Source of the DNA: a virus
Length of the DNA stretch: 64,000 nt
Virus record (IMG/VR): IMGVR_UViG_3300043446_003177
Location: 1 to 64,000 of that record
Reading direction: 5' to 3' (one strand)
Notes under the pieces: generated by a model
Databases searched by the model: none
What the model saw: only the letters and a program-made list of their open reading frames with translations
What the model was told of the DNA's origin: nothing
Made by a program: the position numbers and the translations under genes
Shown here: one piece after another, positions 1 to 64,000 of the stretch
Numbering within the stretch: the stretch's first letter is position 1
Layout of the letters: every line of letters begins with the position of its first letter

Positions 1-3000
1 ATTATGGTCCATTACTAGGTCCATATACTAATATTGATATTTCTGGTGCAGCTTCTGCTGAAGTATTTGTTGCAAATCCACCAGAAGATATTGCTCTAGG
101 TACATTCTCTGGTGTCCTTGTAGAGAAGAAGGTTGCTGTAGAAGTTGGTTCTGGAACTATTACTCTAAGTGGTGATGCTATTACTTCTCGTGAGGGAGAA
201 ATAATATTTACAACTTCTGGAACCATTGATGTTTCTGGATCACTCATTGAGAACAGAAGATCCGTTGAAATTGGTAGAGGAACATTATCTGCCCTTTCTG
301 GATCTGCAGAATCTAAGGGATCTAATCCACCAGAAGATACTGCTCTAGGAACATTCTCTGGTGTCCTTGTAGAGAAGAGAACTGCATCTGAAGTTGGTAT
401 CGGAACCATCAGTATTTCTGGTTCTGTTGTAGATAACAGAGTTGCTTCTAATGTTGGTCTTGGAACCATTAATGTTTCTGGATCACTCATTGAGAATAGA
501 AGATCCGTTGAAGTTGGAATTGGAACTCTATCAGGACTCTCTGGTTCTGCAGAATCCAAGACTATTTCATATAACGAATCATCCATCGCAGTAGATGGTG
601 ACTATGGATTTATAGGTTCTGTTGTAACTGAGTTTGCTGATTATGGTACTCTTGGATCTGTTTTAGAAGCAACTGATTATGGAATTTTAACATCACCTAA
701 GACTCCATTTGGTCTCTTTACTATTTCTATTGATAAAGTTGAGAAGAAGATATACAACTACAATGAGTTCTCCATAGTCTTCTATGATGGAACAGAAGAT
801 TATGGTTCTATTGGTGTCTCTACTTCTTATGAAAACAATGGTTCTATTATTGATTATGCTCCATATGATGACTTTGGAACTATTTCTGGGCTTAGAAATG
901 AGACTGTAAATCCATTTGGAACCATTAATGTTTCTGGTTCTTCAGAAATAGACTTTATTGGGGCTAAGATTCATGAAGGTTCTGGAACCATTAATATTTC
1001 TGGATCTGGTGTTGAGAAGAGAATAAGTTATAATGTTGGTTTAGGTACACTTTCTGCCCTTTCTGGTTCTTCAGAATCTAAGGGATCTAATCCACCAGAA
1101 GATACTGCTTTAGGAACATTCTCGGGCGTACTTCGTGAGAAGAAAACTGCATCCGAAGTCGGTCTTGGAACCATTAGTATTTCTGGTTCCGTATCTGACT
1201 TCTTTATTGAATCTCAAGTACATCGTGGATCCGGAACCATTAATGTTTCTGGATCTCTCAATGAAAACAGAAGATCTGTTGAAGTTGGATTCGGTACATT
1301 AACAGCACTTTCTGGATCTGCATCTGTTCTTGGAGTAAATCCGCCAGAAGACACTGCTCTAGGAACATTCTCTGGAACTAATGTTGAAAAGATAACTTAC
1401 AATTATAATGAGACTTCTAATCTTTATGTTGTAGAAATTATTGAACCTTATGGATCAATTAATGATCCTGTTACTGATTCAGAAAACTATGGAGCAATAT
1501 TAGATGCTTCTACTTTAACTGATAGTTATGGATATTTGTCTGATGGTACGAACATAGCTGCATTTGGAACCATTAATATTTCTGGTGCTTCTGATATTAA
1601 TTTTATTACACTTAGAACCCATGAAAGTTCTGGAACTATTAATGCTTCCGGATTACTTGATGAAAGAAGAACCTTTAGTTACATCTCATCTCCATATGAT
1701 GATTATGGATTCATAATTAACACAACAGATTATGATGAAAATTATGGATTGATAATCAACTCTACTTCTTACATTGATTATGGTCCATTACTAGGTCCAT
1801 ATACTAATATTGATATTTCTGGTGCAGCTTCTGCTGAAGTATTTGTTGCAAATCCACCAGAAGATATTGCTCTAGGTACATTCTCTGGTGTCCTTGTAGA
1901 GAAAATTACAGCATCTGAAGTCGGTCTTGGAACTATTACTCTAAGTGGTAATGCTATTACTTCTCGTGAGGGAGAAATAATATTTACAACTTCTGGAACC
2001 ATCAATGTTTCTGGATCTCTTGTTGAAAACAGAAGATCGGTTGAAATTGGTAGAGGAACATTATCAGCACTTTCTGGTTCTGCAGTTGCTTTTGGTGCAA
2101 ATCCAAGAGAAGATACTGCTTTAGGAACATTCTCAGGTGTACTTCGTGAGAAGAGAACTGCATCCGAAGTTGGTCTTGGAACTATTACTCTAAGTGGTAG
2201 TGTTTTTGATTCTAGAATTATTTCTAATGTTGGTCTTGGAACCATTAGTGTTTCTGGATCACTCATTGAAAACAGAAGAGTATCCGAAGTTGGAATTGGA
2301 ACTCTATCAGGACTTTCTGGTTCTGCAGAATCTAAGACTATTTCTTATAATGAATCTTCTGTTGCTGTAGATGGTGACTATGGATTCATTGGATCACCAG
2401 TAACAGAATTTGCTGATTATGGTAGTCTTGGAACTGTTCTAGAAGCCAGTGATTATGGAATCTTAACATCACCTAAGACTCCATTTGGTCTCTTTACTAT
2501 TTCTGTTGATAGAATAGAGAAGAAGATATACAACTACAACCAATTCTCCATAGTCTTCTATGATGGAACAGAAGACTATGGTTCTATTGGGGTCTCTACT
2601 TCTTATGAAGATAATGGTTCTATTGTAGATCTTGCTTCATATGATGACTTTGGAACCATTGTTGGTCTTAGAAATGAGACTGTAAATCCATTTGGAACGA
2701 TTAGCATCTCTGGTAATGTAGAAGAAACCTTTATTGGGGCAAAAGTTCAAGAAGGTTCTGGAACCATTAATATTTCCGGATCACTCATTGAGAACAGAAG
2801 ATCCTCCGAAGTTGGATTCGGTACATTAACAGCACTTTCTGGATCTGCAGTTGCATTTGGTGCAAATCCAAGAGAAGATACTGCTTTAGGAACATTCTCC
2901 GGTGTACTTCGTGAGAAGAGAACTGCATCCGAAGTTGGTCTTGGAACTATTACTCTAAGTGGTAATGTACTTGATGCATTTATAGAATCTCAAGTACATC

Positions 3001-3690
3001 GTGGATCCGGAACCATTAATGTTTCTGGATCTCTCAATGAAAACAGAAGATCTGTTGAAGTTGGATTCGGTACATTAACAGCACTTTCTGGATCTGCAGT
3101 TGCATTTGGTGCAAACCCAAGTGAAGATACTGCTTTAGGAACATTCTCGGGTGTCCTTCTTGAGAAGAAATCTGCTGCAGAAGTTGGTCTTGGAACCATC
3201 ATCATTTCCGGATCTGCTGGTGAAGACTTTGTTGGACAACAAATTCATCAAGGTTCCGGAACCATTAATGTTTCTGGAGCACTTATACAATCCTTTACTC
3301 CAGCAACAGAAGTTGGATCTGGATCTATTTCTGCACTTTCTGGTTCTGCAGAAGTATTTGGTGCAAACCCAGAAGAAGATACACTATTTGGAACATTCTC
3401 TGGTGTACTTGTAGAGAGTACTACAGCATCTGAAATTGGTATTGGAACCATTAGAGTTTCTGGTGATGCTGGAACATCTCCACTACAACCTTTTGTTGGT
3501 CTTGGAACCATTAATACTTCTGGTTCTCTGAATGAAAATAAAACATTCAGTTACATCTCATCTCCATATGATGATTATGGATTCATCATTAACACAACAG
3601 ATTATGATGAGAATTATGGTCTCGTAGTCGATCCAACTTCTTATATTGATTATGGTCCATTACTAGGACCTTATACTAATATTGATATTT
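1..3690 (+). repeat. Near-identical intragenic direct super-repeats
   Basis: ATTATGGTCCATTACTAGG occurs at 1, 1777 and 3649 (offsets 1776 and 1872 nt, both multiples of 3). Further shared blocks include ~530-930 vs ~2300-2700 and ~1100-1330 vs ~2875-3100. Confidence 0.9.
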
Positions 3691-5816
3691 CTGGATCAGC
3701 TATTACATCTGAGAATGATATTTTTGACCAGAATATTGGATCTGGTACGATAACTGTATCTGTAGATAAAGTTGAAAATAGAACATACAACTACAATGAG
3801 TTCTCAATAGTCTTCTACGATGGAACAGAAGACTATGGTTCTATTGGTATTTCCACCTCTTATGAGAACAATGGATTAATTATAGATCTTGCTCCATATG
3901 ATAACTTTGGAACCATTGCTGGTCTTAGAAACGAGACTGTAAGATCCTTTGGAACCATTAATGTTTCTGGAGGCATCAGAACTGATCTTCAGGTTTACAT
4001 ACCAAATTATCCTGGATCTGGAAGCATCAATATTTCTGGAGCACTTAAGCAATCCTTTACTCCAGCAACAGAAATTGGTTCTGGTACATTATCTGCACTT
4101 TCTGGATCTGCAGTTGCCTTTGGTGCAAACCCAGCAGAAGATACTGCTCTAGGTACATTCTCTGGTGTCCTTGTAGAGAAGAAAACTGCATCTGAAGTTG
4201 GTATCGGAACCATCAGTATTTCTGGTACATCTGATAATGCTAATGGTTATGTTTATGTTGGAACAGGAACAGCGTTCGGTATAGATGGTCTTTCAGAATC
4301 CTTTACATCTAATAATGAGTCTACTACTCTCATTAATATTTCTGGATCTGCTATTGATGTATTTAATTCTGTTTATACTAAGGAGGGATCTGGATCTGTT
4401 AATGCTTCTGGATTAGTAACTGAGTCTAAATCTCAAGTTTATATTGGATCTGGGTTATTATTTAATGTTACTGGATATCCAGAATATATTGGTAAAGGAG
4501 ACAATCTATGGGTTGGATCTGGAAGTATTTCAATTATTTCTGGATCTGCTGTTGTCTTTGGTGCAAATCCAGCAGAAGATACTGCTTTAGGAGTATTCTC
4601 TGGTTCAGCTCAGACCAAACTCAATTCTCTTTATGTTGAGTCTGGTATTGGAACAATTACCGTATCTGCTGGATTCACCACAGATCGTCAAGTATATGTT
4701 CCATTACATACTGGAAGTGGACAACTATCTGTACTGGATGGATCTGCTGAGACATATGGTCCAAGTCCAGATGAAGACGCCACACTCTTTAATCTTTCTG
4801 GTGTTGGTAAAGAATCATTTACACCAGCAACGGCAATTGGATTTGGTACAATCTTTACTTTATCTGGTTCTTCAGAATCCTTTGGTGCAAATCCACCAGA
4901 AGATACTGCACTTGGACTTTTCTCTGGTGCATCAGAAAACAGATTTATTGCTGTCTATACCCAGATTGGTATTGGTACGATTAATGTTTCTGGAGGTATT
5001 AGAACTGACCTTCAGGTTTATGTACCAAATTATCCTGGTTCTGGAAGCATTCAGATTTCTGGATCACGTAAAGAATCCTTTACACCAGCAACCGCAATTG
5101 GATTTGGTACAATCTTTACTCTTGTCGGATCGTCCGAATCCTTTGGTGCAAATCCACCAGAAGACACTGCACTTGGAGTTTTCTCAGGAACTAATATCGA
5201 GAAGAGAATCTATGCATTTGGTGGATCTGAGATTGTATCAATTTCTGGTTCTTCTTCCAGTAAGAAAGTATTCTCTTATGATGGAGCAGGATCATTCTCT
5301 GCACTGTCTGGATCTGCAGAATCTGCCCAATTCAACCCACCAGAAGATACTGTACTTGTAACATTATCTGGATCTGCTTCTGCCCCAACAACGAGAGTAC
5401 ATGTTGGAGCAGGATCATTTTCTGCACTATCTGGATCTGCAGAATCTGTTGGGTTTAATCCAACAGAAGATACTGCTCTATTCACTATTTCTGGATCCTC
5501 AGTTGATCGCTTTATTTCTAGATTCACAGAAGTTGGATCTGGAACGATACAAATATCTGGATCCAATGAACAAAACGTACAAGTTTATGTTCCAGCATAT
5601 CCTGGAAGTGGAAGTATTTCTATACTTTCTGGATCTGCAGAAGTATTCGGAGCAAATCCTGCAGAGGATATCGCACTCTTCAATATTTTTGGATCTGGTA
5701 GAGAGTCATTCACTCCAGCAACATACATTTCCTCAGGAATTGCTACTATTTCTGGGGTTGGAATTGCAGTTACAATTCCATTTGTTCCTGGATTTGTATT
5801 TGTACAGATCATTTAA
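3..5816 (+). CDS. Giant Gly/Ser/Thr-rich repeat protein, probably virion structural or fibre; 5' end lies outside the window
   Basis: Frame 3 reads open from base 3 (YGPLLGPYTNIDISGAASAE...) into the track ORF 1536..5816. It is built from ~20-aa GxGT(I/L)x(I/V)SG modules, xNPxEDTALGTFSG modules and DYG-rich modules. Confidence 0.75.
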   Translation, partial: YGPLLGPYTNIDISGAASAEVFVANPPEDIALGTFSGVLVEKKVAVEVGSGTITLSGDAITSREGEIIFTTSGTIDVSGSLIENRRSVEIGRGTLSALSGSAESKGSNPPEDTALGTFSGVLVEKRTASEVGIGTISISGSVVDNRVASNVGLGTINVSGSLIENRRSVEVGIGTLSGLSGSAESKTISYNESSIAVDGDYGFIGSVVTEFADYGTLGSVLEATDYGILTSPKTPFGLFTISIDKVEKKIYNYNEFSIVFYDGTEDYGSIGVSTSYENNGSIIDYAPYDDFGTISGLRNETVNPFGTINVSGSSEIDFIGAKIHEGSGTINISGSGVEKRISYNVGLGTLSALSGSSESKGSNPPEDTALGTFSGVLREKKTASEVGLGTISISGSVSDFFIESQVHRGSGTINVSGSLNENRRSVEVGFGTLTALSGSASVLGVNPPEDTALGTFSGTNVEKITYNYNETSNLYVVEIIEPYGSINDPVTDSENYGAILDASTLTDSYGYLSDGTNIAAFGTINISGASDINFITLRTHESSGTINASGLLDERRTFSYISSPYDDYGFIINTTDYDENYGLIINSTSYIDYGPLLGPYTNIDISGAASAEVFVANPPEDIALGTFSGVLVEKITASEVGLGTITLSGNAITSREGEIIFTTSGTINVSGSLVENRRSVEIGRGTLSALSGSAVAFGANPREDTALGTFSGVLREKRTASEVGLGTITLSGSVFDSRIISNVGLGTISVSGSLIENRRVSEVGIGTLSGLSGSAESKTISYNESSVAVDGDYGFIGSPVTEFADYGSLGTVLEASDYGILTSPKTPFGLFTISVDRIEKKIYNYNQFSIVFYDGTEDYGSIGVSTSYEDNGSIVDLASYDDFGTIVGLRNETVNPFGTISISGNVEETFIGAKVQEGSGTINISGSLIENRRSSEVGFGTLTALSGSAVAFGANPREDTALGTFSGVLREKRTASEVGLGTITLSGNVLDAFIESQVHRGSGTINVSGSLNENRRSVEVGFGTLTALSGSAVAFGANPSEDTALGTFSGVLLEKKSAAEVGLGTIIISGSAGEDFVGQQIHQGSGTINVSGALIQSFTPATEVGSGSISALSGSAEVFGANPEEDTLFGTFSGVLVESTTASEIGIGTIRVSGDAGTSPLQPFVGLGTINTSGSLNENKTFSYISSPYDDYGFIINTTDYDENYGLVVDPTSYIDYGPLLGPYTNIDISGSAITSENDIFDQNIGSGTITVSVDKVENRTYNYNEFSIVFYDGTEDYGSIGISTSYENNGLIIDLAPYDNFGTIAGLRNETVRSFGTINVSGGIRTDLQVYIPNYPGSGSINISGALKQSFTPATEIGSGTLSALSGSAVAFGANPAEDTALGTFSGVLVEKKTASEVGIGTISISGTSDNANGYVYVGTGTAFGIDGLSESFTSNNESTTLINISGSAIDVFNSVYTKEGSGSVNASGLVTESKSQVYIGSGLLFNVTGYPEYIGKGDNLWVGSGSISIISGSAVVFGANPAEDTALGVFSGSAQTKLNSLYVESGIGTITVSAGFTTDRQVYVPLHTGSGQLSVLDGSAETYGPSPDEDATLFNLSGVGKESFTPATAIGFGTIFTLSGSSESFGANPPEDTALGLFSGASENRFIAVYTQIGIGTINVSGGIRTDLQVYVPNYPGSGSIQISGSRKESFTPATAIGFGTIFTLVGSSESFGANPPEDTALGVFSGTNIEKRIYAFGGSEIVSISGSSSSKKVFSYDGAGSFSALSGSAESAQFNPPEDTVLVTLSGSASAPTTRVHVGAGSFSALSGSAESVGFNPTEDTALFTISGSSVDRFISRFTEVGSGTIQISGSNEQNVQVYVPAYPGSGSISILSGSAEVFGANPAEDIALFNIFGSGRESFTPATYISSGIATISGVGIAVTIPFVPGFVFVQII

Positions 5817-5838
5817 TGATTTGAACAGTTTTTACAGT

Positions 5839-5846
5839 TATAAATA
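5839..5846 (+). promoter_or_regulatory. T4-type late promoter TATAAATA
   Basis: Exact T4 late consensus 30 nt upstream of the ATG at 5877. Related (A/C)TAAATA boxes lie near 9317, 9541, 12730, 16799, 24680, 40403, 44229, 49888 and 55066, each before a gene start. Confidence 0.75.
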
Positions 5847-5876
5847 TAATTAACAAGAAATTAATCGCTTAAAATA

Positions 5877-7829
5877 ATGACGAAAGGCGTACAGTTTAGA
5901 AGAGGAAACACTTCTCAGCATGATTTATTTTCTGGTGCAGAGGGTGAAATCACTGTAGATACAGATAAGAAAATTGCTGTTGTTCAAGATGGTGCTAAAG
6001 CTGGCGGATACCCACTAGTTGGAACTGGAGTCACGCAAACTTTATCGAATAAAGAATTTTCTGGTGTTACTACATTTACAAATTCTGATAATACTTCAAC
6101 AGTTAGTATTGGTATTGGAACAACATCTGGTGTTGCACTGAAAATTACTCACACTGGTTCAGGTAATGCTTTTGTAGTTGAAGATGTTAGTCCAGATTCA
6201 ACTCCTTTTGTAATTGATGCAACTGGTAATGTTGGTATTGGAACAACGATTCCAAACTATGAGTTATCTGTTCTTGGAACAGGAGTTACTGCGACAACTC
6301 CTGGTCTCGCTGGGGTAATTGCTGAATTTGTTGGGTATACAACTACATATACTCAATTTAATTTAAGAAATACAGAAGGTATTAGTACTACAGCATCTGC
6401 CGACTTTATTGTAACTGCAGATATTGGAACCGATACTACTAATTATATTGACTTAGGAGTTAATAACGGTAGTTTTGCACAAAGCGACAGTTGGAGTATT
6501 AATGGTGCATTAGATGGATATTTATATTCTCAGACTGGCGGGCTTGCTATTGGTGTTGCTGCAAATACTGGTAATAAGAGATTATCTTTATTTGCTGGAG
6601 GACTTTCCGCATCAAGTGAAAGAGTAGCAATTACGACCACTGGTGTTGGTATAGGTACAACTAATCCAGTAGCTCAATTGCAAATTGGGTCGTTACTTAC
6701 AAACCCAAATGCTGGATTTGGTTCTTTTGCTATTGTTGATAGCTTTGGAAGAATTGGTATTGGAACCACAAATCTTACACAAAATGGTGCTATTATTCAA
6801 GTTGGAGCGGCTGATACAACTTCTATATTCATTTTAGATAATAATGGTGAGGTTGGTATTGGAACCAGTCGCCCATCGGCAAAATTACATATTGCTTTAT
6901 CTCGTTTTACTCCTGGTGGTATTGCTGGTATATTCTCAGGTTCAACAACTGCTGATGTAGTTCAAATTTCCAATCTTGGAGCATCTGGAAATGCCCTAAG
7001 AGTTGGTGTTGGATCTACTGCAGTACCTACTTTGCTTGTCGCTGCAAATAGTATTACAACCTCGCCTGGTACTGTTGGTGTTGGTTCTGTTGGATTCGGA
7101 ACCGCTGTACCAAACTCTCTAGTTGATATTTACGGAAGCGTTAACGTAACTGATGGGGCTGGTGGTATTGGTATTGTTACTGCAAATATGTTCAGGATAA
7201 AACAATATCCTGCGAGTGGTGGTTATACTTCTGCAGTTGGTCTTGGATCAACAGGATCTATACATCATACCTTTGAAGGATTATTAGTATTCTCATCTGG
7301 TGTTGGTACTCACGGTAAGAATCTTATACCAACAGAAACTTTCCACAGACTTGCAGCAGATAGAACTACATTTGCCTCTGCTTCGGCTGCTAACGCATTT
7401 TTTGGTGCTGCAACTCCACTTGCTCCTAGTGGTCTTTATGAAATTAATTATGATATCTATTACAGCAGAAGCACTACTGGAATTACCACATTTAGAATCA
7501 CTAATACAGCAGCCAATGCTGCAATTGTTTCATTAGATGCTACCTCAACTTCTGGTATTAGCACAATTGGTCAAGTTGGTATTGTTCAGATGGTAGCACA
7601 TGCACCAACTACAATGAGTGCAACCAACCCTGGATTAGGATTTAGTTTCTCAAATGGTACTAATAACTTTGCTAGAATCAGAGTTGTCGCTGCGAATACT
7701 AACAGTACAACTAATTTAAGACTAGATGTTCAAAGTTCAGGTGGAACGTTAACTCCTCTCCAAAATAGTATGTGGAAGTGCAGATACCTTGGGGATATTT
7801 CTACACTCGGCATTGGATTAACTGCATAA
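5877..7829 (+). CDS. Tail fibre-like protein with N-terminal Mtd_N-type domain
   Basis: N-terminus VQFRRGNTSQH...GAEGEITVDTDKK; repeated GNVGIGTTxP fibre motifs. Confidence 0.7.
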   Translation: MTKGVQFRRGNTSQHDLFSGAEGEITVDTDKKIAVVQDGAKAGGYPLVGTGVTQTLSNKEFSGVTTFTNSDNTSTVSIGIGTTSGVALKITHTGSGNAFVVEDVSPDSTPFVIDATGNVGIGTTIPNYELSVLGTGVTATTPGLAGVIAEFVGYTTTYTQFNLRNTEGISTTASADFIVTADIGTDTTNYIDLGVNNGSFAQSDSWSINGALDGYLYSQTGGLAIGVAANTGNKRLSLFAGGLSASSERVAITTTGVGIGTTNPVAQLQIGSLLTNPNAGFGSFAIVDSFGRIGIGTTNLTQNGAIIQVGAADTTSIFILDNNGEVGIGTSRPSAKLHIALSRFTPGGIAGIFSGSTTADVVQISNLGASGNALRVGVGSTAVPTLLVAANSITTSPGTVGVGSVGFGTAVPNSLVDIYGSVNVTDGAGGIGIVTANMFRIKQYPASGGYTSAVGLGSTGSIHHTFEGLLVFSSGVGTHGKNLIPTETFHRLAADRTTFASASAANAFFGAATPLAPSGLYEINYDIYYSRSTTGITTFRITNTAANAAIVSLDATSTSGISTIGQVGIVQMVAHAPTTMSATNPGLGFSFSNGTNNFARIRVVAANTNSTTNLRLDVQSSGGTLTPLQNSMWKCRYLGDISTLGIGLTA

Positions 7830-7859
7830 TTTTGATACTTAATTTTTGGGTGTTACTTA

Positions 7860-9311
7860 ATGGCTAAGCAGGTAAGGTTTCGTGCAGGGAGCAGCGCCGA
7901 TCATAGTAATTTTACTGGCGCTGCTTCTGAAGTTACAGTAGATAGCGATAAAAAAGTTCTTATTGTTCATGATGGAAGCAAACAAGGTGGGTACGAACTT
8001 GTCGGTACTGCTGTAACTCAAACCTTATCAAATAAACAATTTACTGGTGTTACAACATTTACTGGAAATGTAAGTTTAGGAACCACAAATCCAGTAGGTC
8101 AATTACAAGTTTCATCTGGTCCAGTTATTATAGGTGCAGCAACTTCTACAGGAACAGCATCACAGAGACTTCAAGTCACTGGTGGTGCTTATATTTCTGG
8201 TTCTGTTGGTATAGGAACCACAAATCCAACAAGTGCCCTTACAGTAAAAGGAAATACTTCTCTTGAAACTTTAAATGTTTCTGGTATTTCTACTTTTTCT
8301 AATACTATTAGATTCCAGAGCAGTGCTACCTTTAGCGATTTTGCTAGAGTTAAATTTGGAGATGGTGAAGATTTAGAGATAGTTCACGATGGAGATAATT
8401 CTTCTATTTATAATAGTACTGGAAGATTAGATATATCATCAAATAATGGTATATATTTATATAATACTGGACAATCTTATATAAAATGTCTTCCTACTAA
8501 TTTTTCTGTAGAACTTTATTATAATAATTCTAAGAAGTTTCAAACACTTGGAACTGGTGTAACAGTCACTGGAACTACCTTCACAAATCAGTTAAGTGTT
8601 TCTGGTGGTGGATACTTCAGTGGTAATGTTGGTATTGGAACAACAATTGCAACCGAAGCATTATCAGTTCTTCCTAAATTGCAGATACTTAATAATTCAA
8701 ATGCGGACGGTAGAATTATTCTGAGAGCAAAACCAGGAAATTCTTATCGTTGGAATATTGATAATGATGGTAGTACAAATGACTTAAGATTTTTCAGAGA
8801 GGATGATGCCGATGCTGCAAATGGAACAGTACCACTATCAATTACTCCGACAGGAAATGCAACTCTATCTGGTAATCTAAATGCTGCTGGAAATTATTTT
8901 GTAAAAATTGCAAGAACATCCAATCAAACTATAACTTCTGGTGCTGATACATTAATTGGATTTTCTACGGTTACTGATAGTAATGGTTGGTTTAATGCAT
9001 CAAATAATCGTATCACTCCAACTGTTGCTGGAAATTATTATATAAGTGCTATGGTAAACTGGGCAGCAGGTTCAGCAACAAATGTTGTTCAATCAAATAT
9101 TCAAATAAGAAAAACAGGAACTACGATTGCACTATCTCAAATTGGAATACAAACGCACCCATATACAATGAATGTTTGTGCTATTGCAACTCTGAATGGT
9201 AGTACCGATTATATTGAATTTACTGCTTATACTGGAAACCCAACAAGTCAAGTTGTTAGTGGAGATGCTACTGGAACTTTAACAAAATTAGAACTATTTA
9301 AACTTAATTGA
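7860..9311 (+). CDS. Tail fibre-like protein with Mtd_N-type head and C1q/TNF-like C-terminal domain
   Basis: N-terminus KQVRFRAGSSADH...EVTVDSDKK; VGIGTTNP repeats; C-terminal WFNASNNRITPTVAGNYYISA...LNGSTDYIE. Confidence 0.65.
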   Translation: MAKQVRFRAGSSADHSNFTGAASEVTVDSDKKVLIVHDGSKQGGYELVGTAVTQTLSNKQFTGVTTFTGNVSLGTTNPVGQLQVSSGPVIIGAATSTGTASQRLQVTGGAYISGSVGIGTTNPTSALTVKGNTSLETLNVSGISTFSNTIRFQSSATFSDFARVKFGDGEDLEIVHDGDNSSIYNSTGRLDISSNNGIYLYNTGQSYIKCLPTNFSVELYYNNSKKFQTLGTGVTVTGTTFTNQLSVSGGGYFSGNVGIGTTIATEALSVLPKLQILNNSNADGRIILRAKPGNSYRWNIDNDGSTNDLRFFREDDADAANGTVPLSITPTGNATLSGNLNAAGNYFVKIARTSNQTITSGADTLIGFSTVTDSNGWFNASNNRITPTVAGNYYISAMVNWAAGSATNVVQSNIQIRKTGTTIALSQIGIQTHPYTMNVCAIATLNGSTDYIEFTAYTGNPTSQVVSGDATGTLTKLELFKLN

Positions 9312-9347
9312 TACTAATAAATAATAGTATAAAAAAGCTTTAGATTC

Positions 9348-9536
9348 ATGGCTAAGCAAGTACAGTTAAGAAGGGGTACAACTGCTCAACATGCAACTTT
9401 TACTGGTGCTGAGGGAGAAGTAACTTATGATACTGAAAAAAAAGTTTTAATTGCTCATGATGGTCAAACACAAGCTGGATATGAATTAACTCGCAAGGTA
9501 CAATCTATTGCTTTTGCAATTGCTCTTGGTAGTTGA
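9348..9536 (+). CDS. Stand-alone Mtd_N-type small protein (62 aa)
   Basis: MAKQVQLRRGTTAQHATFTGAEGEVTYDTEKK is paralogous to the two upstream N-termini; ends IAFAIALGS; has its own late promoter near 9317. Confidence 0.7.
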   Translation: MAKQVQLRRGTTAQHATFTGAEGEVTYDTEKKVLIAHDGQTQAGYELTRKVQSIAFAIALGS

Positions 9537-9578
9537 ATTCATAAATACTAGTAATAAAAGTAAGAGAAGTTATCGCTA

Positions 9579-12500
9579 ATGGCTAAAAGATTAAAATATA
9601 ATTATACTTTTACTCCTTCAACAAACACATTAGTTGTTGATGGGCATGTTGATTCAATTAGATTGCTTTTAGTTACTAATGTTACTCGCGGAATTATAAT
9701 TTATAATTTCTCCGATCCTAGTTTAGGAGCATCTTCGTCATCTTACGATAGTACTACAAATAAAACAACTTTTGTTTTAGAATACGACTGCTCTGCAATG
9801 TCTGCGACAGATCATATTCAGGTTTTTGCTGAAGATGATTATCAGTATATGGAACCAAGTGAAACATATACTGATCCAGTCAATAAGTTTAGAACTTCTC
9901 AGGCACAGGCACTGATTGATACTGACTTTGAATATGGATCTCAGATTACTAAGTGGGAAAATCTGGGAATGATTGCAAATAGACCATTTGCATTTTCATA
10001 TTCTATTCCAATTGCTGGTATTACTAGTGTTAGTATGGAAACTGGAAGTAGAACAGTTTCTATTGGTTTTAATACTACAGCAGTTCCTGCTCAGTTCACT
10101 CCTATATTTGTTTATGATACGTTTTTACCAATTGCGAATGGAAATTTTGTCGTAGAGCAATCATTTCAGAATACCTCTACCGGTGTTGGGATTATTACAT
10201 ATACGGGAAGAGCGGTAAATACAACAGGAATTACAAGCATTTTTGATACAAATAAGACGGGAATTTATACTGGAGCGACATTCACAAACGTTGCGATTGG
10301 AACTAATCCTTCAAAATTTGATGTCTCCTCAGGATTTGCAGTTACTGTAACCACTCCGGTTGCTCATGGACTTTCCGTTGGTAATGAAGTTGCGATTACA
10401 AATATTACTGGTACAAATCCCCCAAACGGATCTTTTACTGTAGTATCTGTAGCTTCTAGTGATAAATTTACCATTTACTCTCCAGGTGGAGTTCCAAGTG
10501 GATTAACAACTACAAGTTCTAGAGTTTTTGTAAGACCACAGGCTCAGTTTTTACATAGACCAGTTGATGGTGGCGTGGTATTTACGAATGGTGGTGGTGG
10601 AAATTATGAGCAGGCTGTTCGTCAAACAAGAAGATATTTCCGTTATCAATCTGGTAAAGGAATTCAGGCAAGTTCTGGTACTATTTTAAAACCAAACCTA
10701 CAATTAGATTCTTTAACATCATCAGGAACAGTAATTACTGTAACAACTAAAGAACCACATAATATTTTAAATATCATTCCTGGTACTGAAATAAGAATTC
10801 AAGGTGCAAATGAATCAGAATATAATGGTACATTTACTGTAGACTCTGTAACTGGATTTAATCAGTTTACATTCATAGCAAATTCCCAACCATCAAAAAC
10901 TACAGCATCTGGAAATTATTCGATGTCTGTGACGAAATGGTATGGTGCTGTAAATAGACTTGGAATTTTTGATTCACAGAATGGAATGTTCTTTGAATTT
11001 GATGGTATTAATTTATATGCAGTTAGAAGAACTTCAACATTCCAAATATCAGGTAAAGTAACAGTAACTCAAGGTCAAAACACAGTAACTCAATCAAGTA
11101 GTTCCTTCCCAACATATTTTTCTAAGCAATTAGCGGTAGGAGATAGTATTGTTATTCGTGGGCAGACTTATAGAATTATAGAAATTGCAAGTGATACTTC
11201 TATGACCATTACTCCTTCTTATAGAGGAAGTACTGCTTCGTTTGCTATTTGCTCAAGAACAGTCGATATAAAGTACCCTCAATCTCAGTGGACTCTTGAT
11301 AAATGTGATGGTACAGGCCCTTCTGGATATAACTTAGATATATCCAAGATGCAGATGTTCTACATTGATTATTCTTGGTATGGTGCTGGATTTATTCGCT
11401 ATGGATTTAGAGGAAATAATGGAAATGTATTCTATGCTCATAAGATTCCGAACAATAATGTAAACTATGAAGCTTACATGAGATCTGGTAACTTACCAGC
11501 AAGATATGAAAGTGCTACTGAACCACCAAGGACTGCTATAACAACAAGTGTTACGACTACAGACACTTATATTGGTATAGGAAGCACTGCTGGATTCCCT
11601 CCTAGTGGAACTATAAAAGTAGGAACTACAAATTTTGAGTTTATTAACTATACTGGAATTGGAACAACTGCTCTTACTGGACTTATTAGAGAAAAAACTG
11701 GATACCCAACGGGTATTGCAATGACTGCCGTTCAAGGTAGTAGTAAAGTTTCAATCGCACAAACTGGAAACCTACAAATAGGACAAAGAGTTCTAGGTCA
11801 TGCGTTCCCTGATAATACTTTTGTTATTGCAATTGGTGTTGGAACAATGACTGTAAGTCAGTCCGCAACAGCAAGTATCACTGGTGTTGCTCAAACAGTT
11901 TATCCGATTGGAATTGGAACTATTAGATCATTCACTTATTCTGAGACTAATCCAATTGGTGTCGAACTAGCCTTCCCAACATTTGGACCTTCTATCTCGC
12001 ACTGGGGAACAAGTGTAATTATGGATGGTAGATTCGATGATGATAAATCATTGGTCTTTACTTATGGACAGGAACGTGCTTCTGCTGCAGTTTCTCCTGG
12101 TGCATCAAGAGCTCTATTTGCAATTCGCGTAGCACCTTCTGTTGATAATGGTATTGCTGCAGGATTTGGTCAAAGAGAATTGACCAATAGAATGCAGTTA
12201 GTTCTTCGTACTCTTGATATTACAGTTAATGGTGGTGTTTCTGCAAACGCTAACTTGCTTGTTCGTACATATCTTAATTCCGTTCCTTCGATTGGAGTTA
12301 CTTGGACAAACGCTGTAGGTAACGTTCCAAACCAAGCAAACTCTAGTTTTGCACAAATCGCAGATTATCCTTTCGGAGTTGGATCTGCAACCACAGTTAC
12401 AGTTAATGGTGGAGAAGTTGTTGCTGGATTCTTTGTAGGATCTGGTGCAAACTCTATTGAACTTGATAGAGTTAGAGATCTTGGTAATTCTATTCAAGGT

Positions 12501-12653
12501 GGTGGAGGCCATCCGATTGTTGGTGCTGCTGCAACTTCTGCATCTGGAATTTATCCTGATGGTCCAGATACTCTAACGATTGTTGTTACAAACGTTGGAT
12601 CTGGTATTGCAACAGTAAGTGGTCGTCTCTCTTGGACAGAAGCACAAGCATAA
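9579..12653 (+). CDS. Virion structural protein, paralog of 49932..55067
   Basis: Shares LIDTDFEYG.Q..KWE, RQTRRYF.YQSGKGIQ, M.Y.DYSWYGAG.IRYG and the C-terminal W.E.Q. ending with 49932..55067. Confidence 0.7.
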   Translation: MAKRLKYNYTFTPSTNTLVVDGHVDSIRLLLVTNVTRGIIIYNFSDPSLGASSSSYDSTTNKTTFVLEYDCSAMSATDHIQVFAEDDYQYMEPSETYTDPVNKFRTSQAQALIDTDFEYGSQITKWENLGMIANRPFAFSYSIPIAGITSVSMETGSRTVSIGFNTTAVPAQFTPIFVYDTFLPIANGNFVVEQSFQNTSTGVGIITYTGRAVNTTGITSIFDTNKTGIYTGATFTNVAIGTNPSKFDVSSGFAVTVTTPVAHGLSVGNEVAITNITGTNPPNGSFTVVSVASSDKFTIYSPGGVPSGLTTTSSRVFVRPQAQFLHRPVDGGVVFTNGGGGNYEQAVRQTRRYFRYQSGKGIQASSGTILKPNLQLDSLTSSGTVITVTTKEPHNILNIIPGTEIRIQGANESEYNGTFTVDSVTGFNQFTFIANSQPSKTTASGNYSMSVTKWYGAVNRLGIFDSQNGMFFEFDGINLYAVRRTSTFQISGKVTVTQGQNTVTQSSSSFPTYFSKQLAVGDSIVIRGQTYRIIEIASDTSMTITPSYRGSTASFAICSRTVDIKYPQSQWTLDKCDGTGPSGYNLDISKMQMFYIDYSWYGAGFIRYGFRGNNGNVFYAHKIPNNNVNYEAYMRSGNLPARYESATEPPRTAITTSVTTTDTYIGIGSTAGFPPSGTIKVGTTNFEFINYTGIGTTALTGLIREKTGYPTGIAMTAVQGSSKVSIAQTGNLQIGQRVLGHAFPDNTFVIAIGVGTMTVSQSATASITGVAQTVYPIGIGTIRSFTYSETNPIGVELAFPTFGPSISHWGTSVIMDGRFDDDKSLVFTYGQERASAAVSPGASRALFAIRVAPSVDNGIAAGFGQRELTNRMQLVLRTLDITVNGGVSANANLLVRTYLNSVPSIGVTWTNAVGNVPNQANSSFAQIADYPFGVGSATTVTVNGGEVVAGFFVGSGANSIELDRVRDLGNSIQGGGGHPIVGAAATSASGIYPDGPDTLTIVVTNVGSGIATVSGRLSWTEAQA

Positions 12654-12679
12654 TAATCGATATACAATATAAAAGTATG

Positions 12680-12712
12680 AGGAGAGAAGCATTGACTTCT
12701 CTCCTTTTTTTT
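12680..12712 (+). terminator. Rho-independent terminator overlapping a sigma70-like promoter
   Basis: AGGAGAGAAG-cattga-CTTCTCTCCT followed by a T-run; TTGACT(12692)-17 nt-TAAAAT(12715). Confidence 0.8.
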
Positions 12713-12761
12713 AGTAAAATGTATTGAGGCTAAATAAGTAAAAAATCATTTATAAAGAATT

Positions 12762-13001
12762 ATGAAATTTACGGTTTATTCTAAAGATGGTTGCCCATAC
12801 TGCAGTAAGATTGAACAAGTTTTAAAACTTACAGAACTTCAGCATGTTGTCTACAAGTTAGATAGAGATTTTAATAGAGATGAGTTTTACTCCGAATTTG
12901 GAAATGGATCCACTTTTCCACAAGTAGTTTTAAACGATCAAACCCATCTTGGCGGATGCACCGATACAGTTCAATACCTCAAGGAGAATAATTTAGTCTA
13001 A
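12762..13001 (+). CDS. nrdC: Glutaredoxin
   Basis: CPYC active site, TFPQV and LGGCTD motifs, 79 aa. Confidence 0.9.
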   Translation: MKFTVYSKDGCPYCSKIEQVLKLTELQHVVYKLDRDFNRDEFYSEFGNGSTFPQVVLNDQTHLGGCTDTVQYLKENNLV

Positions 13002-13360
13002 TGGGATCTTCTTTTCACGAAGTTTATTTCGATGTTGAAAAGGCAATTGATCTTGCTTTTACTGGTCATTTTGTGTTAAAATTTTACGACTATCTGAAAA
13101 TTCGCGGAGCCAAAAAATACGAAGTTGAAGAATTTATTGAAAGTGCAACTGCAAATAATATCAATAATTTGGTAATGGATCTTGATGAATACCTTGAAGG
13201 TGGTTCGGATAATATTCATAAACAATTGAGGGAAGCATATGGGCACATTCCAAAACCTCAGGCAAGAAAAATTAGAGATTATCTCTATGGAATACTAGAA
13301 GATTCTTGGAAGTACAGTTATGATAAGCGACCAGGAAGACGAAAAAAGGAATCTAAATAA
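13001..13360 (+). CDS. Hypothetical protein of conserved cyanophage type
   Basis: 119-aa ORF translationally coupled to the glutaredoxin (TAATG). Confidence 0.7.
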   Translation: MGSSFHEVYFDVEKAIDLAFTGHFVLKFYDYLKIRGAKKYEVEEFIESATANNINNLVMDLDEYLEGGSDNIHKQLREAYGHIPKPQARKIRDYLYGILEDSWKYSYDKRPGRRKKESK

Positions 13361-13550
13361 TAAAGAACCTCATATCAATAGAGGTTTTGAGTTATTACTT
13401 AGAAATAGGAGGAGAAACCAAGAGAATCCAAAGTCAATTATGTTGAGGTTTGGTAAAATGGTTTCTCTCTTTTACCGAGAGATTCATTTTTATTTTGAAA
13501 TATCTTTGGACTTTAAAAAAAGTAAATCTCGGGAGAATAAAAAATGTTAG
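13320..13550 (+). CDS. Possible small hypothetical protein; start uncertain
   Basis: Fills the gap between neighbouring genes on the same strand. Confidence 0.35.
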   Translation: MISDQEDEKRNLNNKEPHINRGFELLLRNRRRNQENPKSIMLRFGKMVSLFYREIHFYFEISLDFKKSKSRENKKC

Positions 13551-13783
13551 CAGTAACTTTAACCATCACAACATTAATTTCGATAATGTTCTTTTTTGTT
13601 GGCGGGATTGTTGGGTGGATATCAAAGCAACATTTTTATGAAAAAAATTACATTGCATCATTAAATACTCACCCCGAAATGTTTGATAGAAACGGGAATA
13701 TTATTCCTGATGAAATAATCGCACTACGAATTGAAAATGACTATGACTACGACGACATCGAAGACGAAGAAGACGGAAACTGA
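13544..13783 (+). CDS. Small membrane-anchored hypothetical protein
   Basis: Hydrophobic N-terminal helix, HPEMFD.NGN.IPDE motif, acidic tail. Confidence 0.7.
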   Translation: MLAVTLTITTLISIMFFFVGGIVGWISKQHFYEKNYIASLNTHPEMFDRNGNIIPDEIIALRIENDYDYDDIEDEEDGN

Positions 13784-14303
13784 ACTACCAACAAATCCGT
13801 TTGTTTTTGAAATTTTAGAATTAGCATCAAAACAAAGATCTAATAGTAAGAAAGTAGAAATTCTTAAAACCTACGAACACGACTCCCTTAAGGTAATTTT
13901 TGTTTGGAATTTTGACTCCAGCGTAATTTCTCTTTTACCAGAGGGAGAAGTTCCTTATGCAGAAATTAAAGACCAAAGTGTTTATAGCGGAACTTTATCT
14001 GAAAATCTTTCAAGAGAATCTGCTGGTGGAGAATCAGCTACAGGGCAGGATATGGATGGAAGAGGTAAGACCTCTTTGAGAAGAGAATATCAGAATCTTT
14101 ATCACTATGTAAAAGGAGGGAACGATAGTCTTTCTTCTATTCGTAGAGAAATGATGTTTATTAACCTTCTTCAGGGACTTCATCCAAAAGAAGCAGAACT
14201 TGTTTGTCTAGTAAAGGATAAAAAACTTTCTGATAAATATAAAATTACTTTTGAAAATGTAAAAGAAGCCTATCCGGACATTAAGTGGGGAGGTCGTTCG
14301 TGA
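13737..14303 (+). CDS. Conserved T4-like hypothetical protein; start approximate
   Basis: LPEGEVPY and RREMMFINLLQGLHPKEAEL motifs. Confidence 0.7.
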   Translation: MTMTTTTSKTKKTETELPTNPFVFEILELASKQRSNSKKVEILKTYEHDSLKVIFVWNFDSSVISLLPEGEVPYAEIKDQSVYSGTLSENLSRESAGGESATGQDMDGRGKTSLRREYQNLYHYVKGGNDSLSSIRREMMFINLLQGLHPKEAELVCLVKDKKLSDKYKITFENVKEAYPDIKWGGRS

Positions 14304-14632
14304 CAAAAGTATTGGAGAAACAAATGTCTAAGCAAAGAGTGGATGAAAATACAAATGATCCTTCATCGTATGGATGTGAGGTTCTTCTTGAAAAAACTAC
14401 TTTGCAACAAGCAAAAGATCCTTCATTTCCAACTGATGCCTATTTGGTAACATATATTGTTGATGGACAAGAATGTTTGGATCTTTGTAGAGGTGGTAAG
14501 AGAGTAAATATTTTTGATTTTTATTATGATAAGTATGGCCCAGGGTCCTTACAAAAAATCAATTGGGGATATGGAAAAGTAAATCCCAGATCCTGGGGAT
14601 ACAAAGCACCTGAGAAGAAGAAAAGAAAATGA
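14300..14632 (+). CDS. Hypothetical protein
   Basis: GTG start overlapping the upstream stop; FDFYYDKYG...WGYG.VNP motif. Confidence 0.65.
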   Translation: MTKVLEKQMSKQRVDENTNDPSSYGCEVLLEKTTLQQAKDPSFPTDAYLVTYIVDGQECLDLCRGGKRVNIFDFYYDKYGPGSLQKINWGYGKVNPRSWGYKAPEKKKRK

Positions 14633-14832
14633 GTGAAGGATTTAATAATAATGAACTGAAAGTTACAGTTCATACCGATGAAGTTCAAAAAATTCTTAAA
14701 GATTATAAGAGAATTAAAAGATACATGAAATCCTCTATTTTTGAAGTCAAGAATATGGATGGAACTGAAAAAGTAGTTAAAAATTTGTTAAAACATTTAG
14801 ACGACAACAATGGGGAAACATTATCTTCTTAA
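14629..14832 (+). CDS. Hypothetical protein
   Basis: ATGA overlap with the upstream gene; 67 aa. Confidence 0.6.
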   Translation: MSEGFNNNELKVTVHTDEVQKILKDYKRIKRYMKSSIFEVKNMDGTEKVVKNLLKHLDDNNGETLSS

Positions 14833-15136
14833 CCTATATGGATGTTCGTTTGTTCTTTTGAACAACGAGCGTTGTCTTATTGACTTATTAGAGTGTGCAG
14901 CAGAAGCAAGCGGTGCTACTGTGGTTCAAACTATATCTAAAAAGTTTGAACCACAAGGAGTAACCGTTATTTGTTTGTTGTCTGAAAGTCATATTAGTAT
15001 TCATACATGGCCAGAAGAAGGTAAGGCAGCAGTAGATGTATATACCTGTGGCGATTGTAATCCAAAGATTGGATGTGATATGATCATCCATCAACTTTTT
15101 GCTACTAATCATACGTTAAGTTATATTGAGAGATAG
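14810..15136 (+). CDS. speD: S-adenosylmethionine decarboxylase proenzyme (class 1B)
   Basis: GKHYLLNLYGC, FEPQGVT, LSESHISIHTWPE (E|S pyruvoyl cleavage site) and AAVDVYTCG. Confidence 0.93.
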   Translation: MGKHYLLNLYGCSFVLLNNERCLIDLLECAAEASGATVVQTISKKFEPQGVTVICLLSESHISIHTWPEEGKAAVDVYTCGDCNPKIGCDMIIHQLFATNHTLSYIER

Positions 15137-15142
15137 AAAAAT

Positions 15143-15158
15143 TGTATCAGGAAATACA
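15143..15158 (+). promoter_or_regulatory. NtcA-type binding site
   Basis: TGTATCAGGAAATACA matches TGTA-N8-TACA and sits just upstream of a sigma70-like promoter. Confidence 0.65.
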
Positions 15159-15166
15159 CACAAAAC

Positions 15167-15195
15167 TTGCTATATAAGTTGAATAGGGGTATAGT
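15167..15195 (+). promoter_or_regulatory. Sigma70-like promoter
   Basis: TTGCTA-17 nt-TATAGT; the predicted start near 15202 lies just before the CGTTCA aptamer 5' strand. Confidence 0.55.
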
Positions 15196-15205
15196 AATCC
15201 CCTAA

Positions 15206-15510
15206 CGTTCATCCTATGACTAAAGCACTTTTGCTTTTGGCATGGGTTCCACTTCTTTCTGTCTCTACGCCACGACTTATTCAAAATCCATATCCTGTGA
15301 CTATAAGTTGTGACGCGGCGTGGGAACTAATGGACATCGTTAAAAACGACGATGTAGTTTATCAGAAAAAAGAAGACCAACTGCTATTAGAACTCCGAAA
15401 GGATGTTATTCAAAGGTGCTAAAATTAAATAGGACGCAAGTAGGACGGCGGAACGGATCGTTCATTCGCTATTCGCAAATAGCGAACGCAAACCGCCTGA
15501 AGGAACGGGA
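15206..15510 (+). ncRNA. Tandem glutamine riboswitch-like leader (glnA/Downstream-peptide family); first unit encloses an ORF
   Basis: Unit 1: CGTTCA(15206), TCCTAT/ATAGGA stem, CGCAAG, GGAACG(15450-55). Unit 2: CGTTCA(15459), perfect 9-bp hairpin TTCGCTATT-CGCA-AATAGCGAA, CGCAAA, GAAGGAACGGG(15499-509). Lies upstream of a DUF4278-type ORF. Confidence 0.75.
15216..15422 (+). CDS. Small protein (68 aa) nested inside riboswitch unit 1
   Basis: Signal-like hydrophobic N-terminus and C-x35-C; apparent paralog at 62437..62604. Confidence 0.65.
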   Translation: MTKALLLLAWVPLLSVSTPRLIQNPYPVTISCDAAWELMDIVKNDDVVYQKKEDQLLLELRKDVIQRC

Positions 15511-15539
15511 CTAACCATCTCATTCTGGAGGAATCCCCA

Positions 15540-15677
15540 ATGTCTAAAGTAGTTTACCGTGGCGTTGAATACGATACGCAAAAGCGTTTAGAGTATCAAC
15601 AGCAGATGATGCAACAACCCCAACAATACAACGAAACCTATCGTGGTGTTAAGTTTGTAAAGGAGGGGCATAAGTGA
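15540..15677 (+). CDS. DUF4278-type 'downstream peptide' (45 aa, Gln-rich); absent from the ORF track
   Basis: MSKVVYRGVEYDTQKRLEYQQQMMQQPQQYNETYRGVKFVKEGHK has two YRGV motifs; GGAGGA RBS at 15527-32. Confidence 0.85.
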   Translation: MSKVVYRGVEYDTQKRLEYQQQMMQQPQQYNETYRGVKFVKEGHK

Positions 15678-15775
15678 TGCAGAAACTAAACTTCCTACAA
15701 ATTATCAAAGAAAAGAAGCAAAAAGAAGAAAGGCTTCGTAAAGCGTCTATTGCTACTCTGGTAGCATCAAAATAA
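15677..15775 (+). CDS. Small basic peptide (32 aa); absent from the ORF track
   Basis: MQKLNFLQIIKEKKQKEERLRKASIATLVASK; TGATG overlap, AGGAGG RBS at 15661, followed by a terminator. Confidence 0.65.
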   Translation: MQKLNFLQIIKEKKQKEERLRKASIATLVASK

Positions 15776-15778
15776 TTC

Positions 15779-15808
15779 AGAGGGGGACTTGACTCCCCCT
15801 CTTTTTTT
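15779..15808 (+). terminator. Rho-independent terminator overlapping a sigma70-like promoter
   Basis: AGAGGGGGA...TCCCCCTCT hairpin plus T-run; TTGACT(15789)-17 nt-TAGAAT(15812). Confidence 0.8.
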
Positions 15809-15840
15809 GTGTAGAATTATCCTTGTCGAGGTTGATAAAA

Positions 15841-16080
15841 ATGGATAGAGAAAAGCTTAAGCTAATCATAAAAAACCTTGAGTCTCTTGTTGAATGTCTC
15901 AAATCAGAAGTTTATTCTGATGTTAACTCTTATAAACAAGATATGAGATATGAAGAAGTAGCTCCATATATTGATGATTATGATGAGATTTTTTATGATG
16001 ATGAAGGAGATGATGATTTATTCAAATCAGTAAATCAAAAGTATAAACTAACAAACGATGATGATGGAGACGGATTGTGA
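15841..16080 (+). CDS. Acidic hypothetical protein
   Basis: MDREKLKLIIKNLESLVECLKSEVYSD with a D/E-rich tail. Confidence 0.7.
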   Translation: MDREKLKLIIKNLESLVECLKSEVYSDVNSYKQDMRYEEVAPYIDDYDEIFYDDEGDDDLFKSVNQKYKLTNDDDGDGL

Positions 16081-16802
16081 ATCTAATTAACGAAGAATTT
16101 GAATTCATGAAACCAGAAGTAAAACTGATCAGCGTTACTCCTGATGCAGAGAAACATATGGCTTACTGTGCCCGAGTAAGTAATCCACAGAATCAGGAGA
16201 ATGAAAAGTTTTCTGGACTGCTCAAGTATTGCATTCAACATCAACACTGGAGCATTTTTGAGCAGGCAATGATGACGGTTGAGATCAATACTACAAGAGG
16301 TATCGCGGCTCAAATCCTTCGTCATAGGTCTTTTACATATCAAGAATTTTCACAACGGTATGCTGATACAAATCTTTTGAATAAGACAATTCCACTTCCA
16401 GAACTTCGTCGTCAAGATACAAAGAATCGTCAGAATAGTATCGATGACCTTCCTGATTATCTCAAACTTACCTTGCTTGAAGATATTCGCGTTCTCTTTG
16501 AGCACTCTCAGCGCCTCTACAATCGCCTTCTAGAGAAGGGAGTAGCAAAGGAGTGTGCAAGGTTTGTATTGCCCCTAGCGACGCCTACACGCCTCTATAT
16601 GACCGGTTCTGTGAGGTCATGGCTACATTATATCGATCTTCGATCTGCACATGGTACACAGAAAGAACATATGGAGATTGCAGAACTTATTCGTTGTATT
16701 TTTATCTGCCAGTTTCCTGCAGTTTCTGAAGCAATGGGTTGGGTTCGCGGAGATCATTGTGCTGATTGTGAAAGCGTTCAACCATCAGTTCGCATAGACT
16801 AA
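16077..16802 (+). CDS. thyX: Flavin-dependent thymidylate synthase
   Basis: RHRSFTYQEFSQRY ThyX signature, H.SIFE, ECARFVLP, TQKEH. True start may be 16107. Confidence 0.95.
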   Translation: MNLINEEFEFMKPEVKLISVTPDAEKHMAYCARVSNPQNQENEKFSGLLKYCIQHQHWSIFEQAMMTVEINTTRGIAAQILRHRSFTYQEFSQRYADTNLLNKTIPLPELRRQDTKNRQNSIDDLPDYLKLTLLEDIRVLFEHSQRLYNRLLEKGVAKECARFVLPLATPTRLYMTGSVRSWLHYIDLRSAHGTQKEHMEIAELIRCIFICQFPAVSEAMGWVRGDHCADCESVQPSVRID

Positions 16803-16831
16803 ATATTCTTATACAAAATGGAGGTGTAACA

Positions 16832-17080
16832 TTGCCTACTTATCCTGTTATTAATAAAGTTACTGGTGAGCAAAAAGAAGTTACCATGAGTATCCATGTC
16901 TGGGATCAATGGAAAGAAGAAAATCCAGACTGGGATAGGGATTGGTCAGATCCTTCAACTTGCCCTTCTTCGGGCGAGATTGGTGAGGTTTATGATAAAT
17001 TGAAGAAGTCTCATCCAGGGTGGAATGATGTCCTCCATAAAGTATCAAAAGCTCCAAAGTCACAAGTAAAACCTGTCTGA
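16832..17080 (+). CDS. Small conserved hypothetical protein (MPTY start, FmdB-like)
   Basis: TTG start with GGAGGT RBS; located between thyX and phoH. Confidence 0.65.
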   Translation: MPTYPVINKVTGEQKEVTMSIHVWDQWKEENPDWDRDWSDPSTCPSSGEIGEVYDKLKKSHPGWNDVLHKVSKAPKSQVKPV

Positions 17081-17090
17081 TTTTTTTCAT

Positions 17091-17849
17091 ATGGCTAGAA
17101 ATAGAAGAAGAGGAAACGATCAACCAATTGGCGTTGGTATGACTGCAAAACAAATGAAACGCAAGAAACCAATCAATTGGGATTTGCTTTTAGACATTGA
17201 TCCTCTTACAAATAATCAGACTCGATTGTTTGATTCTTATAAGAAAGGTAAAAACATTGTTGCATATGGTGCTGCTGGAACAGGTAAAACTTTTATTACT
17301 TTCTACAATGCTTTGCGTGACGTTCTAGATGAAAATACGCCTTACGAAAAAGTATATATTGTTAGGTCTCTTGTTGCTACTCGTGAAATTGGGTTTCTTC
17401 CTGGTGATCATGAAGACAAGTCCTCACTTTATCAAATTCCTTACAAGAATATGGTGAAGTATATGTTTAGTATGCCTGATGATGCATCGTTTGAGATGCT
17501 CTACGGCAATCTAAAAGCACAAGAAACTATCAAGTTCTGGAGCACCTCTTTTATTCGTGGAACAACTCTCGATAATGCAATTATTATTGTAGATGAATTC
17601 CAAAACTTGAACTTTCACGAATTAGATAGTATAATTACTCGTGTTGGCGAGAACAGTAAAATTTGTTTCTGTGGTGATGCAACTCAGTCTGATCTAACAA
17701 AAACAAATGAACGCAACGGTATTATTGATTTTATGTCTATTTTGAGAGCAATGCCTTCATTTGATGTTATCGAATTTGGTGTTGAAGATATTGTGAGATC
17801 TGGTCTTGTTAAGGAGTATATTATCGCTAAGATGGAATTAAATCTGTAA
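17091..17849 (+). CDS. phoH: PhoH-family ATPase
   Basis: GAAGTGKT Walker A, GFLPG, RGTTL, IIVDEFQN, GDATQSDL. Confidence 0.95.
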   Translation: MARNRRRGNDQPIGVGMTAKQMKRKKPINWDLLLDIDPLTNNQTRLFDSYKKGKNIVAYGAAGTGKTFITFYNALRDVLDENTPYEKVYIVRSLVATREIGFLPGDHEDKSSLYQIPYKNMVKYMFSMPDDASFEMLYGNLKAQETIKFWSTSFIRGTTLDNAIIIVDEFQNLNFHELDSIITRVGENSKICFCGDATQSDLTKTNERNGIIDFMSILRAMPSFDVIEFGVEDIVRSGLVKEYIIAKMELNL

Positions 17850-18529
17850 TGTTTAAACATATTGAATTAGATCTTCCTCAACTTGAAAGAGAAACAATTG
17901 ATGGTGTTCGTTATTACAAAGTCCCTGATGATGGAGAACTGCTTCGGTTAGTCTCCATCACTTCCGTAACAAGTCATAAAAACCGTAAGTTTTTTGCGGA
18001 GTGGCGAAAAAAAGTAGGGGAAAAGGAAGCGGATAGGATTACAAAAGCCGCAACAAGTCGTGGTACAGATATGCACACACTTGTTGAAATGTATTTGAAG
18101 AATGAAGAGTTACCAAAAAACATTCTTCCAATTTCCCAAACTCTTTTTCAAATTGCAAAGAAAGATTTAAGGAATATAAATAATATCTATGCACTTGAAA
18201 GTTCTTTATACAGTAAGTTTTTAGGAATTGCTGGAACTGTAGACTGTATCGCAGAATATAACGGCGAACTCGCTATTATTGATTTTAAAACATCAAAAGC
18301 ACCAAAACCAAGAGATTGGATAGAACACTATTTCGTGCAATGCTGCGCCTATGCTTGTATGTTGCATGAAATGACCGGACTATCAGTCAAAAAATTTGTT
18401 ATTATTATGTCTTGTGAAAACGGAGAATCCATTGTTTATGAAGAGTATGACAAAACAAAATACATTAAGTTACTCACCCAGTATATTAGAGAGTTTATTC
18501 AATCCAAGCTCGAGCAGTATGGAACATGA
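17849..18529 (+). CDS. PD-(D/E)XK exonuclease (Cas4/RecB-like)
   Basis: RGTDMH, AGTVDCIAEY, IIDFKTS, YFVQ..AY. Confidence 0.85.
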   Translation: MFKHIELDLPQLERETIDGVRYYKVPDDGELLRLVSITSVTSHKNRKFFAEWRKKVGEKEADRITKAATSRGTDMHTLVEMYLKNEELPKNILPISQTLFQIAKKDLRNINNIYALESSLYSKFLGIAGTVDCIAEYNGELAIIDFKTSKAPKPRDWIEHYFVQCCAYACMLHEMTGLSVKKFVIIMSCENGESIVYEEYDKTKYIKLLTQYIREFIQSKLEQYGT

Positions 18530-18782
18530 ATTAGAGTTAGAAAAAGCATTAGAAAGTAAGTTTTTTTGCCCATCAAAATTTTCACAGGAGATTGAATCTC
18601 TCGTGAAAAATAATAATGAGATGAATTACATCGACGCAATCATTTATTTTTGTGAACTTAATAGTCTTGATCTGGAGTCGGTTCCGAAACTAATTTCAAA
18701 ACCACTCAAAGAAAAAATAAAGTATGATGCGATGGAGTTGAATTTCTTGAAGAGAACTTCCAGAGCAAAATTAGTTTTTTAA
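18519..18782 (+). CDS. Late transcription coactivator gp33
   Basis: NYIDAIIYFCE...ISKPLKEKIKYDAMELNFLK; synteny before gp59 and gp32. Confidence 0.8.
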   Translation: MEHELELEKALESKFFCPSKFSQEIESLVKNNNEMNYIDAIIYFCELNSLDLESVPKLISKPLKEKIKYDAMELNFLKRTSRAKLVF

Positions 18783-18837
18783 TCCATTTTTGGTCGAAAA
18801 AAACTCCCGGCAAAAATTGCTATATTACTTTTTTGAG

Positions 18838-19425
18838 ATGATGCCTTTTGATTGCTATAAGAATTACATTGCCCTAAAAAATCATTTTACAAGAGATAAT
18901 TACGATTATTATAAGTATTGTGGGAAAAGCAGGGCAAGTCTTCAATCCTTTTACAAAAGAAAGGATAGATTTTGGTTTGAAAAAATTTCTCGACAAAAAA
19001 CAGATAAAGAAATTGAAGAATTTTTTGTGTCTAATTTTGTTTCCTGTTCTGATCCAGAGTCACTTTGGATTGGTGAGATAATTAGGAACGGGGAATCAAG
19101 TTACACTGAATGGAAGAAAAAAATACAATCTCTTTCTTATATCTTTAAAGAAGAATCTGAAAAATTGTTTAGCGAAAATAAATTGGATGATGTTTTTGAC
19201 TGTTCCAGAGGTCATCCACCTGTTCTTAAAAAGTTCCTGAGCGGGAAAATTAGCCTAGAAACGCTAGTCATATACGATAAAATATTCCTGTTCGGGAAAA
19301 ACTTTGATAAGAAATTGAACGATCCGGTGTGGGAAACCGTCAGTCGTAGAATTAAAAAATATAACCCATTTCTAAATATTGATGTACCGAGATATAAAAA
19401 AATACTTAGGGAGTGTATTTTATGA
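18838..19425 (+). CDS. Helicase loader gp59
   Basis: Y.ALKNHFT...YDYYKY.GK...FYKRKD; ISLETLVI. Confidence 0.85.
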   Translation: MMPFDCYKNYIALKNHFTRDNYDYYKYCGKSRASLQSFYKRKDRFWFEKISRQKTDKEIEEFFVSNFVSCSDPESLWIGEIIRNGESSYTEWKKKIQSLSYIFKEESEKLFSENKLDDVFDCSRGHPPVLKKFLSGKISLETLVIYDKIFLFGKNFDKKLNDPVWETVSRRIKKYNPFLNIDVPRYKKILRECIL

Positions 19426-19763
19426 GTTTTTTTGATTCTGAAGTTGTTCGTTCGGAAATGACCGAAATTGCGGAACTTCAAGAGGAAGTATATCGAAGTG
19501 TTTTTGGTTTTCCTTCGATGATGAAGGAAGACAAGATAAAGCACGTTGAGTTACTTCAAAAACTCTTAGATAAGCAAAGAATTCTTTACACTCGTTTAAG
19601 TCTATCTGATGATCCAGAAGCTAAAAAAATGAAATCTCGTATTATGCAGTCTGCTCAGATGATGGGACTTCCCCAAAATGTTGATATGAACGTCATATTT
19701 AACAATATGACTCAAGTCATCGAGAGCATGAGGAAGCAGATTGACAAGTTTGACTCCTTCTGA
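19422..19763 (+). CDS. DUF1825-like conserved protein
   Basis: MSFFDSEVVR...LYTRLSLSDDPEA. Confidence 0.7.
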   Translation: MSFFDSEVVRSEMTEIAELQEEVYRSVFGFPSMMKEDKIKHVELLQKLLDKQRILYTRLSLSDDPEAKKMKSRIMQSAQMMGLPQNVDMNVIFNNMTQVIESMRKQIDKFDSF

Positions 19764-19769
19764 TAAGAT
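19741..19769 (+). promoter_or_regulatory. Sigma70-like promoter for gp32
   Basis: TTGACA-17 nt-TAAGAT. Confidence 0.6.
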
Positions 19770-19816
19770 ACAACAGGTACACAAAAGCCAAATCCACCGT
19801 AATCCGTATTAATCCA

Positions 19817-20785
19817 ATGTCTTTTAACGATCTTAAAAAGCAATCTAGTATTGGTTCTCTGACTCAAAAACTTGTGAAAGAAGTTGAGAAGATGAACAAT
19901 ACTTCGTCAATGTCTGATGACCGTCTCTGGAAACCAGAGATGGACAAAACTGGAAACGGTTATGCCGTAATTCGTTTCCTTCCCGCACCTGAGGGAGAAG
20001 ATCTTCCTTGGATCAAAATGTACAGTCATGGATTCCAAGGTCCTGGCGGTTGGTATATCGAAAATTCTCTGACTACAGTTGGTCAGAAAGATCCTGTTTC
20101 TGAGTACAATCGTGGACTCTGGAACAGTGGAAGTGAGAAAGATAAAGAAACTGTCCGTAAGCAAAAGCGTAAACTGTCTTACTACAGCAACATCTACGTT
20201 GTAAAAGATCCTGCAAATCCCGCAAACGAAGGTAAAGTCTTCCTGTTCAAGTATGGTAAGAAAATCTTCGACAAAGTGATGGCTGCAATGCAACCAGAAT
20301 TTGAAGATGAGACCCCTATTAATCCTTTTGATTTCTGGCAGGGTGCAAACTTCAAACTGAAGATTCGTAAGGTTGATGGTTATTGGAACTACGATAAGTC
20401 CGAATTTGATCGTTCCAGTCCTCTCCTTGACGACGATGATGCTCTGGAAGCAATCTGGAAAAAAGAGTATTCTCTGACTGCACTTGTTGCTCCCGATCAA
20501 TTCAAAACATACGAAGAACTTGAAAAGCGTCTTCAGTATGTTCTGGGACAAAAAGGTACTCCTCGCAACCAACATCTGGAGGAAGAGGAAGAGTATGATT
20601 CTTATCTTCCGAAAGAAACAAAGGAAGATCGTGTGATCCAAGAACTTGAGGAATCCTACCAGCGTAGTAAAGCAGTTCCTTCAGTTCCCGAAAGCATGAA
20701 AAAGGAATTGAGCAATCTCTCTTCTCAATCTGACGATGATGAAGATGACGCTCTGAGTTATTTTCAGAAACTTGCAGAAAGTTAA
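19817..20785 (+). CDS. Single-stranded DNA-binding protein gp32
   Basis: GNGYAVIRFLP, WYIENSLTT, KYGKKIFDK, GANFKLK, NYDKSEF; acidic C-tail. Confidence 0.95.
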   Translation: MSFNDLKKQSSIGSLTQKLVKEVEKMNNTSSMSDDRLWKPEMDKTGNGYAVIRFLPAPEGEDLPWIKMYSHGFQGPGGWYIENSLTTVGQKDPVSEYNRGLWNSGSEKDKETVRKQKRKLSYYSNIYVVKDPANPANEGKVFLFKYGKKIFDKVMAAMQPEFEDETPINPFDFWQGANFKLKIRKVDGYWNYDKSEFDRSSPLLDDDDALEAIWKKEYSLTALVAPDQFKTYEELEKRLQYVLGQKGTPRNQHLEEEEEYDSYLPKETKEDRVIQELEESYQRSKAVPSVPESMKKELSNLSSQSDDDEDDALSYFQKLAES

Positions 20786-21453
20786 CTGAATAGTCTGATA
20801 TTATCAGCTCTCTTCTGGGTTTCACTCAAATATTGGGTGGAACCCTCTTTATATGGCATGATCTGATCCAGATCATTTAGTACTACGTTTAGATATCTAG
20901 ATTTTAGTACATAGATGTTTCTTTTTTTATCTTCTAACTTATTCTCATATTCAAAATAAGTGACTGGCCTTGTAATGTTATTTTTAAAGGTATCGATACC
21001 TAGACCAGAATCATAAAATTGAACTTCAAAATTTTTATCAACGACTAGACCTTCTGGTATTATGACTTGACCATCAGACGAAGTTACTTCGATAGTTTCA
21101 TAATGCTTTGTTTCGTATGAATTTTCTAAAGATCCGTATTTTTGATCAATAAATTTATAAAATGCATCATGAGTTAGTGGCCATTCTGTGTATATATTTT
21201 GAATATTGTTGCATAGTAAGATTACCCAATCTAACGTTGGATCTTCATATAACTCATATGCAACATTGTCTGGACGATTGTCGCCAATGATTTTATACTT
21301 GGTAAAAAAACTTAAGTCCTGAATAATATCTTCACGGATCTTTCCTCTTTTGAAAAGATTTTTTACAGCAATATAATCTGATATATTTTTTTTATCAGTT
21401 GTTCTACTAATGTAGTCGAAATCTGGAACTTTTCTGAAATAAGGGTTAGCCAT
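20782..21453 (-). CDS. Baseplate wedge subunit gp53
   Basis: YF...PDFDY, RPDNVAYELY...DWVILLCNNI, EWP, YE...EDKKRNIYVLK. Confidence 0.85.
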   Translation of the reverse strand: MANPYFRKVPDFDYISRTTDKKNISDYIAVKNLFKRGKIREDIIQDLSFFTKYKIIGDNRPDNVAYELYEDPTLDWVILLCNNIQNIYTEWPLTHDAFYKFIDQKYGSLENSYETKHYETIEVTSSDGQVIIPEGLVVDKNFEVQFYDSGLGIDTFKNNITRPVTYFEYENKLEDKKRNIYVLKSRYLNVVLNDLDQIMPYKEGSTQYLSETQKRADNIRLFS

Positions 21454-21454
21454 T

Positions 21455-22858
21455 TTAGAATCCTACACTACCTTCGTCGCCATACTCATCATCATATACT
21501 GGTTCAAGTTCACTGAAAGTCAGACTCATTTCATATGCAGTCATTGATGGAATTTCAGAGAAAGTCATATAAGTTTGATCTGGAACGTAATTCACGCTAC
21601 AACTTAGTAAAGCACATTCTTTAATTTTACCAATATAAGGATGATCCTTATTATTATTTAAGTATTGTATGATGAAAGTATTTGGAGCTTTGAGGAATAG
21701 TTCAGATTTTCCTCTTTTTACAGACATTCCTTGCTTGAAAAATCTGATTATTTTTCTAACTTCTTCTGCTTCTTCTTTGAATCTTGGAGTCATTCTGAAT
21801 GTGAATGAGAACTGTCTTAGTTGAGGTCCATTGAATAGAAGTTCTAGGTTTGGGTTTAAAATTGCTCCCGACGTTCTGGAAAGTAAGTTTTGAGCACCTA
21901 CTGCTTCACCAGCAAAGTGAACCGCTAATGCTTTTTGAATGTCTGCTTTACTATTACCAACCAAATCAACCAATTCTTGCCCACTTGCAGCAGCACCCTG
22001 TCCAATACCACCAGTAATCATATCTGCAGATGCGGATGCTCCCATTGCTTGCATTGGATTTATTCCGCTTCCTGCCCAATCGACAGTGTTTGTATCCATT
22101 GCACCCTGAATCGGTAGAATTGCACTACCAATCGCGTCTTTTAGACGTGCTTCATTTCCTCCTCTAGATGCAAATCCAGTTCCCTCCGATATTTTGCTAG
22201 ATGAAAGAGGTTTTGCTGAATATTTGAGCATTGAAAATTTCATACAATCTTGAATTTTCAAATCAATGTTTCTTGGATATTTGTAGTTTCCGTATGATCC
22301 TCTTGTTCCTTGATTATCTCCAATTGATACATTGATATCTTTCATCTTTGATGAATCAAACCCACCATTTCCAGATGAAGATCCTGCTTTTTGAGTATCT
22401 TTATTTGTTGGAGATGCGTTTGCGAGACTACTTTTATATTCTGATGAATTTTTTACTGCATCTGTTGTTCCAGTTTTAGTCATTAATGTTGATGCAGCAC
22501 TTTTGCTGTTATTTTGTAAAGTTGCTAACCCAGAATCCCCATAACTTGCCTTGATTTGATCATAACCAGAAAGTTTGGTAACATTTCCAGAAGAATCGAC
22601 AGACATTACAGGAAGTCTACTTCCACCCACATTGAAATATTGTCCAGTTACTTGATTTTGCAACCCTGTAGATATTTGCGGAGCATTAGCATAGACTATT
22701 CTATCTCCTGTTTGAGGATTTACCGAATAAGTATAATTTAAGTTTGGATTTGCTCCTGGATTAGCTGAACTTTTTGTTACTGACCTAAATTCGGCTGAAT
22801 AATAACCATTATTTCCATCTTTAACCCAACCTGCAGGAATAGTAGTCGGTGTCGCCAT
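21455..22858 (-). CDS. Baseplate tail-tube cap gp48
   Basis: NPNLELLFNGPQLRQFSFTF.MTPR...EA, YEMSLTFSELEP. Confidence 0.8.
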   Translation of the reverse strand: MATPTTIPAGWVKDGNNGYYSAEFRSVTKSSANPGANPNLNYTYSVNPQTGDRIVYANAPQISTGLQNQVTGQYFNVGGSRLPVMSVDSSGNVTKLSGYDQIKASYGDSGLATLQNNSKSAASTLMTKTGTTDAVKNSSEYKSSLANASPTNKDTQKAGSSSGNGGFDSSKMKDINVSIGDNQGTRGSYGNYKYPRNIDLKIQDCMKFSMLKYSAKPLSSSKISEGTGFASRGGNEARLKDAIGSAILPIQGAMDTNTVDWAGSGINPMQAMGASASADMITGGIGQGAAASGQELVDLVGNSKADIQKALAVHFAGEAVGAQNLLSRTSGAILNPNLELLFNGPQLRQFSFTFRMTPRFKEEAEEVRKIIRFFKQGMSVKRGKSELFLKAPNTFIIQYLNNNKDHPYIGKIKECALLSCSVNYVPDQTYMTFSEIPSMTAYEMSLTFSELEPVYDDEYGDEGSVGF

Positions 22859-22870
22859 TATGGGTTTATA

Positions 22871-23239
22871 CTACCTTTTATTATACCAACTATTTAGATG
22901 GTATTTTCCATATCTAAGTTCAATTAGATCACTTAGTTCTTCTTTATTTACTTTATAAAAATTACTTTTGACTGATTCCCACGAGTAACTTTTATCAGAT
23001 TTCCAATGAAAATTATATCCTCTAAATCCCCATTCTTTTATGTCCATTATTGCTATTAATGGATACTGATCATATTCTTTTTGCTTTGATATTGGGGAAT
23101 ATTTAAATGTATAATATTTTCCTATTTGTGGAATATTTTCCGTGACGTTCAATACATTAAAAATTTCATTTATTAATTCCTGATTAGTTTCATAATTATA
23201 TAAGTTATTCTTAATGTATTGAATCCGATTAATCGCCAT
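22871..23239 (-). CDS. gp2-like (DNA end protector) small protein
   Basis: GKYYTFKY...YDQYPLI...GFRGYNFHW; position next to gp4. Confidence 0.55.
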   Translation of the reverse strand: MAINRIQYIKNNLYNYETNQELINEIFNVLNVTENIPQIGKYYTFKYSPISKQKEYDQYPLIAIMDIKEWGFRGYNFHWKSDKSYSWESVKSNFYKVNKEELSDLIELRYGKYHLNSWYNKR

Positions 23240-23690
23240 CTTTGATTCCTAGTTCTTTTTCTGTTATGATTTTAAATTCTAAACCTCTATCTAAACACCA
23301 CTCCTTTGCTGCTCTCCACTTTGCCTTATTTTTTTCGTAAGTTAAAGCTTCAGTAATAAGTGTTTTTCTTTTCTTTTTCCCCGCTACAGGTGGTACAGTT
23401 TGTTTTTGAGGTTTCACTTCAATTAAATATTTTTTAATTTTTCCACTACTTTCTTTTAATTTCACAATAAAGTCTGGAAAATATCTACGAACTTTATTCG
23501 TAGTTGGATCAAGGTAAGGAATAAAAAACTCTTCACTACCCCACTCTAATATCGCGGTATTTCTATCACAGTATCTCATAAATTTGAGTTCCCAAGAACT
23601 CCTGTAAATAATATTATGAGGATCTCCTTTATATTTTTCTGGGTTTTGTGGGTTGAATTTTCCTTGATAGTATTTTGAGTCACGAGGCAT
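23229..23690 (-). CDS. Head completion nuclease gp4
   Basis: YRSSWELKFM, WGSEE..IPY, YFPDF, IEVKP, N.AKW.AA, FKIITEKEL. Confidence 0.9.
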   Translation of the reverse strand: MPRDSKYYQGKFNPQNPEKYKGDPHNIIYRSSWELKFMRYCDRNTAILEWGSEEFFIPYLDPTTNKVRRYFPDFIVKLKESSGKIKKYLIEVKPQKQTVPPVAGKKKRKTLITEALTYEKNKAKWRAAKEWCLDRGLEFKIITEKELGIKDGD

Positions 23691-23754
23691 ATTGATAATT
23701 TGTAAATACTTGTCTACATAATATATAAGCAATAAAATATTTATAAATTTATAC

Positions 23755-24672
23755 ATGGCTCAGTCTATCCAGACACCAGCAGTAAGACCAAGAAAAATGT
23801 CGGACATTAAGTCCGCACTACTTCAACCAGCTTTAACTAATAATTTTGAAGTTTATATTTCAACTCCAGAAGGAGTTAAAAGTATTCTTCCTCCAAATGG
23901 ATTAGTTGATGATCCAGACAAACTTATTCTATCTTGTTCCGAAGCAAGTCTTCCTGGATCTTCAATCGCAACACATGAAATTACTAATGATTTTTCTGGG
24001 GTTACTGAAAGGCATGGATATAGAAGATTGTATGATGATAAAGCAGACTTTACTTTCTATGTTGATAGGAACTACTATCAGATTAGATACTTTGAGGCGT
24101 GGTTGAGATACATTGTAAACGAGCAGGTTAGTACGGGAACTGGAAACGATATTAGAAGGAATTCTTACACTTATCGAGTAAACTGGCCTACGTTATATCA
24201 AACATCAATCGTCATTACTAAATTTGAAAAAGATTATGGAGCATCTTATGGTATAAACAATACCAAGTTAGCTTATCAGTTTATTAATGCCTTTCCAACA
24301 AGCATTAATTCTATGCCTGTTACTTATGAATCAGCAAGTTTGTTGAAGTGTACAGTTTCTTTTTCTTATTCTAGATACTTTGTCGATAAGGTAGCGGCAA
24401 CGGCTATTCAACCTCAGCAATCTCCTCCGGCTGCACCTTCACCTGGAAATCCAGATGTGCCTAAAAGCAATAATCCTGCAGTTGATGATAACCTTGCTAT
24501 CTGGGCACTTTCTAATCAGAAGATGATTCAAAATCAAAATCGTGCTCCTGTTAATATTGAAAGTCAGAATCAAATTCTTGCGAATGCAAATGCAACATAT
24601 CCTCCAGGTTCTCCACAAAGAGCGCAGCTTTTACAAAAAGCACAATCGTATAATCCTAATGTTAAGTTCTAA
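23755..24672 (+). CDS. Tail tube-like / baseplate-tube initiator (gp19/gp54 family)
   Basis: CSEASLPGS, FTFYVD, FINAFP.SI..M...Y, CTVSFSY. Confidence 0.7.
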   Translation: MAQSIQTPAVRPRKMSDIKSALLQPALTNNFEVYISTPEGVKSILPPNGLVDDPDKLILSCSEASLPGSSIATHEITNDFSGVTERHGYRRLYDDKADFTFYVDRNYYQIRYFEAWLRYIVNEQVSTGTGNDIRRNSYTYRVNWPTLYQTSIVITKFEKDYGASYGINNTKLAYQFINAFPTSINSMPVTYESASLLKCTVSFSYSRYFVDKVAATAIQPQQSPPAAPSPGNPDVPKSNNPAVDDNLAIWALSNQKMIQNQNRAPVNIESQNQILANANATYPPGSPQRAQLLQKAQSYNPNVKF

Positions 24673-24713
24673 TATTAGGAATAAATAATCATACTGAATT
24701 TTTATAGGACATT

Positions 24714-25433
24714 ATGCCTTTACCAAAGATTTCTACACCAACATATGAGTTGGAATTGCCATCATCAGGAGAAACAATTCAATATAGACCATTTCTAGTA
24801 AGAGAAGAAAAACTTCTTGTTTTAGCATTAGAAAGTGAGGACACAAAGCAAATTACTACTGCTATTAAGACAGTAATTAAAAATTGTATTCTTACTAAAA
24901 ATATCAAAGTAGAAGCACTGCCTACTTTTGATATTGAGTATCTGTTCCTCAATATTCGTGGTAAGTCTGTTGGGGAAGAAGTTGAAGTAAATATAATTTG
25001 CCCAGACGATGAAGATACTTCAGTTCTAGTAAAAATTAATATTGATGACATTAAAGTTCAAAAGAACGAAGAACACTCTAAAGTAATTCAAGTTGATGAT
25101 TCTATTGCGATGGAAATGAGGTATCCATCACTTGATCAATTCATCAAGAATAATTTCGACATGAGTGGAAATACAAATGTAGAGCAATCTTTTGATTTGA
25201 TTGCTGCCTGTATTGATAAAGTTTATACTGAAGATGAGGCATGGTCATCTTCTGATGTTTCTAAGAAAGAGTTTTCTGATTTCTTAGATCAAATGAATTC
25301 TTCTCAATTCAAAAAGATTGAAAAGTTCTTTGAAACTATGCCTAGATTAACTCACAAAGTCAATGTTAAAAATCCTGTTACTGGAGTTGAGAGCGAAGTA
25401 GTGCTGGAGGGTCTTTCGAGTTTTTTCGCATAG
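24714..25433 (+). CDS. Baseplate hub assembly protein gp26
   Basis: MPLPKI.TPTYEL.LPS, YRPFLVREEK, DIEYLFLNIRGKSVGE, ends GLSSFFA. Confidence 0.9.
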   Translation: MPLPKISTPTYELELPSSGETIQYRPFLVREEKLLVLALESEDTKQITTAIKTVIKNCILTKNIKVEALPTFDIEYLFLNIRGKSVGEEVEVNIICPDDEDTSVLVKINIDDIKVQKNEEHSKVIQVDDSIAMEMRYPSLDQFIKNNFDMSGNTNVEQSFDLIAACIDKVYTEDEAWSSSDVSKKEFSDFLDQMNSSQFKKIEKFFETMPRLTHKVNVKNPVTGVESEVVLEGLSSFFA

Positions 25434-25444
25434 CCCTAGTCCAT

Positions 25445-25621
25445 ATGGACTTGGAGAATTATTATAAGTTAAATTTTTCGTTGGTTCAGTACCATAAATA
25501 CTCATTAACTGAGATTGAAAATTTAATGCCATGGGAAAGAGACATTTATGTTTCTTTATTGAAAAATCATCTAGAAGAAGAAAACGCAAGACAAATGGCA
25601 CAGCAAAATGGCGGTTGGTAA
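25445..25621 (+). CDS. Baseplate hub assembly catalyst gp51-like (58 aa); absent from the ORF track
   Basis: MDLENYYKLNFSLVQYHKYSLTEIENLMPWERDIYVSLL; reachable from gp26 in the -1 frame. Confidence 0.8.
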   Translation: MDLENYYKLNFSLVQYHKYSLTEIENLMPWERDIYVSLLKNHLEEENARQMAQQNGGW

Positions 25622-28445
25622 TCCAAAAGCAGGATCAAATCAAGGAAACGTCTCAGAAAAAATCGACGAAAGAATTCTGAGACTCCTTGGTTTAGAGGAT
25701 GTTTTTGACTTAGATTACGATACATATCTAACTCTTTTAAAAGAAAGGTTAGTATCCGCCAGAATGACTGGAAGTCAAATTCCAGTTGAAGAAGATGAAC
25801 TTCTGCGCGAAGAATATAAAAAAGTAAGGGGTAAGACTGGAAGATTTAAGGTAAATAAAAAGAAGATAAACGTTAATGATATAAAGAAAAAGGGTCCTTT
25901 AAGGATAACAAAAGAGAAATATTTTATAGCATCTTCGGTTAATGTAATATCACCACAAAAGTTATTACCTGGCTCTAAAACAGCAGATGTAAGTGATAAA
26001 GTCAAACCTGTTTTGGGTGATGAGTTAGAGAACAATATTGCGGCAATAAAGAAGTCTGTATTTTCTATTTTTGATATTTTAAAAAATCAATTCTCTTTCA
26101 TGCAAAAAGAAAGAGAGTCGGATAGAAAAGCAAGTGAAGGTAGAAGAAGGAAAAAAAGAGAAGAAGAACTTGAGAAAAAACCATTTGAGAAAATTTCAAA
26201 AGCGATTAAAAGTATTCTTGCTCCAGTAAAATCAATCTGGGATAAGATTATTAATTTTATCGTTCAAACTTTTCTTGGAAGAGTTGTATTTAAATTAATA
26301 GATTGGTTTGCTGATCCTGCTAACAAGGATAAAATACAGTCGATCATACGATTTGTGAAAGATTGGTGGCCTGCTTTGCTTGGTGCTTATCTTTTATTCG
26401 GAACTTCTTTTGGTGGTCTGATAAGATTTACTATTGGATGGGTATCGAAATTTATATTCCAATTAGGTAGAGTTGTAATACCGTCTCTTCTAAGGTTTAT
26501 TGCTAACCCAATTGGAGCAGGATTAGCATTGTTTTCGGCGGGGGCACTCATCCCTGCTATGTTCCCTGGAACTGTTAATGAGCAGGAAAGAAAAACTGCT
26601 GCTGCTCCTGGATCAAATGAAGATAAAATTAAGGAACTTGAAAAGCAAAAGGCAAATCTGAATCTTTTTGAGAAACTTCAAGGAAAAGAATCTGAAATCA
26701 ATGAGCAAATTGAGTTTCTAAAAACTGGTAAAACCAAAGGATATGGATTTGCTAGTGGTGGATTTGTAAGTGGTGAAAAGGGAGTTGATAAAGTCCCAGC
26801 CATGCTTAGCGATGGCGAATTTGTTATGTCTCGCGGAGCCGTTGATAAATTTGGACTTGGATTTTTAGAAGCACTAAACACAGCTGGTGGTGGAAATAAT
26901 AGACCTAAAATCCTAGGTGGAGTTCCTCATGCTGCTGGTGGTGGACAAATAGGATCAGCGATGGGTGAAAAAGGACCTTCTGAGCAGGGTCTTGTTGATA
27001 GAATGATGAGACAAAGATCCAAAGGGATCGATATGAGTTTAGCAAAAGGATTTAAAGATCTTACAAATAGTAGATTAACTAAAAATCCATTAGATGCTGT
27101 TAATAGATTCATTCAGTATAAGTTTGGTTCTGATCCTTCAAAACCATCTACGTGGGGAGATAAAGGATCTGGTGGAGTACCAGGAATTCCTGGAATAACT
27201 TCTCCAATTTCTACACCATCTGGAATGCCCTCTATGGGAGGTGCTGGTTCCGCTGTAAGTAATTCTATGAAAGCAGTGGATAAATTGATATCTGGAAAAT
27301 TTTCTGGTATGTCGAATGTTAAAGTTCCTTCAATTGGAACTTCTGTTATGAATAAACTGAATAAAGTAAAATCTGGTGTAGGCGACACAATAAAGAAAAT
27401 GCAGGAGAGATTTAGTTCTCCCAAAAAACCAGGAGAAAAGGGATTTATTGATAATCTTAAAAGTGCTACTTATAGAGATGCTGGGGCAATATATGCTAAA
27501 CAAATGCTTGGTGGTATGGGAGGTCCATTAAGTGAACAAGATTTAAGCAAAGAGTCTCAAGCAGAGTTGCAAAAGGCAATTGCTAGGGCAAAGAAAAGAA
27601 CTGGATCTGAGATTGCAAAAGCAGAAGCAAAGATTAAAGAACTAGAAGCTTCTGGTGCATCAAAGACTGCTGATGGTAAAAAAGCTTTAGCAACCCAAAG
27701 AAGTTTCTTAAGTAAGTTAAAGGCAGGTGGAATAAGAGTTCAATATACTGATTATAATGATGAAAAAGGTAAGTTGTCTGAGTCTGCAAAAAATGCTAAA
27801 AATATTCTTGGGCAGTTTTGGGCTACAGAAAGAAGTAAAAAAGAGGGTGGTGGATATAGAATAGAAGATAAGTATGATTTTGATATGCTTAAGAAGAAGG
27901 ATGAAAAAACTGGTAAAATGCGAGACATGAATACCGGTGAACTTCTTATGGAAGGTGTATTTGGTAAAGGAAAAACTATACAACAAAGACTTCAAGCAGC
28001 TCATTTATTAAATCCTTTTAAGGGTAAAGGTGATGTTGATATGGTTCTTGGTGGAAGAAGAACAGCACAAGAAGCATTTGGTCTTGCTGGTAGTAAAACT
28101 ACTCTTGGTGCAATGTTGGGAATGTCTGGAAAACCAAAAGATAAAAATACTCAAGCACTTGAAGCAAAACGTCCTTGGTGGGATAAAGCTGGTTGGTTTG
28201 GTGGTGGATCAAGAATTGCTAAGGAACAAGCAGCTAAAGCAAAAATGTCTAAGAGGCAACCACCAAAATCTTTGACTCCTCCTCCACCAAGACCTCCTGC
28301 TCCTGTTGTAACTATTAAAAAACCAAGAACAAAAGCAGATACCATTGGTAAGGGTGGTGGAAATCCCAAAGTAAATACTCCAAGAATAAATGCTCAAAGA
28401 CCTAGTGGTACTAGGAATGCAAAAGCAACACACGGAATTAAGTAA
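25608..28445 (+). CDS. Tape-measure-like tail protein
   Basis: Coiled-coil N-terminus, amphipathic Trp/Phe region, FASGG.V.G..GVDKVPAMLSDGEFV motif; follows gp26/gp51. Confidence 0.6.
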   Translation: MAVGNPKAGSNQGNVSEKIDERILRLLGLEDVFDLDYDTYLTLLKERLVSARMTGSQIPVEEDELLREEYKKVRGKTGRFKVNKKKINVNDIKKKGPLRITKEKYFIASSVNVISPQKLLPGSKTADVSDKVKPVLGDELENNIAAIKKSVFSIFDILKNQFSFMQKERESDRKASEGRRRKKREEELEKKPFEKISKAIKSILAPVKSIWDKIINFIVQTFLGRVVFKLIDWFADPANKDKIQSIIRFVKDWWPALLGAYLLFGTSFGGLIRFTIGWVSKFIFQLGRVVIPSLLRFIANPIGAGLALFSAGALIPAMFPGTVNEQERKTAAAPGSNEDKIKELEKQKANLNLFEKLQGKESEINEQIEFLKTGKTKGYGFASGGFVSGEKGVDKVPAMLSDGEFVMSRGAVDKFGLGFLEALNTAGGGNNRPKILGGVPHAAGGGQIGSAMGEKGPSEQGLVDRMMRQRSKGIDMSLAKGFKDLTNSRLTKNPLDAVNRFIQYKFGSDPSKPSTWGDKGSGGVPGIPGITSPISTPSGMPSMGGAGSAVSNSMKAVDKLISGKFSGMSNVKVPSIGTSVMNKLNKVKSGVGDTIKKMQERFSSPKKPGEKGFIDNLKSATYRDAGAIYAKQMLGGMGGPLSEQDLSKESQAELQKAIARAKKRTGSEIAKAEAKIKELEASGASKTADGKKALATQRSFLSKLKAGGIRVQYTDYNDEKGKLSESAKNAKNILGQFWATERSKKEGGGYRIEDKYDFDMLKKKDEKTGKMRDMNTGELLMEGVFGKGKTIQQRLQAAHLLNPFKGKGDVDMVLGGRRTAQEAFGLAGSKTTLGAMLGMSGKPKDKNTQALEAKRPWWDKAGWFGGGSRIAKEQAAKAKMSKRQPPKSLTPPPPRPPAPVVTIKKPRTKADTIGKGGGNPKVNTPRINAQRPSGTRNAKATHGIK

Positions 28446-28449
28446 GTAA

Positions 28450-31383
28450 ATGGCTAATTTAGATCCCAAAAAAATGTTGCCGCCTTCAAAAAGTTTTCTT
28501 GCGAAAACTAAGAAGTCGTTTATCGTACCTCAGTCTCAAATGCTTGGTACGAAAAAAATCAATGTATCTGATGTAGTAAAAGGATCGGGAAAAAAACAAG
28601 ATTTTTCTGATAGAATTCAGGAAGATATATACGAAATTAAAGTTAAAGTAATTGATATTGAAAAGTTACTTAAGAGTAGTTTTTCTGATCAGAAAAAGTT
28701 TGCAGAAAGAAAAAGAAGAACTGTAGAAAAAGACCAGAGAGAAACTAAAGAAAAAAAACTTGAGGAAAAACCAAAAACAGATTTAAAAACTCCTCAAATA
28801 AAAAATTTCCCTAAGATAGGTCTCTTAGATACAATTAAAAGATTTATCTTAAATACTGTTCTTGGATTTTTTGCTGTAAGGTTGTTAGATCAGTTACCTC
28901 TTTTGATGAAGTTTTTAACTGTGATTGGTCGTATCGCTGATTTTGTTATTGATATTGGTGGAAAATTATTAAATGGGTTGGTAACATTTATAGACTGGGG
29001 ATATAAAGCGTATGATGCTACACGAGGATTTCTAAAAAATCTATTTGGAGCTGATGGGGTTAAACAATTTGATAAGTTAATGGGCGTGATGAACAAGGTT
29101 TTAAACCTTGCTATTATTGCTGGATTGATTCTTGGTGCTGGTAAATTTGGTGGTGGAAAGGGATCACCTGGACGTGGTGGCGGTGCGAGACCAAAGCCGG
29201 GACAAGGTGGGAGACCAAAGGTTACTAGAAGTGGAGGTGGACCAGCAGGGAGACCTGATGTTAGAAATCCATTCAGACAAAGACCAAAAGTAACTACTGG
29301 TGGTGGAAGAGGATTTGGAAATCCATTTAGAATGAAACCAAAGATTACTGGAAGTGGAAGCAAGGGAATTGCTAGACTTTTAGGGAAAGGTTTGGGTAGA
29401 GTTCCTATTATTGGTGGATTGATTGATTTTGCAATTAATCTTTTAATGGGAGAAAATCCTGGAAGAGCAGCTGCTCGTGCAGTTGGTTCTACGATTGGTG
29501 CTTCTCTTGGTGGTATTGCCGCTGGTGCTGTAGGTAGCATTGTTCCAATTGCAGGAACAATGGTTGGTGGATTAATTGGTGCTACCTTAGGTGGACTGTT
29601 GGGTGATGCTGTGGGTGGAACACTTTATGATGTATTGGTTGGAACAAAACAAAAAATGGCTGAAGGTGGTAAAGTAACTACTAGAGCAGGAAAAATTGTT
29701 GGTGGTGGAACTACAAGATCTCTTAAAAAAACAAAGAGAAAATTAGAAGCAAGAATGCCTGATGAAGTTCAGTTGAATCCTGGAGAATCTGTAGGTGGAG
29801 ATATAAAACTGAAAAAACTTTTCCCCGAATCTTCTGATACTAAAACTATGAGTCCATTTGGAGTCATTGAAGGTACGGCTAAACAGTTTACTGGTGTGAA
29901 TTATCTCGGTCCATTATTTGGAGTATTTTCAAAAGTCCTTTTAGGGCAAAAACCATCATCAAAAGATTATGAAAATATTGGATTGGGAATTAACGCATGG
30001 ATTACTAAAGGAATTAATAGTGGTGATATAAAAGGAGGTATTACCGCTGCATTTGCTGAAGGGGGAGTAGTTGATTCTGCATCTCTTACTGCTGATACAG
30101 ACATAAGTAAATGGGTTGAGTATTCATCTAAAGATCTTTTAAATTCTGCCGTTGATGAATCAACAAAAACTATTATGCAAAACTTGATGCTCAAACCTGC
30201 TGAAGAAACCAAGACCACTGCTCCTGGTGAAGAACCCGGAGCGGGTGGAGATATGGGTGGTCCTATGGGTGCAGCGAATGATTCTGTTGGTGGGGCAAGA
30301 TTATTCATGCAATTGGGATTCCCAATGCTTGCCGCTGCTATCTTATCTGGTAATGTTCAGCAAGAATCTGGATGGAAGGGGCAGAGGACACCTTGGGTCT
30401 TAAACGATGGTGCTGGTACAAATAAAGGATTGATTAGTTGGAATAGAAGTAGAATTAAAAATGCAGAAAAGTTTTTGGGTAAACCTCTTGAAAAAGCGAG
30501 TAATGCAGAACAAGTCAGGTGGATTAAGGAAGAATTGAAACAATATGGACTTCTTGATGATTTTATGAATCCCAAGGCAACTGAAGCTCAATTAAAAGCA
30601 GCGTCTTATAAGTATATTGGATGGGGAGATGTTGGTGCTCGTTGGAAATATTCTTCTCAAATTTTTGCTGCATTGCAGAAAGGTGAAAAAGGAACTTTTA
30701 CCTCTGGTGGTTCGGGTGGAGGAATATCCTTGGGTAAGGGGTATGGATCTGCTGGAAGTAAACTAGCAGGAGAACTTGGAAGATATGTTAAAAAATTAGG
30801 CGTAGTTCCTGGAAGTATTCATGAACATCCAGAACATGGTGGAGTTCGTGGTAGACACTCTCCAAATTCTTATCACTATCAGGGTAGAGCAATTGACCTG
30901 GGTGCATATGCATACGAGCAAGGACCAGTTTTAAAAGCCATTGCAGATTTTAATAGAATGAAAGGTATAAAACCAGTTGAACTTCTTAAAGCAGGAGATC
31001 CTGGTCACAGTGATCATGTTCACGTTGCATATCGAGAGGGTGGATTTGCTGACGGACCACAATATGCAATGTTGGGTGAGGAAGGAACTGAGGCGATTAC
31101 AGATGCAGATTCTACAAGATTGCTTGGAAAAAATTTCTTTGCAACAATTAATGCTATCGAAAACAAATCACAACTTAAGAAACACGCAGGATCTCTTATT
31201 AATACATTAAATAGTTATGCTGGTTATGAGAATGGAGCTCCAATTATGGTTGTTGATCCTGGACCATCTCCAGCAAGTCAACAAGAAGATGCTTCACCAA
31301 AACCAAAATCTGATCCATTCACAGGAGAGTCTAGTAATGCAAATGCATATGATCCATTCAACAAACTATATGCTCTAGGATAA
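28450..31383 (+). CDS. Second tape-measure-like protein with phage tail lysozyme-like and Zn-peptidase (M15-like) domains
   Basis: AAAILSGNVQQESG...GLISW...R resembles tail lysozyme; HSPNSYHYQGRAID...HSDHVH fits H-x6-D...HxH. Confidence 0.65.
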   Translation: MANLDPKKMLPPSKSFLAKTKKSFIVPQSQMLGTKKINVSDVVKGSGKKQDFSDRIQEDIYEIKVKVIDIEKLLKSSFSDQKKFAERKRRTVEKDQRETKEKKLEEKPKTDLKTPQIKNFPKIGLLDTIKRFILNTVLGFFAVRLLDQLPLLMKFLTVIGRIADFVIDIGGKLLNGLVTFIDWGYKAYDATRGFLKNLFGADGVKQFDKLMGVMNKVLNLAIIAGLILGAGKFGGGKGSPGRGGGARPKPGQGGRPKVTRSGGGPAGRPDVRNPFRQRPKVTTGGGRGFGNPFRMKPKITGSGSKGIARLLGKGLGRVPIIGGLIDFAINLLMGENPGRAAARAVGSTIGASLGGIAAGAVGSIVPIAGTMVGGLIGATLGGLLGDAVGGTLYDVLVGTKQKMAEGGKVTTRAGKIVGGGTTRSLKKTKRKLEARMPDEVQLNPGESVGGDIKLKKLFPESSDTKTMSPFGVIEGTAKQFTGVNYLGPLFGVFSKVLLGQKPSSKDYENIGLGINAWITKGINSGDIKGGITAAFAEGGVVDSASLTADTDISKWVEYSSKDLLNSAVDESTKTIMQNLMLKPAEETKTTAPGEEPGAGGDMGGPMGAANDSVGGARLFMQLGFPMLAAAILSGNVQQESGWKGQRTPWVLNDGAGTNKGLISWNRSRIKNAEKFLGKPLEKASNAEQVRWIKEELKQYGLLDDFMNPKATEAQLKAASYKYIGWGDVGARWKYSSQIFAALQKGEKGTFTSGGSGGGISLGKGYGSAGSKLAGELGRYVKKLGVVPGSIHEHPEHGGVRGRHSPNSYHYQGRAIDLGAYAYEQGPVLKAIADFNRMKGIKPVELLKAGDPGHSDHVHVAYREGGFADGPQYAMLGEEGTEAITDADSTRLLGKNFFATINAIENKSQLKKHAGSLINTLNSYAGYENGAPIMVVDPGPSPASQQEDASPKPKSDPFTGESSNANAYDPFNKLYALG

Positions 31384-31384
31384 A

Positions 31385-32683
31385 ATGGCTGAAAGTAGAA
31401 GAGCAGAACCTAGTAATATTAAAAAACTCTTGATTAAATCTAATCAAGGGGGGAAATCTATTGACGTTTCGACTGGATTAGTTCGATTGGAATTTTATGA
31501 GAGTATCTTACAAGAGTGTATTGCTGTAAATTTGATTTTTATGGATACTGGAAACAGTATTGATGGTAGTATGGGAGTAATTGAAGGTCTTCCTGTAGTT
31601 GGTGGTGAAGAGGTAGAACTAGTAATGAATGATAATTATGACCAAGAAATATCAATAAAACTAAATGTAAATAAATTTTCATCAACAACTCAAGATAACC
31701 TGAGAAATGTTGTTGCGATGGAATTGGTTACTAAAGAATTTTTCTTAAATGAAATTTCTCGTGTCGTAAAAAGATATGATGGGGTAGTTTCAGATTCTGT
31801 TACTAAGATACTAAAAGATGTTTTGAAAACAGAAAAAAAACTAATCATTGATGCTACACTAAACAAATATAACTTTATAGGAAATTCTAGAAAACCTTTT
31901 TATGTTTGTATGTGGTTATGTAAAAAATCTATTCCAGACCTTCCCAATGCAAAAGGTGCAGCAGCTGGATATTTTTTATATGAAACTACCAAAGGAATTA
32001 ATTTCAAATCTATTGATAAACTTCTTTCTACTGAGGGAAAAACTCCTAAGAAAATGATTTATAATAATAGTACTGATATTCCACCTGGATATGATATTAA
32101 GATTTTAGATTATTCGGTAAGTGGACCAAAAGAAGGAGATAGTGGTGGATTAGATTTGCAGTCAAAACTAATGATGGGTGCATATGGAAGTAAGATTCGT
32201 ACTTTAAACCCATATGATGTAAAATATCAAGATAAAGATTTGGAAGGATCTAAACAGAAAAAAGGTATAAAAACTGCAGGAAAAGATTTTAATTCTAATT
32301 TACCTACTTGGTTGAAAGATAAACCAACCAGACAGTTTTCTAATATCTTACCAATAGGTTCTTTACCAAGTGGAAATTCTGTAGATGAACAACTTAAAGA
32401 TTCAAAGAAACCTACTTTTGATGTCGATGCTGCTTTAATTCAAGCTCCAATGAGATATAATCAACTTTTTGCATCTAAAGTTGAAATTACTATTGCTGGT
32501 TATTATAAATTAAATGCAGGTGATATTGTATCATGTGAGTTTCCTGAACTGTCTGGAAAAACTAATCAAGCGCCAAGTAAGCGTTTAGGAGGTATATATA
32601 TGATATCAGATATATGTCATTTGGTAACTCCTAAAAAAACTTTTACTAAATTAAACTTAGTAAGAGATTCTTATGGTAAATAA
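31385..32683 (+). CDS. Putative baseplate hub protein (gp27-like position)
   Basis: FYESIL, GYFLYET..G.NFKSID.L, G.YMISDICH...TKLNLVRDS; precedes gp5. Confidence 0.55.
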   Translation: MAESRRAEPSNIKKLLIKSNQGGKSIDVSTGLVRLEFYESILQECIAVNLIFMDTGNSIDGSMGVIEGLPVVGGEEVELVMNDNYDQEISIKLNVNKFSSTTQDNLRNVVAMELVTKEFFLNEISRVVKRYDGVVSDSVTKILKDVLKTEKKLIIDATLNKYNFIGNSRKPFYVCMWLCKKSIPDLPNAKGAAAGYFLYETTKGINFKSIDKLLSTEGKTPKKMIYNNSTDIPPGYDIKILDYSVSGPKEGDSGGLDLQSKLMMGAYGSKIRTLNPYDVKYQDKDLEGSKQKKGIKTAGKDFNSNLPTWLKDKPTRQFSNILPIGSLPSGNSVDEQLKDSKKPTFDVDAALIQAPMRYNQLFASKVEITIAGYYKLNAGDIVSCEFPELSGKTNQAPSKRLGGIYMISDICHLVTPKKTFTKLNLVRDSYGK

Positions 32684-32698
32684 ACCTTAGGTAACAAA

Positions 32699-32911
32699 AT
32701 GGAAAACATTCACCAACACATTGAACAAGATAAAAAAATATTAGATGATCCTCAAACGTCTCCTCAAGCACGTAGACATACTGAGGAAGAACTTGCATCA
32801 TTGGAAAGATATGTAAAAAGACATCCAGATGATGATCATGATCCAACTTCTTTGGAATTATATTGTGACGATAATCCAGATGCTCTGGAATGTAAAATTT
32901 ATGAAGACTGA
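32699..32911 (+). CDS. cp12: CP12 Calvin-cycle regulator
   Basis: C-terminal DPTSLELYCDDNPDALECKIYED; RRHTEEEL core; 70 aa. Confidence 0.9.
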   Translation: MENIHQHIEQDKKILDDPQTSPQARRHTEEELASLERYVKRHPDDDHDPTSLELYCDDNPDALECKIYED

Positions 32912-35364
32912 TGCTCGAAAACTCTTTATTTAATTCCAACCTCGTAGGATCCGAGGGTTTTTATTGGTGGATAGGCCAAGTTGTTGATAATAAAACTTGG
33001 AATGATAATATTCAGAAAAAAAAGTTTATAGATCCAAATGAGATAAAAGGTTTTGGATCTCGATATAAAGTAAGAATATTTGGACACCACACCGATAAAA
33101 AAGATGATATAAAAGACATGGATCTGCCGTGGGCGCAGGCAATGTTGCCTATTACCGCTGGTGGTGGACAAATGTCTGCATCACAAACTCCAAATATAAA
33201 ACAGGGTAATATTGTATTTGGATTTTTCTTAGATGGTATTGAAGCGCAACAACCCATTATTATGGGAATATTGGGCAATAATGCTCAGACTTCTTTAGAC
33301 CAGAGAATACCAGAAAAGGGATTTATTCCTACAAGTGGATTTGCTAATGGAGAAAAAGTTCCAGGATATGCAAAACCTGCAGAATCAAAAAGTGGTGTTC
33401 CTTCTGGAACTGCTAAAGGCGGAGGACCAGCAACTGGTAAAGGATCTGCTTCTAATAATGGAAAACCTTTAGAGGGTGATGGGGCAAATATCAATCAAAC
33501 TAATAATGATGACTTAGAGCAGGAAAAGGATGGAAATGTAAAAACACATTTAGCTAAGACTCAAAAATGTGGTGGTAATGATCTTGATGGTATTCAACTT
33601 GAGATTGAGAAGTTGATGAAGCAGATTGAACGAGTTAAAAGCTCGGTTGATAAGTTTCAATCTGCTGTAAATGATACTGTAAATAATGCTCAGGAAAAAA
33701 TTAAAGAATTAGTTGGAAGAGCGGCAAAATTTATTGCTCGCTTCATGAAAACAATTATTGATTTTATTAGAAAATATGTAATTGAATTCACTCGGGAACA
33801 AACAAAAAAAGTTTATTATTTGTTGATGCCCAATGAAAGACCAACTTTAAAGAAAGCCGAAGAAAAAATACTAGATCTTCTTGGATGCTTATTCAATTTA
33901 ATAATTGATGCTTTGATTGGTATGATTACTAATGCTTTGAATAATGCATTAGATCAAATGGTCAACGTTGCATCCTGTGCGGTTGAAAATATTATGGGAT
34001 CTCTTTTGGGAGAAATGCTTGGGTTTATTGATGGTGCAGTAAATTCTATTCTAGGTCCATTAAATTCATTGTTATCTACTTTTGGTGCTGCTATTAGTTT
34101 TGGTGGGCAAATTTTAGGACTGCTTTCGCAACTTCTTGGATTTTTAACTTGTGATGTTGATGGGGAGTGTCCAGAAGTAAATCAATGGAGTATGTGGAGT
34201 GGTATCGGAGATAATGGTGGATTATCTGGTACACTTCAAGGTGTATTTGACCAAGCAAAAGCGATTGGAAGTCAAATAACAGATGCTGTTGATATTAATA
34301 ATTTTGATTTTAGTTCTCTGGGAACAAATGCAAGTCCATCGAGTGCATCGGGTGGATCTTGTAATGTTGGACCTCAATTGTGTGGACCTCCTGTAGTAAG
34401 TTTCTTTGGATCTGGATCTGGCGCAAAGGGAAATGCTATTGTTTCTCCAACTGGAAGTATTCTTGGAATTGATATTATTTCAACTGGATCTGGGTATAAT
34501 GGCGCAAGTACAGTTTCTGTTATAGATCCATGTGGGCAAGGATCTGGTGCAATCGGAAAAGTTATACTTGGACCAGCACAACCACCAAATGGTGGATCAA
34601 ATCCAGATCAAAATAGAGGAAAACCGGGAACTGGAATTTTAGAAGTTGTAATGATTGATCCTGGATCTGGATATCTTCCAAAATACAACGGAAGCCAGGG
34701 TGGAATGCAAAGAACTTGGGCAGAAAACTATCAAACAACAGTTTATAGAGGAAATGGTAGATATGATAGACCATATAATCCTGGAATAGAGATTCAGGTA
34801 TGCCCCGGAGACACTGTAACTCTTCCCTTTTTCACTACTGCAGAAATTTATGATACAGATGGAAATTCTACCGAAACTTTAGTTGGTGGAAAAAATATTG
34901 TTAAAAATAAATGTGGAACACTAACTACACCTAGAATTTCTGATGAGGATTTCAATAGATTGAATACAGAAGGTCTTTCTGAGCAAGCAATTGCTAATCT
35001 TGGTTTAGATGCAGCAGTTACTTCTAAAGGAACCTATCCAGTTATTATGAAAATATGTGATGTACTTGTTAAGGATGGTGGAATTAATTATGATCCAGAC
35101 GTAGACAAGATAGTAGTAAGTCCTGCTAATGGTGCTGTATTGGAACCAGTTTTTGGTCAATTTGGTAGATTGGTAAAAGTTAATGTTATTAATAGTGGAG
35201 AAGGATTTACTGAACCTCCAGATATTTACATTCAAAGTCAAACGGGTTATAATGCATTAATTATTCCTTTAATGTGTGTAAATAGAGTAGGAGATGATCT
35301 AGATGGTGAAGAACCCGATCCAACAAAGGTCATTCAAGTAATCGATTGTGTTGGTAAAGTTTAA
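32911..35364 (+). CDS. Baseplate hub/spike protein gp5 (OB-fold N-terminus, no evident lysozyme)
   Basis: FYWWIGQV, RYKVRIFGHH, LPWA, VFGFFLDG..AQQPIIMG. Confidence 0.8.
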   Translation: MLENSLFNSNLVGSEGFYWWIGQVVDNKTWNDNIQKKKFIDPNEIKGFGSRYKVRIFGHHTDKKDDIKDMDLPWAQAMLPITAGGGQMSASQTPNIKQGNIVFGFFLDGIEAQQPIIMGILGNNAQTSLDQRIPEKGFIPTSGFANGEKVPGYAKPAESKSGVPSGTAKGGGPATGKGSASNNGKPLEGDGANINQTNNDDLEQEKDGNVKTHLAKTQKCGGNDLDGIQLEIEKLMKQIERVKSSVDKFQSAVNDTVNNAQEKIKELVGRAAKFIARFMKTIIDFIRKYVIEFTREQTKKVYYLLMPNERPTLKKAEEKILDLLGCLFNLIIDALIGMITNALNNALDQMVNVASCAVENIMGSLLGEMLGFIDGAVNSILGPLNSLLSTFGAAISFGGQILGLLSQLLGFLTCDVDGECPEVNQWSMWSGIGDNGGLSGTLQGVFDQAKAIGSQITDAVDINNFDFSSLGTNASPSSASGGSCNVGPQLCGPPVVSFFGSGSGAKGNAIVSPTGSILGIDIISTGSGYNGASTVSVIDPCGQGSGAIGKVILGPAQPPNGGSNPDQNRGKPGTGILEVVMIDPGSGYLPKYNGSQGGMQRTWAENYQTTVYRGNGRYDRPYNPGIEIQVCPGDTVTLPFFTTAEIYDTDGNSTETLVGGKNIVKNKCGTLTTPRISDEDFNRLNTEGLSEQAIANLGLDAAVTSKGTYPVIMKICDVLVKDGGINYDPDVDKIVVSPANGAVLEPVFGQFGRLVKVNVINSGEGFTEPPDIYIQSQTGYNALIIPLMCVNRVGDDLDGEEPDPTKVIQVIDCVGKV

Positions 35365-35939
35365 TGGCCAAGAGTAATTATCATACAGTTAGATATGGGA
35401 CTGCAGATGGTGAAATACAATTTGGACATATGCACACTGATGGAGTTACATCAGCATTCACTGTAAGAAGTGGTCATGAAAATTTGCATTACATGCAAAT
35501 GGACATTGATGGGCAAAGGGAAGGGTGGACAACTAACAGATGCACTGGAGTATATCAAGTACAATGTGGCGATAACGTAAAAGATAAGCAACCAGCGTTT
35601 TTTGTTGATGCTGTAAATGGTGATATTGTTATATCTGCATTAAACGGAAGAATCCGTATGCAAGCAGAAAATATTGATATTATTGCTAAAGGTCCAGATA
35701 ATAAGAATGGAAATATAACTTTAGATGCTAATGAAAGAATCGAACTCAAATCAAAACATGTTGAGGTAAATGCAACATCAGTTGCTAAGTTTTTTTCTTC
35801 TGGTACTTTAGAAACAATTGGTAATGGGTTGTTAAATATATACGGAGGACTTATTGATAGTGCTGATGGTGCGACAAAACTCAATAGGTCAAAAGCAAAT
35901 TCAACTCTTGAGAATAGAGAAGCAAACAAATCTTTCTAA
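35364..35939 (+). CDS. Hypothetical spike-associated beta-rich protein
   Basis: Coupled to gp5; NGDIVISALNGRIRMQAENIDI beta-repeat character. Confidence 0.55.
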   Translation: MAKSNYHTVRYGTADGEIQFGHMHTDGVTSAFTVRSGHENLHYMQMDIDGQREGWTTNRCTGVYQVQCGDNVKDKQPAFFVDAVNGDIVISALNGRIRMQAENIDIIAKGPDNKNGNITLDANERIELKSKHVEVNATSVAKFFSSGTLETIGNGLLNIYGGLIDSADGATKLNRSKANSTLENREANKSF

Positions 35940-35945
35940 GAAATT

Positions 35946-36617
35946 ATGAGTAACATCAATACAGATTTAGCTACTGGAAAAAGATTATTTGTTGGTGATG
36001 GAAAACCAGAGATTTTGGGTAGGGGTCCTTTAGAAGTTCGTGGTTCTGCGTATATTGAAGGTCCAGAGATTGTTGGAAATCCTGGAGCTTTTAACAGTCC
36101 CAATCCATTTACACTTGGGACATTGATGGCTGCAGAGACCACCAACCCTGATATGAAACCAATTCCATTTTATTCTTTGATGGTAAGAACTTTTGCAAGA
36201 ATTAAAAGTTTCTTGAAAGTTGATACTCTTTTATGTGTTAAATTGATCAGATCTAAAGTAATTTACACCGAAGTTCTTTTAGCTAAATCTAAGAATTTTA
36301 TCATTGATCATCCTCTTAAAGAAGGTAAGAAATTAGTTCATGCATGTTTGGAAGGACCTGAAAATGGAGTTTATTTCCGTGGTCGATTAAGAAATGAGAA
36401 AGTAATTTATCTTCCAGAGTACTGGGAAAAATTGGTTGATGAAAGGTCAATTACTGTTCAACTTCAACCAATTGGTGCTCATCAGAACATTATCGTAAAG
36501 AGAATTAAAGATAATGAAATTGTTCTTCAATCTGCTGGGGAAATGCCGATCGATTGTTTTTATCATGTTTATGCTGAAAGAATTGATATTGGAAAGTTAC
36601 AAACGGAGACTGACTGA
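35946..36617 (+). CDS. Structural protein with HP..L.H.CLEGPE C-terminal domain
   Basis: HPLKEGKKLVHACLEGPENGVYFRG...LPEYW...VQLQPIG...AERID. Confidence 0.65.
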   Translation: MSNINTDLATGKRLFVGDGKPEILGRGPLEVRGSAYIEGPEIVGNPGAFNSPNPFTLGTLMAAETTNPDMKPIPFYSLMVRTFARIKSFLKVDTLLCVKLIRSKVIYTEVLLAKSKNFIIDHPLKEGKKLVHACLEGPENGVYFRGRLRNEKVIYLPEYWEKLVDERSITVQLQPIGAHQNIIVKRIKDNEIVLQSAGEMPIDCFYHVYAERIDIGKLQTETD

Positions 36618-37408
36618 TGCCTTTTCAATTTAGAAATTATGGAACCTTTACGGGACCTGCAGGAACTTACGATTATCTAGATGAGGAACCTACTTGGCCC
36701 GAAGATCTTCCAGAAGATGTTTCCTTTAAACTAACTGATCTTGCTGTTGTTCTATTCAACAATCAAGCAAATTATGTCGGGTTCTATTGTAATGGAACAA
36801 ACACCCAGTTAATGACTCTTGCTCATAGCACTGGTAATATTCCAACTCTTAGAATTCAGGCTGATAATACTATTGTTAATGGAAAAGCATTAATAAATGG
36901 AAATACTATTGTAAATGGAACTGTTCTTGTAAATGGTTCATTAACTGTTACTGGATCTATTTCTGGTCCAACAATTACTCAGTTACAAGCTCAGATAGCA
37001 TCTAAGAAATCTTTTGATATCCCACACCCAACTAAAAAAGATCACAGACTGAGATATATCTGCTTAGAAGGACCTGCTGCTGAAGTATATTTTAGAGGTA
37101 AATTGCAGAACCAATCTGTAATTGAAATTCCAGAATATTGGTCAGAATTGGTTGATATGGAGACTTTGGGAGTTCAATTGACCCCAATTGGTGCTTATCA
37201 AGAATTGTTTGTCGATAAGGTCGAGTGGGGTAAGAGAATTGTTATCCGCAATAATGCTGGTTCAAACATCAATTGTTATTATACTGTTACAGCAGAAAGA
37301 AAAGACGTTGAAAGAAATATACCAGAATATCCAGGAAATAGTCCTAAAGATTATCCTGGAAATAATTCCGAATACGCCATTAATGGTGGAACTAAGTTAG
37401 ATATTTGA
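36617..37408 (+). CDS. Structural protein carrying a paralogous CLEGP domain
   Basis: HPTKKDHRLRYICLEGPAAEVYFRG...IPEYW...VQLTPIG...AERKD. Confidence 0.65.
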   Translation: MPFQFRNYGTFTGPAGTYDYLDEEPTWPEDLPEDVSFKLTDLAVVLFNNQANYVGFYCNGTNTQLMTLAHSTGNIPTLRIQADNTIVNGKALINGNTIVNGTVLVNGSLTVTGSISGPTITQLQAQIASKKSFDIPHPTKKDHRLRYICLEGPAAEVYFRGKLQNQSVIEIPEYWSELVDMETLGVQLTPIGAYQELFVDKVEWGKRIVIRNNAGSNINCYYTVTAERKDVERNIPEYPGNSPKDYPGNNSEYAINGGTKLDI

Positions 37409-37418
37409 GGTAAAAATT

Positions 37419-38207
37419 ATGGGTTTTCCAACACCAATTCCACCTACAGCAGTTGAGTTATTGCAAAGTCAAGTATCAAACATTGGTATAGGAACTACTG
37501 GATTAAATGAACCAATTGATGAATCTGCACAAAGGTTGGGTTTAGTTTCTCCTGCTTGTGCAGGTATTGATAATTACATCATTCCTATAGTCAACTCTAT
37601 TAATAGTAAAAAACAACAAATTGTAGATATTTGTGATGCTGCAGAAGCAAGTTGTGGATTTTCAACCCGTGCATCTGATGTTACGTCTACTTATGGAGAT
37701 GTTGTAACAAGTGTAGGTGCTACATTTGGAAATCTTGTTGGTTTGGGTACGACTGCTGTAGTTGGATATGGGATAATTAGAAAAGATACTCTTAGAGCTT
37801 ACCAATTCCCCAATTTGGAAAACGGAGTATATAATACAGATAATCCTGTAGATTCTCCTGGCGAAGTCAATCTTACAGTTTCAAATGCTGGTATTGGAAA
37901 GACTACATTACTTTATCAAAATTATTCATCTGGAGATCTTGTTGGTTATTGTTATGTTATTTTGGGTAGTGGATCTTGTGCTTCATCTGCAAGTTCTATT
38001 ACAACTATGATAAATGAAATAGTATCAATAAGAAGTGGTCTAACTAGTCATATAACTGCTTCAAATACAACTAAAGATGTTCGATATGGGTTGCAACTTG
38101 AAAATTGGTCATATAAAAGATCTGTCCAAAGTCAAATTGAAAGGAGTAATGCCCTGAAAGGAGCAATTAATATTATTCAGAATCCTCTTTATGGTGGACC
38201 TTACTAA
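37419..38207 (+). CDS. Hypothetical virion-associated protein
   Basis: 262-aa ORF, GAGG RBS, GIGTT motifs. Confidence 0.6.
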   Translation: MGFPTPIPPTAVELLQSQVSNIGIGTTGLNEPIDESAQRLGLVSPACAGIDNYIIPIVNSINSKKQQIVDICDAAEASCGFSTRASDVTSTYGDVVTSVGATFGNLVGLGTTAVVGYGIIRKDTLRAYQFPNLENGVYNTDNPVDSPGEVNLTVSNAGIGKTTLLYQNYSSGDLVGYCYVILGSGSCASSASSITTMINEIVSIRSGLTSHITASNTTKDVRYGLQLENWSYKRSVQSQIERSNALKGAINIIQNPLYGGPY

Positions 38208-38216
38208 GGAGATAAT

Positions 38217-38921
38217 ATGGCTATTAATGTAGTACAAACTTCAGATAATCTTGGAATTACGAGTGTAGGTATATACTATACGGATAGAGATCCTGATTTT
38301 ACAACTTTCAATGTAAGTAGCAACATTGATGTTGGTGTAATAACATGCACTCAAATTAGACCTGAGGGTGCAAGTTTTGGATCATCTGGGCAAATTTTGA
38401 GTTCAGATGGGTCAAAAATTGCATGGACCAATCCATCTATGACCTCTGTCGGAGCAGCAATATCATTTGGTATTACGGATACACAAACTACAAATCAAAG
38501 TTTTTATGTTGTTTTTGTTTCTGAGACTACTGGTAATGCTATTGGAAGAATTGATACCCAAAGTTTGACTTACAATCCATCGACAAATATATTAAACGAT
38601 TCTAAGGGAAATCTGAGATCTATTCCTAGAAGAATTCCTGCTATTGGATCAACTGTTGTTGCGTCTTCTTTTGCTGGGGAATTTTTAAGTGTAACTGGTA
38701 TCGTTACCTTTTCTTCTGCAACTGCGTTTTCTCCTGGAGACGCAGTGACCATTTACAACAATAGTACTTCAAATATTACAATAAGCGCAGGAGCTGGGGT
38801 AACAATTAGGTTAGCCGGAACTAACAGTACAGGAAATCGAACTCTATCTCAAAGGGGCGTATGTAGTTTTATTTGTGTGGAGACTGATGTTTATGTTGGA
38901 AGCGGTGGAGGATTAACTTGA
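38217..38921 (+). CDS. Short fibre-like structural protein
   Basis: GQILSSDG, LTYNPST, GNRTLSQRG...SGGGLT C-terminus. Confidence 0.6.
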   Translation: MAINVVQTSDNLGITSVGIYYTDRDPDFTTFNVSSNIDVGVITCTQIRPEGASFGSSGQILSSDGSKIAWTNPSMTSVGAAISFGITDTQTTNQSFYVVFVSETTGNAIGRIDTQSLTYNPSTNILNDSKGNLRSIPRRIPAIGSTVVASSFAGEFLSVTGIVTFSSATAFSPGDAVTIYNNSTSNITISAGAGVTIRLAGTNSTGNRTLSQRGVCSFICVETDVYVGSGGGLT

Positions 38922-39754
38922 TGTCTATCATGCAAATGTTCTTTGGTGGTGGAGTAATCCCAGCAACTGGAGGAACAACGACTGATATTACAGTTTCTGG
39001 AATTACATATCGTGTGCATAGATTTAGTACAACTGGAACATTAAGTCTTCCCGCAGAACTTTCAAGTGTTGAATATTTGATTGTTGGTGGCGGTGGTGCG
39101 GGACGGGTTGGTGGTGGCGGTGGCGGCGCAGTTGAAAGCGGAACTTTTGCAACTCTTGCTGCTGGTTCATATAATGTTGCAGTTGGAGCAGGTGGCGGAC
39201 CATCTTCTAATGGATCTTTCAGTTCTTTTAATGGAATAACCGCTACAGGTGGCGGCCGTGGTGGATCTACAGGTGCGGGTAGTGCTGGTGCATCTGGTGG
39301 TGGTGGAGGAGCTCAGCAGGGAAGTACAACAGTATATGCTGGAGGAACTGCTACAAATGGTAATCCTGGTGGTTCTGGAACTGGTGGAACTGGTAACAAT
39401 ATTTCTGCTGCTTCTGGCGGTGGCGGCGGCGGCGCTGGTACTGCTGGTCAGAATGCTGGTGGGACAAATGGAATAATCGCTGGTAATGGTGGACTTGGAC
39501 TTAATTCTTCGATAACTGGAACCTCAGTTGCTTATGGCGGAGGTGGTGGTGGTGGAACTACGGATGGTAGTGGCGGCGGAGTTCCGGGTATTGGACGTGG
39601 CGGTGGTGGTAATGGAGGTGTCCTTGGGGGAAGTCCATCATCTCCGACTCCTGGAACTGACGGTCAAGGCGGCGGCGGTGGCGGAGATGCTTTTGGTGAT
39701 GGAGCTGCTGGTGGAGATGGGGTAGTTATTGTTCGATACAAACTGGCCGGTTGA
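38921..39754 (+). CDS. Glycine-rich domain protein (fibre-tip / adhesin-like)
   Basis: VEYLIVGGGGAG, many poly-Gly runs, ends GGDGVVIVRY. Confidence 0.7.
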   Translation: MSIMQMFFGGGVIPATGGTTTDITVSGITYRVHRFSTTGTLSLPAELSSVEYLIVGGGGAGRVGGGGGGAVESGTFATLAAGSYNVAVGAGGGPSSNGSFSSFNGITATGGGRGGSTGAGSAGASGGGGGAQQGSTTVYAGGTATNGNPGGSGTGGTGNNISAASGGGGGGAGTAGQNAGGTNGIIAGNGGLGLNSSITGTSVAYGGGGGGGTTDGSGGGVPGIGRGGGGNGGVLGGSPSSPTPGTDGQGGGGGGDAFGDGAAGGDGVVIVRYKLAG

Positions 39755-39779
39755 CGCCCTACCAAGACCCTGTTATAAT
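39751..39779 (+). promoter_or_regulatory. Sigma70-like promoter for the tRNA cluster
   Basis: TTGACG-17 nt-TATAAT. Confidence 0.75.
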
Positions 39780-39806
39780 AAGTGGGTAATCGAGAGAACC
39801 TCCTTC

Positions 39807-40013
39807 ATGACCTCCGAAATTGAACAAGACGAGTATTTGACTCGTTGCGTTGTAAACACAAGCGCACGTACTTTTAATTTGTATTCTAACCTTGGTGAAG
39901 AAAAAGTGGTTGAATGCGCCAATGTGAATGAGTTCATGAATGTTCTTTCTTTTGTGCGAGGTGTTCTTGATGAGGATACTCTTGCTTACTCAGATCCCCT
40001 TGTAAAAGGGTGA
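39807..40013 (+). CDS. Hypothetical protein
   Basis: ATG downstream of the promoter; EYLTRCVV...YSN.GEEKVVEC...FMNVL.FVR. Confidence 0.65.
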   Translation: MTSEIEQDEYLTRCVVNTSARTFNLYSNLGEEKVVECANVNEFMNVLSFVRGVLDEDTLAYSDPLVKG

Positions 40014-40019
40014 TCTATC

Positions 40020-40090
40020 GCGGGCATGGTGTAGCGGTAACATCTGAGCCTTCCAAGCTCCAGTCACGGGTTCGATCCCCGTTGCCCGCT
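40020..40090 (+). tRNA. tRNA-Gly(TCC)
   Basis: GCGGGCA/TGCCCGC acceptor, CTTCCAA anticodon loop, GGTTCGATCC T-arm. Confidence 0.9.
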
Positions 40091-40110
40091 CTTACCTTTA
40101 ATGGTAAATT

Positions 40111-40293
40111 ATGAACTTAAAAGAACCTAGAGTTAAAACAACACCACAGAATGTAAAAGAAGCGAATGAAGCACTTTTTACAGCAAAATGGAATCTTCCT
40201 CAAGCGGCAAAGCATTGTGGAATGTCTCAAAAAGAAATGAAGTTGACCTTTTTTGAGTATTTGAAGTATAATCCTATCACCTACGAAGGGTGA
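40111..40293 (+). CDS. Small HTH-like hypothetical protein
   Basis: WNLPQAAKHCGMSQKEMK. Confidence 0.6.
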   Translation: MNLKEPRVKTTPQNVKEANEALFTAKWNLPQAAKHCGMSQKEMKLTFFEYLKYNPITYEG

Positions 40294-40299
40294 TTTCTT

Positions 40300-40383
40300 G
40301 GGGCGGTGGTGGAAGTGGTAGACACATCAGACTTAAAATCTGCTGGGAGTAATCCCGTGGGGGTTCAAGTCCCCCTCGCCCTA
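40300..40383 (+). tRNA. tRNA-Leu(TAA)
   Basis: GGGGCGG/TCGCCCT acceptor, CAGA-CTTAAAA-TCTG, long variable arm, GGTTCAAGTCC. Confidence 0.92.
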
Positions 40384-40430
40384 CTGGAGGTTTTTTTAAC
40401 CTCTAAATAAACAAAAGTAGGAAAAGTCCT

Positions 40431-40700
40431 ATGAAATACAAAATTGATACGGCATATTGCTGGTACAATAAAGGAACTCAAATAGTTCTTATGTATTTCA
40501 TAAATCATATTCCATTTACTTTTGACGACGTTCCTGATAGTTACCTATACGATTCGGAAGTCATAGAGTCGGCAGATAAGCAAAGACGCTTTGAACCAGA
40601 GGATTTATATAGATCATCATTCTATTTGATTGATGAACAATGTCATCCAATGTTGTTTGAGGTTGAACTGGAAAATCCAGAAATGTTACCTGTTGATTGA
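40431..40700 (+). CDS. Hypothetical protein
   Basis: 89-aa ORF between tRNAs, preceded by CTAAATA. Confidence 0.65.
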   Translation: MKYKIDTAYCWYNKGTQIVLMYFINHIPFTFDDVPDSYLYDSEVIESADKQRRFEPEDLYRSSFYLIDEQCHPMLFEVELENPEMLPVD

Positions 40701-40701
40701 T

Positions 40702-40773
40702 GCCCTTGTAGCTCAGTGGTAGAGCAACGGTTTTGTAAACCGTTGGTCGCTGGTTCAAATCCAGTCGGGGGCT
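40702..40773 (+). tRNA. tRNA-Thr(TGT)
   Basis: GCCCTTG/CGGGGGC acceptor, ACGGT-TTTGTAA-ACCGT, GGTTCAAATCC. Confidence 0.93.
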
Positions 40774-40776
40774 TCC

Positions 40777-40857
40777 GCCTGAGTGGTGGAATGGTAGACA
40801 CGCATGACTTAGGATCATGTGCCGCAAGGCGTGAAGGTTCAAGTCCTTTCTCAGGCA
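40777..40857 (+). tRNA. tRNA-Leu(TAG)
   Basis: GCCTGAG/CTCAGGC acceptor, CATGA-CTTAGGA-TCATG, variable arm GCCGCAAGGC. Confidence 0.93.
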
Positions 40858-40873
40858 CTTATTGAGGTGTTTT

Positions 40874-41029
40874 ATGTCTTTAATATCACAAAAAGATAGA
40901 GAAGTTGCTATTGAAGCACTTGATTTTTATCTCTTCAGTAAAGGTATAGACTTCACTGAAGAAAAAAGAATGGAAGTTAACGCACTTTTGAATTGGATTA
41001 AACTAGAGTATGAAAAAAATAATTTGTAA
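40874..41029 (+). CDS. Small hypothetical protein (51 aa); absent from the ORF track
   Basis: GAGGT RBS; MSLISQKDREVAIEALDFY...NALLNWIKLE. Confidence 0.65.
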   Translation: MSLISQKDREVAIEALDFYLFSKGIDFTEEKRMEVNALLNWIKLEYEKNNL

Positions 41030-41041
41030 GGTTAAACAAAT

Positions 41042-43538
<2,497 letters not shown>

Positions 43539-43552
43539 GGCATTATCATTTA

Positions 43553-44176
43553 ATGAAGTCTGACTATTATATTGAACGTGTGAATAAATCAGAATCCGCA
43601 GAGTTACTTCTGCGGTTTCATTATCTTAAAGACTTTTCTAAAGGATTTAAGAGTGGATATAACTATGGTTTATATAAAAGTAATGACTTTTGTCCATTAA
43701 ATATTGGTGGTATTCAGGGAGTTTGTCTTTTTACTGGTCTACCAGTTCCAGAAATTGCAGTAGGAGCATTTGGCTTAAATCGTGATGAACAGCAAGGAAT
43801 ATTTGAACTTTCGAGACTCTGCATCCACCCAGACACACAATCTGTGGAGCATAATATCACTTCTTGGTTTGTTTCAAGAGCGATTAGACAGTTACGGAAG
43901 GATACTGAAGTTAAAGCAATCATCTCTTACGCTGATAGTGATTTCCATAATGGTACAATCTATCGCGCTTGTAATTTTAAATATTGCGGACTCACAGACC
44001 CAAAGAAAGATTTCTACTATGCAGACGGAACTAAACACTCTAGAGGTAAAGTTAAAGGTGCTGCAGGAGAATGGAAAGACCGGTCCCGCAAACATCGGTA
44101 TGTGATGATCTTTGATAAAAATCTTAAATGTTTGTGGGAAAGTGAGAATTGTGCTATAATTGATGGGTCCGTGTGA
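43553..44176 (+). CDS. Mom-like GNAT-fold DNA (adenine) modification protein
   Basis: HYL, FELSRLC, ISYADS..HNGTIYRACNF, K.RY motifs typical of the Mom family. Confidence 0.7.
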   Translation: MKSDYYIERVNKSESAELLLRFHYLKDFSKGFKSGYNYGLYKSNDFCPLNIGGIQGVCLFTGLPVPEIAVGAFGLNRDEQQGIFELSRLCIHPDTQSVEHNITSWFVSRAIRQLRKDTEVKAIISYADSDFHNGTIYRACNFKYCGLTDPKKDFYYADGTKHSRGKVKGAAGEWKDRSRKHRYVMIFDKNLKCLWESENCAIIDGSV

Positions 44177-44191
44177 AGGAAGTCCAATTTC

Positions 44192-44224
44192 TCCCCTCTA
44201 ATTGTTAATTAGAGGGGATTTCTT
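44192..44224 (+). terminator. Rho-independent terminator
   Basis: TCCCCTCTAATT-gtt-AATTAGAGGGGA followed by TTTTCTT. Confidence 0.75.
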
Positions 44225-44266
44225 ATAGATAAATAACTTATAACGGAACTCAATAACAGTAATAAA

Positions 44267-47200
44267 ATGGGTCTTAGTCGTTTAAATAATTTTCTTAAGA
44301 ATCCAAGAGGAGAGATCATTTATGTTGATCCCTCAAGTTTAGACTCTACTGATAGTATTGAAAATCAGGGAAACTCTCTTACTAGACCTTTTAAAACTCT
44401 ACAAAGAGCTTTAATTGAAGCGGCAAGATTTTCCTACCAAGCAGGAAAAAATAATGATAGGTTTGGTAGAACAACAATCATGCTCTATCCAGGAGAGCAT
44501 ACTATTGATAATAGACCAGGATTAATTCCTATTCATGAAGCGCCTATTTCTGGAAATAACTTTTTAGCGAGATCTGGAACTCCTACTAATAATTTTTATG
44601 AATTAGATGCAGCATCTAATTTTGATTTAGAATCTCAAGATAATGTCCTTTACAAATTCAATAGCATTCATGGTGGTGTTATTATTCCAAGAGGATGTTC
44701 TATTGTAGGATTGGATCTAAGAAAGACTACTTTGAGACCAAGATATGTTCCAAATCCAGAGAATGATCAAATTGAGAGATCTGCTGTTTTTAGAGTAACT
44801 GGTGCAAGTTATTTCTGGCAGTTTACTTTGCTTGATGGTAGCCCAAGTGGGTATGTTTATAAAGATTATACTAATAATAAATTTATTCCCAATTTTTCTC
44901 ACCACAAATTAACTTGTTTTGAGTATGCGGATGGAGTTAATGATGTAGTTATTAATGATGATTTTGTTACTTGGGTTTCTACAAGAACAGATCTTGAAAT
45001 GTATTATGAAAAAATTGGTATTGCGTTCGGACCTTCAAGTGGAAGACCTGTTCCTGCAGCAGATAGCATTTATGGTGATTATCCATCTACGATAGATATT
45101 GAACCAAAAATTGATGAATTTAGAATTGTTGGATCTCCTGCCGATAGCGTAGGAATTTCAAGTATTAAGGCAGGAGATGGTACAACATCATCAACAACAG
45201 TTACAGTAACATTTACTTCTCCTTCAAATGTATTCCAGGTAGACTCTCCAATTAGAGTTCAAGGTGTAACAGCTTCTGGATACAATGGACAATATGTTAT
45301 TAGTGAAGTTGTAAGTTCAAGTCAAATTAAATATACTGTACAAAATCCACCATCACAACCACTTCCAACTATTAATGGTTCTCCTACTGTTACGGCTGTA
45401 GTTGATACGGTATCTTCAGCTTCTCCATACATTTTCAACGTTTCTCTACGTTCAGTATTTGGAATGTGTGGATTACATGCCGATGGTGATAAGGCAACAG
45501 GATTTAAATCCATGGTTGTCGCTCAATTTACTGCGATTGGACTACAGAAAGATCCAAATGCATTTATTAAATATGATCCTACATCTGGATCATATTTGGA
45601 TTATACTTCTCCTGGTAATGAGAATATTGGATCTGATTCAAAAGCGAGATATAATCCCAAATATGAGAATTACCATATTAAAGCATCAAATGATGCGATT
45701 TTGCAGTTAGTTTCTATCTTTGCTATTGGATATGCAAATCAATTTGTTGCTGACGAAGGTGGAGATTTATCATTAACAAACTCAAACTCAAACTTTGGTG
45801 CTAGAGCTCTAATTGCTAGAGGATTTAAGAGAGAGGCATTCTTAAAGGATGATACTGGATACATTACTCATATTATTCCACCTAGAGAACTTGAAACTGA
45901 AGAGATTACTGTTGAATTTTTGGGAATAGATGTTGGTGTGACGACTGCTGTTGGTGCAGCAGCTTCTACAAGACTGTACTTATATGATTATCAGGACCAA
46001 GATACTCCACCAAATCATGTTATTCAGGGATATAGATTTGGTGCTAGGTATGATGATAAACTATATCTTACTATAATTAAACCTACTGGATCTGAAAAAG
46101 TTTCAACACCAATTTTAATGGAAGGAACTCCAGGAACTGGAGCTGAAGCAGTTGCTAAAAAAGTATTTACTGTTGGTATATCTGGAGTTGGTGTAAACCT
46201 AATACAGAATAATGTTTTAACCTTAACTAGTCCACATACTTTAAGAACTGGAGAAAGTGTTAGAGTTTTGAGTGCAAATGGAGCACTTCCTGATGGTATT
46301 ACATTCAACCAAGTTTATTATGCAATTACTTCTGAATATTCTCCATCACTACTTCCAAATCAGATTAAATTAGCACAAACAGTTAACGAAGCAATTAATG
46401 ATACTCCTTTAATTATTAATAGTAGAGGTGGATTATTAACTGTAGAAAGTAGAGTTTCTGATAAGGATCCTGGAGAACTTGGTCATCCAATTCAATTTGA
46501 TTCTGTTAGAAATCAGTGGTATATTACTGTTCCCGATAGTGTTGATAATGAAATTTATCCCATAATTAAAAAATATGGAATTGCAAATCTTGGCGAAACA
46601 ACATCAAAAACATATTTAAAGAGAAGACCTGATCCTAGACCATTATCAGATACTATTTTTAGACTTAGATATGTAATCCCTAAAGATTCTTCGATTAAAG
46701 GAAGACCACCTCTAGATGGATTTATTATCCAAGAATCAAATAGTTCTCTACCAGCAACAACTGCAGAAATTCAAAAGTATTTTGGATCAACTTACCAAGA
46801 ACTCAGTAACTCTACTGAATTAAGAAATCCAAAATTTATATCTTATGCTTATTGGGTTGATCAACCTGGATTTGGAAAAGTTGCAATCATCTCAACTGAG
46901 ATGCCGCACAACTTGTTCTTTGGATCTGAAGTTGAAATTCGCAATATTGTAAGTTCTGGTAACTTAACAGCAGAGTATGGTAAAGGATTCAATGGAAACT
47001 TTAGAGTTCTAACTACAATTTCTAGAAAAGAATTTGTTATTGCATTACCAAATAATCCAGGTATTTTCTTAAGCAATACTGCGGTTAGAACTTCTTCTCT
47101 TCCATATTACAAGAGAAAGAAATATCTTGGTACTTATGTTGTATATCGTACACAAGAAATCCAAGAATATATTCAGGGAGAAAAGGATGGTATTTACTAT

Positions 47201-49879
47201 CTAACGATTATTAATAGTGGAAATGGACCTTCAGTTGCTCCATTTAGAGGATCAGTAACAGCAACAACAGATATTTACGGAAACGCAATTCCCGAAGATA
47301 TCCTGTCTTTCCAATCTACTGGTGATAAGTATTTGCAACCAATTCAATATTTGTATCCACAAACAAATAGGGATAATCCTGTATCAGATCCTCCACCATC
47401 AGTATCTTTTGCATTGCCTGATCCAATTGGTCAAGTTATTATCAATAACCCAGAGCACAGTATTTCTAAAGAAACTCTTGGAAGAGCACTTGTAGACTTG
47501 GGAGTTGGTGTTGGATTAACGAACATTGTTTCTTCTTTAGATGGACCATCAGTTTCTCAATATAATCATACAATCTATACCAGACTTGAGCATGGATATA
47601 ATAGGGCAACTGGACTTACAATTTTAAGTGGTGGTTATAATTATGGATTTGGTGTCTCTGGAACTTTATACAATGCTCGTTTAGTAAATCCAGGAATTAC
47701 GCCGTTCACTGTAGGAGAGGCTGCTACTGCTGCAATTAAAGTTAATTCTAGTGGTTCTATTACTGGAATTAGTATAATGGATGGTGGTAGTGCTTATAAA
47801 GTTGGAGATGTTCTTGCTGTTGTTGGTGTTGTAACTGCGGCTGGAACTGGACTTGGTATTCACACTGTTGGATTAGTTCAAGTAACTAGCATTTATGATA
47901 ACGTTGGAGATACTGTTTCTGTTCAGGGAGTCGTTCCTCCAATCTATGATAGTTACAATACTCTTTATAAGATTACGTCAGTACCCACTCCAACTTCACT
48001 TTCTGTAAAATCTACTGATGCAGTGACTGCAGCAAATCCTCTTGGAGTCGGAGCTACGTTTACTTTATATTCTGTTCTTCAGAATAATGCTCCTTCTATA
48101 AAAATTAGTAATCTTACATATGATTTCCGTACAGGAATTGCTACTGTTAATTGTACAGATAGTCATGGAATATTTGTTGATAGTAAGGTTAAACTTGGTG
48201 GATTTGATGAACCAATTTTCAACAGTTATTCTATTGTTAAAAAAATTAATAGTTTTACTTCTTTCAATATTAAAGTTGGAGTCAGCACAGTCGCAATTTC
48301 AACTGGTGGAAGTGATTTAACTGTTTATAAGGCTGGATTTGGTGCTAATGGTGGCGCATTAAGTAAAGAAAAGGAGAGAGTATCTGCTAGACTCGTTACT
48401 GAATATGCAGGAATTACGACTGTTTTAGGTGCATCGATTGTAGATACTACTGTTTCTACCGTCGTGATTCAAAATGTACAAAAATTTGACTTCAAGATTG
48501 GAGACTTCTTCTCAGTTGATGATGAAGTCTTTAGAATCAAGGCAGCTCCTGGAATTGGAAGTGCTTTATCAAACCCAGTTTCTGTGTTCAGAGGTGTATT
48601 TGGATCGAGAAAATCTCCTCACCCAATTGGATCTTCCGTAAGAAGAATCTATGCTAGACCTTCAGAACTAAGAAGACACTCTATTGTAAGAGCATCTGGT
48701 CATACATTTGAATATGTTGGATTTGGTCCTGGTAATTATTCTACGGCTCTTCCAAGTTATCAAGATAGAGAACTAAGACCAGCAGAAGATCTTATTTCCA
48801 AGTCTCTTCGTGTTAATGGTGGTATCAATGTATTCACTGGAATGAATAATGATGGTGACTTCTTTATCGGTAACAAGAGAGTAAGTTCTGCTACTGGACA
48901 AGAGGAAATCTTTGATGCTCCTGTTCCATCAGTTACTGGTGAAGATATTACCTCCACTCTAGGTGGTCTGAGTGTAGGATTTGATTTAATCACTCCACTT
49001 GAAGCAAAAATTGATAGATCATTGAGAGTTGATGGTGGATCCGACAATAATGTTATCTCCGAATTTAACGGACCAGTTGTATTCAATAACCAAATTATTT
49101 CTAATACTGAAAGAGGAGTTCAAGTTAAGAACCTCGTCCTTCAGGGTGAGTCTGATACAACTCAAAAGTTAAGTGTTGGAATTTCTACTCCAACTGTTGC
49201 TGGTGATTATGGAGACGTTACATTTACAGATAATCCAATTAGTGGTGGTTATATTGGTTGGGTCTATACAGTTGATAACAAGTGGGAAAGATTTGGTCCA
49301 ATCCAAAAGACTGATAGATATGTTGGAATTTGGTCTGGAATGGGTCTAAATGTTCCATCATTCTTCGGAGACGGTTCTGGACTTTATAATGTTTCTGATA
49401 TTTGGGAGACTGATGCGGTTGGTATTCATACAACTGTAAACATTGGTATTGGAACCTTATCCGCAAAGGCGGGAGTTTCGATGTTCGTTAATGGAACAGT
49501 TGAGATTGCTGGAGTTTCTACCTTCACAAATACAACTCAATCTACAAGTGCATCAAACGGTTCTGTAGTTATTAGAGGTGGAGTTGGTATTGGTAGTAAC
49601 TTAAATGTTGGTCAGGACTTTGGAGTAATTGGTGAAAGCACATTTGCAAATAATGTTTATATTTCTCCTTTACTTGATGTTACTGGTCAATCTAATTTTG
49701 ATACAATCAGAGTTTCTGGTATATCTACTTTTGAAAATAGAGTAGGATTTAATACTTATGTTTTCATTGGAAATGGACTAAGAGTTGCTGGAATTACCAC
49801 ATTTAATAGTAATGTGTTCTTCGGATCAGTTCCATATAGAGCTCTAATTTCAAGTTATGCTATTGTCTTTGGGGTTTGA
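44267..49879 (+). CDS. Large virion structural protein (baseplate/fibre, 1870 aa)
   Basis: IIYVDP...GNSLTRPFKTLQRAL, beta-helix-like N-half, RASGHTFEYVGFGPGNYSTALP; late promoter near 44229. Confidence 0.7.
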   Translation: MGLSRLNNFLKNPRGEIIYVDPSSLDSTDSIENQGNSLTRPFKTLQRALIEAARFSYQAGKNNDRFGRTTIMLYPGEHTIDNRPGLIPIHEAPISGNNFLARSGTPTNNFYELDAASNFDLESQDNVLYKFNSIHGGVIIPRGCSIVGLDLRKTTLRPRYVPNPENDQIERSAVFRVTGASYFWQFTLLDGSPSGYVYKDYTNNKFIPNFSHHKLTCFEYADGVNDVVINDDFVTWVSTRTDLEMYYEKIGIAFGPSSGRPVPAADSIYGDYPSTIDIEPKIDEFRIVGSPADSVGISSIKAGDGTTSSTTVTVTFTSPSNVFQVDSPIRVQGVTASGYNGQYVISEVVSSSQIKYTVQNPPSQPLPTINGSPTVTAVVDTVSSASPYIFNVSLRSVFGMCGLHADGDKATGFKSMVVAQFTAIGLQKDPNAFIKYDPTSGSYLDYTSPGNENIGSDSKARYNPKYENYHIKASNDAILQLVSIFAIGYANQFVADEGGDLSLTNSNSNFGARALIARGFKREAFLKDDTGYITHIIPPRELETEEITVEFLGIDVGVTTAVGAAASTRLYLYDYQDQDTPPNHVIQGYRFGARYDDKLYLTIIKPTGSEKVSTPILMEGTPGTGAEAVAKKVFTVGISGVGVNLIQNNVLTLTSPHTLRTGESVRVLSANGALPDGITFNQVYYAITSEYSPSLLPNQIKLAQTVNEAINDTPLIINSRGGLLTVESRVSDKDPGELGHPIQFDSVRNQWYITVPDSVDNEIYPIIKKYGIANLGETTSKTYLKRRPDPRPLSDTIFRLRYVIPKDSSIKGRPPLDGFIIQESNSSLPATTAEIQKYFGSTYQELSNSTELRNPKFISYAYWVDQPGFGKVAIISTEMPHNLFFGSEVEIRNIVSSGNLTAEYGKGFNGNFRVLTTISRKEFVIALPNNPGIFLSNTAVRTSSLPYYKRKKYLGTYVVYRTQEIQEYIQGEKDGIYYLTIINSGNGPSVAPFRGSVTATTDIYGNAIPEDILSFQSTGDKYLQPIQYLYPQTNRDNPVSDPPPSVSFALPDPIGQVIINNPEHSISKETLGRALVDLGVGVGLTNIVSSLDGPSVSQYNHTIYTRLEHGYNRATGLTILSGGYNYGFGVSGTLYNARLVNPGITPFTVGEAATAAIKVNSSGSITGISIMDGGSAYKVGDVLAVVGVVTAAGTGLGIHTVGLVQVTSIYDNVGDTVSVQGVVPPIYDSYNTLYKITSVPTPTSLSVKSTDAVTAANPLGVGATFTLYSVLQNNAPSIKISNLTYDFRTGIATVNCTDSHGIFVDSKVKLGGFDEPIFNSYSIVKKINSFTSFNIKVGVSTVAISTGGSDLTVYKAGFGANGGALSKEKERVSARLVTEYAGITTVLGASIVDTTVSTVVIQNVQKFDFKIGDFFSVDDEVFRIKAAPGIGSALSNPVSVFRGVFGSRKSPHPIGSSVRRIYARPSELRRHSIVRASGHTFEYVGFGPGNYSTALPSYQDRELRPAEDLISKSLRVNGGINVFTGMNNDGDFFIGNKRVSSATGQEEIFDAPVPSVTGEDITSTLGGLSVGFDLITPLEAKIDRSLRVDGGSDNNVISEFNGPVVFNNQIISNTERGVQVKNLVLQGESDTTQKLSVGISTPTVAGDYGDVTFTDNPISGGYIGWVYTVDNKWERFGPIQKTDRYVGIWSGMGLNVPSFFGDGSGLYNVSDIWETDAVGIHTTVNIGIGTLSAKAGVSMFVNGTVEIAGVSTFTNTTQSTSASNGSVVIRGGVGIGSNLNVGQDFGVIGESTFANNVYISPLLDVTGQSNFDTIRVSGISTFENRVGFNTYVFIGNGLRVAGITTFNSNVFFGSVPYRALISSYAIVFGV

Positions 49880-49931
49880 GTATTTTACTAAATAATAGAA
49901 AGCTAAAAAAGTCACACAATAAGAGGGTCTA

Positions 49932-52900
49932 ATGGCTAGAAAACTGATTTATGGTCCTGATATTCTAGGTTTTACTCCATCTACCGGTATTCTAACGGCA
50001 AAGGGATATATTCCTGGGCAAAGAGTATTATTGATTAATAATCAAACAATCAATACTTCTCTTTTTAATTTTTCTGACCCTCTAACAACAGTAACAACAA
50101 ATTATGATGGTACTGCGAACAAAACTACGATAGATTTATCTGTAGATACTTCGTCAATGAGTGCAGATGATAAACTGCAAATTTATTATGAGACTGAAGA
50201 CGTTACCTTTGAACCCGGCGCTGCTTATGTTGACGGAGTAAATAAATTCAGAGTTAGTGAAGGTGAATCGCTAATTGATACTGACTTTGAATATGGTCTT
50301 CAGTATTCAAAATGGGAAACGTTAAAGCAAGTTAACAATATTCCTACAACATATTCTCTTGCAGCAGCAACTCAAGATCCTCTTACTGTATCAAGTATTG
50401 ACGTTAAAAAAAATAGCACAACAGTAACCGTCAACTGTGCAGAACCTCATAATTTGATTCCAGGATCGATTGTAGAACTTATTGGTCTTGTTGAAAGTCT
50501 GTATGAAGGAACATATATTGTTAGTTCTGTTGCCGATGTAGATACATTTACTTATAAAGTAAAATTCAAGGCAAATAAATATAAAAATTTATTAACTCCA
50601 TATACCTTAGTATATCCTGGAGCATTTTATACTGGTTCTGGGGTTAATGTTCTTAATGTTGAAACTGATGCAAATCCTGTTGCAACTGGATCTACAATTA
50701 CTGTAACAACTCTAACTGATCATGGATTCAATGATGGAACTAAACTTTATCTTAAATCTTCTAGAGCTGTAAAAGTAAAGAAAATTGATAGTCCTGTAAA
50801 TATTATTGCTGGAACAGCAACTACTACGCAGAGATCGACAATTAACTCTGCAACAACACCAAATGATAATAGATATTTTGCAAACAAACCTATCATTATT
50901 GATGATTGGATTGGGGATTTTGAGATTAATTTCCCATTCTCTGCTGTTAATACATCAACTGGTCAATTTACTTATACAAGTAATCAGCAAGTTGGTATGG
51001 CTAGAACCACTCCTCTTGTTACTGGTGATGCAATTTCATTCTATACTCCTGTAGGCAATACTCTTCCTGGAGGAATTACATCTTTCAGAACTTTCTATGT
51101 ATTCAATGCATCTTCTGTAACAACTGGAATTACCACAACAAATAAAGTTGGAGTAACAACAACTACTTTCAATATTGCAAGCAGCTGGGGAAGTACAACT
51201 CCTTTCGTACCAACAAGCACTGGTAATACTCTGTATGGTAATCACAGAATTATAGTTGGAAATAAAGTTAATAATATTACCTCAAAAGATGTAATTACAT
51301 TTAGTAAAGCACACAAACTTAAAGTCAATGATACTTTAGTTGCAGTTTCCCCAAGTTCTGTTTCTAATGTAACAAGATCGAGATCGAACCATACAAAAAA
51401 TGAATACACTTATTACTATGTAAGAAAAGTAAACAGTACTACTCAAATAGAAGTATCAACTACTCAAGGTGGTAAAATTGCAAATATTAATAGTGGAGGT
51501 TCAACAGTAACTCCAGTTGCATCAAATATTTGCGTGTTTGCTAAAATTAAGGCGCATCCATATGCAAACTGTTTATGGTTACCACCTCAGGTTGGATTTG
51601 CAACACATCCGTATGAAACTGGAGATACTGTTAGATATACTGCTTCTGGTGGTGTTGGATTTGTTCCAGCAGGATTAACTAATAATGAAGATTATATCTT
51701 GAGAAGAAGATATCCAAATAGATTCTGGTATGATTTGCATCCAAAAACAACTCCTGCAATAAACGCTCCAATTAATCTTGTATTCAGTAATGCTGCTGCA
51801 GGAAATGTTTATGCTGGTATTCATACCATATCAAGAACAACTCCAAGTTTGGCCGCTTCTACTTTTAGAATTCCTATTCCCCCAAGAGGTGGTATAAACA
51901 ACAACAAATACTTACAGTATTCTTCTGGTGTAACTGTTTCTGCTGTTGGTAACCTTGTTAATAATGGATACTATTACGCTAAGACTGGGGATAAAGAAAC
52001 CATCATCAACCCAGGAATTAGTACAGTAAACGACAGATTCAGATTATCTGAATCAAATGCCGAAACTAGCATTTATGCGGTTGCATATTCCAAAAACCAA
52101 ACTTACATGGACATTTATGTAAATAACACAAATGTCGTTGGGTATGGAATTAGTGTAGGAAAAATGATCCAGGTTTCTGGATTTGATGGTACTCCATATG
52201 AGCAAAATATTTTAAACGGATTGCATTATGTCACTGGTGTTACTACATCTAATAGTGGTACATATAAATCAAAACCAAGAGTTAGAGTATTCTTCCCTAC
52301 AACAACTAAGAACAAATTTAACTCTGTTTCGATCGTAAAAGGAAGTACGAGTTTAAAAAATACTAGAGTTTGTGGAATTGTTTCTTTTTCATCTAATGGT
52401 GGTGTTGGAACTCATTTCTTATATGATAATAATGATAATGCCGTTGATGGTTTATATGAAATTGATAATTGCTCGGGAACTACATTTACATTTAATACTG
52501 GAGTAGAAGTACCAGCAATTGTTAAAACTTTTACTGGTGGTGTCGCTGCTGGTAATGTTGGTTGGGGAACTACTGCTGCTGATCCAATTAATAATTCAAC
52601 TTGGATTAAGGTTTTAAACCATAATTTTGCAGATGGTACGCAAGTAATTTATAATGTTGGATCTGGAAATTCTGCGATTGGTGGACTTGTAAATGGAACA
52701 GAATATTATGTTAGAGTTCGTGATAGAAACCACATTGGATTAACCACTATTGCTGTAGAAGCAGTAGACAGAATTCTTGATGATAATGATTATTTGATTA
52801 TCTTTAGTAGCGCAGGAGCTAATGCTGCACACTCTTTGACTTCAAATAGTATTAAAGGATTCCTTACTGGTGCTGGAACCATTGGATTCTCAACAACTTC

Positions 52901-55067
52901 TCAAATTATAACAGGAACAACACAAACTAGATTTAACTCTGATTTCTCCATTGGAGATATCTTCAGAGTTTATACTTTAAAACCATCTGGAAGTGGTCCA
53001 GGAACTTATTTTGAGTCTAGAATTACTCAAATCAAAAATAATCAAATTTTACAAATTGAACAACTACCTGAATATAATTCATCCGCTTCAAATTATTTTG
53101 TCCCAACAAGACTGTATCCTATTTCGGATGCAAGAATTTCGCATAGATCTTATGATGGTGGAATTGCAATGACTCCTGGTTTAGTACCAAATACTCAGGT
53201 AATTCGTCAAACAAGAAGATACTTTAAGTATCAATCTGGTAAAGGAATTCAATGTTCAATGGCGGTTAACTTCAATCCAACTATTGATATTGATCAAATT
53301 ACTCCATATGGAACAGTCGGAGTTACCACTATTGCTCTTATTGATTGTAAATATCCTCATGGTCTTGCTGATAGTGCAACTGATCTTGAAGATTTAAGAA
53401 TTCATGTTATGGGATGTGAAGGACCATATGATGATGATTATAATCAAGATTTCCCATTAGTCAATATAATTGATCAATATTCATTCACTGTTGCATTCCC
53501 AGATGAAGTTCCTAAAAAAGAACCTTTAGGATTCCCCAAATTCTCTGTACTTAATTGGGGAGATGCTGATGTAAGTATTAAGTGTGGAATGTTTGATGCC
53601 CAGAATGGATTCTTCTTTAAATATAATGGTTCTAAACTTTATTGCGTAAGAAGATCTTCAACCACTCAACTTGCTGGATGGGTCAACGTACAAACTTTAG
53701 AAACTGAAGTAAGAGGTGTTGATACTAGTTTTGTTGAGCAACTTGCCGCAAATGATAGAATTGTAATTAGAGGTCAGACTTATAAAGTTGTTAGAGTTGT
53801 TGATGATGATCAAGTTTATATTCAACCAGGATATAGAGCTAGAAGTCAAAATAGAGTGTTTGCAAGTAAAGTAATTGATACTGAAATTCCTCAGGAAGAT
53901 TGGAGTATTGACCCATGCGATGGAACAGGAAGATTTGGTTATGACTTAGACGTTAATAAAATCCAGATGATCTACATGGATTATTCTTGGTATGGTGCTG
54001 GTAAGATTCGTTATGGATTTAAAGATCAAACAGGAAACTTGAGATATGTGCATGAATTTGTACATAATAATGATTTTACTGAGGCATACTTTAGATCTGG
54101 TAACCTACCTGTTAGATACGAAATTGAAACTTTAGATACACCATTATTCAGCCCAACTCTCTATCATTGGGGAGTATCAGTCATTATGGATGGTGGATAT
54201 GATGAAGATAAGGGATACTTATTCAGTGCTGACTCCAATGCATTACCATTTACAAATGGTGGTTATGCGAACAATGGTACTGGAACAAGACCTGTTGGAA
54301 GTACTACAAATGGATCTAAAATTATCACCGCAATTAACGCAACAGAAGCAAGCACTCTTGTTGTAGGTGAGGTGGTTGAAGATAATGCTTCATCTTCAAC
54401 ATTCCCAGCAGGAACTAAAATTACTGCTATTGAAATAGATCAGACCAATGCTACTACAAGATCAAGTAATACTTATCAGGTCACTGTAAGTAAAAACGCA
54501 ACATCTGGTGGATCTAAGACATTTAATATTTACTCTGGAACTTCTACTCAACTTAAAAATTATGTTCCTCTTGTATCAATTCGTCTTGCACCATCTGTTG
54601 ATAATGGATTAACTGGTAGTCTTGGATTTAGAGATTTGATCAATCGTATGCAGATTGTTCTTAGAGAAGCGAGCATCTTAACAACTCATGATTGTGAGGC
54701 TGCTCTTTACTTAAATGCTGAACTTTCTGATGATAACTTCTTCCAAGTTGGGCCTCCAAGTTTGTCTCAAATTTATAAGCATGAGGTAGGTGATTATTTC
54801 ACTGGAGGTACAAAAATTTATTCATTCCGTGTTTCTGGTGGTGGTATTGTAAACACTACTAGCGGTAAGAGAGGATTGAATATTTCTAAGATTGATCTTA
54901 ACGATATTGCGGTCTTAGGAAATTCAATTCTTGGTGGAGATAGAGTTTTCCCTGACGGTCCAGATATTCTAACTTTGGTTGCAAAACCAATTGATACCTC
55001 TCAGGTTACTGGTTCTTCTCCATTAATTCTATCTGCACGTATTACTTGGGCTGAACAACAAGTCTAA
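49932..55067 (+). CDS. Large virion structural protein (1711 aa), paralog of 9579..12653
   Basis: Shared motif blocks plus inserted H...G..V.Y...GL.....YY repeats. Confidence 0.7.
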   Translation: MARKLIYGPDILGFTPSTGILTAKGYIPGQRVLLINNQTINTSLFNFSDPLTTVTTNYDGTANKTTIDLSVDTSSMSADDKLQIYYETEDVTFEPGAAYVDGVNKFRVSEGESLIDTDFEYGLQYSKWETLKQVNNIPTTYSLAAATQDPLTVSSIDVKKNSTTVTVNCAEPHNLIPGSIVELIGLVESLYEGTYIVSSVADVDTFTYKVKFKANKYKNLLTPYTLVYPGAFYTGSGVNVLNVETDANPVATGSTITVTTLTDHGFNDGTKLYLKSSRAVKVKKIDSPVNIIAGTATTTQRSTINSATTPNDNRYFANKPIIIDDWIGDFEINFPFSAVNTSTGQFTYTSNQQVGMARTTPLVTGDAISFYTPVGNTLPGGITSFRTFYVFNASSVTTGITTTNKVGVTTTTFNIASSWGSTTPFVPTSTGNTLYGNHRIIVGNKVNNITSKDVITFSKAHKLKVNDTLVAVSPSSVSNVTRSRSNHTKNEYTYYYVRKVNSTTQIEVSTTQGGKIANINSGGSTVTPVASNICVFAKIKAHPYANCLWLPPQVGFATHPYETGDTVRYTASGGVGFVPAGLTNNEDYILRRRYPNRFWYDLHPKTTPAINAPINLVFSNAAAGNVYAGIHTISRTTPSLAASTFRIPIPPRGGINNNKYLQYSSGVTVSAVGNLVNNGYYYAKTGDKETIINPGISTVNDRFRLSESNAETSIYAVAYSKNQTYMDIYVNNTNVVGYGISVGKMIQVSGFDGTPYEQNILNGLHYVTGVTTSNSGTYKSKPRVRVFFPTTTKNKFNSVSIVKGSTSLKNTRVCGIVSFSSNGGVGTHFLYDNNDNAVDGLYEIDNCSGTTFTFNTGVEVPAIVKTFTGGVAAGNVGWGTTAADPINNSTWIKVLNHNFADGTQVIYNVGSGNSAIGGLVNGTEYYVRVRDRNHIGLTTIAVEAVDRILDDNDYLIIFSSAGANAAHSLTSNSIKGFLTGAGTIGFSTTSQIITGTTQTRFNSDFSIGDIFRVYTLKPSGSGPGTYFESRITQIKNNQILQIEQLPEYNSSASNYFVPTRLYPISDARISHRSYDGGIAMTPGLVPNTQVIRQTRRYFKYQSGKGIQCSMAVNFNPTIDIDQITPYGTVGVTTIALIDCKYPHGLADSATDLEDLRIHVMGCEGPYDDDYNQDFPLVNIIDQYSFTVAFPDEVPKKEPLGFPKFSVLNWGDADVSIKCGMFDAQNGFFFKYNGSKLYCVRRSSTTQLAGWVNVQTLETEVRGVDTSFVEQLAANDRIVIRGQTYKVVRVVDDDQVYIQPGYRARSQNRVFASKVIDTEIPQEDWSIDPCDGTGRFGYDLDVNKIQMIYMDYSWYGAGKIRYGFKDQTGNLRYVHEFVHNNDFTEAYFRSGNLPVRYEIETLDTPLFSPTLYHWGVSVIMDGGYDEDKGYLFSADSNALPFTNGGYANNGTGTRPVGSTTNGSKIITAINATEASTLVVGEVVEDNASSSTFPAGTKITAIEIDQTNATTRSSNTYQVTVSKNATSGGSKTFNIYSGTSTQLKNYVPLVSIRLAPSVDNGLTGSLGFRDLINRMQIVLREASILTTHDCEAALYLNAELSDDNFFQVGPPSLSQIYKHEVGDYFTGGTKIYSFRVSGGGIVNTTSGKRGLNISKIDLNDIAVLGNSILGGDRVFPDGPDILTLVAKPIDTSQVTGSSPLILSARITWAEQQV

Positions 55068-55102
55068 TAAATAGAAAAAACTCGGGTGGAGAGTGAAACC
55101 CC

Positions 55103-58100
55103 ATGTCTATCAATAAAAACTTTATTGTTAAAAATGGCCTTGAAGTTGGTACAAATGTAATTGTTGCTGATGAGTCTACGAAGAAGGTGGGTGTTGGAAC
55201 TACCCCATCTTCTTATAAACTTGAAGTATTTGGTGGACTGGGAACAAAAGATTTAACAGTAACTGGAGTATCTACTCTAACAACTATGAATGTTGTTGGA
55301 GTAGCGTCTTTTGTAAATCTAAGACCTCAAGGCATTTCTTGCATTGGAGTTGTTACTAGTGCTCAGTTTTCTACTGGATATCCTGGATTAGCTACTGCTA
55401 TTGGAATTACAACTGATACTATTAGTGGACCTTCTGAGTTATTCATTGATCCTGCTCCGATAGGGACTGATCTTGGAGTTCTTCATATCAAAGGTGATTT
55501 GTATGTAGATGGATCTTATGTTTCTCTATCTGCTGGAGATCTTGATGTAGCAGACAAACTCATTGGAATTTCATCAAATGCTTCACCTGATGATGCAACC
55601 ACTGCAGATCAAAGTGGTATAAAAGTTTATGGTACAACAGATAAGACATTTGTATATAACTATGCATCAGATTCCTGGTTATCTGATCAAAATTTAGATA
55701 TTTCTGTTGGTAAAACATATAAAATTAATGGTGTCGATGTATTATCAAGTAATACTTTAGGTTCTGGAGTTACAATTTCTAGTTTACAGGATGTTGGTAC
55801 ACTCAGAAATTTAAACGTACAGGGTTATATAAACGCTGCTGGAGGTATTGTTGGAGTTTTAACTGGTACTTCTACTGGATTGAGTGGAACCCCAGATATC
55901 CTAGTTGGTTTAGTAACCGCAAGCACAGTATATGTTGGATCGGCTTCAACATTAGATTCCAGTGGTATCAATGTAACTGGAGTGGTAACTGCATCTTATT
56001 TCTATGGTGATGCTACAAACTTATTCAATGTTCCAATTAGTTCTAGATGGTTAATTAATAGCGCAGGTATCCACACCCTTGCAAATGTTGGAATCGGATC
56101 TACACTTCCAACATCAAAATTAACGGTAACTGGAGATTCTAGAATTACTGGAGTAGTAACGGCTCAAAAGTTTATTGGTGATGGATCTGGTTTAACTGGT
56201 GTTGTAGGAAGTGGTAGTGGTACTATTATCCAAGATGATGGTGTTTTAGTTGGTACTGCTGGTACAATTAATTTTGGAAATAATCTAATTGTTTCTCCAA
56301 TTTCTGCTGGTTTAGTTACAGTTACTGCAGAAAGTTCTCCTTGGGTATTCACATCTTCTGGTATTCATACCCTTGGAAATGTCGGAGTCGGAACCACAAA
56401 TCCAGCAGCATTATTAGATGTTTTTGGAAATGTCTCGGTAGGGAATAGTACAACATCAAATGCATCAATTACCAGAAAGAATACAGATTCTGGATTAGTT
56501 TTAAGTGGAAACGGTGCAAATATTGAACTTTATGGTTCTGACCACGCATCTTTTGCAGGTGAAGCTTATTATGATGCTTTAGATCATAACTTTAGAAATA
56601 TTGACTCATCAATAGTTTATGCAAGTATAAGCACCAATACTTCTTATTTTAACAATACTGTTTTAATTGGATCTGCAACATCAACTGGAACTGTAGATCA
56701 AGATCTTCAAATAACTGGTGGTGCTTATGTTTCTGGTAATTTGGGTATAGGAACGACAAATCCAAACTCTAAACTATCTGTTTTTGGATCTGTTGATATT
56801 TCTGGTGGAACAGTTACTTTTGGATCAACTATATTCCAAGGAAATAGTAGACTTGGTTGGGGAGTTGGTAGTTTTAACACTACTAATTTAACATTTGGAA
56901 TCAATGCTGGTGCAGCAACTACAAATGGAACCTCCAACGTTGCTATAGGTCACTCTTCTCTATTCTTATCTCAGACTGGATTTGGAAATGTTGCTATTGG
57001 TAATTCTGCTGCTAGAGGATTAACGAGAGGAAGTGGAAACATTGCGGTGGGGCACAGGGCTTTGAGTGCTCCTTTCCAGGTAGATTTGACTGGAAGTGGT
57101 AATATTGCTCTTGGATATCTTGCTGGTAGAGATTTATCTCTTGGTGCAAGCGGAAACGTCATTATTGGTAGCGCAGATCCATCACTTTCATCTCCAACTG
57201 GTTTTGTCTTAGCACCACCTCTTCCAACTGGAAATGAACAACTTGTAATAGGATCTTACAATGGAACATGGATACATGGTAATAGCAGTTATAATGTTGG
57301 ATTAGGTGTAACGAATCCTTCATATAAACTGCATGTTGATGGAACTGTAAGGGGCAGTTTGTTTATTGGTGATGGATCTGGACTTACTGGATTCAACGCA
57401 ACTGGTGTTGGTATGGAGGTTCGTGATGATGATATTCTTGTTGGTGTTGCAACTATTATAAACTTCGGTGATAATGTAAATGTAACACAAATTTCAACGG
57501 GTATTATTACAGTAACTTCTCCTAGAAGTCAGTGGGTTAATACAAATGCAGGTATTCATACACTCTCTAGTGTTGGTATTGGTAGCACAAATCCTCAATC
57601 CAGGTTAACTGTATATGGTGATGCAAGAATATCTGATGGATTATCAGTAACTGGTGTTACTACAATTACAACAGTAGGTGCAGATGTTGCAACTCTAAAA
57701 ATTAAATCTGATTATACGGACGCAAAAATCGTTATTGAAAGAGATGAAATTGTAGATAAGGCTCAAATTGAATTTTACAGCGAAGAGTTAGGTGTAAATG
57801 ATTTCACTATTGGTTTATCTGGAGATCGAGTATTTAATTTCTTAGATGAAAATGGAAGTCAACTTGTTGGTATCGATACCACTGGAAACCTTAAGGTTGC
57901 TGGTATTGTAACTGCTAGTGGTTTTGTTGGTGATATTTCTGGTACTAACTTTAATCTTAGTGGAATATCAACACTCAATACCATTCAAACAAACGCTCTG
58001 AAAGTTTCTGGAATCACTACTACAGATTTCTTAAATATTGCTGGAACCAATGTAATCAGTTCTGGAAGACAACTTCAGAATATTGTTTCTCTTGATGCGA

Positions 58101-58654
58101 CGACAACAGCAACTATTGAGTCTGCAATCGCAAGTGCTCCAAATGATTTTACGAATATTAATGTATCTGCTGGTGCAACATTAGCATCTCTAAATGTAAC
58201 TGGAGTTTCTACCTTTACTAGAGTTGGAGTTACTACATTAACTACTTCTCAACTAACTGTAAGTGGAATAGTAACTGCCCCTGTGGTTTCTATTTCAACT
58301 GTAGCAGGGTCTCAAACAGGAACTGGAACTACAATCGTAGCGTCTAATGGATCTATATCTTATATTAGTTTACCAACATCTGGAACTGCACATAGCATTA
58401 CGGTTTCTTCTGCAACTCCTGGTCAGAACTTGAAACTCTTTGTTCTCAATCCTACTACCGCAAAGACTGTTACTTTCTTTGTTGGTCCCGTTGGTGCTGC
58501 TGTTTCTATTCCTAATGCAGGTGTTTCTACATTCTCAGCTACAACAAACGGTGGAACTTGGGCAATTGGTGCGAAATATATGGTAGATATGATCTTCCTT
58601 GCAGGTCCATTGGGCGTAACCACGGCAACACATACATTCTTCACTCTTACTTGA
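55103..58654 (+). CDS. Tail fibre protein
   Basis: KNFIVKNGLEV N-terminus, W....GIHTL.NVGIG and F.GDGSGLTG repeats, YadA-like NVAIG/NIALG repeats. Confidence 0.75.
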   Translation: MSINKNFIVKNGLEVGTNVIVADESTKKVGVGTTPSSYKLEVFGGLGTKDLTVTGVSTLTTMNVVGVASFVNLRPQGISCIGVVTSAQFSTGYPGLATAIGITTDTISGPSELFIDPAPIGTDLGVLHIKGDLYVDGSYVSLSAGDLDVADKLIGISSNASPDDATTADQSGIKVYGTTDKTFVYNYASDSWLSDQNLDISVGKTYKINGVDVLSSNTLGSGVTISSLQDVGTLRNLNVQGYINAAGGIVGVLTGTSTGLSGTPDILVGLVTASTVYVGSASTLDSSGINVTGVVTASYFYGDATNLFNVPISSRWLINSAGIHTLANVGIGSTLPTSKLTVTGDSRITGVVTAQKFIGDGSGLTGVVGSGSGTIIQDDGVLVGTAGTINFGNNLIVSPISAGLVTVTAESSPWVFTSSGIHTLGNVGVGTTNPAALLDVFGNVSVGNSTTSNASITRKNTDSGLVLSGNGANIELYGSDHASFAGEAYYDALDHNFRNIDSSIVYASISTNTSYFNNTVLIGSATSTGTVDQDLQITGGAYVSGNLGIGTTNPNSKLSVFGSVDISGGTVTFGSTIFQGNSRLGWGVGSFNTTNLTFGINAGAATTNGTSNVAIGHSSLFLSQTGFGNVAIGNSAARGLTRGSGNIAVGHRALSAPFQVDLTGSGNIALGYLAGRDLSLGASGNVIIGSADPSLSSPTGFVLAPPLPTGNEQLVIGSYNGTWIHGNSSYNVGLGVTNPSYKLHVDGTVRGSLFIGDGSGLTGFNATGVGMEVRDDDILVGVATIINFGDNVNVTQISTGIITVTSPRSQWVNTNAGIHTLSSVGIGSTNPQSRLTVYGDARISDGLSVTGVTTITTVGADVATLKIKSDYTDAKIVIERDEIVDKAQIEFYSEELGVNDFTIGLSGDRVFNFLDENGSQLVGIDTTGNLKVAGIVTASGFVGDISGTNFNLSGISTLNTIQTNALKVSGITTTDFLNIAGTNVISSGRQLQNIVSLDATTTATIESAIASAPNDFTNINVSAGATLASLNVTGVSTFTRVGVTTLTTSQLTVSGIVTAPVVSISTVAGSQTGTGTTIVASNGSISYISLPTSGTAHSITVSSATPGQNLKLFVLNPTTAKTVTFFVGPVGAAVSIPNAGVSTFSATTNGGTWAIGAKYMVDMIFLAGPLGVTTATHTFFTLT

Positions 58655-58655
58655 G

Positions 58656-58711
58656 GACACTTTAAAAACTGTCACACCCTCCTTCCAGATCTGGGAGGAG
58701 GGTTTTATAAT
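58656..58711 (+). promoter_or_regulatory. Early-type promoter region: dyad, hairpin and -10 box
   Basis: GACAC-N8-CTGTC, GC-rich hairpin at 58677-58703, TATAAT at 58706. Confidence 0.6.
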
Positions 58712-58732
58712 GTATGGAGATACAAACTTCTG

Positions 58733-58834
58733 ATGTACTCAAACGTCGAAAGACTCGTTTTTGTTGGGAGTCTTCTTTTGTTAATGAATTGGGGGGTTCG
58801 TCTTACTCAGGTAATTATCAATGCTGTACTTTGA
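58733..58834 (+). CDS. Small hydrophobic peptide (33 aa); absent from the ORF track
   Basis: MYSNVERLVFVGSLLLLMNWGVRLTQVIINAVL; overlaps the next start. Confidence 0.5.
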   Translation: MYSNVERLVFVGSLLLLMNWGVRLTQVIINAVL

Positions 58835-59255
58835 TCATTCTGGTCGAGGATACTCAAAAAAACGTTGCGAAAATATCGTAGACTGGTTTTTTGATAAGTA
58901 CCTTCCTCGCCATAAAATTGACCTAACTATTGTTCATCGAGGTCTCAAAAGAGAAAATGTGTTTGGGTGGGCAAATATTGAGGATGATACTTATCGCCCT
59001 CGTTGTTTTTTGATCGAGATTCAAAGTAATCTCAATTCTCATGCATATTCCACAACTCTTTTGCATGAACTTTGGCATGTTTATCAGTGGGTTATGGGAG
59101 ATTTGAAAGAAAAAAGATTGAAAAGAATCTGGAAAGGTATCGATCATACCGAAACAGACTATCAAGATCAACCTTGGGAACAAGAAGCATCTTCTATGGA
59201 GCAAAAATTGTACCTAGAGTACTTGACGGATGTTTCAAAAGGGTATATACTTTAA
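58821..59255 (+). CDS. Putative zinc metallopeptidase (HEXXH)
   Basis: TLLHELWHVYQ...Y..QPWEQEA. Confidence 0.7.
   Translation: MLYFDHSGRGYSKKRCENIVDWFFDKYLPRHKIDLTIVHRGLKRENVFGWANIEDDTYRPRCFLIEIQSNLNSHAYSTTLLHELWHVYQWVMGDLKEKRLKRIWKGIDHTETDYQDQPWEQEASSMEQKLYLEYLTDVSKGYIL
59223..59251 (+). promoter_or_regulatory. Sigma70-like promoter
   Basis: TTGACG-17 nt-TATACT. Confidence 0.65.
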
Positions 59256-59334
59256 ACACTGACCAAGTTGGTCAGATAAACCCTTGAGATAAGGTATCTC
59301 GCATAAGGGTATTCTTAACCTTAATTTCACAGGA

Positions 59335-60477
59335 GTGAATAAAATGGCGATGAAAGATCGTACAGTGTACGATAACTATTCTTCTATGAAGAAAGGCGGG
59401 GTAGAAAGCCCTCGTCTAGCACATGCACCGATTACACGGGTGTATAGTCTAAAAGAACAAATCTTAGAGCAATCTAAATTGCTGCAAGAAAACCCAAATC
59501 ATGAAGTTGAACTTAAACTTTATGAGAGTGAAAATGCCGTTCAAGTTCTGAAGCAGCGTACAGTTGCCGACAGCGTAATTCTTGGAGAAGCACAACGTCA
59601 ATTTACAAAAAGTCACAGCAAGAAAATTGCAAAAAGCGTATTTGATGTCTCTGTTCGTGGAGTGTTTCAGTCTGTACAAGATAAAAATGGTTTGAACAAA
59701 TTGTTTGACCAGCAACATTCTTTGACTGGACTTCTTGATAATGTCGATGGAGACAAAAACTTTACTGTTCCTTTTGCAGTAACTGTTCTAAAAGATAGTT
59801 CTAAAGTATCTGCAACTGATATTTGTGCTTTTGGATATGACTGTGTTAATAACAAGTCTAAAAAAAGCAACCCAGTTGAAAATTTTTACATTGGTTTGAA
59901 CTCTGGAAATCCAAAGTGCATCAAAATCTATGAGCACCTGGATAACCTTGAGTTGGATGTGATGGAAAACAATTACAAAGTTTTTCCTGAGTGTCCTAAT
60001 CGTTTTTCTCTTGAAGGATTTGCCCTTTTCCAAGGAGTTTATGAGGGTAAAAACCTTGCTCCATGGGTTCGATACATGAAAAAGGCTGTGGGAATTCTGA
60101 GAACTTCCTACACTGATAGTGCATATGCAAAAGTAAATCCAACTAAGGCAAAGATTCTCAATATCTATGATATGAAGGGTGTTTCCTACCTCTTGTATCG
60201 TGTAAGCACTCTTGCTGATACCGTTAGTTTTGATCAAGAACACCTTGAGTATTCAATCAAATCTTATTGGAATCGACACCCTGAGATGTTGCAACTTGAT
60301 GGGGAGAAAATGAATCGTTTGAACACTCCTAAAGTTTCTGGACTTTGGGAAGAAAGTGTGGCTTATAACTATGTTTTGAGAGCATATAACCGATTTGCAG
60401 TTGAAAAATCAGTTCTTCCTCTTGATTTGAAGCAACTTTTCCCCAACGTCTGGCAAGTATATCACCCTGCGGGTTGA
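59335..60477 (+). CDS. Hypothetical protein, possibly a divergent ParB/DGQHR-like protein
   Basis: 380-aa ORF with CAGGAG RBS; AQR...FD...LFDQQH resembles the QR...DGQH pattern. Confidence 0.55.
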   Translation: MNKMAMKDRTVYDNYSSMKKGGVESPRLAHAPITRVYSLKEQILEQSKLLQENPNHEVELKLYESENAVQVLKQRTVADSVILGEAQRQFTKSHSKKIAKSVFDVSVRGVFQSVQDKNGLNKLFDQQHSLTGLLDNVDGDKNFTVPFAVTVLKDSSKVSATDICAFGYDCVNNKSKKSNPVENFYIGLNSGNPKCIKIYEHLDNLELDVMENNYKVFPECPNRFSLEGFALFQGVYEGKNLAPWVRYMKKAVGILRTSYTDSAYAKVNPTKAKILNIYDMKGVSYLLYRVSTLADTVSFDQEHLEYSIKSYWNRHPEMLQLDGEKMNRLNTPKVSGLWEESVAYNYVLRAYNRFAVEKSVLPLDLKQLFPNVWQVYHPAG

Positions 60478-60547
60478 TAGACACTTTCATAACCGTCACA
60501 TGGGGTCCTGTTGGACCCCTTTTTGTGTTATAATATTCCTATACGCG

Positions 60548-61783
60548 ATGAGACCTGTGTTCCAACTCCGACCTCACCAGCAACGCGCTCTGGACGCCCT
60601 TGCTAAGTATCTGCGTGGTCAAGTCATTATCCCCACTGGCGGCGGTAAGACCAACGTTGCTATCTTTGATGCAATTCGTGAGTTTCTGAAAGATATTCCT
60701 CAGACGATTGTTGTTGTTGCTCCTCGCATTCTGCTTGCTGAGCAACTGTCTTCTGAGTTTCTTGAGTTTATCACGAATGCTCAAGTGTTGCATGTCCACA
60801 GCGGTGAAACTCACCACTTCAGTACCACTCGTCCGAATGTAATTCGTGCTTGGTATGAGCAGGCCAAAGGTCACAAACTGATTTTCACCACCTACAACTC
60901 CCTGCAGCGTCTGCAACAGGCAGATATCCACGTCGATACCATTTACTTTGATGAGGCGCACAATTCTGTTCAGCGTCACTTTTTCCCTGCTACGGAGCAC
61001 TTCGCTTCTGCTGCTGACCGCTGCTATTTCTTCACTGCTACTCCTAAGCATTCTGCTACTATTTCCAAACCTGGGATGAATATGCCTGAGGTGTATGGTC
61101 AGGTTATTTGCAACGTTCCTGCTCCTGAACTGGTGGATGGTGGTTTCATTGTTCCCCCTAAGGTTGTTGTGCAGCAGTTTGAGATGCTGGGCAAGGGTCA
61201 GATTGTTGCCGATGTTGACTGCGAGAACTTGATTCAGACTATTGATGCTCAAGATGTGAGCAAGGTTCTGATCTGCTCTAAGGCAACCAAACAGATCCAG
61301 AGTCTCGTTTCTCAGACTGATTTCTGCAAGCAATTGGAGGATCGTGGTTTCTCTTGGATGTATATCACTTCCAAGACTGGTGCTGTGATCGATGGGCGCA
61401 AGGTGAACCGTGAGGTGTTTTTCGACACCCTGAGCGCCTGGGGCAAGGACAACGACAAGAAGTTCGTTGTGCTGCACCATAGCATCCTCTCCGAAGGCAT
61501 CAACGTGTCTGGTCTGGAGGCAGTGCTGTTCATGCGGTCCATGGATTACATCGGCATCTCTCAGACCATTGGGCGGGTCATTCGCCTGCACAAGGACGAC
61601 GCAGAGGCGCTCAGGAGCGGCAGGATCGCCCCTGGTGCCCTTGGAGACTACACTAAGGCATTTGGGTTGGTTTGCATCCCTGTCTACTCTGCTGTGGGCA
61701 TCAGCACCGCTAAGAAGGTGCAGGCAGTGGTGGATACCGTGTTCCAGCAGGGTCAACCTGCTATTTCTGTGGTGAAGCGATGA
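60548..61783 (+). CDS. Superfamily 2 DEAH helicase (type III restriction Res-like)
   Basis: LRPHQ Q-motif, PTGGGKT, DEAH, FTATP, LSEGINV, QTIGRVIR. Confidence 0.9.
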   Translation: MRPVFQLRPHQQRALDALAKYLRGQVIIPTGGGKTNVAIFDAIREFLKDIPQTIVVVAPRILLAEQLSSEFLEFITNAQVLHVHSGETHHFSTTRPNVIRAWYEQAKGHKLIFTTYNSLQRLQQADIHVDTIYFDEAHNSVQRHFFPATEHFASAADRCYFFTATPKHSATISKPGMNMPEVYGQVICNVPAPELVDGGFIVPPKVVVQQFEMLGKGQIVADVDCENLIQTIDAQDVSKVLICSKATKQIQSLVSQTDFCKQLEDRGFSWMYITSKTGAVIDGRKVNREVFFDTLSAWGKDNDKKFVVLHHSILSEGINVSGLEAVLFMRSMDYIGISQTIGRVIRLHKDDAEALRSGRIAPGALGDYTKAFGLVCIPVYSAVGISTAKKVQAVVDTVFQQGQPAISVVKR

Positions 61784-61953
61784 AAGAAGGGTTTATTACG
61801 ACCGATGGGTACGCAGCCGTCCCATGGGGAAAGAGACTGGTTATTATCTACAATGGAGAACAATTGTCTGATGTAAGTACAGTAAAACAAGCACACAAGT
61901 TTATAAAGGATCATCGATCCAATCCTCAAACTGGCACAGTTTTTGTTCCGTAA
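61780..61953 (+). CDS. Small hypothetical protein (57 aa)
   Basis: ATGA overlap; GYAAVPWG...IIYNGEQL. Confidence 0.6.
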   Translation: MKEGFITTDGYAAVPWGKRLVIIYNGEQLSDVSTVKQAHKFIKDHRSNPQTGTVFVP

Positions 61954-61976
61954 GCACCTTTTACCTTATAATACAT

Positions 61977-62189
61977 ATGTCTAAGGCATCCACCATGAAA
62001 ACCGAATTTGTTTGCGTCAAACCGAAGTCAAACAAAGCAAAAAATAGATTTGCAAATCAGATGAATGGACTTCATTCCTGTCGAGTGGAGCAAAAAAAAG
62101 ATGGAAAGTTGTTTCTAGCTTCGATTACTGGTCAATACTTTTTCTGGATTCCTGAGAGCGGAGATGAGCACTGGGAGATTGTGAAATGA
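61977..62189 (+). CDS. Hypothetical protein
   Basis: V.PKS.KAKNRFAN.M..LHSCRVEQ; TATAAT at 61967. Confidence 0.65.
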   Translation: MSKASTMKTEFVCVKPKSNKAKNRFANQMNGLHSCRVEQKKDGKLFLASITGQYFFWIPESGDEHWEIVK

Positions 62190-62401
62190 AAAAAGTTTTT
62201 ATTTTCCTTTCTGTAATTTCTTTTGCTGCTCCCTCTTTTGCAGAGGTTCGATTTAGGAATAAAGTTGTCTCCTTTAACGCAGATCGTGTTTGTGCAAATC
62301 TAATTGGAATTCCAAAAAATTCAAAGAATGTTTCGTATGAGGAATGGGAACAATTTCAATCTTGCATAAGGTATTTTGATCTGGTTGATGGTGTCTATTA
62401 A
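62186..62401 (+). CDS. Small secreted-type hypothetical protein
   Basis: Signal peptide MKKVFIFLSVISFAAPSFA, two Cys. Confidence 0.6.
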   Translation: MKKVFIFLSVISFAAPSFAEVRFRNKVVSFNADRVCANLIGIPKNSKNVSYEEWEQFQSCIRYFDLVDGVY

Positions 62402-62436
62402 AAGTCTATTAAATATTAATAGAATAGGAGAGGGCC

Positions 62437-62604
62437 ATGGTTGCTCTGTTTCTCACGACCACAATTACTTGCAGTCAAGCATTCAGCATTATTAACAAAA
62501 TCAAATCTAATGGTGCTTTACCAGAATACTTAAAAACTGAACTGATTGAAACGATTCGTGAAACTATTCCAACTTGTCCTGTGAAAGTTAAAAAAGATGG
62601 ATGA
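62437..62604 (+). CDS. Small protein (55 aa), paralog of the riboswitch-nested ORF; absent from the ORF track
   Basis: AGGAG RBS; MVALFLTTTITCSQAFSIINKIKSNG...TELIETIRETIPTCP. Confidence 0.65.
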   Translation: MVALFLTTTITCSQAFSIINKIKSNGALPEYLKTELIETIRETIPTCPVKVKKDG

Positions 62605-62767
62605 AGCGCCAGACGTTAAATGGAATCGCGGATTAGATTTGTTTATTGAAAGTGTGCATAAACCAGACCATGAACTGAGACAGTGTGCTCACAATCAAAA
62701 ATGTTATAATGAACTCATGGCGGTTAGAGATAATGTATTAGAATACCTTAAAACATTAAGAAAATGA
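62597..62767 (+). CDS. Small hypothetical protein (56 aa)
   Basis: WNRGLDLFIESVHKPD.ELRQCAHNQKCYNELM; overlaps both neighbours. Confidence 0.65.
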   Translation: MDEAPDVKWNRGLDLFIESVHKPDHELRQCAHNQKCYNELMAVRDNVLEYLKTLRK

Positions 62768-63003
62768 ACCCTTATACAATTTGGTTTATATTGTTTGCTT
62801 TTGCTGCATATTTCATCGCAACTGATGAAAGTGTTGCAAAGGCAGTTTTTTATGCTACCAAAATCATTCAAAATAAATTTGTAATCTTTCGTTGGTGGTT
62901 GGTTCATAATCCAGCAACACCATGGGCACGTTACTCCATGTGGAGACGCTCAAATAAACTTGCAAAAGAGTTGATGAAAGAGTTAGAATCAAGAAATAAA
63001 TAA
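62764..63003 (+). CDS. Small membrane hypothetical protein
   Basis: Hydrophobic N-terminus; ATGA overlap. Confidence 0.6.
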   Translation: MNPYTIWFILFAFAAYFIATDESVAKAVFYATKIIQNKFVIFRWWLVHNPATPWARYSMWRRSNKLAKELMKELESRNK

Positions 63004-63023
63004 TCATTATCACAATAATACAC

Positions 63024-63350
63024 ATGCTTTCTACACAATATCGACTCCGACTTGAGGCAATCTGTGAGAAAATTGTAAAGAGTGAGGAGGTGAGTTTGGA
63101 AGATATGATCTGGGCTGAAAAACTTGCAAAGGCAAATAGATCTGCAGCAACTATGCTGCGTCAAGCAAGAAGAAAAGCAGAAAACCCAGACATGAAAGAA
63201 GGAGATCTTGATGATTTTTTAAATCAACTTGATATTGGTGGTACTGGATTTGATCGTTTTGGTAAACGTGGTTTTGATAGCGTCGATGATATGGTAGACT
63301 GGTGGACAGAAGGAAAAGACAAACCTGATGACTGGAGACAACGTGACTGA
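63024..63350 (+). CDS. Conserved cyanophage hypothetical protein
   Basis: MLSTQYRLRLE.IC...DMIWAEKLAK.N...DWRQRD. Confidence 0.7.
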   Translation: MLSTQYRLRLEAICEKIVKSEEVSLEDMIWAEKLAKANRSAATMLRQARRKAENPDMKEGDLDDFLNQLDIGGTGFDRFGKRGFDSVDDMVDWWTEGKDKPDDWRQRD

Positions 63351-63714
63351 GAAAAAACTAAATGAGTTTGGTAAAGCAATGCAGGAGTGGTGGGATTCTG
63401 ATGCTTGCAAAGAACTTCAAAAAGCAAATAAAGAAGCACGAGAACGTGCTATTGGAAAGTACCATATGCTATCGGAAGAAGATAAGATTGATATGGTAGA
63501 AGCAATTACCCATATTATGTGTAAGGCAGAGAGTGAAGGTTGTTCTCATCGTGGTTTGCAACACGAACTCGGCATTTATCCTGGAGGTTTCTGGGTAGAT
63601 CATCTTATGGATGTTCATAATGCTCTCTGGTCTTATTATCATGATAAAAAGAGAGAGAAAGAATTGTGTGATGACCTAGATTCACTTGAAGAATTTTTGA
63701 ATAAAGAAGAGTGA
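63343..63714 (+). CDS. Hypothetical protein
   Basis: GTG start with GGAG RBS overlapping the upstream stop. Confidence 0.6.
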   Translation: MTEKKLNEFGKAMQEWWDSDACKELQKANKEARERAIGKYHMLSEEDKIDMVEAITHIMCKAESEGCSHRGLQHELGIYPGGFWVDHLMDVHNALWSYYHDKKREKELCDDLDSLEEFLNKEE

Positions 63715-63716
63715 GG

Positions 63717-63772
63717 GACAGAACACAAACTGTCCACTGATTCTTGACTTGCGTTGGTTTGGGATCTATAGT
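63717..63772 (+). promoter_or_regulatory. Early-type promoter with upstream dyad
   Basis: GACAG-N8-CTGTC, then TTGACT-17 nt-TATAGT. Confidence 0.7.
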
Positions 63773-63794
63773 AGGTTCATAGATCACAAGACAC

Positions 63795-64000
63795 ATGACC
63801 TACAAAGCAACTCTCAAAGTTCAGTTTGATACTGAGTTCGTCAATCAAACTTCTTATGGTGTATATGATGATGAAATTCTCCCCGAGGAGCATTATACCT
63901 TTGAGATTCCTGCTCAAGACCTCAATACCATTCAACTGTTCCGTTTCTTTGGAACTGTTGCCCGCACAATGGGACATAATGAAATTGGTATCATGAAGGG
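63795..64000 (+). CDS. Hypothetical protein, truncated by the window end
   Basis: MTYKATLKVQFDTEF...HYTFEIPAQDLN; open to the end of the window. Confidence 0.6.
   Translation, partial: MTYKATLKVQFDTEFVNQTSYGVYDDEILPEEHYTFEIPAQDLNTIQLFRFFGTVARTMGHNEIGIMK

Follow-up and report, generated by a model that had tools for sequence, protein, structure and literature searches.

A putative glutamine-sensing leader RNA that probably folds around a small gene in a marine cyanophage operon

The question raised by positions 15143–15810 of the window (the whole stretch of marine cyanophage DNA that was analysed, 64 000 nucleotides) is how a phage might read the nitrogen status of its host, a matter that bears on marine nitrogen and carbon turnover. 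All the elements named in a preliminary description of this locus were found there, on the + strand: a TGTA-N8-TACA site, a sigma-70-like promoter, two CGTTCA...GGAACG units, a strong ribosome-binding site (GGAGG, 15527–15531, 8 nt before the ATG at 15540), a 45-amino-acid peptide with two YRGV motifs (residues 6–9 and 34–37) and 8 Gln, a coupled 32-amino-acid basic peptide starting at the ATG at 15677, and an intrinsic terminator (15779–15808) consisting of a 9-bp G+C-rich stem (15779–15802) followed by TTTTTT. Together they form one short transcription unit with speD on one side and thyX on the other. The view of a self-contained operon was sound as far as these elements go, but it counted two peptides only; a conserved 68-amino-acid gene inside the first unit, designated hereafter as ORF68, had been missed, and the operon therefore encodes more than two peptides. 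Likewise, the idea of a nitrogen-control module was upheld by the combination of an NtcA-type box, glutamine-riboswitch sequence and a DUF4278-like peptide, but neither its tandem layout nor its modulation of glutamine synthetase was.

An orthologous operon was identified in phage S-PM2 in the speD-td intergenic region (S-PM2p192/p193; td being the thymidylate synthase gene), sharing the NtcA-type box, promoter, double RNA, YRG peptide, basic peptide and terminator. In phage S-CREM1 the RNA has been annotated as a glnA riboswitch (PMC9964418). In both phages the RNA hairpins are compact and contain no nested gene, whereas in the window a gene occupies the first hairpin. The arrangement resembles that of the host genes gifB and PMM1846, which encode DUF4278 products behind a GTA-N8-TAC promoter box and a leader with a glutamine aptamer, and which are controlled by NtcA repression together with a glutamine ON-riboswitch (PMC6212724, PMC6316151). 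It differs in being encoded by a phage, in specifying only a DUF4278 part of 45 amino acids without the IF7-like inhibitory C-terminus, and in having additional genes, one nested and one encoding the coupled basic peptide. Taken jointly with the RNA fold set out below, the operon is likely to be a cyanophage form of the host gifB-type nitrogen-status module, in which three small genes are combined with a composite leader RNA for glutamine sensing and, at the promoter, an NtcA-type operator. The locus also defines three very small phage protein families linked to glutamine.

The palindrome TGTA-N8-TACA (15143–15158, core GTA-N8-TAC at 15144–15157) matches the published NtcA consensus, GTA-N8-TAC. 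Its significance derives from its conserved position rather than from its frequency, as the window contained 3 matches where 1.3 were expected, a number also reached in 17 of 100 shuffles, whereas in 90 of 114 related loci GTA-N8-TAC occurred no more than 130 nt upstream of the RNA, compared with 4% of random 130-nt stretches, and did so at a fixed spacing although the inner 8 bases differed. Downstream lies the sigma-70-like promoter TTGCTA-N17-TATAGT (15167–15195), which agrees with the consensus at 9 of 12 positions, and a second −10-like box, TATATA (15171–15176), overlaps its −35 hexamer. Relatives have TTGACT-N17-TATAAT and also keep the TAC-13 nt-TATATA arrangement. The TATAGT box is located in the loop of a small hairpin, TAGGGG/CCCCTA (15184–15204, −8.8 kcal/mol), whose stem has changed yet stayed complementary among relatives (GGTC/GACC, GTGTTA/TAACAC, GAGG/CCTC); loci without this hairpin have solely the TATATA-type box.

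At promoters activated by NtcA, the box has its centre near −41.5 and precedes a TAN3T −10 box by 22 nt. Counting from the −10 boxes rather than from a mapped start, the palindrome is separated from TATAGT by 32 nt (centre about −51.5) and from TATATA by 13 nt (centre about −32.5), a geometry that does not suit activation and leaves room for repression. The NtcA box of the preliminary description was thus present and conserved by position but lay away from the activating site, and repression, as at host gifB, would fit better; at high 2-oxoglutarate, NtcA would most likely repress the promoter. We regard it as rather unlikely that the palindrome is instead a site for a phage or another host factor, or an upstream promoter element, with nitrogen being sensed through the RNA only. 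That interpretation would account for the box lying at about −51.5 or −32.5 and for a motif frequency in the window no higher than chance; against it stand the match to the consensus, the constant spacing across 90 of 114 loci despite differing inner bases, the repressing NtcA sites of gifB and PMM1846, which are genes of a like kind (PMC6212724, PMC6316151), and the NtcA sites predicted widely across cyanophage genomes (PMC3037559).

The leader contains CGTTCA at 15206 and 15459 and GGAACG at 15450 and 15502. The first unit (15206–15455) is 250 nt in size, not about 45 nt, and encloses the 68-amino-acid ORF. In both units the P1 strands CGUUC/GAACG are accompanied by a P2 hairpin (P2a and P2b, respectively) directly after a conserved A; P2a and P2b covary while the P1 pairs are invariant. 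An Rfam search gave a sole match to the glutamine-I riboswitch (RF01739), corresponding to the second unit (15457–15511, 31.1 bits, E 1.3e-4 over 901 nt) and falling below the gathering score of 35 bits. The first unit of the window had no match to RF01739; at gathering thresholds Rfam returned four tRNAs and nothing else. In S-PM2, Rfam aligned two adjacent matches, the first unit scoring 24 bits. Sizes of the first unit were bimodal among loci (37–61 nt or 215–254 nt), as were those of the second, and among 124 cyanophage loci a gene was located within the first hairpin in 33, within the second in 53 and within both in 11. A 15-base junction probe matched at least 120 viral contigs; in genome contigs the 120 matches listed for the same junction came from unrelated bacteria by chance and all lacked aptamer features.

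ORF68 (15216–15422) encodes a polypeptide with a signal-peptide-like N-terminus and a two-helix hairpin, spanning 37 residues in the structural model, with Cys32 and Cys68 at the hairpin ends; the product is probably a small two-cysteine protein, predicted to be exported. The nested ORFs evolve as coding sequences, with dN/dS of 0.34 (ORF68) and 0.23 and an excess of third-position change (variable sites in ORF68 by codon position, 32/21/49). Homologs of ORF68 comprised 251 clusters. Genes in the second hairpin, P2b, encode 49–69 amino acids (53 loci), and profile–profile comparison of the protein families of the first and second hairpins aligned Cys to Cys with 71% probability (E 3.6e-5). A TBLASTN search with ORF68 against deposited phages revealed no match, PHROGs and Pfam contained nothing corresponding to it, and the ESM Atlas contained viral clusters without names and nothing else. 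A lipoprotein assignment based on the residues ISC (30–32) was dropped, as sister families have no lipobox.

Nested genes have been gained and lost among close relatives and occur in either hairpin, the family model has a variable P2 loop, and Rfam detects the second unit alone. These observations would suit a small mobile or shuffled phage gene sitting in a tolerant loop, transcribed from the operon promoter and having no regulatory link to glutamine, the first core possibly being disabled. We consider this unlikely, given how closely the genes are built into the RNA. The AUG follows CGTTCA by 9–13 nt in 85 of 86 gene-bearing units (the single outlier by 21 nt) and is located within, or at the end of, the P2 5′ strand, with no leader or Shine-Dalgarno sequence of its own (85/86). 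In the window the 5′ strand of P2a, UCCUAU (15212–15217), includes the A and U of the ORF68 start codon and pairs with AUAGGA (15429–15434), so that the start codon lies within the stem and P2a closes around the whole gene. This closing stem has been kept through compensatory changes: across 84 gene-bearing units, pair 3 was CG in 46, UA in 30 and UG in 7, and pair 4 was AU in 31, UA in 30 and CG in 15. Conservation extends to the core nucleotides on either side of the insert, and many nested ORFs stop within conserved core sequence (TGA in CUGAAGG, UAA in AAGUAAG). Synonymous sites hardly vary in ORF68 codons 1–16, and synonymous change is near zero in codons 35–47 (15318–15356), a segment containing a further hairpin (15334–15355). 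A local hairpin, CCUAUG/CAUGGG (15213–15246; −13.2 kcal/mol, z −3.1), buries the AUG and was kept as a candidate competitor of P2a on the basis of folding calculations.

Pairing between the linkers of the two units means that neither unit is autonomous. GGACGG (15443–15448) and CCGCCU (15493–15498) form a helix, designated H, of 6 positions including one G-U and one A-C in the window. Its pair 41-86 was GC in 11 sequences, UA in 9, AU in 3 and unpaired in none, and both strands have changed together between the window and a relative (L057) that is ~93% identical over ORF68. The pairs required for a separate local P3 in each unit were broken in 16 of 26 and 14 of 23 sequences. Loop E is divided between the units, GAAG being absent from the first and GUA from the second; AAGUA (junction 2/3) and GAAG (junction 3/1) come together solely when the outer parts of both units are combined (15438–15442 with 15499–15502).

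The leader would thus probably be a single nested fold of two interlocked cores rather than two aptamers in a row. The outer one would be a complete glutamine-I core, in which P1 (15206–15210 with 15503–15507) begins with CGUUC-A (15206–15211, invariant in all loci) and is followed by P2a (15212–15217 with 15429–15434), the junction CGCAAGUA (15435–15442), which carries the AGUA half of loop E, helix H in the position of P3 (15443–15448 with 15493–15498), and GAAG, the GAA half of loop E, leading into GAACG, the 3′ strand of P1 (15499–15507). The inner core would be circularly permuted and stacked on H, and would comprise P1′ (GAACG-GAU-CGUUC, within the hairpin GGAACG-GAU-CGUUC at 15450–15463), a compact P2b of 8 bp with loop UCGCAA (15465–15486) and the junction CGCAAA (15487–15492). 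When the units are read in series, 15450–15463 represents the 3′ P1 strand of the first unit plus the 5′ P1 strand of the second. The ligand site of the solved glutamine-I structure involves P1 and the CG of junction 2/3 (PMC6698751), and both cores keep these. Minimum-energy folds contained H together with the GAU-closed hairpin. P2a in the window has 6 bp closing a 211-nt loop and faces competition from the stronger local hairpin; with the first unit as sole input, RNAalifold preferred a mispaired P1 together with the local 5′ hairpin over P2a.

A plain tandem, as in the preliminary description, would consist of two glutamine-I aptamers, one after the other, that fold and bind glutamine independently and so sharpen the response. 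This reading agrees with the presence of two CGTTCA...GGAACG units and with the adjacent matches in S-PM2 but is very improbable, as H covaries, the local P3 hairpins are broken, neither unit holds a whole loop E, and the first unit reached 24 bits in S-PM2 and escaped detection in the window. Since P1 pairs never vary, the nested P1 pairing and a domain-swapped tandem pairing are equivalent in terms of covariation; our preference for the nested one comes from geometry and loop-E logic alone.

In the tandem glycine riboswitch two aptamers dock on each other. The phage leader is comparable in having two predicted ligand-binding cores joined by RNA–RNA contacts, but its cores would be nested through a shared Watson–Crick helix, with one of them circularly permuted. 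With the glutamine-I riboswitch (RF01739; gifB leader, PMC6212724) it shares the CGUUC/GAACG P1, the A, P2, the ACG(C/G)AAGUA junction and GAAG, as well as the location in the 5′ leader of a DUF4278 gene with the ribosome site just downstream. Unlike that family, its P3 is a helix carrying a second, permuted core in place of a P3 hairpin of its own, the P2 of its outer core spans 211 nt and encloses a gene, and its Rfam score is below the gathering score, with the first unit undetected.

Riboswitches are usually described as compact leader elements acting on downstream genes. A layout of interlocked sensor cores with a hairpin around a complete gene was not found in the literature, and an aptamer closing around a coding sequence would join metabolite sensing to translation in a way that lies outside current models. 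Just two glutamine aptamers were reported from phage genomes in a survey according to which phages rarely use riboswitches (PMC5473149). Putative phage glutamine aptamers are undercounted by standard annotation, because many of them score below the Rfam threshold or are split by a gene.

As in gifB, high glutamine would stabilise the fold and free GGAGG, so that the DUF4278-like peptide could be made along with the basic peptide coupled to it. The outer sensor would be unable to fold while ribosomes occupy the nested gene, and vice versa, and translation of the nested gene would for that reason be wired to glutamine sensing; the local hairpin at 15213–15246 would compete with P2a in addition. 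We tentatively propose a translation-coupled riboswitch, in which binding of glutamine to the outer core needs P2a to form, the nested gene to be free of ribosomes and the 5′ hairpin to be open. One RNA might then toggle between an exported two-cysteine protein and the DUF4278 and basic peptides according to glutamine level and translation state, although we hold this to be somewhat less probable than its opposite. When the leader was folded thermodynamically with GAAA in place of the insert, no clear glutamine-dependent unmasking of the ribosome site was seen. If correct, the proposal would represent a natural riboswitch with a gene inside its aptamer, controlling genes both within it and downstream.

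The 45-amino-acid peptide encoded downstream of GGAGG (15540–15677) matched PF14105, the Pfam model of DUF4278, with 19.1 bits (E 0.0017), below the gathering score of 25.3, and phrog_5049 with E 1e-10. PF14105 was matched at E ≤0.01 by 36 of 41 orthologs, the best at 1.7e-7; among the orthologs Y6-R7-G8 is invariant, and Y34, R35 and G36 show little or no variation. As expected for DUF4278, the peptide is short, carries YRG motifs and is encoded just downstream of a putative glutamine aptamer. Searching PDB sequences with a profile of the YRG peptide gave chance ribosomal matches only (E >0.1). In IF17, DUF4278 is the N-terminal moiety, which is dispensable for inactivating glutamine synthetase, while the inhibitory part is the IF7-like C-terminus starting after residue 82, the region whose arginines are required for inactivation. 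Judged from its length, the phage product consists of the DUF4278 part alone, with no room for an IF7-like C-terminal moiety. The earlier suggestion that the peptides may modulate glutamine synthetase is therefore conjecture, the similarity being confined to the dispensable part of IF17. The 32-amino-acid basic helical peptide (15677–15775), for which PHROGs and Pfam contained no counterpart, is translationally coupled to the 45-amino-acid ORF, its ATG overlapping the TGA of the latter (TGATG). Such an overlap of start and stop codons occurs in 48 loci. S-CREM1 encodes a fusion of the YRG module with the basic helix, a protein of 48 amino acids, in contrast to the two separate coupled ORFs of the window, and in other loci the two occur in the opposite order.

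In the 172-kb record of a T4-like cyanophage from which the window derives, the operon lies between speD, encoding S-adenosylmethionine decarboxylase (14810-15136; PF02675, E 5e-34), and thyX (16077-16802; PF02511). Inspection of this interval located the parts listed in a preliminary description: an NtcA-type palindrome, TGTATCAGGAAATACA (15143-15158), a promoter, TTGCTA-N17-TATAGT (15167-15195), CGTTCA at 15206 and 15459, GGAACG at 15450 and 15502, a ribosome-binding site, GGAGG (15527-15531), an ORF for a 45-aa peptide with two YRGV motifs and eight Gln (YRG peptide; 15540-15677), an ORF for a 32-aa basic peptide (15677-15775) whose ATG overlaps the TGA of the first, and a terminator with a 9-bp stem (15779-15802) followed by six T. 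The closest deposited relatives are Synechococcus myoviruses, and S-PM2 has an identical part order in the interval from speD to its thymidylate synthase gene: a GTA-N8-TAC box and TTGACT-N17-TATAAT come first, then two glutamine-aptamer matches side by side, the YRG peptide (p192) and a small basic one (p193), a terminator and an MDREKL protein. The orthologous RNA of S-CREM1 has been annotated as a glnA riboswitch (PMC9964418). In the window, the Rfam covariance models yielded a single glutamine-I match, at 15457-15511, scoring 31.1 bits, below the gathering score of 35 bits, and no match in the first unit.

The first RNA unit (unit 1, 15206-15455) carries a gene. The compact unit 1 of S-PM2 reads CGUUCA-UCCC-AUAU-GGGA-CGCAAGUAAG...; in the window, similar flanks, CGUUCA-UCCUAU and AUAGGA-CGCAAGUAGG, are separated by 211 nt, and between them lies a 68-codon ORF (ORF68, 15216-15422) with its AUG inside the 5' strand of the stem. 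Both units were measured in at least 120 viral contigs containing the junction GGAACGGATCGTTCA. Among the matches listed, sizes were bimodal for unit 1 (37-61 or 215-254 nt) and unit 2 (38-52 or 167-237 nt), a gene was present in the first hairpin in 33, the second in 53 and both in 11 of 124 loci, and the AUG lay 9-13 nt past CGTTCA in 85 of 86 gene-bearing units (21 nt in the outlier). Many nested ORFs have their stop codon within the conserved core, as IGRK-UAA in AAGUAAG or DAKAD-UGA in CUGAAGG. In three loci (L032, L054 and L078) a second-hairpin ORF of 69-92 aa runs through the 3' core of the aptamer and ends 30-60 nt past it, overlapping the entire 3' half of the sensor.

The nested ORFs evolve as proteins, with variable sites by codon position of 32/21/49 and a median dN/dS of 0.34 in the ORF68 family, and 46/37/57 and 0.23 in a sister family. 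The ORF68 protein has homologs in 251 metagenome clusters, all unnamed, and neither it nor these clusters belonged to a Pfam or PHROG family. In alignments of nested proteins the N-terminus is hydrophobic and two cysteines are invariant, and profile comparison aligned the first- and second-hairpin families Cys to Cys (71% probability, E 3.6e-5). In the AlphaFold2 model, a helix at the N-terminus is followed by a helical hairpin formed by residues 32-43 and 50-67, whose two ends carry Cys32 and Cys68; pLDDT averages 70, and about 80 across the hairpin. The N-terminus of the ORF68 family resembles a Sec signal peptide in having K3, a hydrophobic core and, ahead of PQ or PR, small residues.

The long-range stem around the nested gene (P2a, 15212-15217 with 15429-15434) is real. 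In the 84 gene-bearing units among the matches listed, P2 pair 3 was C-G in 46, U-A in 30 and U-G in 7, pair 4 was A-U in 31, U-A in 30 and C-G in 15, and pair 5 was A-U in 49 and U-A in 25. A local hairpin at 15213-15246, in which CCUAUG pairs with CAUGGG (-13.2 kcal/mol, z -3.1), would mask the AUG and compete with P2a. Synonymous sites of ORF68 hardly vary in codons 1-16 and 35-47 and are free elsewhere, which together with this hairpin points to RNA-level constraints within the gene. Across 17 sequences, the 13 successive codons at 15318-15356 are almost without synonymous change. Within this segment lie a hairpin of 8 bp and, after GGGAAC, an AUG in frame (Met39); it may serve as an internal start or as an RNA element embedded in the gene.

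A second long-range helix (H, 15443-15448 with 15493-15498) joins the linkers of unit 1 and unit 2 (15459-15507), which vary together across loci. Across 34 aligned compact double RNAs, H pair 41-86 was G-C in 11, U-A in 9, A-U in 3 and never unpaired, pair 38-89 was G-C in 29, G-U in 4 and A-U in 1, and pair 34-94 was A-U in 26, G-U in 4 and G-C in 3. A tandem arrangement, as initially proposed, in which each unit forms its own P3 hairpin fared poorly: 16 of 26 sequences could not form pair 34-41, and 14 of 23 could not form pair 86-94. Contig L057 is about 93% identical to the window across ORF68, yet its H reads AGCCGACU/AGCCGACU against GGACGG/CCGCCU in the window, both strands having been exchanged jointly. 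Unit 1 contains AAGUA and lacks GAAG; in unit 2, GAAG is present and GUA missing. A complete glutamine-I loop E arises only when the 5' half of the first unit is combined with H and with the 3' half of the second. The outer core thus assembled appears complete with H in place of P3, and on top of H an inner core would be circularly permuted (GAACG-GAU-CGUUC-A-P2b-CGCAAA, P2b being the unit 2 hairpin at 15465-15486). In glutamine-I RNA the ligand site is formed by P1 and the CG of junction 2/3, with P3 projecting aside (PMC6698751), and both elements are kept in both window cores.

A domain-swapped tandem could share the same H and, because the P1 pairs are invariant, covariation does not choose between it and the nested arrangement; however, the 3' strand of P1 would then have to begin at the far end of H, two bases away. 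We therefore prefer the nested fold, which is free of knots; minimum-energy folds of the window select an outer core, H and a permuted inner core.

Carried over from the host system, glutamine would stabilise this fold and free the ribosome site, making an ON switch. A ribosome on 15216-15422 would have to open P2a, so that translation of ORF68 and formation of the outer sensor would be mutually exclusive. Glutamine aptamers (PMC9964418; PMC5473149) and NtcA boxes (PMC3037559) are known from cyanophages, as is the pairing of NtcA and riboswitch on DUF4278 genes (PMC6212724; PMC6316151); our literature search found no published description of genes within this aptamer or of the interlocked double core.

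Within the window, 16-base palindromes of the NtcA type are within chance expectation (3 against 1.3 expected), the other TGTA-N8-TACA sites lying at 1895-1910 and 3410-3425. Among the matches listed, 90 of 114 related loci have GTA-N8-TAC in the 130 nt preceding the RNA, against 4% of random stretches. Relatives show two fixed spacings, one running TAC, 9 nt, TTGACT, 17 nt, TATAAT, about 5-7 nt, CGTTCA, and the other TAC, 13 nt, TATATA, which place the box centre at about -51.5 or -32.5, never at the activating -41.5. The TATAAT-type box sits within the loop of a short hairpin, and the stem sequence of that hairpin varies among loci with complementarity kept; loci without the hairpin (for example, S-CREM1 and DSL-LC02) have the TATATA-type box alone, immediately before the RNA. 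Many NtcA sites have been predicted in cyanophages (PMC3037559), and gifA, gifB and probably PMM1846 are under NtcA repression exerted at sites close to the core promoter or overlapping it (PMC6212724; PMC6316151). By analogy, the box is a putative NtcA operator at which the operon would probably be shut off at high 2-oxoglutarate.

The YRG peptide of the window is the commonest allele of its family, in which the first YRG motif is invariant and the second nearly so. It scored 19.1 bits against DUF4278, below the Pfam threshold of 25.3, and 36 of 41 orthologues matched at E <=0.01. The basic-peptide ORF is conserved, its start overlapping the preceding stop in 48 loci among the matches listed. 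In S-CREM1 a single 48-aa protein combines a YRG N-terminus (E 3e-6) with the basic helix (E 1e-4), whereas in nine loci (L012, L023, L025, L038, L040, L054, L078, L096 and L104) the order is reversed, the helix preceding two YRG motifs in one chain of 54-55 aa. That the two modules are fused in either order suggests a joint action of the peptides. Action of the YRG peptide on glutamine synthetase can be offered as a hypothesis only, since inhibition by IF17 does not require its N-terminal portion, to which DUF4278 corresponds, and resides in an IF7-like part.

In ten loci (L006, L030, L070, L079, L096, L102, L104, L111, L117 and L123) a hydrophobic, membrane-type peptide of about 30 aa with a conserved IYAE/IYGE motif replaces the basic helix after the YRG gene. 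In L056 and L122 the first YRG gene is followed by another of 46-53 aa, longer and likewise YRG/DUF4278-like, and some operons thus contain two paralogues. A near-consensus promoter, TTGACT-N17-TAGAAT (10/12; 15789-15817), overlaps the operon terminator, and 3' of it is encoded an 85-aa acidic protein (15823-16080; phrog_878, E 1.7e-14), the orthologue of S-PM2p194. Elsewhere in the window, four tRNA genes are clustered on the + strand at 40020-40857 (Rfam scores 50-72 bits).

Follow-up and report, generated by a model that had tools for sequence, protein, structure and literature searches.

A conserved 68-codon gene nested within one hairpin of a predicted glutamine riboswitch in a marine cyanophage

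Introduction

Glutamine-I riboswitches (glnA RNA motif, Rfam RF01739), exemplified by the Synechocystis gifB leader (PMC6212724) and the crystal structure 5DDP, contain CGUUCA, a P2 hairpin, a J2/3 segment reading CGGAAGUA, a P3 helix and GAAGGAACG. In the solved structures, glutamine contacts C1:G59, G2:C58 and G22 (PMC6698751), and the E-loop is formed by the strands GAAGUAA and UGAAG (PMC5393176). Glutamine binding turns gifB translation ON, and glutamine-I and glutamine-II RNAs are ON switches for DUF4278 genes, a family linked to IF17 (PMC6212724). Tandem glnA RNAs have been noted (PMC2864571), and tandem glycine aptamers likewise place two ligand-binding cores before one expression platform. 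Riboswitch aptamers are treated as compact non-coding domains, and a 2017 survey reported only two glutamine aptamers in phage genomes (PMC5473149).

Protein-coding sequences do occur within other functional RNAs. Group I introns such as T4 td carry a homing-endonuclease ORF (I-TevI) looped out of a peripheral helix, and the ORF is present or absent between otherwise similar RNAs of T4-type phages. The Salmonella mgtA Mg2+ leader embeds the mgtL ORF, and riboswitch leaders with translated uORFs reportedly include the Mycobacterium tuberculosis B12 switches (10.1101/2022.06.01.494293; 10.1101/2024.07.19.603033). In these leaders ribosome traffic and RNA folding interact, but the ORFs are short leader peptides in the expression platform.

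Here we analyzed a 64,000-nt stretch (the window; positions 1 to 64,000) of IMGVR_UViG_3300043446_003177, a 172-kb IMG/VR record of a T4-like cyanomyovirus, in which a complete gene lies inside the P2 loop of a glutamine aptamer frame. We found no paper describing genes inside glutamine aptamers or the nested double core reported below, although a mention of large P2 insertions in Ames and Breaker 2011 (PMC3127080) cannot be excluded. Like glutamine-I RNAs, the locus has CGUUCA, a P2 hairpin, ACG(G/C)AAGUA, P3, GAAGGAACG and the nucleotides that contact glutamine, it lies upstream of a DUF4278 (IF17-like) gene and it is probably a translational ON switch. However, its P2 carries a 211-nt loop holding a conserved protein gene, its P3 encloses a second, permuted core, its J2/3 has C instead of the second G, and it falls below the Rfam cut-off. 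In contrast to tandem riboswitches, its cores are nested and share a helix. Although its ORF, like that of td, sits in the terminal loop of a peripheral helix, the locus is not an intron and involves no splicing (no intron family matched 15100-15600 at E up to 10), and the ORFs found at such loci are tiny, are not endonucleases and have the start codon as part of the closing helix. Unlike the embedded leader peptides, a protein of 49-73 residues under purifying selection lies inside an aptamer helix.

Results

The nested gene and its detection

The locus lies between speD (14810-15136, PF02675) and a gene at 16077-16802 that, from its sequence, we read as a ThyX-type thymidylate synthase; the nearest named relative at this locus is S-PM2. 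The initial annotation described two aptamer-like units, the first of which encloses a whole ORF between distant stem arms, and this observation was confirmed in every detail: CGTTCA and TCCTAT are followed by the ORF, whose ATG (15216-15218) overlaps the 5' arm and whose stop TAA is at 15420-15422, and then by ATAGGA, CGCAAGTA and GGAACG (15450-15455), a GAT linker and unit 2 at 15459-15507 (Table 1). The 68-codon ORF begins at the first start after a stop in its frame, and the bases upstream of the ATG read CCCUAACGUUCAUCCU, without a purine-rich Shine-Dalgarno (SD) sequence. Six Watson-Crick pairs at two fixed positions have p of about 2e-4, and the pairing continues as a 10-bp helix (15224-15233 with 15411-15420), whose duplex energy is -18.2 kcal/mol, against -12.7 kcal/mol with the 3' ends of other loci. 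An unconstrained fold of 15203-15545 recovered both helices.

The prediction in the initial annotation that standard covariance searches would probably miss unit 1 was correct. Rfam found nothing here at gathering thresholds, and in E-value mode it found only 15457-15511, at 31.1 bits against a cut-off of 35, with no hit in the outer register described below. The locus therefore exposes a blind spot of covariance-model annotation.

Table 1. Predicted features of the riboswitch locus (window coordinates, all on the + strand)
Position	Feature	Basis
15167..15203	Sigma-70-like promoter: TTGCTA (15167-72), 17-nt spacer, TATAGT (15190-95); -10 box in the loop of the inverted repeat AGGGG/CCCCT (15185-89 / 15199-203); transcript probably starts about 15202-15204	Promoter-like site in the sequence; similar boxes in related loci (see text)
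15206..15211	CGUUCA: 5' strand of outer P1 (CGUUC) plus junction A; C15206 and G15207 correspond to glutamine-contacting C1 and G2	Rfam consensus; contacts from PMC6698751; MFE fold pairs 15207-10 with 15503-06
15212..15217	P2a 5' arm, UCCUAU, containing the A and U of the nested start codon	Pair probabilities 0.83-0.99; covariation (see text)
15216..15422	Nested gene, 68 codons; hydrophobic N-terminus, Cys32 and C-terminal Cys68	Conservation (see text)
15224..15233	P2a extension, 5' strand AGCACUUUUG (codons 3-6)	Duplex with 15411-15420; pair probabilities 0.92-0.99; within the family, helix cells 96% paired for the seven inner pairs but only 63% for the three outer ones
15324..15360	Conserved internal hairpin inside the ORF; twelve codons (ELMDIVKNDDVV) with almost no synonymous change	One of 12 third positions varies, against 49 of 71 overall; fold energy -10.7 kcal/mol, z = -2.9
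15411..15420	P2a extension, 3' strand CAAAGGUGCU: last codons, C-terminal Cys codon and first base of the stop codon	Duplex energy, MFE fold and pair probabilities
15429..15434	P2a 3' arm, AUAGGA; begins 7 nt after the stop codon	Sequence, covariation and pair probabilities
15435..15442	J2/3 of the outer core, CGCAAGUA; G15436 equivalent to G22, AAGUA is the E-loop 5' strand	Rfam consensus ACGGAAGUA; E-loop strands from PMC5393176
15443..15451	P3 5' strand shared by the two cores; GGACGG (15443-48) in the register homologous to other loci, or GGCGG (15447-51) in the best-energy register	Cross-unit covariation; duplex -10.2 kcal/mol against -5.8 for non-self partners; pair probabilities 0.27-0.44
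15451..15463	Inner P1 hairpin, GAACG-GAU-CGUUC	RNAalifold consensus and MFE fold; pair probabilities 0.67-0.77; helix invariant, so covariation gives no evidence either way
15465..15486	P2b hairpin of the inner core (UUCGCUAU-UCGCAA-AUAGCGAA), short in this phage; in about 50 related loci this loop holds an ORF	Covariation of this helix; Rfam E-value hit
15487..15507	CGCAAA (inner J2/3), CCGCCU (P3 3' strand, 15493-98), GAAG (E-loop 3' strand, 15499-502), GAACG (outer P1 3' strand, 15503-07)	Duplex energy, covariation and MFE fold; Rfam alignment of an ORF-less relative
15508..15539	Expression platform with SD GGAGG (15527-31), predicted to be partly paired	MFE hairpin GGGA...UCCC encloses the SD; SD unpaired probability 0.06-0.6
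15540..15677	Downstream gene for a 45-residue DUF4278 (IF17-like) peptide	PF14105, 19.1 bits, below its cut-off of 25.3; phrog_5049, E = 1e-10; DUF4278-IF17 link from PMC6212724
15674..15775	33-codon ORF overlapping the stop codon of the DUF4278 gene	Weak PHROG matches only
15779..15810	Intrinsic terminator closing the small operon: 9-bp stem (6 G-C pairs) and T run	Sequence; terminator also given as 15779-15802

Distribution among related phages

We next examined related loci. S-PM2 and S-CREM1 carry the same two-unit element with short hairpins, while DSL-LC02 carries a 50-codon ORF in the other hairpin, again with its ATG in the 5' arm. A scan of IMG/VR for the junction GGAACGGATCGTTCA recovered at least 120 loci on phage contigs, in which unit lengths fall into two groups of 37-61 nt and 146-254 nt. 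Among the 111 loci that could be parsed, 82 hairpins are long (32 in the first position and 50 in the second, with about 11 loci having both), and every one carries an ORF of 49-73 codons that fills the loop. The ATG starts 9-13 nt into the unit in 81 of the 82, and the exception brings its own AGGAGG. Some ORFs stop before the 3' arm, as in the window, whereas others read through the arm into the core and stop at CGC-AAG-TAA or GAC-TGA-AGG. In 93 of 108 distinct related loci, a TTGACT-17-TATAAT-type promoter has its -10 box ending 7-10 nt before CGTTCA. The RNA would therefore start essentially at the riboswitch, with the nested AUG only about 12-15 nt from the 5' end. A partial scan of bacterial genomes for the 15-mer junction, which says nothing about whether hosts have this layout, gave almost only chance matches and at least one real, phage-like locus.

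The long-range stem is selected across loci. Over 49 distinct arm pairs, positions 1-6 are 89.1% paired, against 69.1 +/- 2.2% (maximum 75.5%) with shuffled partners, and several Watson-Crick pair types occur at positions 3-6, so that the arms covary across ORF families. The first and last 30 nt of each insert give -16.7 kcal/mol with their own partner, -10.6 with the partners of other loci and -9.1 with shuffled partners, and the own partner is best in 81 of 82 cases. Within the window's own ORF family, however, no covariation was found: P1 and the proximal arms are invariant, and the extension shows only one-sided, wobble-compatible changes.

The gene is real and under purifying selection. 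The 17 distinct family members among our loci give a mean dN of 0.14 and a mean dS of 0.45, a ratio of about 0.32; variable sites number 32, 21 and 49 at codon positions 1, 2 and 3; and insertions and deletions come in multiples of three. The protein collection holds 251 metagenomic homologue clusters, all 66-69 residues long, and 36 positions are invariant in 38 homologues. The product is thus conserved as a protein, which does not fit a leader-peptide or uORF attenuator in which only the act of translation matters. A protein-based search, independent of the RNA motif, confirmed 260 stretches encoding a relative of the nested protein and returned 80 loci. After setting aside two cut by contig ends, 77 of 78 have the CGTTCA-TCCTATG ... 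ATAGGA-CG(C/G)AAGTA frame, and the last has two ORFs in a row. This gene family is therefore known only from inside the riboswitch. The nested ORFs fall into at least three clusters with no demonstrable homology to each other (profile-profile hhalign probabilities of 28%, 3% and 2%), one of which occurs in both hairpins.

Nested rather than tandem cores

Because the initial annotation treated unit 1 and unit 2 as separate aptamers placed side by side, we next investigated how the two units pair. CGUUC occurs at 15206-10 and 15459-63 and GAACG at 15451-55 and 15503-07. Unit 1 has the E-loop 5' strand (AAGUA) but no UGAAG, and unit 2 has UGAAG, found only at 15498-15502, but no GAAGUA, so that the E-loop can form only in an outer register. 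In an alignment of 34 loci with two short hairpins, RNAalifold paired the first CGUUC with the last GAACG and folded GAACG-GAU-CGUUC as an inner hairpin. A helix between the segment after GUA in unit 1 and the segment before GAAGG in unit 2 covaries, one pair (39-84) showing GC 11, UA 9 and AU 3 with no breaks and another (32-92) AU 26, GU 4 and GC 3. By contrast, the two-pair P3 hairpins within each unit are broken in 16 of 26 and 14 of 23 sequences. In some loci the units are too short to form their own P3, yet AGUCG/CGACU changes to AGUCA/UGACU. The unconstrained MFE fold of the window reproduced outer P1, P2a (6 + 10 bp), P3, inner P1 and P2b (-93 kcal/mol, z = -2.78), whereas tandem-style P1 pairings have probabilities of 0.02 or less. 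The units are thus not independent: the ORF sits in P2 of an outer core whose P1 most likely closes 15206-10 with 15503-07, and a second core is nested inside P3. Since the P1 strands are invariant, the outer/inner P1 register rests on topology, energy and the alignment by Rfam, not on covariation.

Rfam aligned two ORF-less relatives, L012 (43.6 bits) and L063 (40.2 bits), in this outer register above its cut-off, and the 99-nt annotation in S-CREM1 has the same span. L063 has a 14-nt P2a hairpin and is identical to the window over 63 of the 64 bases after P2a, with one C/T difference following the 63 identical ones, and thus served as a natural version of the loop deletion. Two outcomes had been named in advance as evidence against the aptamer reading, failure of the loop-deleted sequence to score as a glutamine aptamer and lack of conservation of the TCCTAT/ATAGGA pairing; L063 scores above the cut-off and pairing of this type is conserved in homologues, so neither was observed. 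Both junctions keep the C-G, G-C and G positions that contact glutamine in the solved structures. The window's cores nevertheless deviate from consensus: J2/3 (CGCAAGUA) keeps G22 but reads C, as in glutamine-II, where the consensus has the second G of CGGAAG, and P3 has an A.C mismatch in the register homologous to other loci.

Discussion

Possible coupling of sensing and translation

We propose, with moderate confidence, that 15206-15507 is one composite glutamine riboswitch starting within a few bases of the 5' end of an early-type transcript. In this view, an outer glutamine-I-type three-way junction is built from P1, P2a, J2/3, P3 and the E-loop strand GAAG; a second, circularly permuted core, consisting of GAACG-GAU-CGUUC, P2b and CGCAAA, sits inside P3; and P2a loops out the gene. 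A ribosome initiating at the AUG, near the 5' end and without an SD, would cover the outer P1 5' strand and the P2a arm, and a ribosome terminating at 15420 would unzip the 3' side, so that the folded sensor and translation of the nested gene would exclude each other and each round of translation would unzip P2a. Glutamine binding at P1 would favor the folded state, in which the nested gene is silent and the GAAG-GAACG strand is held in the aptamer, freeing the SD of the DUF4278 gene; this matches the ON logic shown for the gifB leader. Low glutamine, or co-transcriptional ribosome loading, would favor the open state, in which the nested gene is translated and the downstream gene is dampened, and the freed GAAG-GAACG strand could help mask the SD.

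Our analysis establishes the motifs and the ORF, its conservation as a gene, the covariation of the P2 arms and of the cross-unit P3, the predicted fold, the scores of the ORF-less relatives, the upstream promoters, and that the start codon with the adjacent P1 strand and the last codons are the strands that close the outer sensor. Glutamine binding, expression and the mutual exclusion of translation and sensing are inferred from sequence and from the literature. The interpretation in the initial annotation was thus only partly supported: the gene in the P2 loop, its start codon inside the 5' arm without an SD and the conserved long-range stem hold, the independence of the units does not, and reciprocal control of the nested and downstream genes is plausible but inferred. 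In the equilibrium fold, P2a forms without ligand and already buries the AUG (unpaired probability 0.01-0.04), so that glutamine dependence of its occlusion is not evident; translation may be confined to a co-transcriptional window or kept going by polysomes. A test for a covarying anti-SD pairing was not significant (-4.94 kcal/mol for own partners against -4.89 for others), and the ORF is dispensable for the switch, as its absence from L063 shows.

The principal alternative is that the P2 loops are structurally tolerant docks where small phage genes are exchanged by recombination between the conserved core sequences, the closing helix existing only so that the riboswitch survives the insertion and the nested gene being simply co-transcribed without designed reciprocity. 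The ORF clusters not demonstrably related to one another, the occurrence of one cluster in both P2a and P2b, and the presence of identical cores with and without an ORF, where the whole stem is swapped along with it (window versus L063), are in line with this idea, as is the -10 box inside a stem-loop, which resembles the mobile promoter-stem-loop cassettes of T4-type phages. However, a passenger gene could start anywhere in the loop with its own SD, whereas 81 of 82 ORFs start inside the 5' arm with none, and many P2b ORFs read through the aptamer core and stop in GAC-UGA-AGG, 7 nt before P1, making physical interference between translation and sensor folding unavoidable. We consider this alternative less likely, although the two readings are compatible.

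The other explanations appear much less likely. An outer core inactivated by the 211-nt insertion, leaving only 15457-15511 to sense glutamine and the flanking half-motifs as initiation, processing or recombination signals, would agree with the single Rfam hit and with window tails 2 nt shorter than those of the closest ORF-bearing relatives. Yet the 5' CGUUCA, the arms, J2/3 and the P3 strand are all intact, the same shortened tails occur in ORF-less loci that score above the cut-off in the outer register (L063), the 3' part alone lacks the E-loop 5' strand, and the arms and cross-unit P3 covary. Two independent tandem aptamers (15206-10 with 15451-55, and 15459-63 with 15503-07, each with its own small P3) are similarly improbable: each unit contains CGUUCA ... 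CG(C/G)AA ... GGAACG, and single units get Rfam hits in some loci (DSL-LC02 unit 1, 35.6 bits; S-PM2 unit 2, 33.3 bits), but the P3 pairing, the split E-loop strands and the P1 pair probabilities speak against them. A structured RNA domain with an incidental open frame is the least likely, because, despite the strongly paired ends and the internal hairpin conserved at synonymous sites, the frame is open in all 82 inserts, indels come in multiples of three and third-position variation dominates.

A more far-reaching reading, possible although somewhat less likely than not, is that the protein-coding gene is a working part of the riboswitch. Ribosome traffic and glutamine binding would then compete for one RNA whose closing helix is made from the gene's own start and stop regions and set up a two-state switch, possibly with memory, that expresses the nested protein and the IF17-like peptide in opposite nitrogen states, and cyanophages would use the two P2 loops of a double-core sensor as exchangeable docks for such genes. 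The locus shows a sensor whose helices span 200-300 nt because a gene lies inside one of them. If the coupling is real, it is a natural device in which translation of one gene and metabolite sensing for another share the same nucleotides, and it would tie cyanophage infection to the nitrogen status of the host through an IF17-like regulator of glutamine synthetase.

Features of the nested protein

The nested protein matched no Pfam or PHROG family, a tblastn search with the 68-residue sequence of GenBank phages, among which records close to the window's genome may be missing, gave no match, and a protein atlas search returned only its own all-viral cluster. An AlphaFold model (mean pLDDT 68), too small and uncertain for a fold search, predicted a helical hairpin behind a low-confidence hydrophobic N-terminus. 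Both cysteines, C32 and C68, are invariant. Part of this pattern may be imposed by the RNA helix, because GCA-CUU-UUG pairs with CAA-AGG-UGC.

Additional features of the locus and its relatives

Twelve consecutive codons of the nested gene (ELMDIVKNDDVV) are almost invariant at the nucleotide level in 18 loci. Only 1 of the 12 third positions varies, compared with 49 of 71 overall. The stretch folds into a predicted 13-bp hairpin (-10.7 kcal/mol, z = -2.9), and its block GGAAC...AUCGUU loosely resembles the GGAACG-GAU-CGUUCA junction. These observations point to a second RNA-level or DNA-level constraint of unknown role. In the promoter region of the window, the -10 box sits in the loop of an inverted repeat, AGGGG-TATAGTAAT-CCCCT, while the corresponding elements in related loci read GGTCTATAATGACC or GTGTTAGTATTAACAC. 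This arrangement resembles the promoter-early stem-loops that flank mobile gene cassettes in T4-type phages. A second such promoter (TTGACT-17-TAGAAT) overlaps the terminator.

We next noted variations among the related loci. In one relative (locus L312), the window-type ORF is followed directly by a second small ORF (MESIILTCLQ...), and the aptamer core that normally separates the two hairpins is missing, which represents either two genes in one loop or a deletion of the cores. In two other loci (L276 and L293), the inner hairpin loop is GAA instead of GAU (GGAACGGAACGTTCA), and our motif-based census, which required GAT, therefore undercounts the family. Some loci (L030, L064, L079, L037, and L104) have an extra element of the form ACGGATC-hairpin-AAAGG downstream of unit 2, between the riboswitch and the Shine-Dalgarno, and this element may be a third unit or a different expression platform. 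The short P2a hairpin of S-PM2 (locus L001) contains ATG-GGA-CGC-AAG-TAA, a four-codon mini-frame that ends at the same TAA as the IGRK-ending nested ORFs and may be a remnant of a lost ORF or a chance match. Two further RNA features, a PhotoRC-II RNA on the phage contig of locus L012, which carries a short-hairpin version of the riboswitch, and a tRNA gene cluster in the window, are listed in the table.

Coordinates of additional features in the window and in related loci
Sequence	Position	Feature	Score
Window	15185-15203	Inverted repeat with the -10 box of the promoter in its loop	
Window	15323-15360	Twelve near-invariant codons of the nested gene	
Window	15789-15817	Second promoter	
Window	40020-40857	Cluster of four tRNA genes	50-72 bits
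L312	780-900	Window-type ORF followed by a second small ORF	
L001 (S-PM2)	1769-1790	Short P2a hairpin with four-codon mini-frame	
L012	1021-1116	PhotoRC-II RNA (RF01717)	57.1 bits
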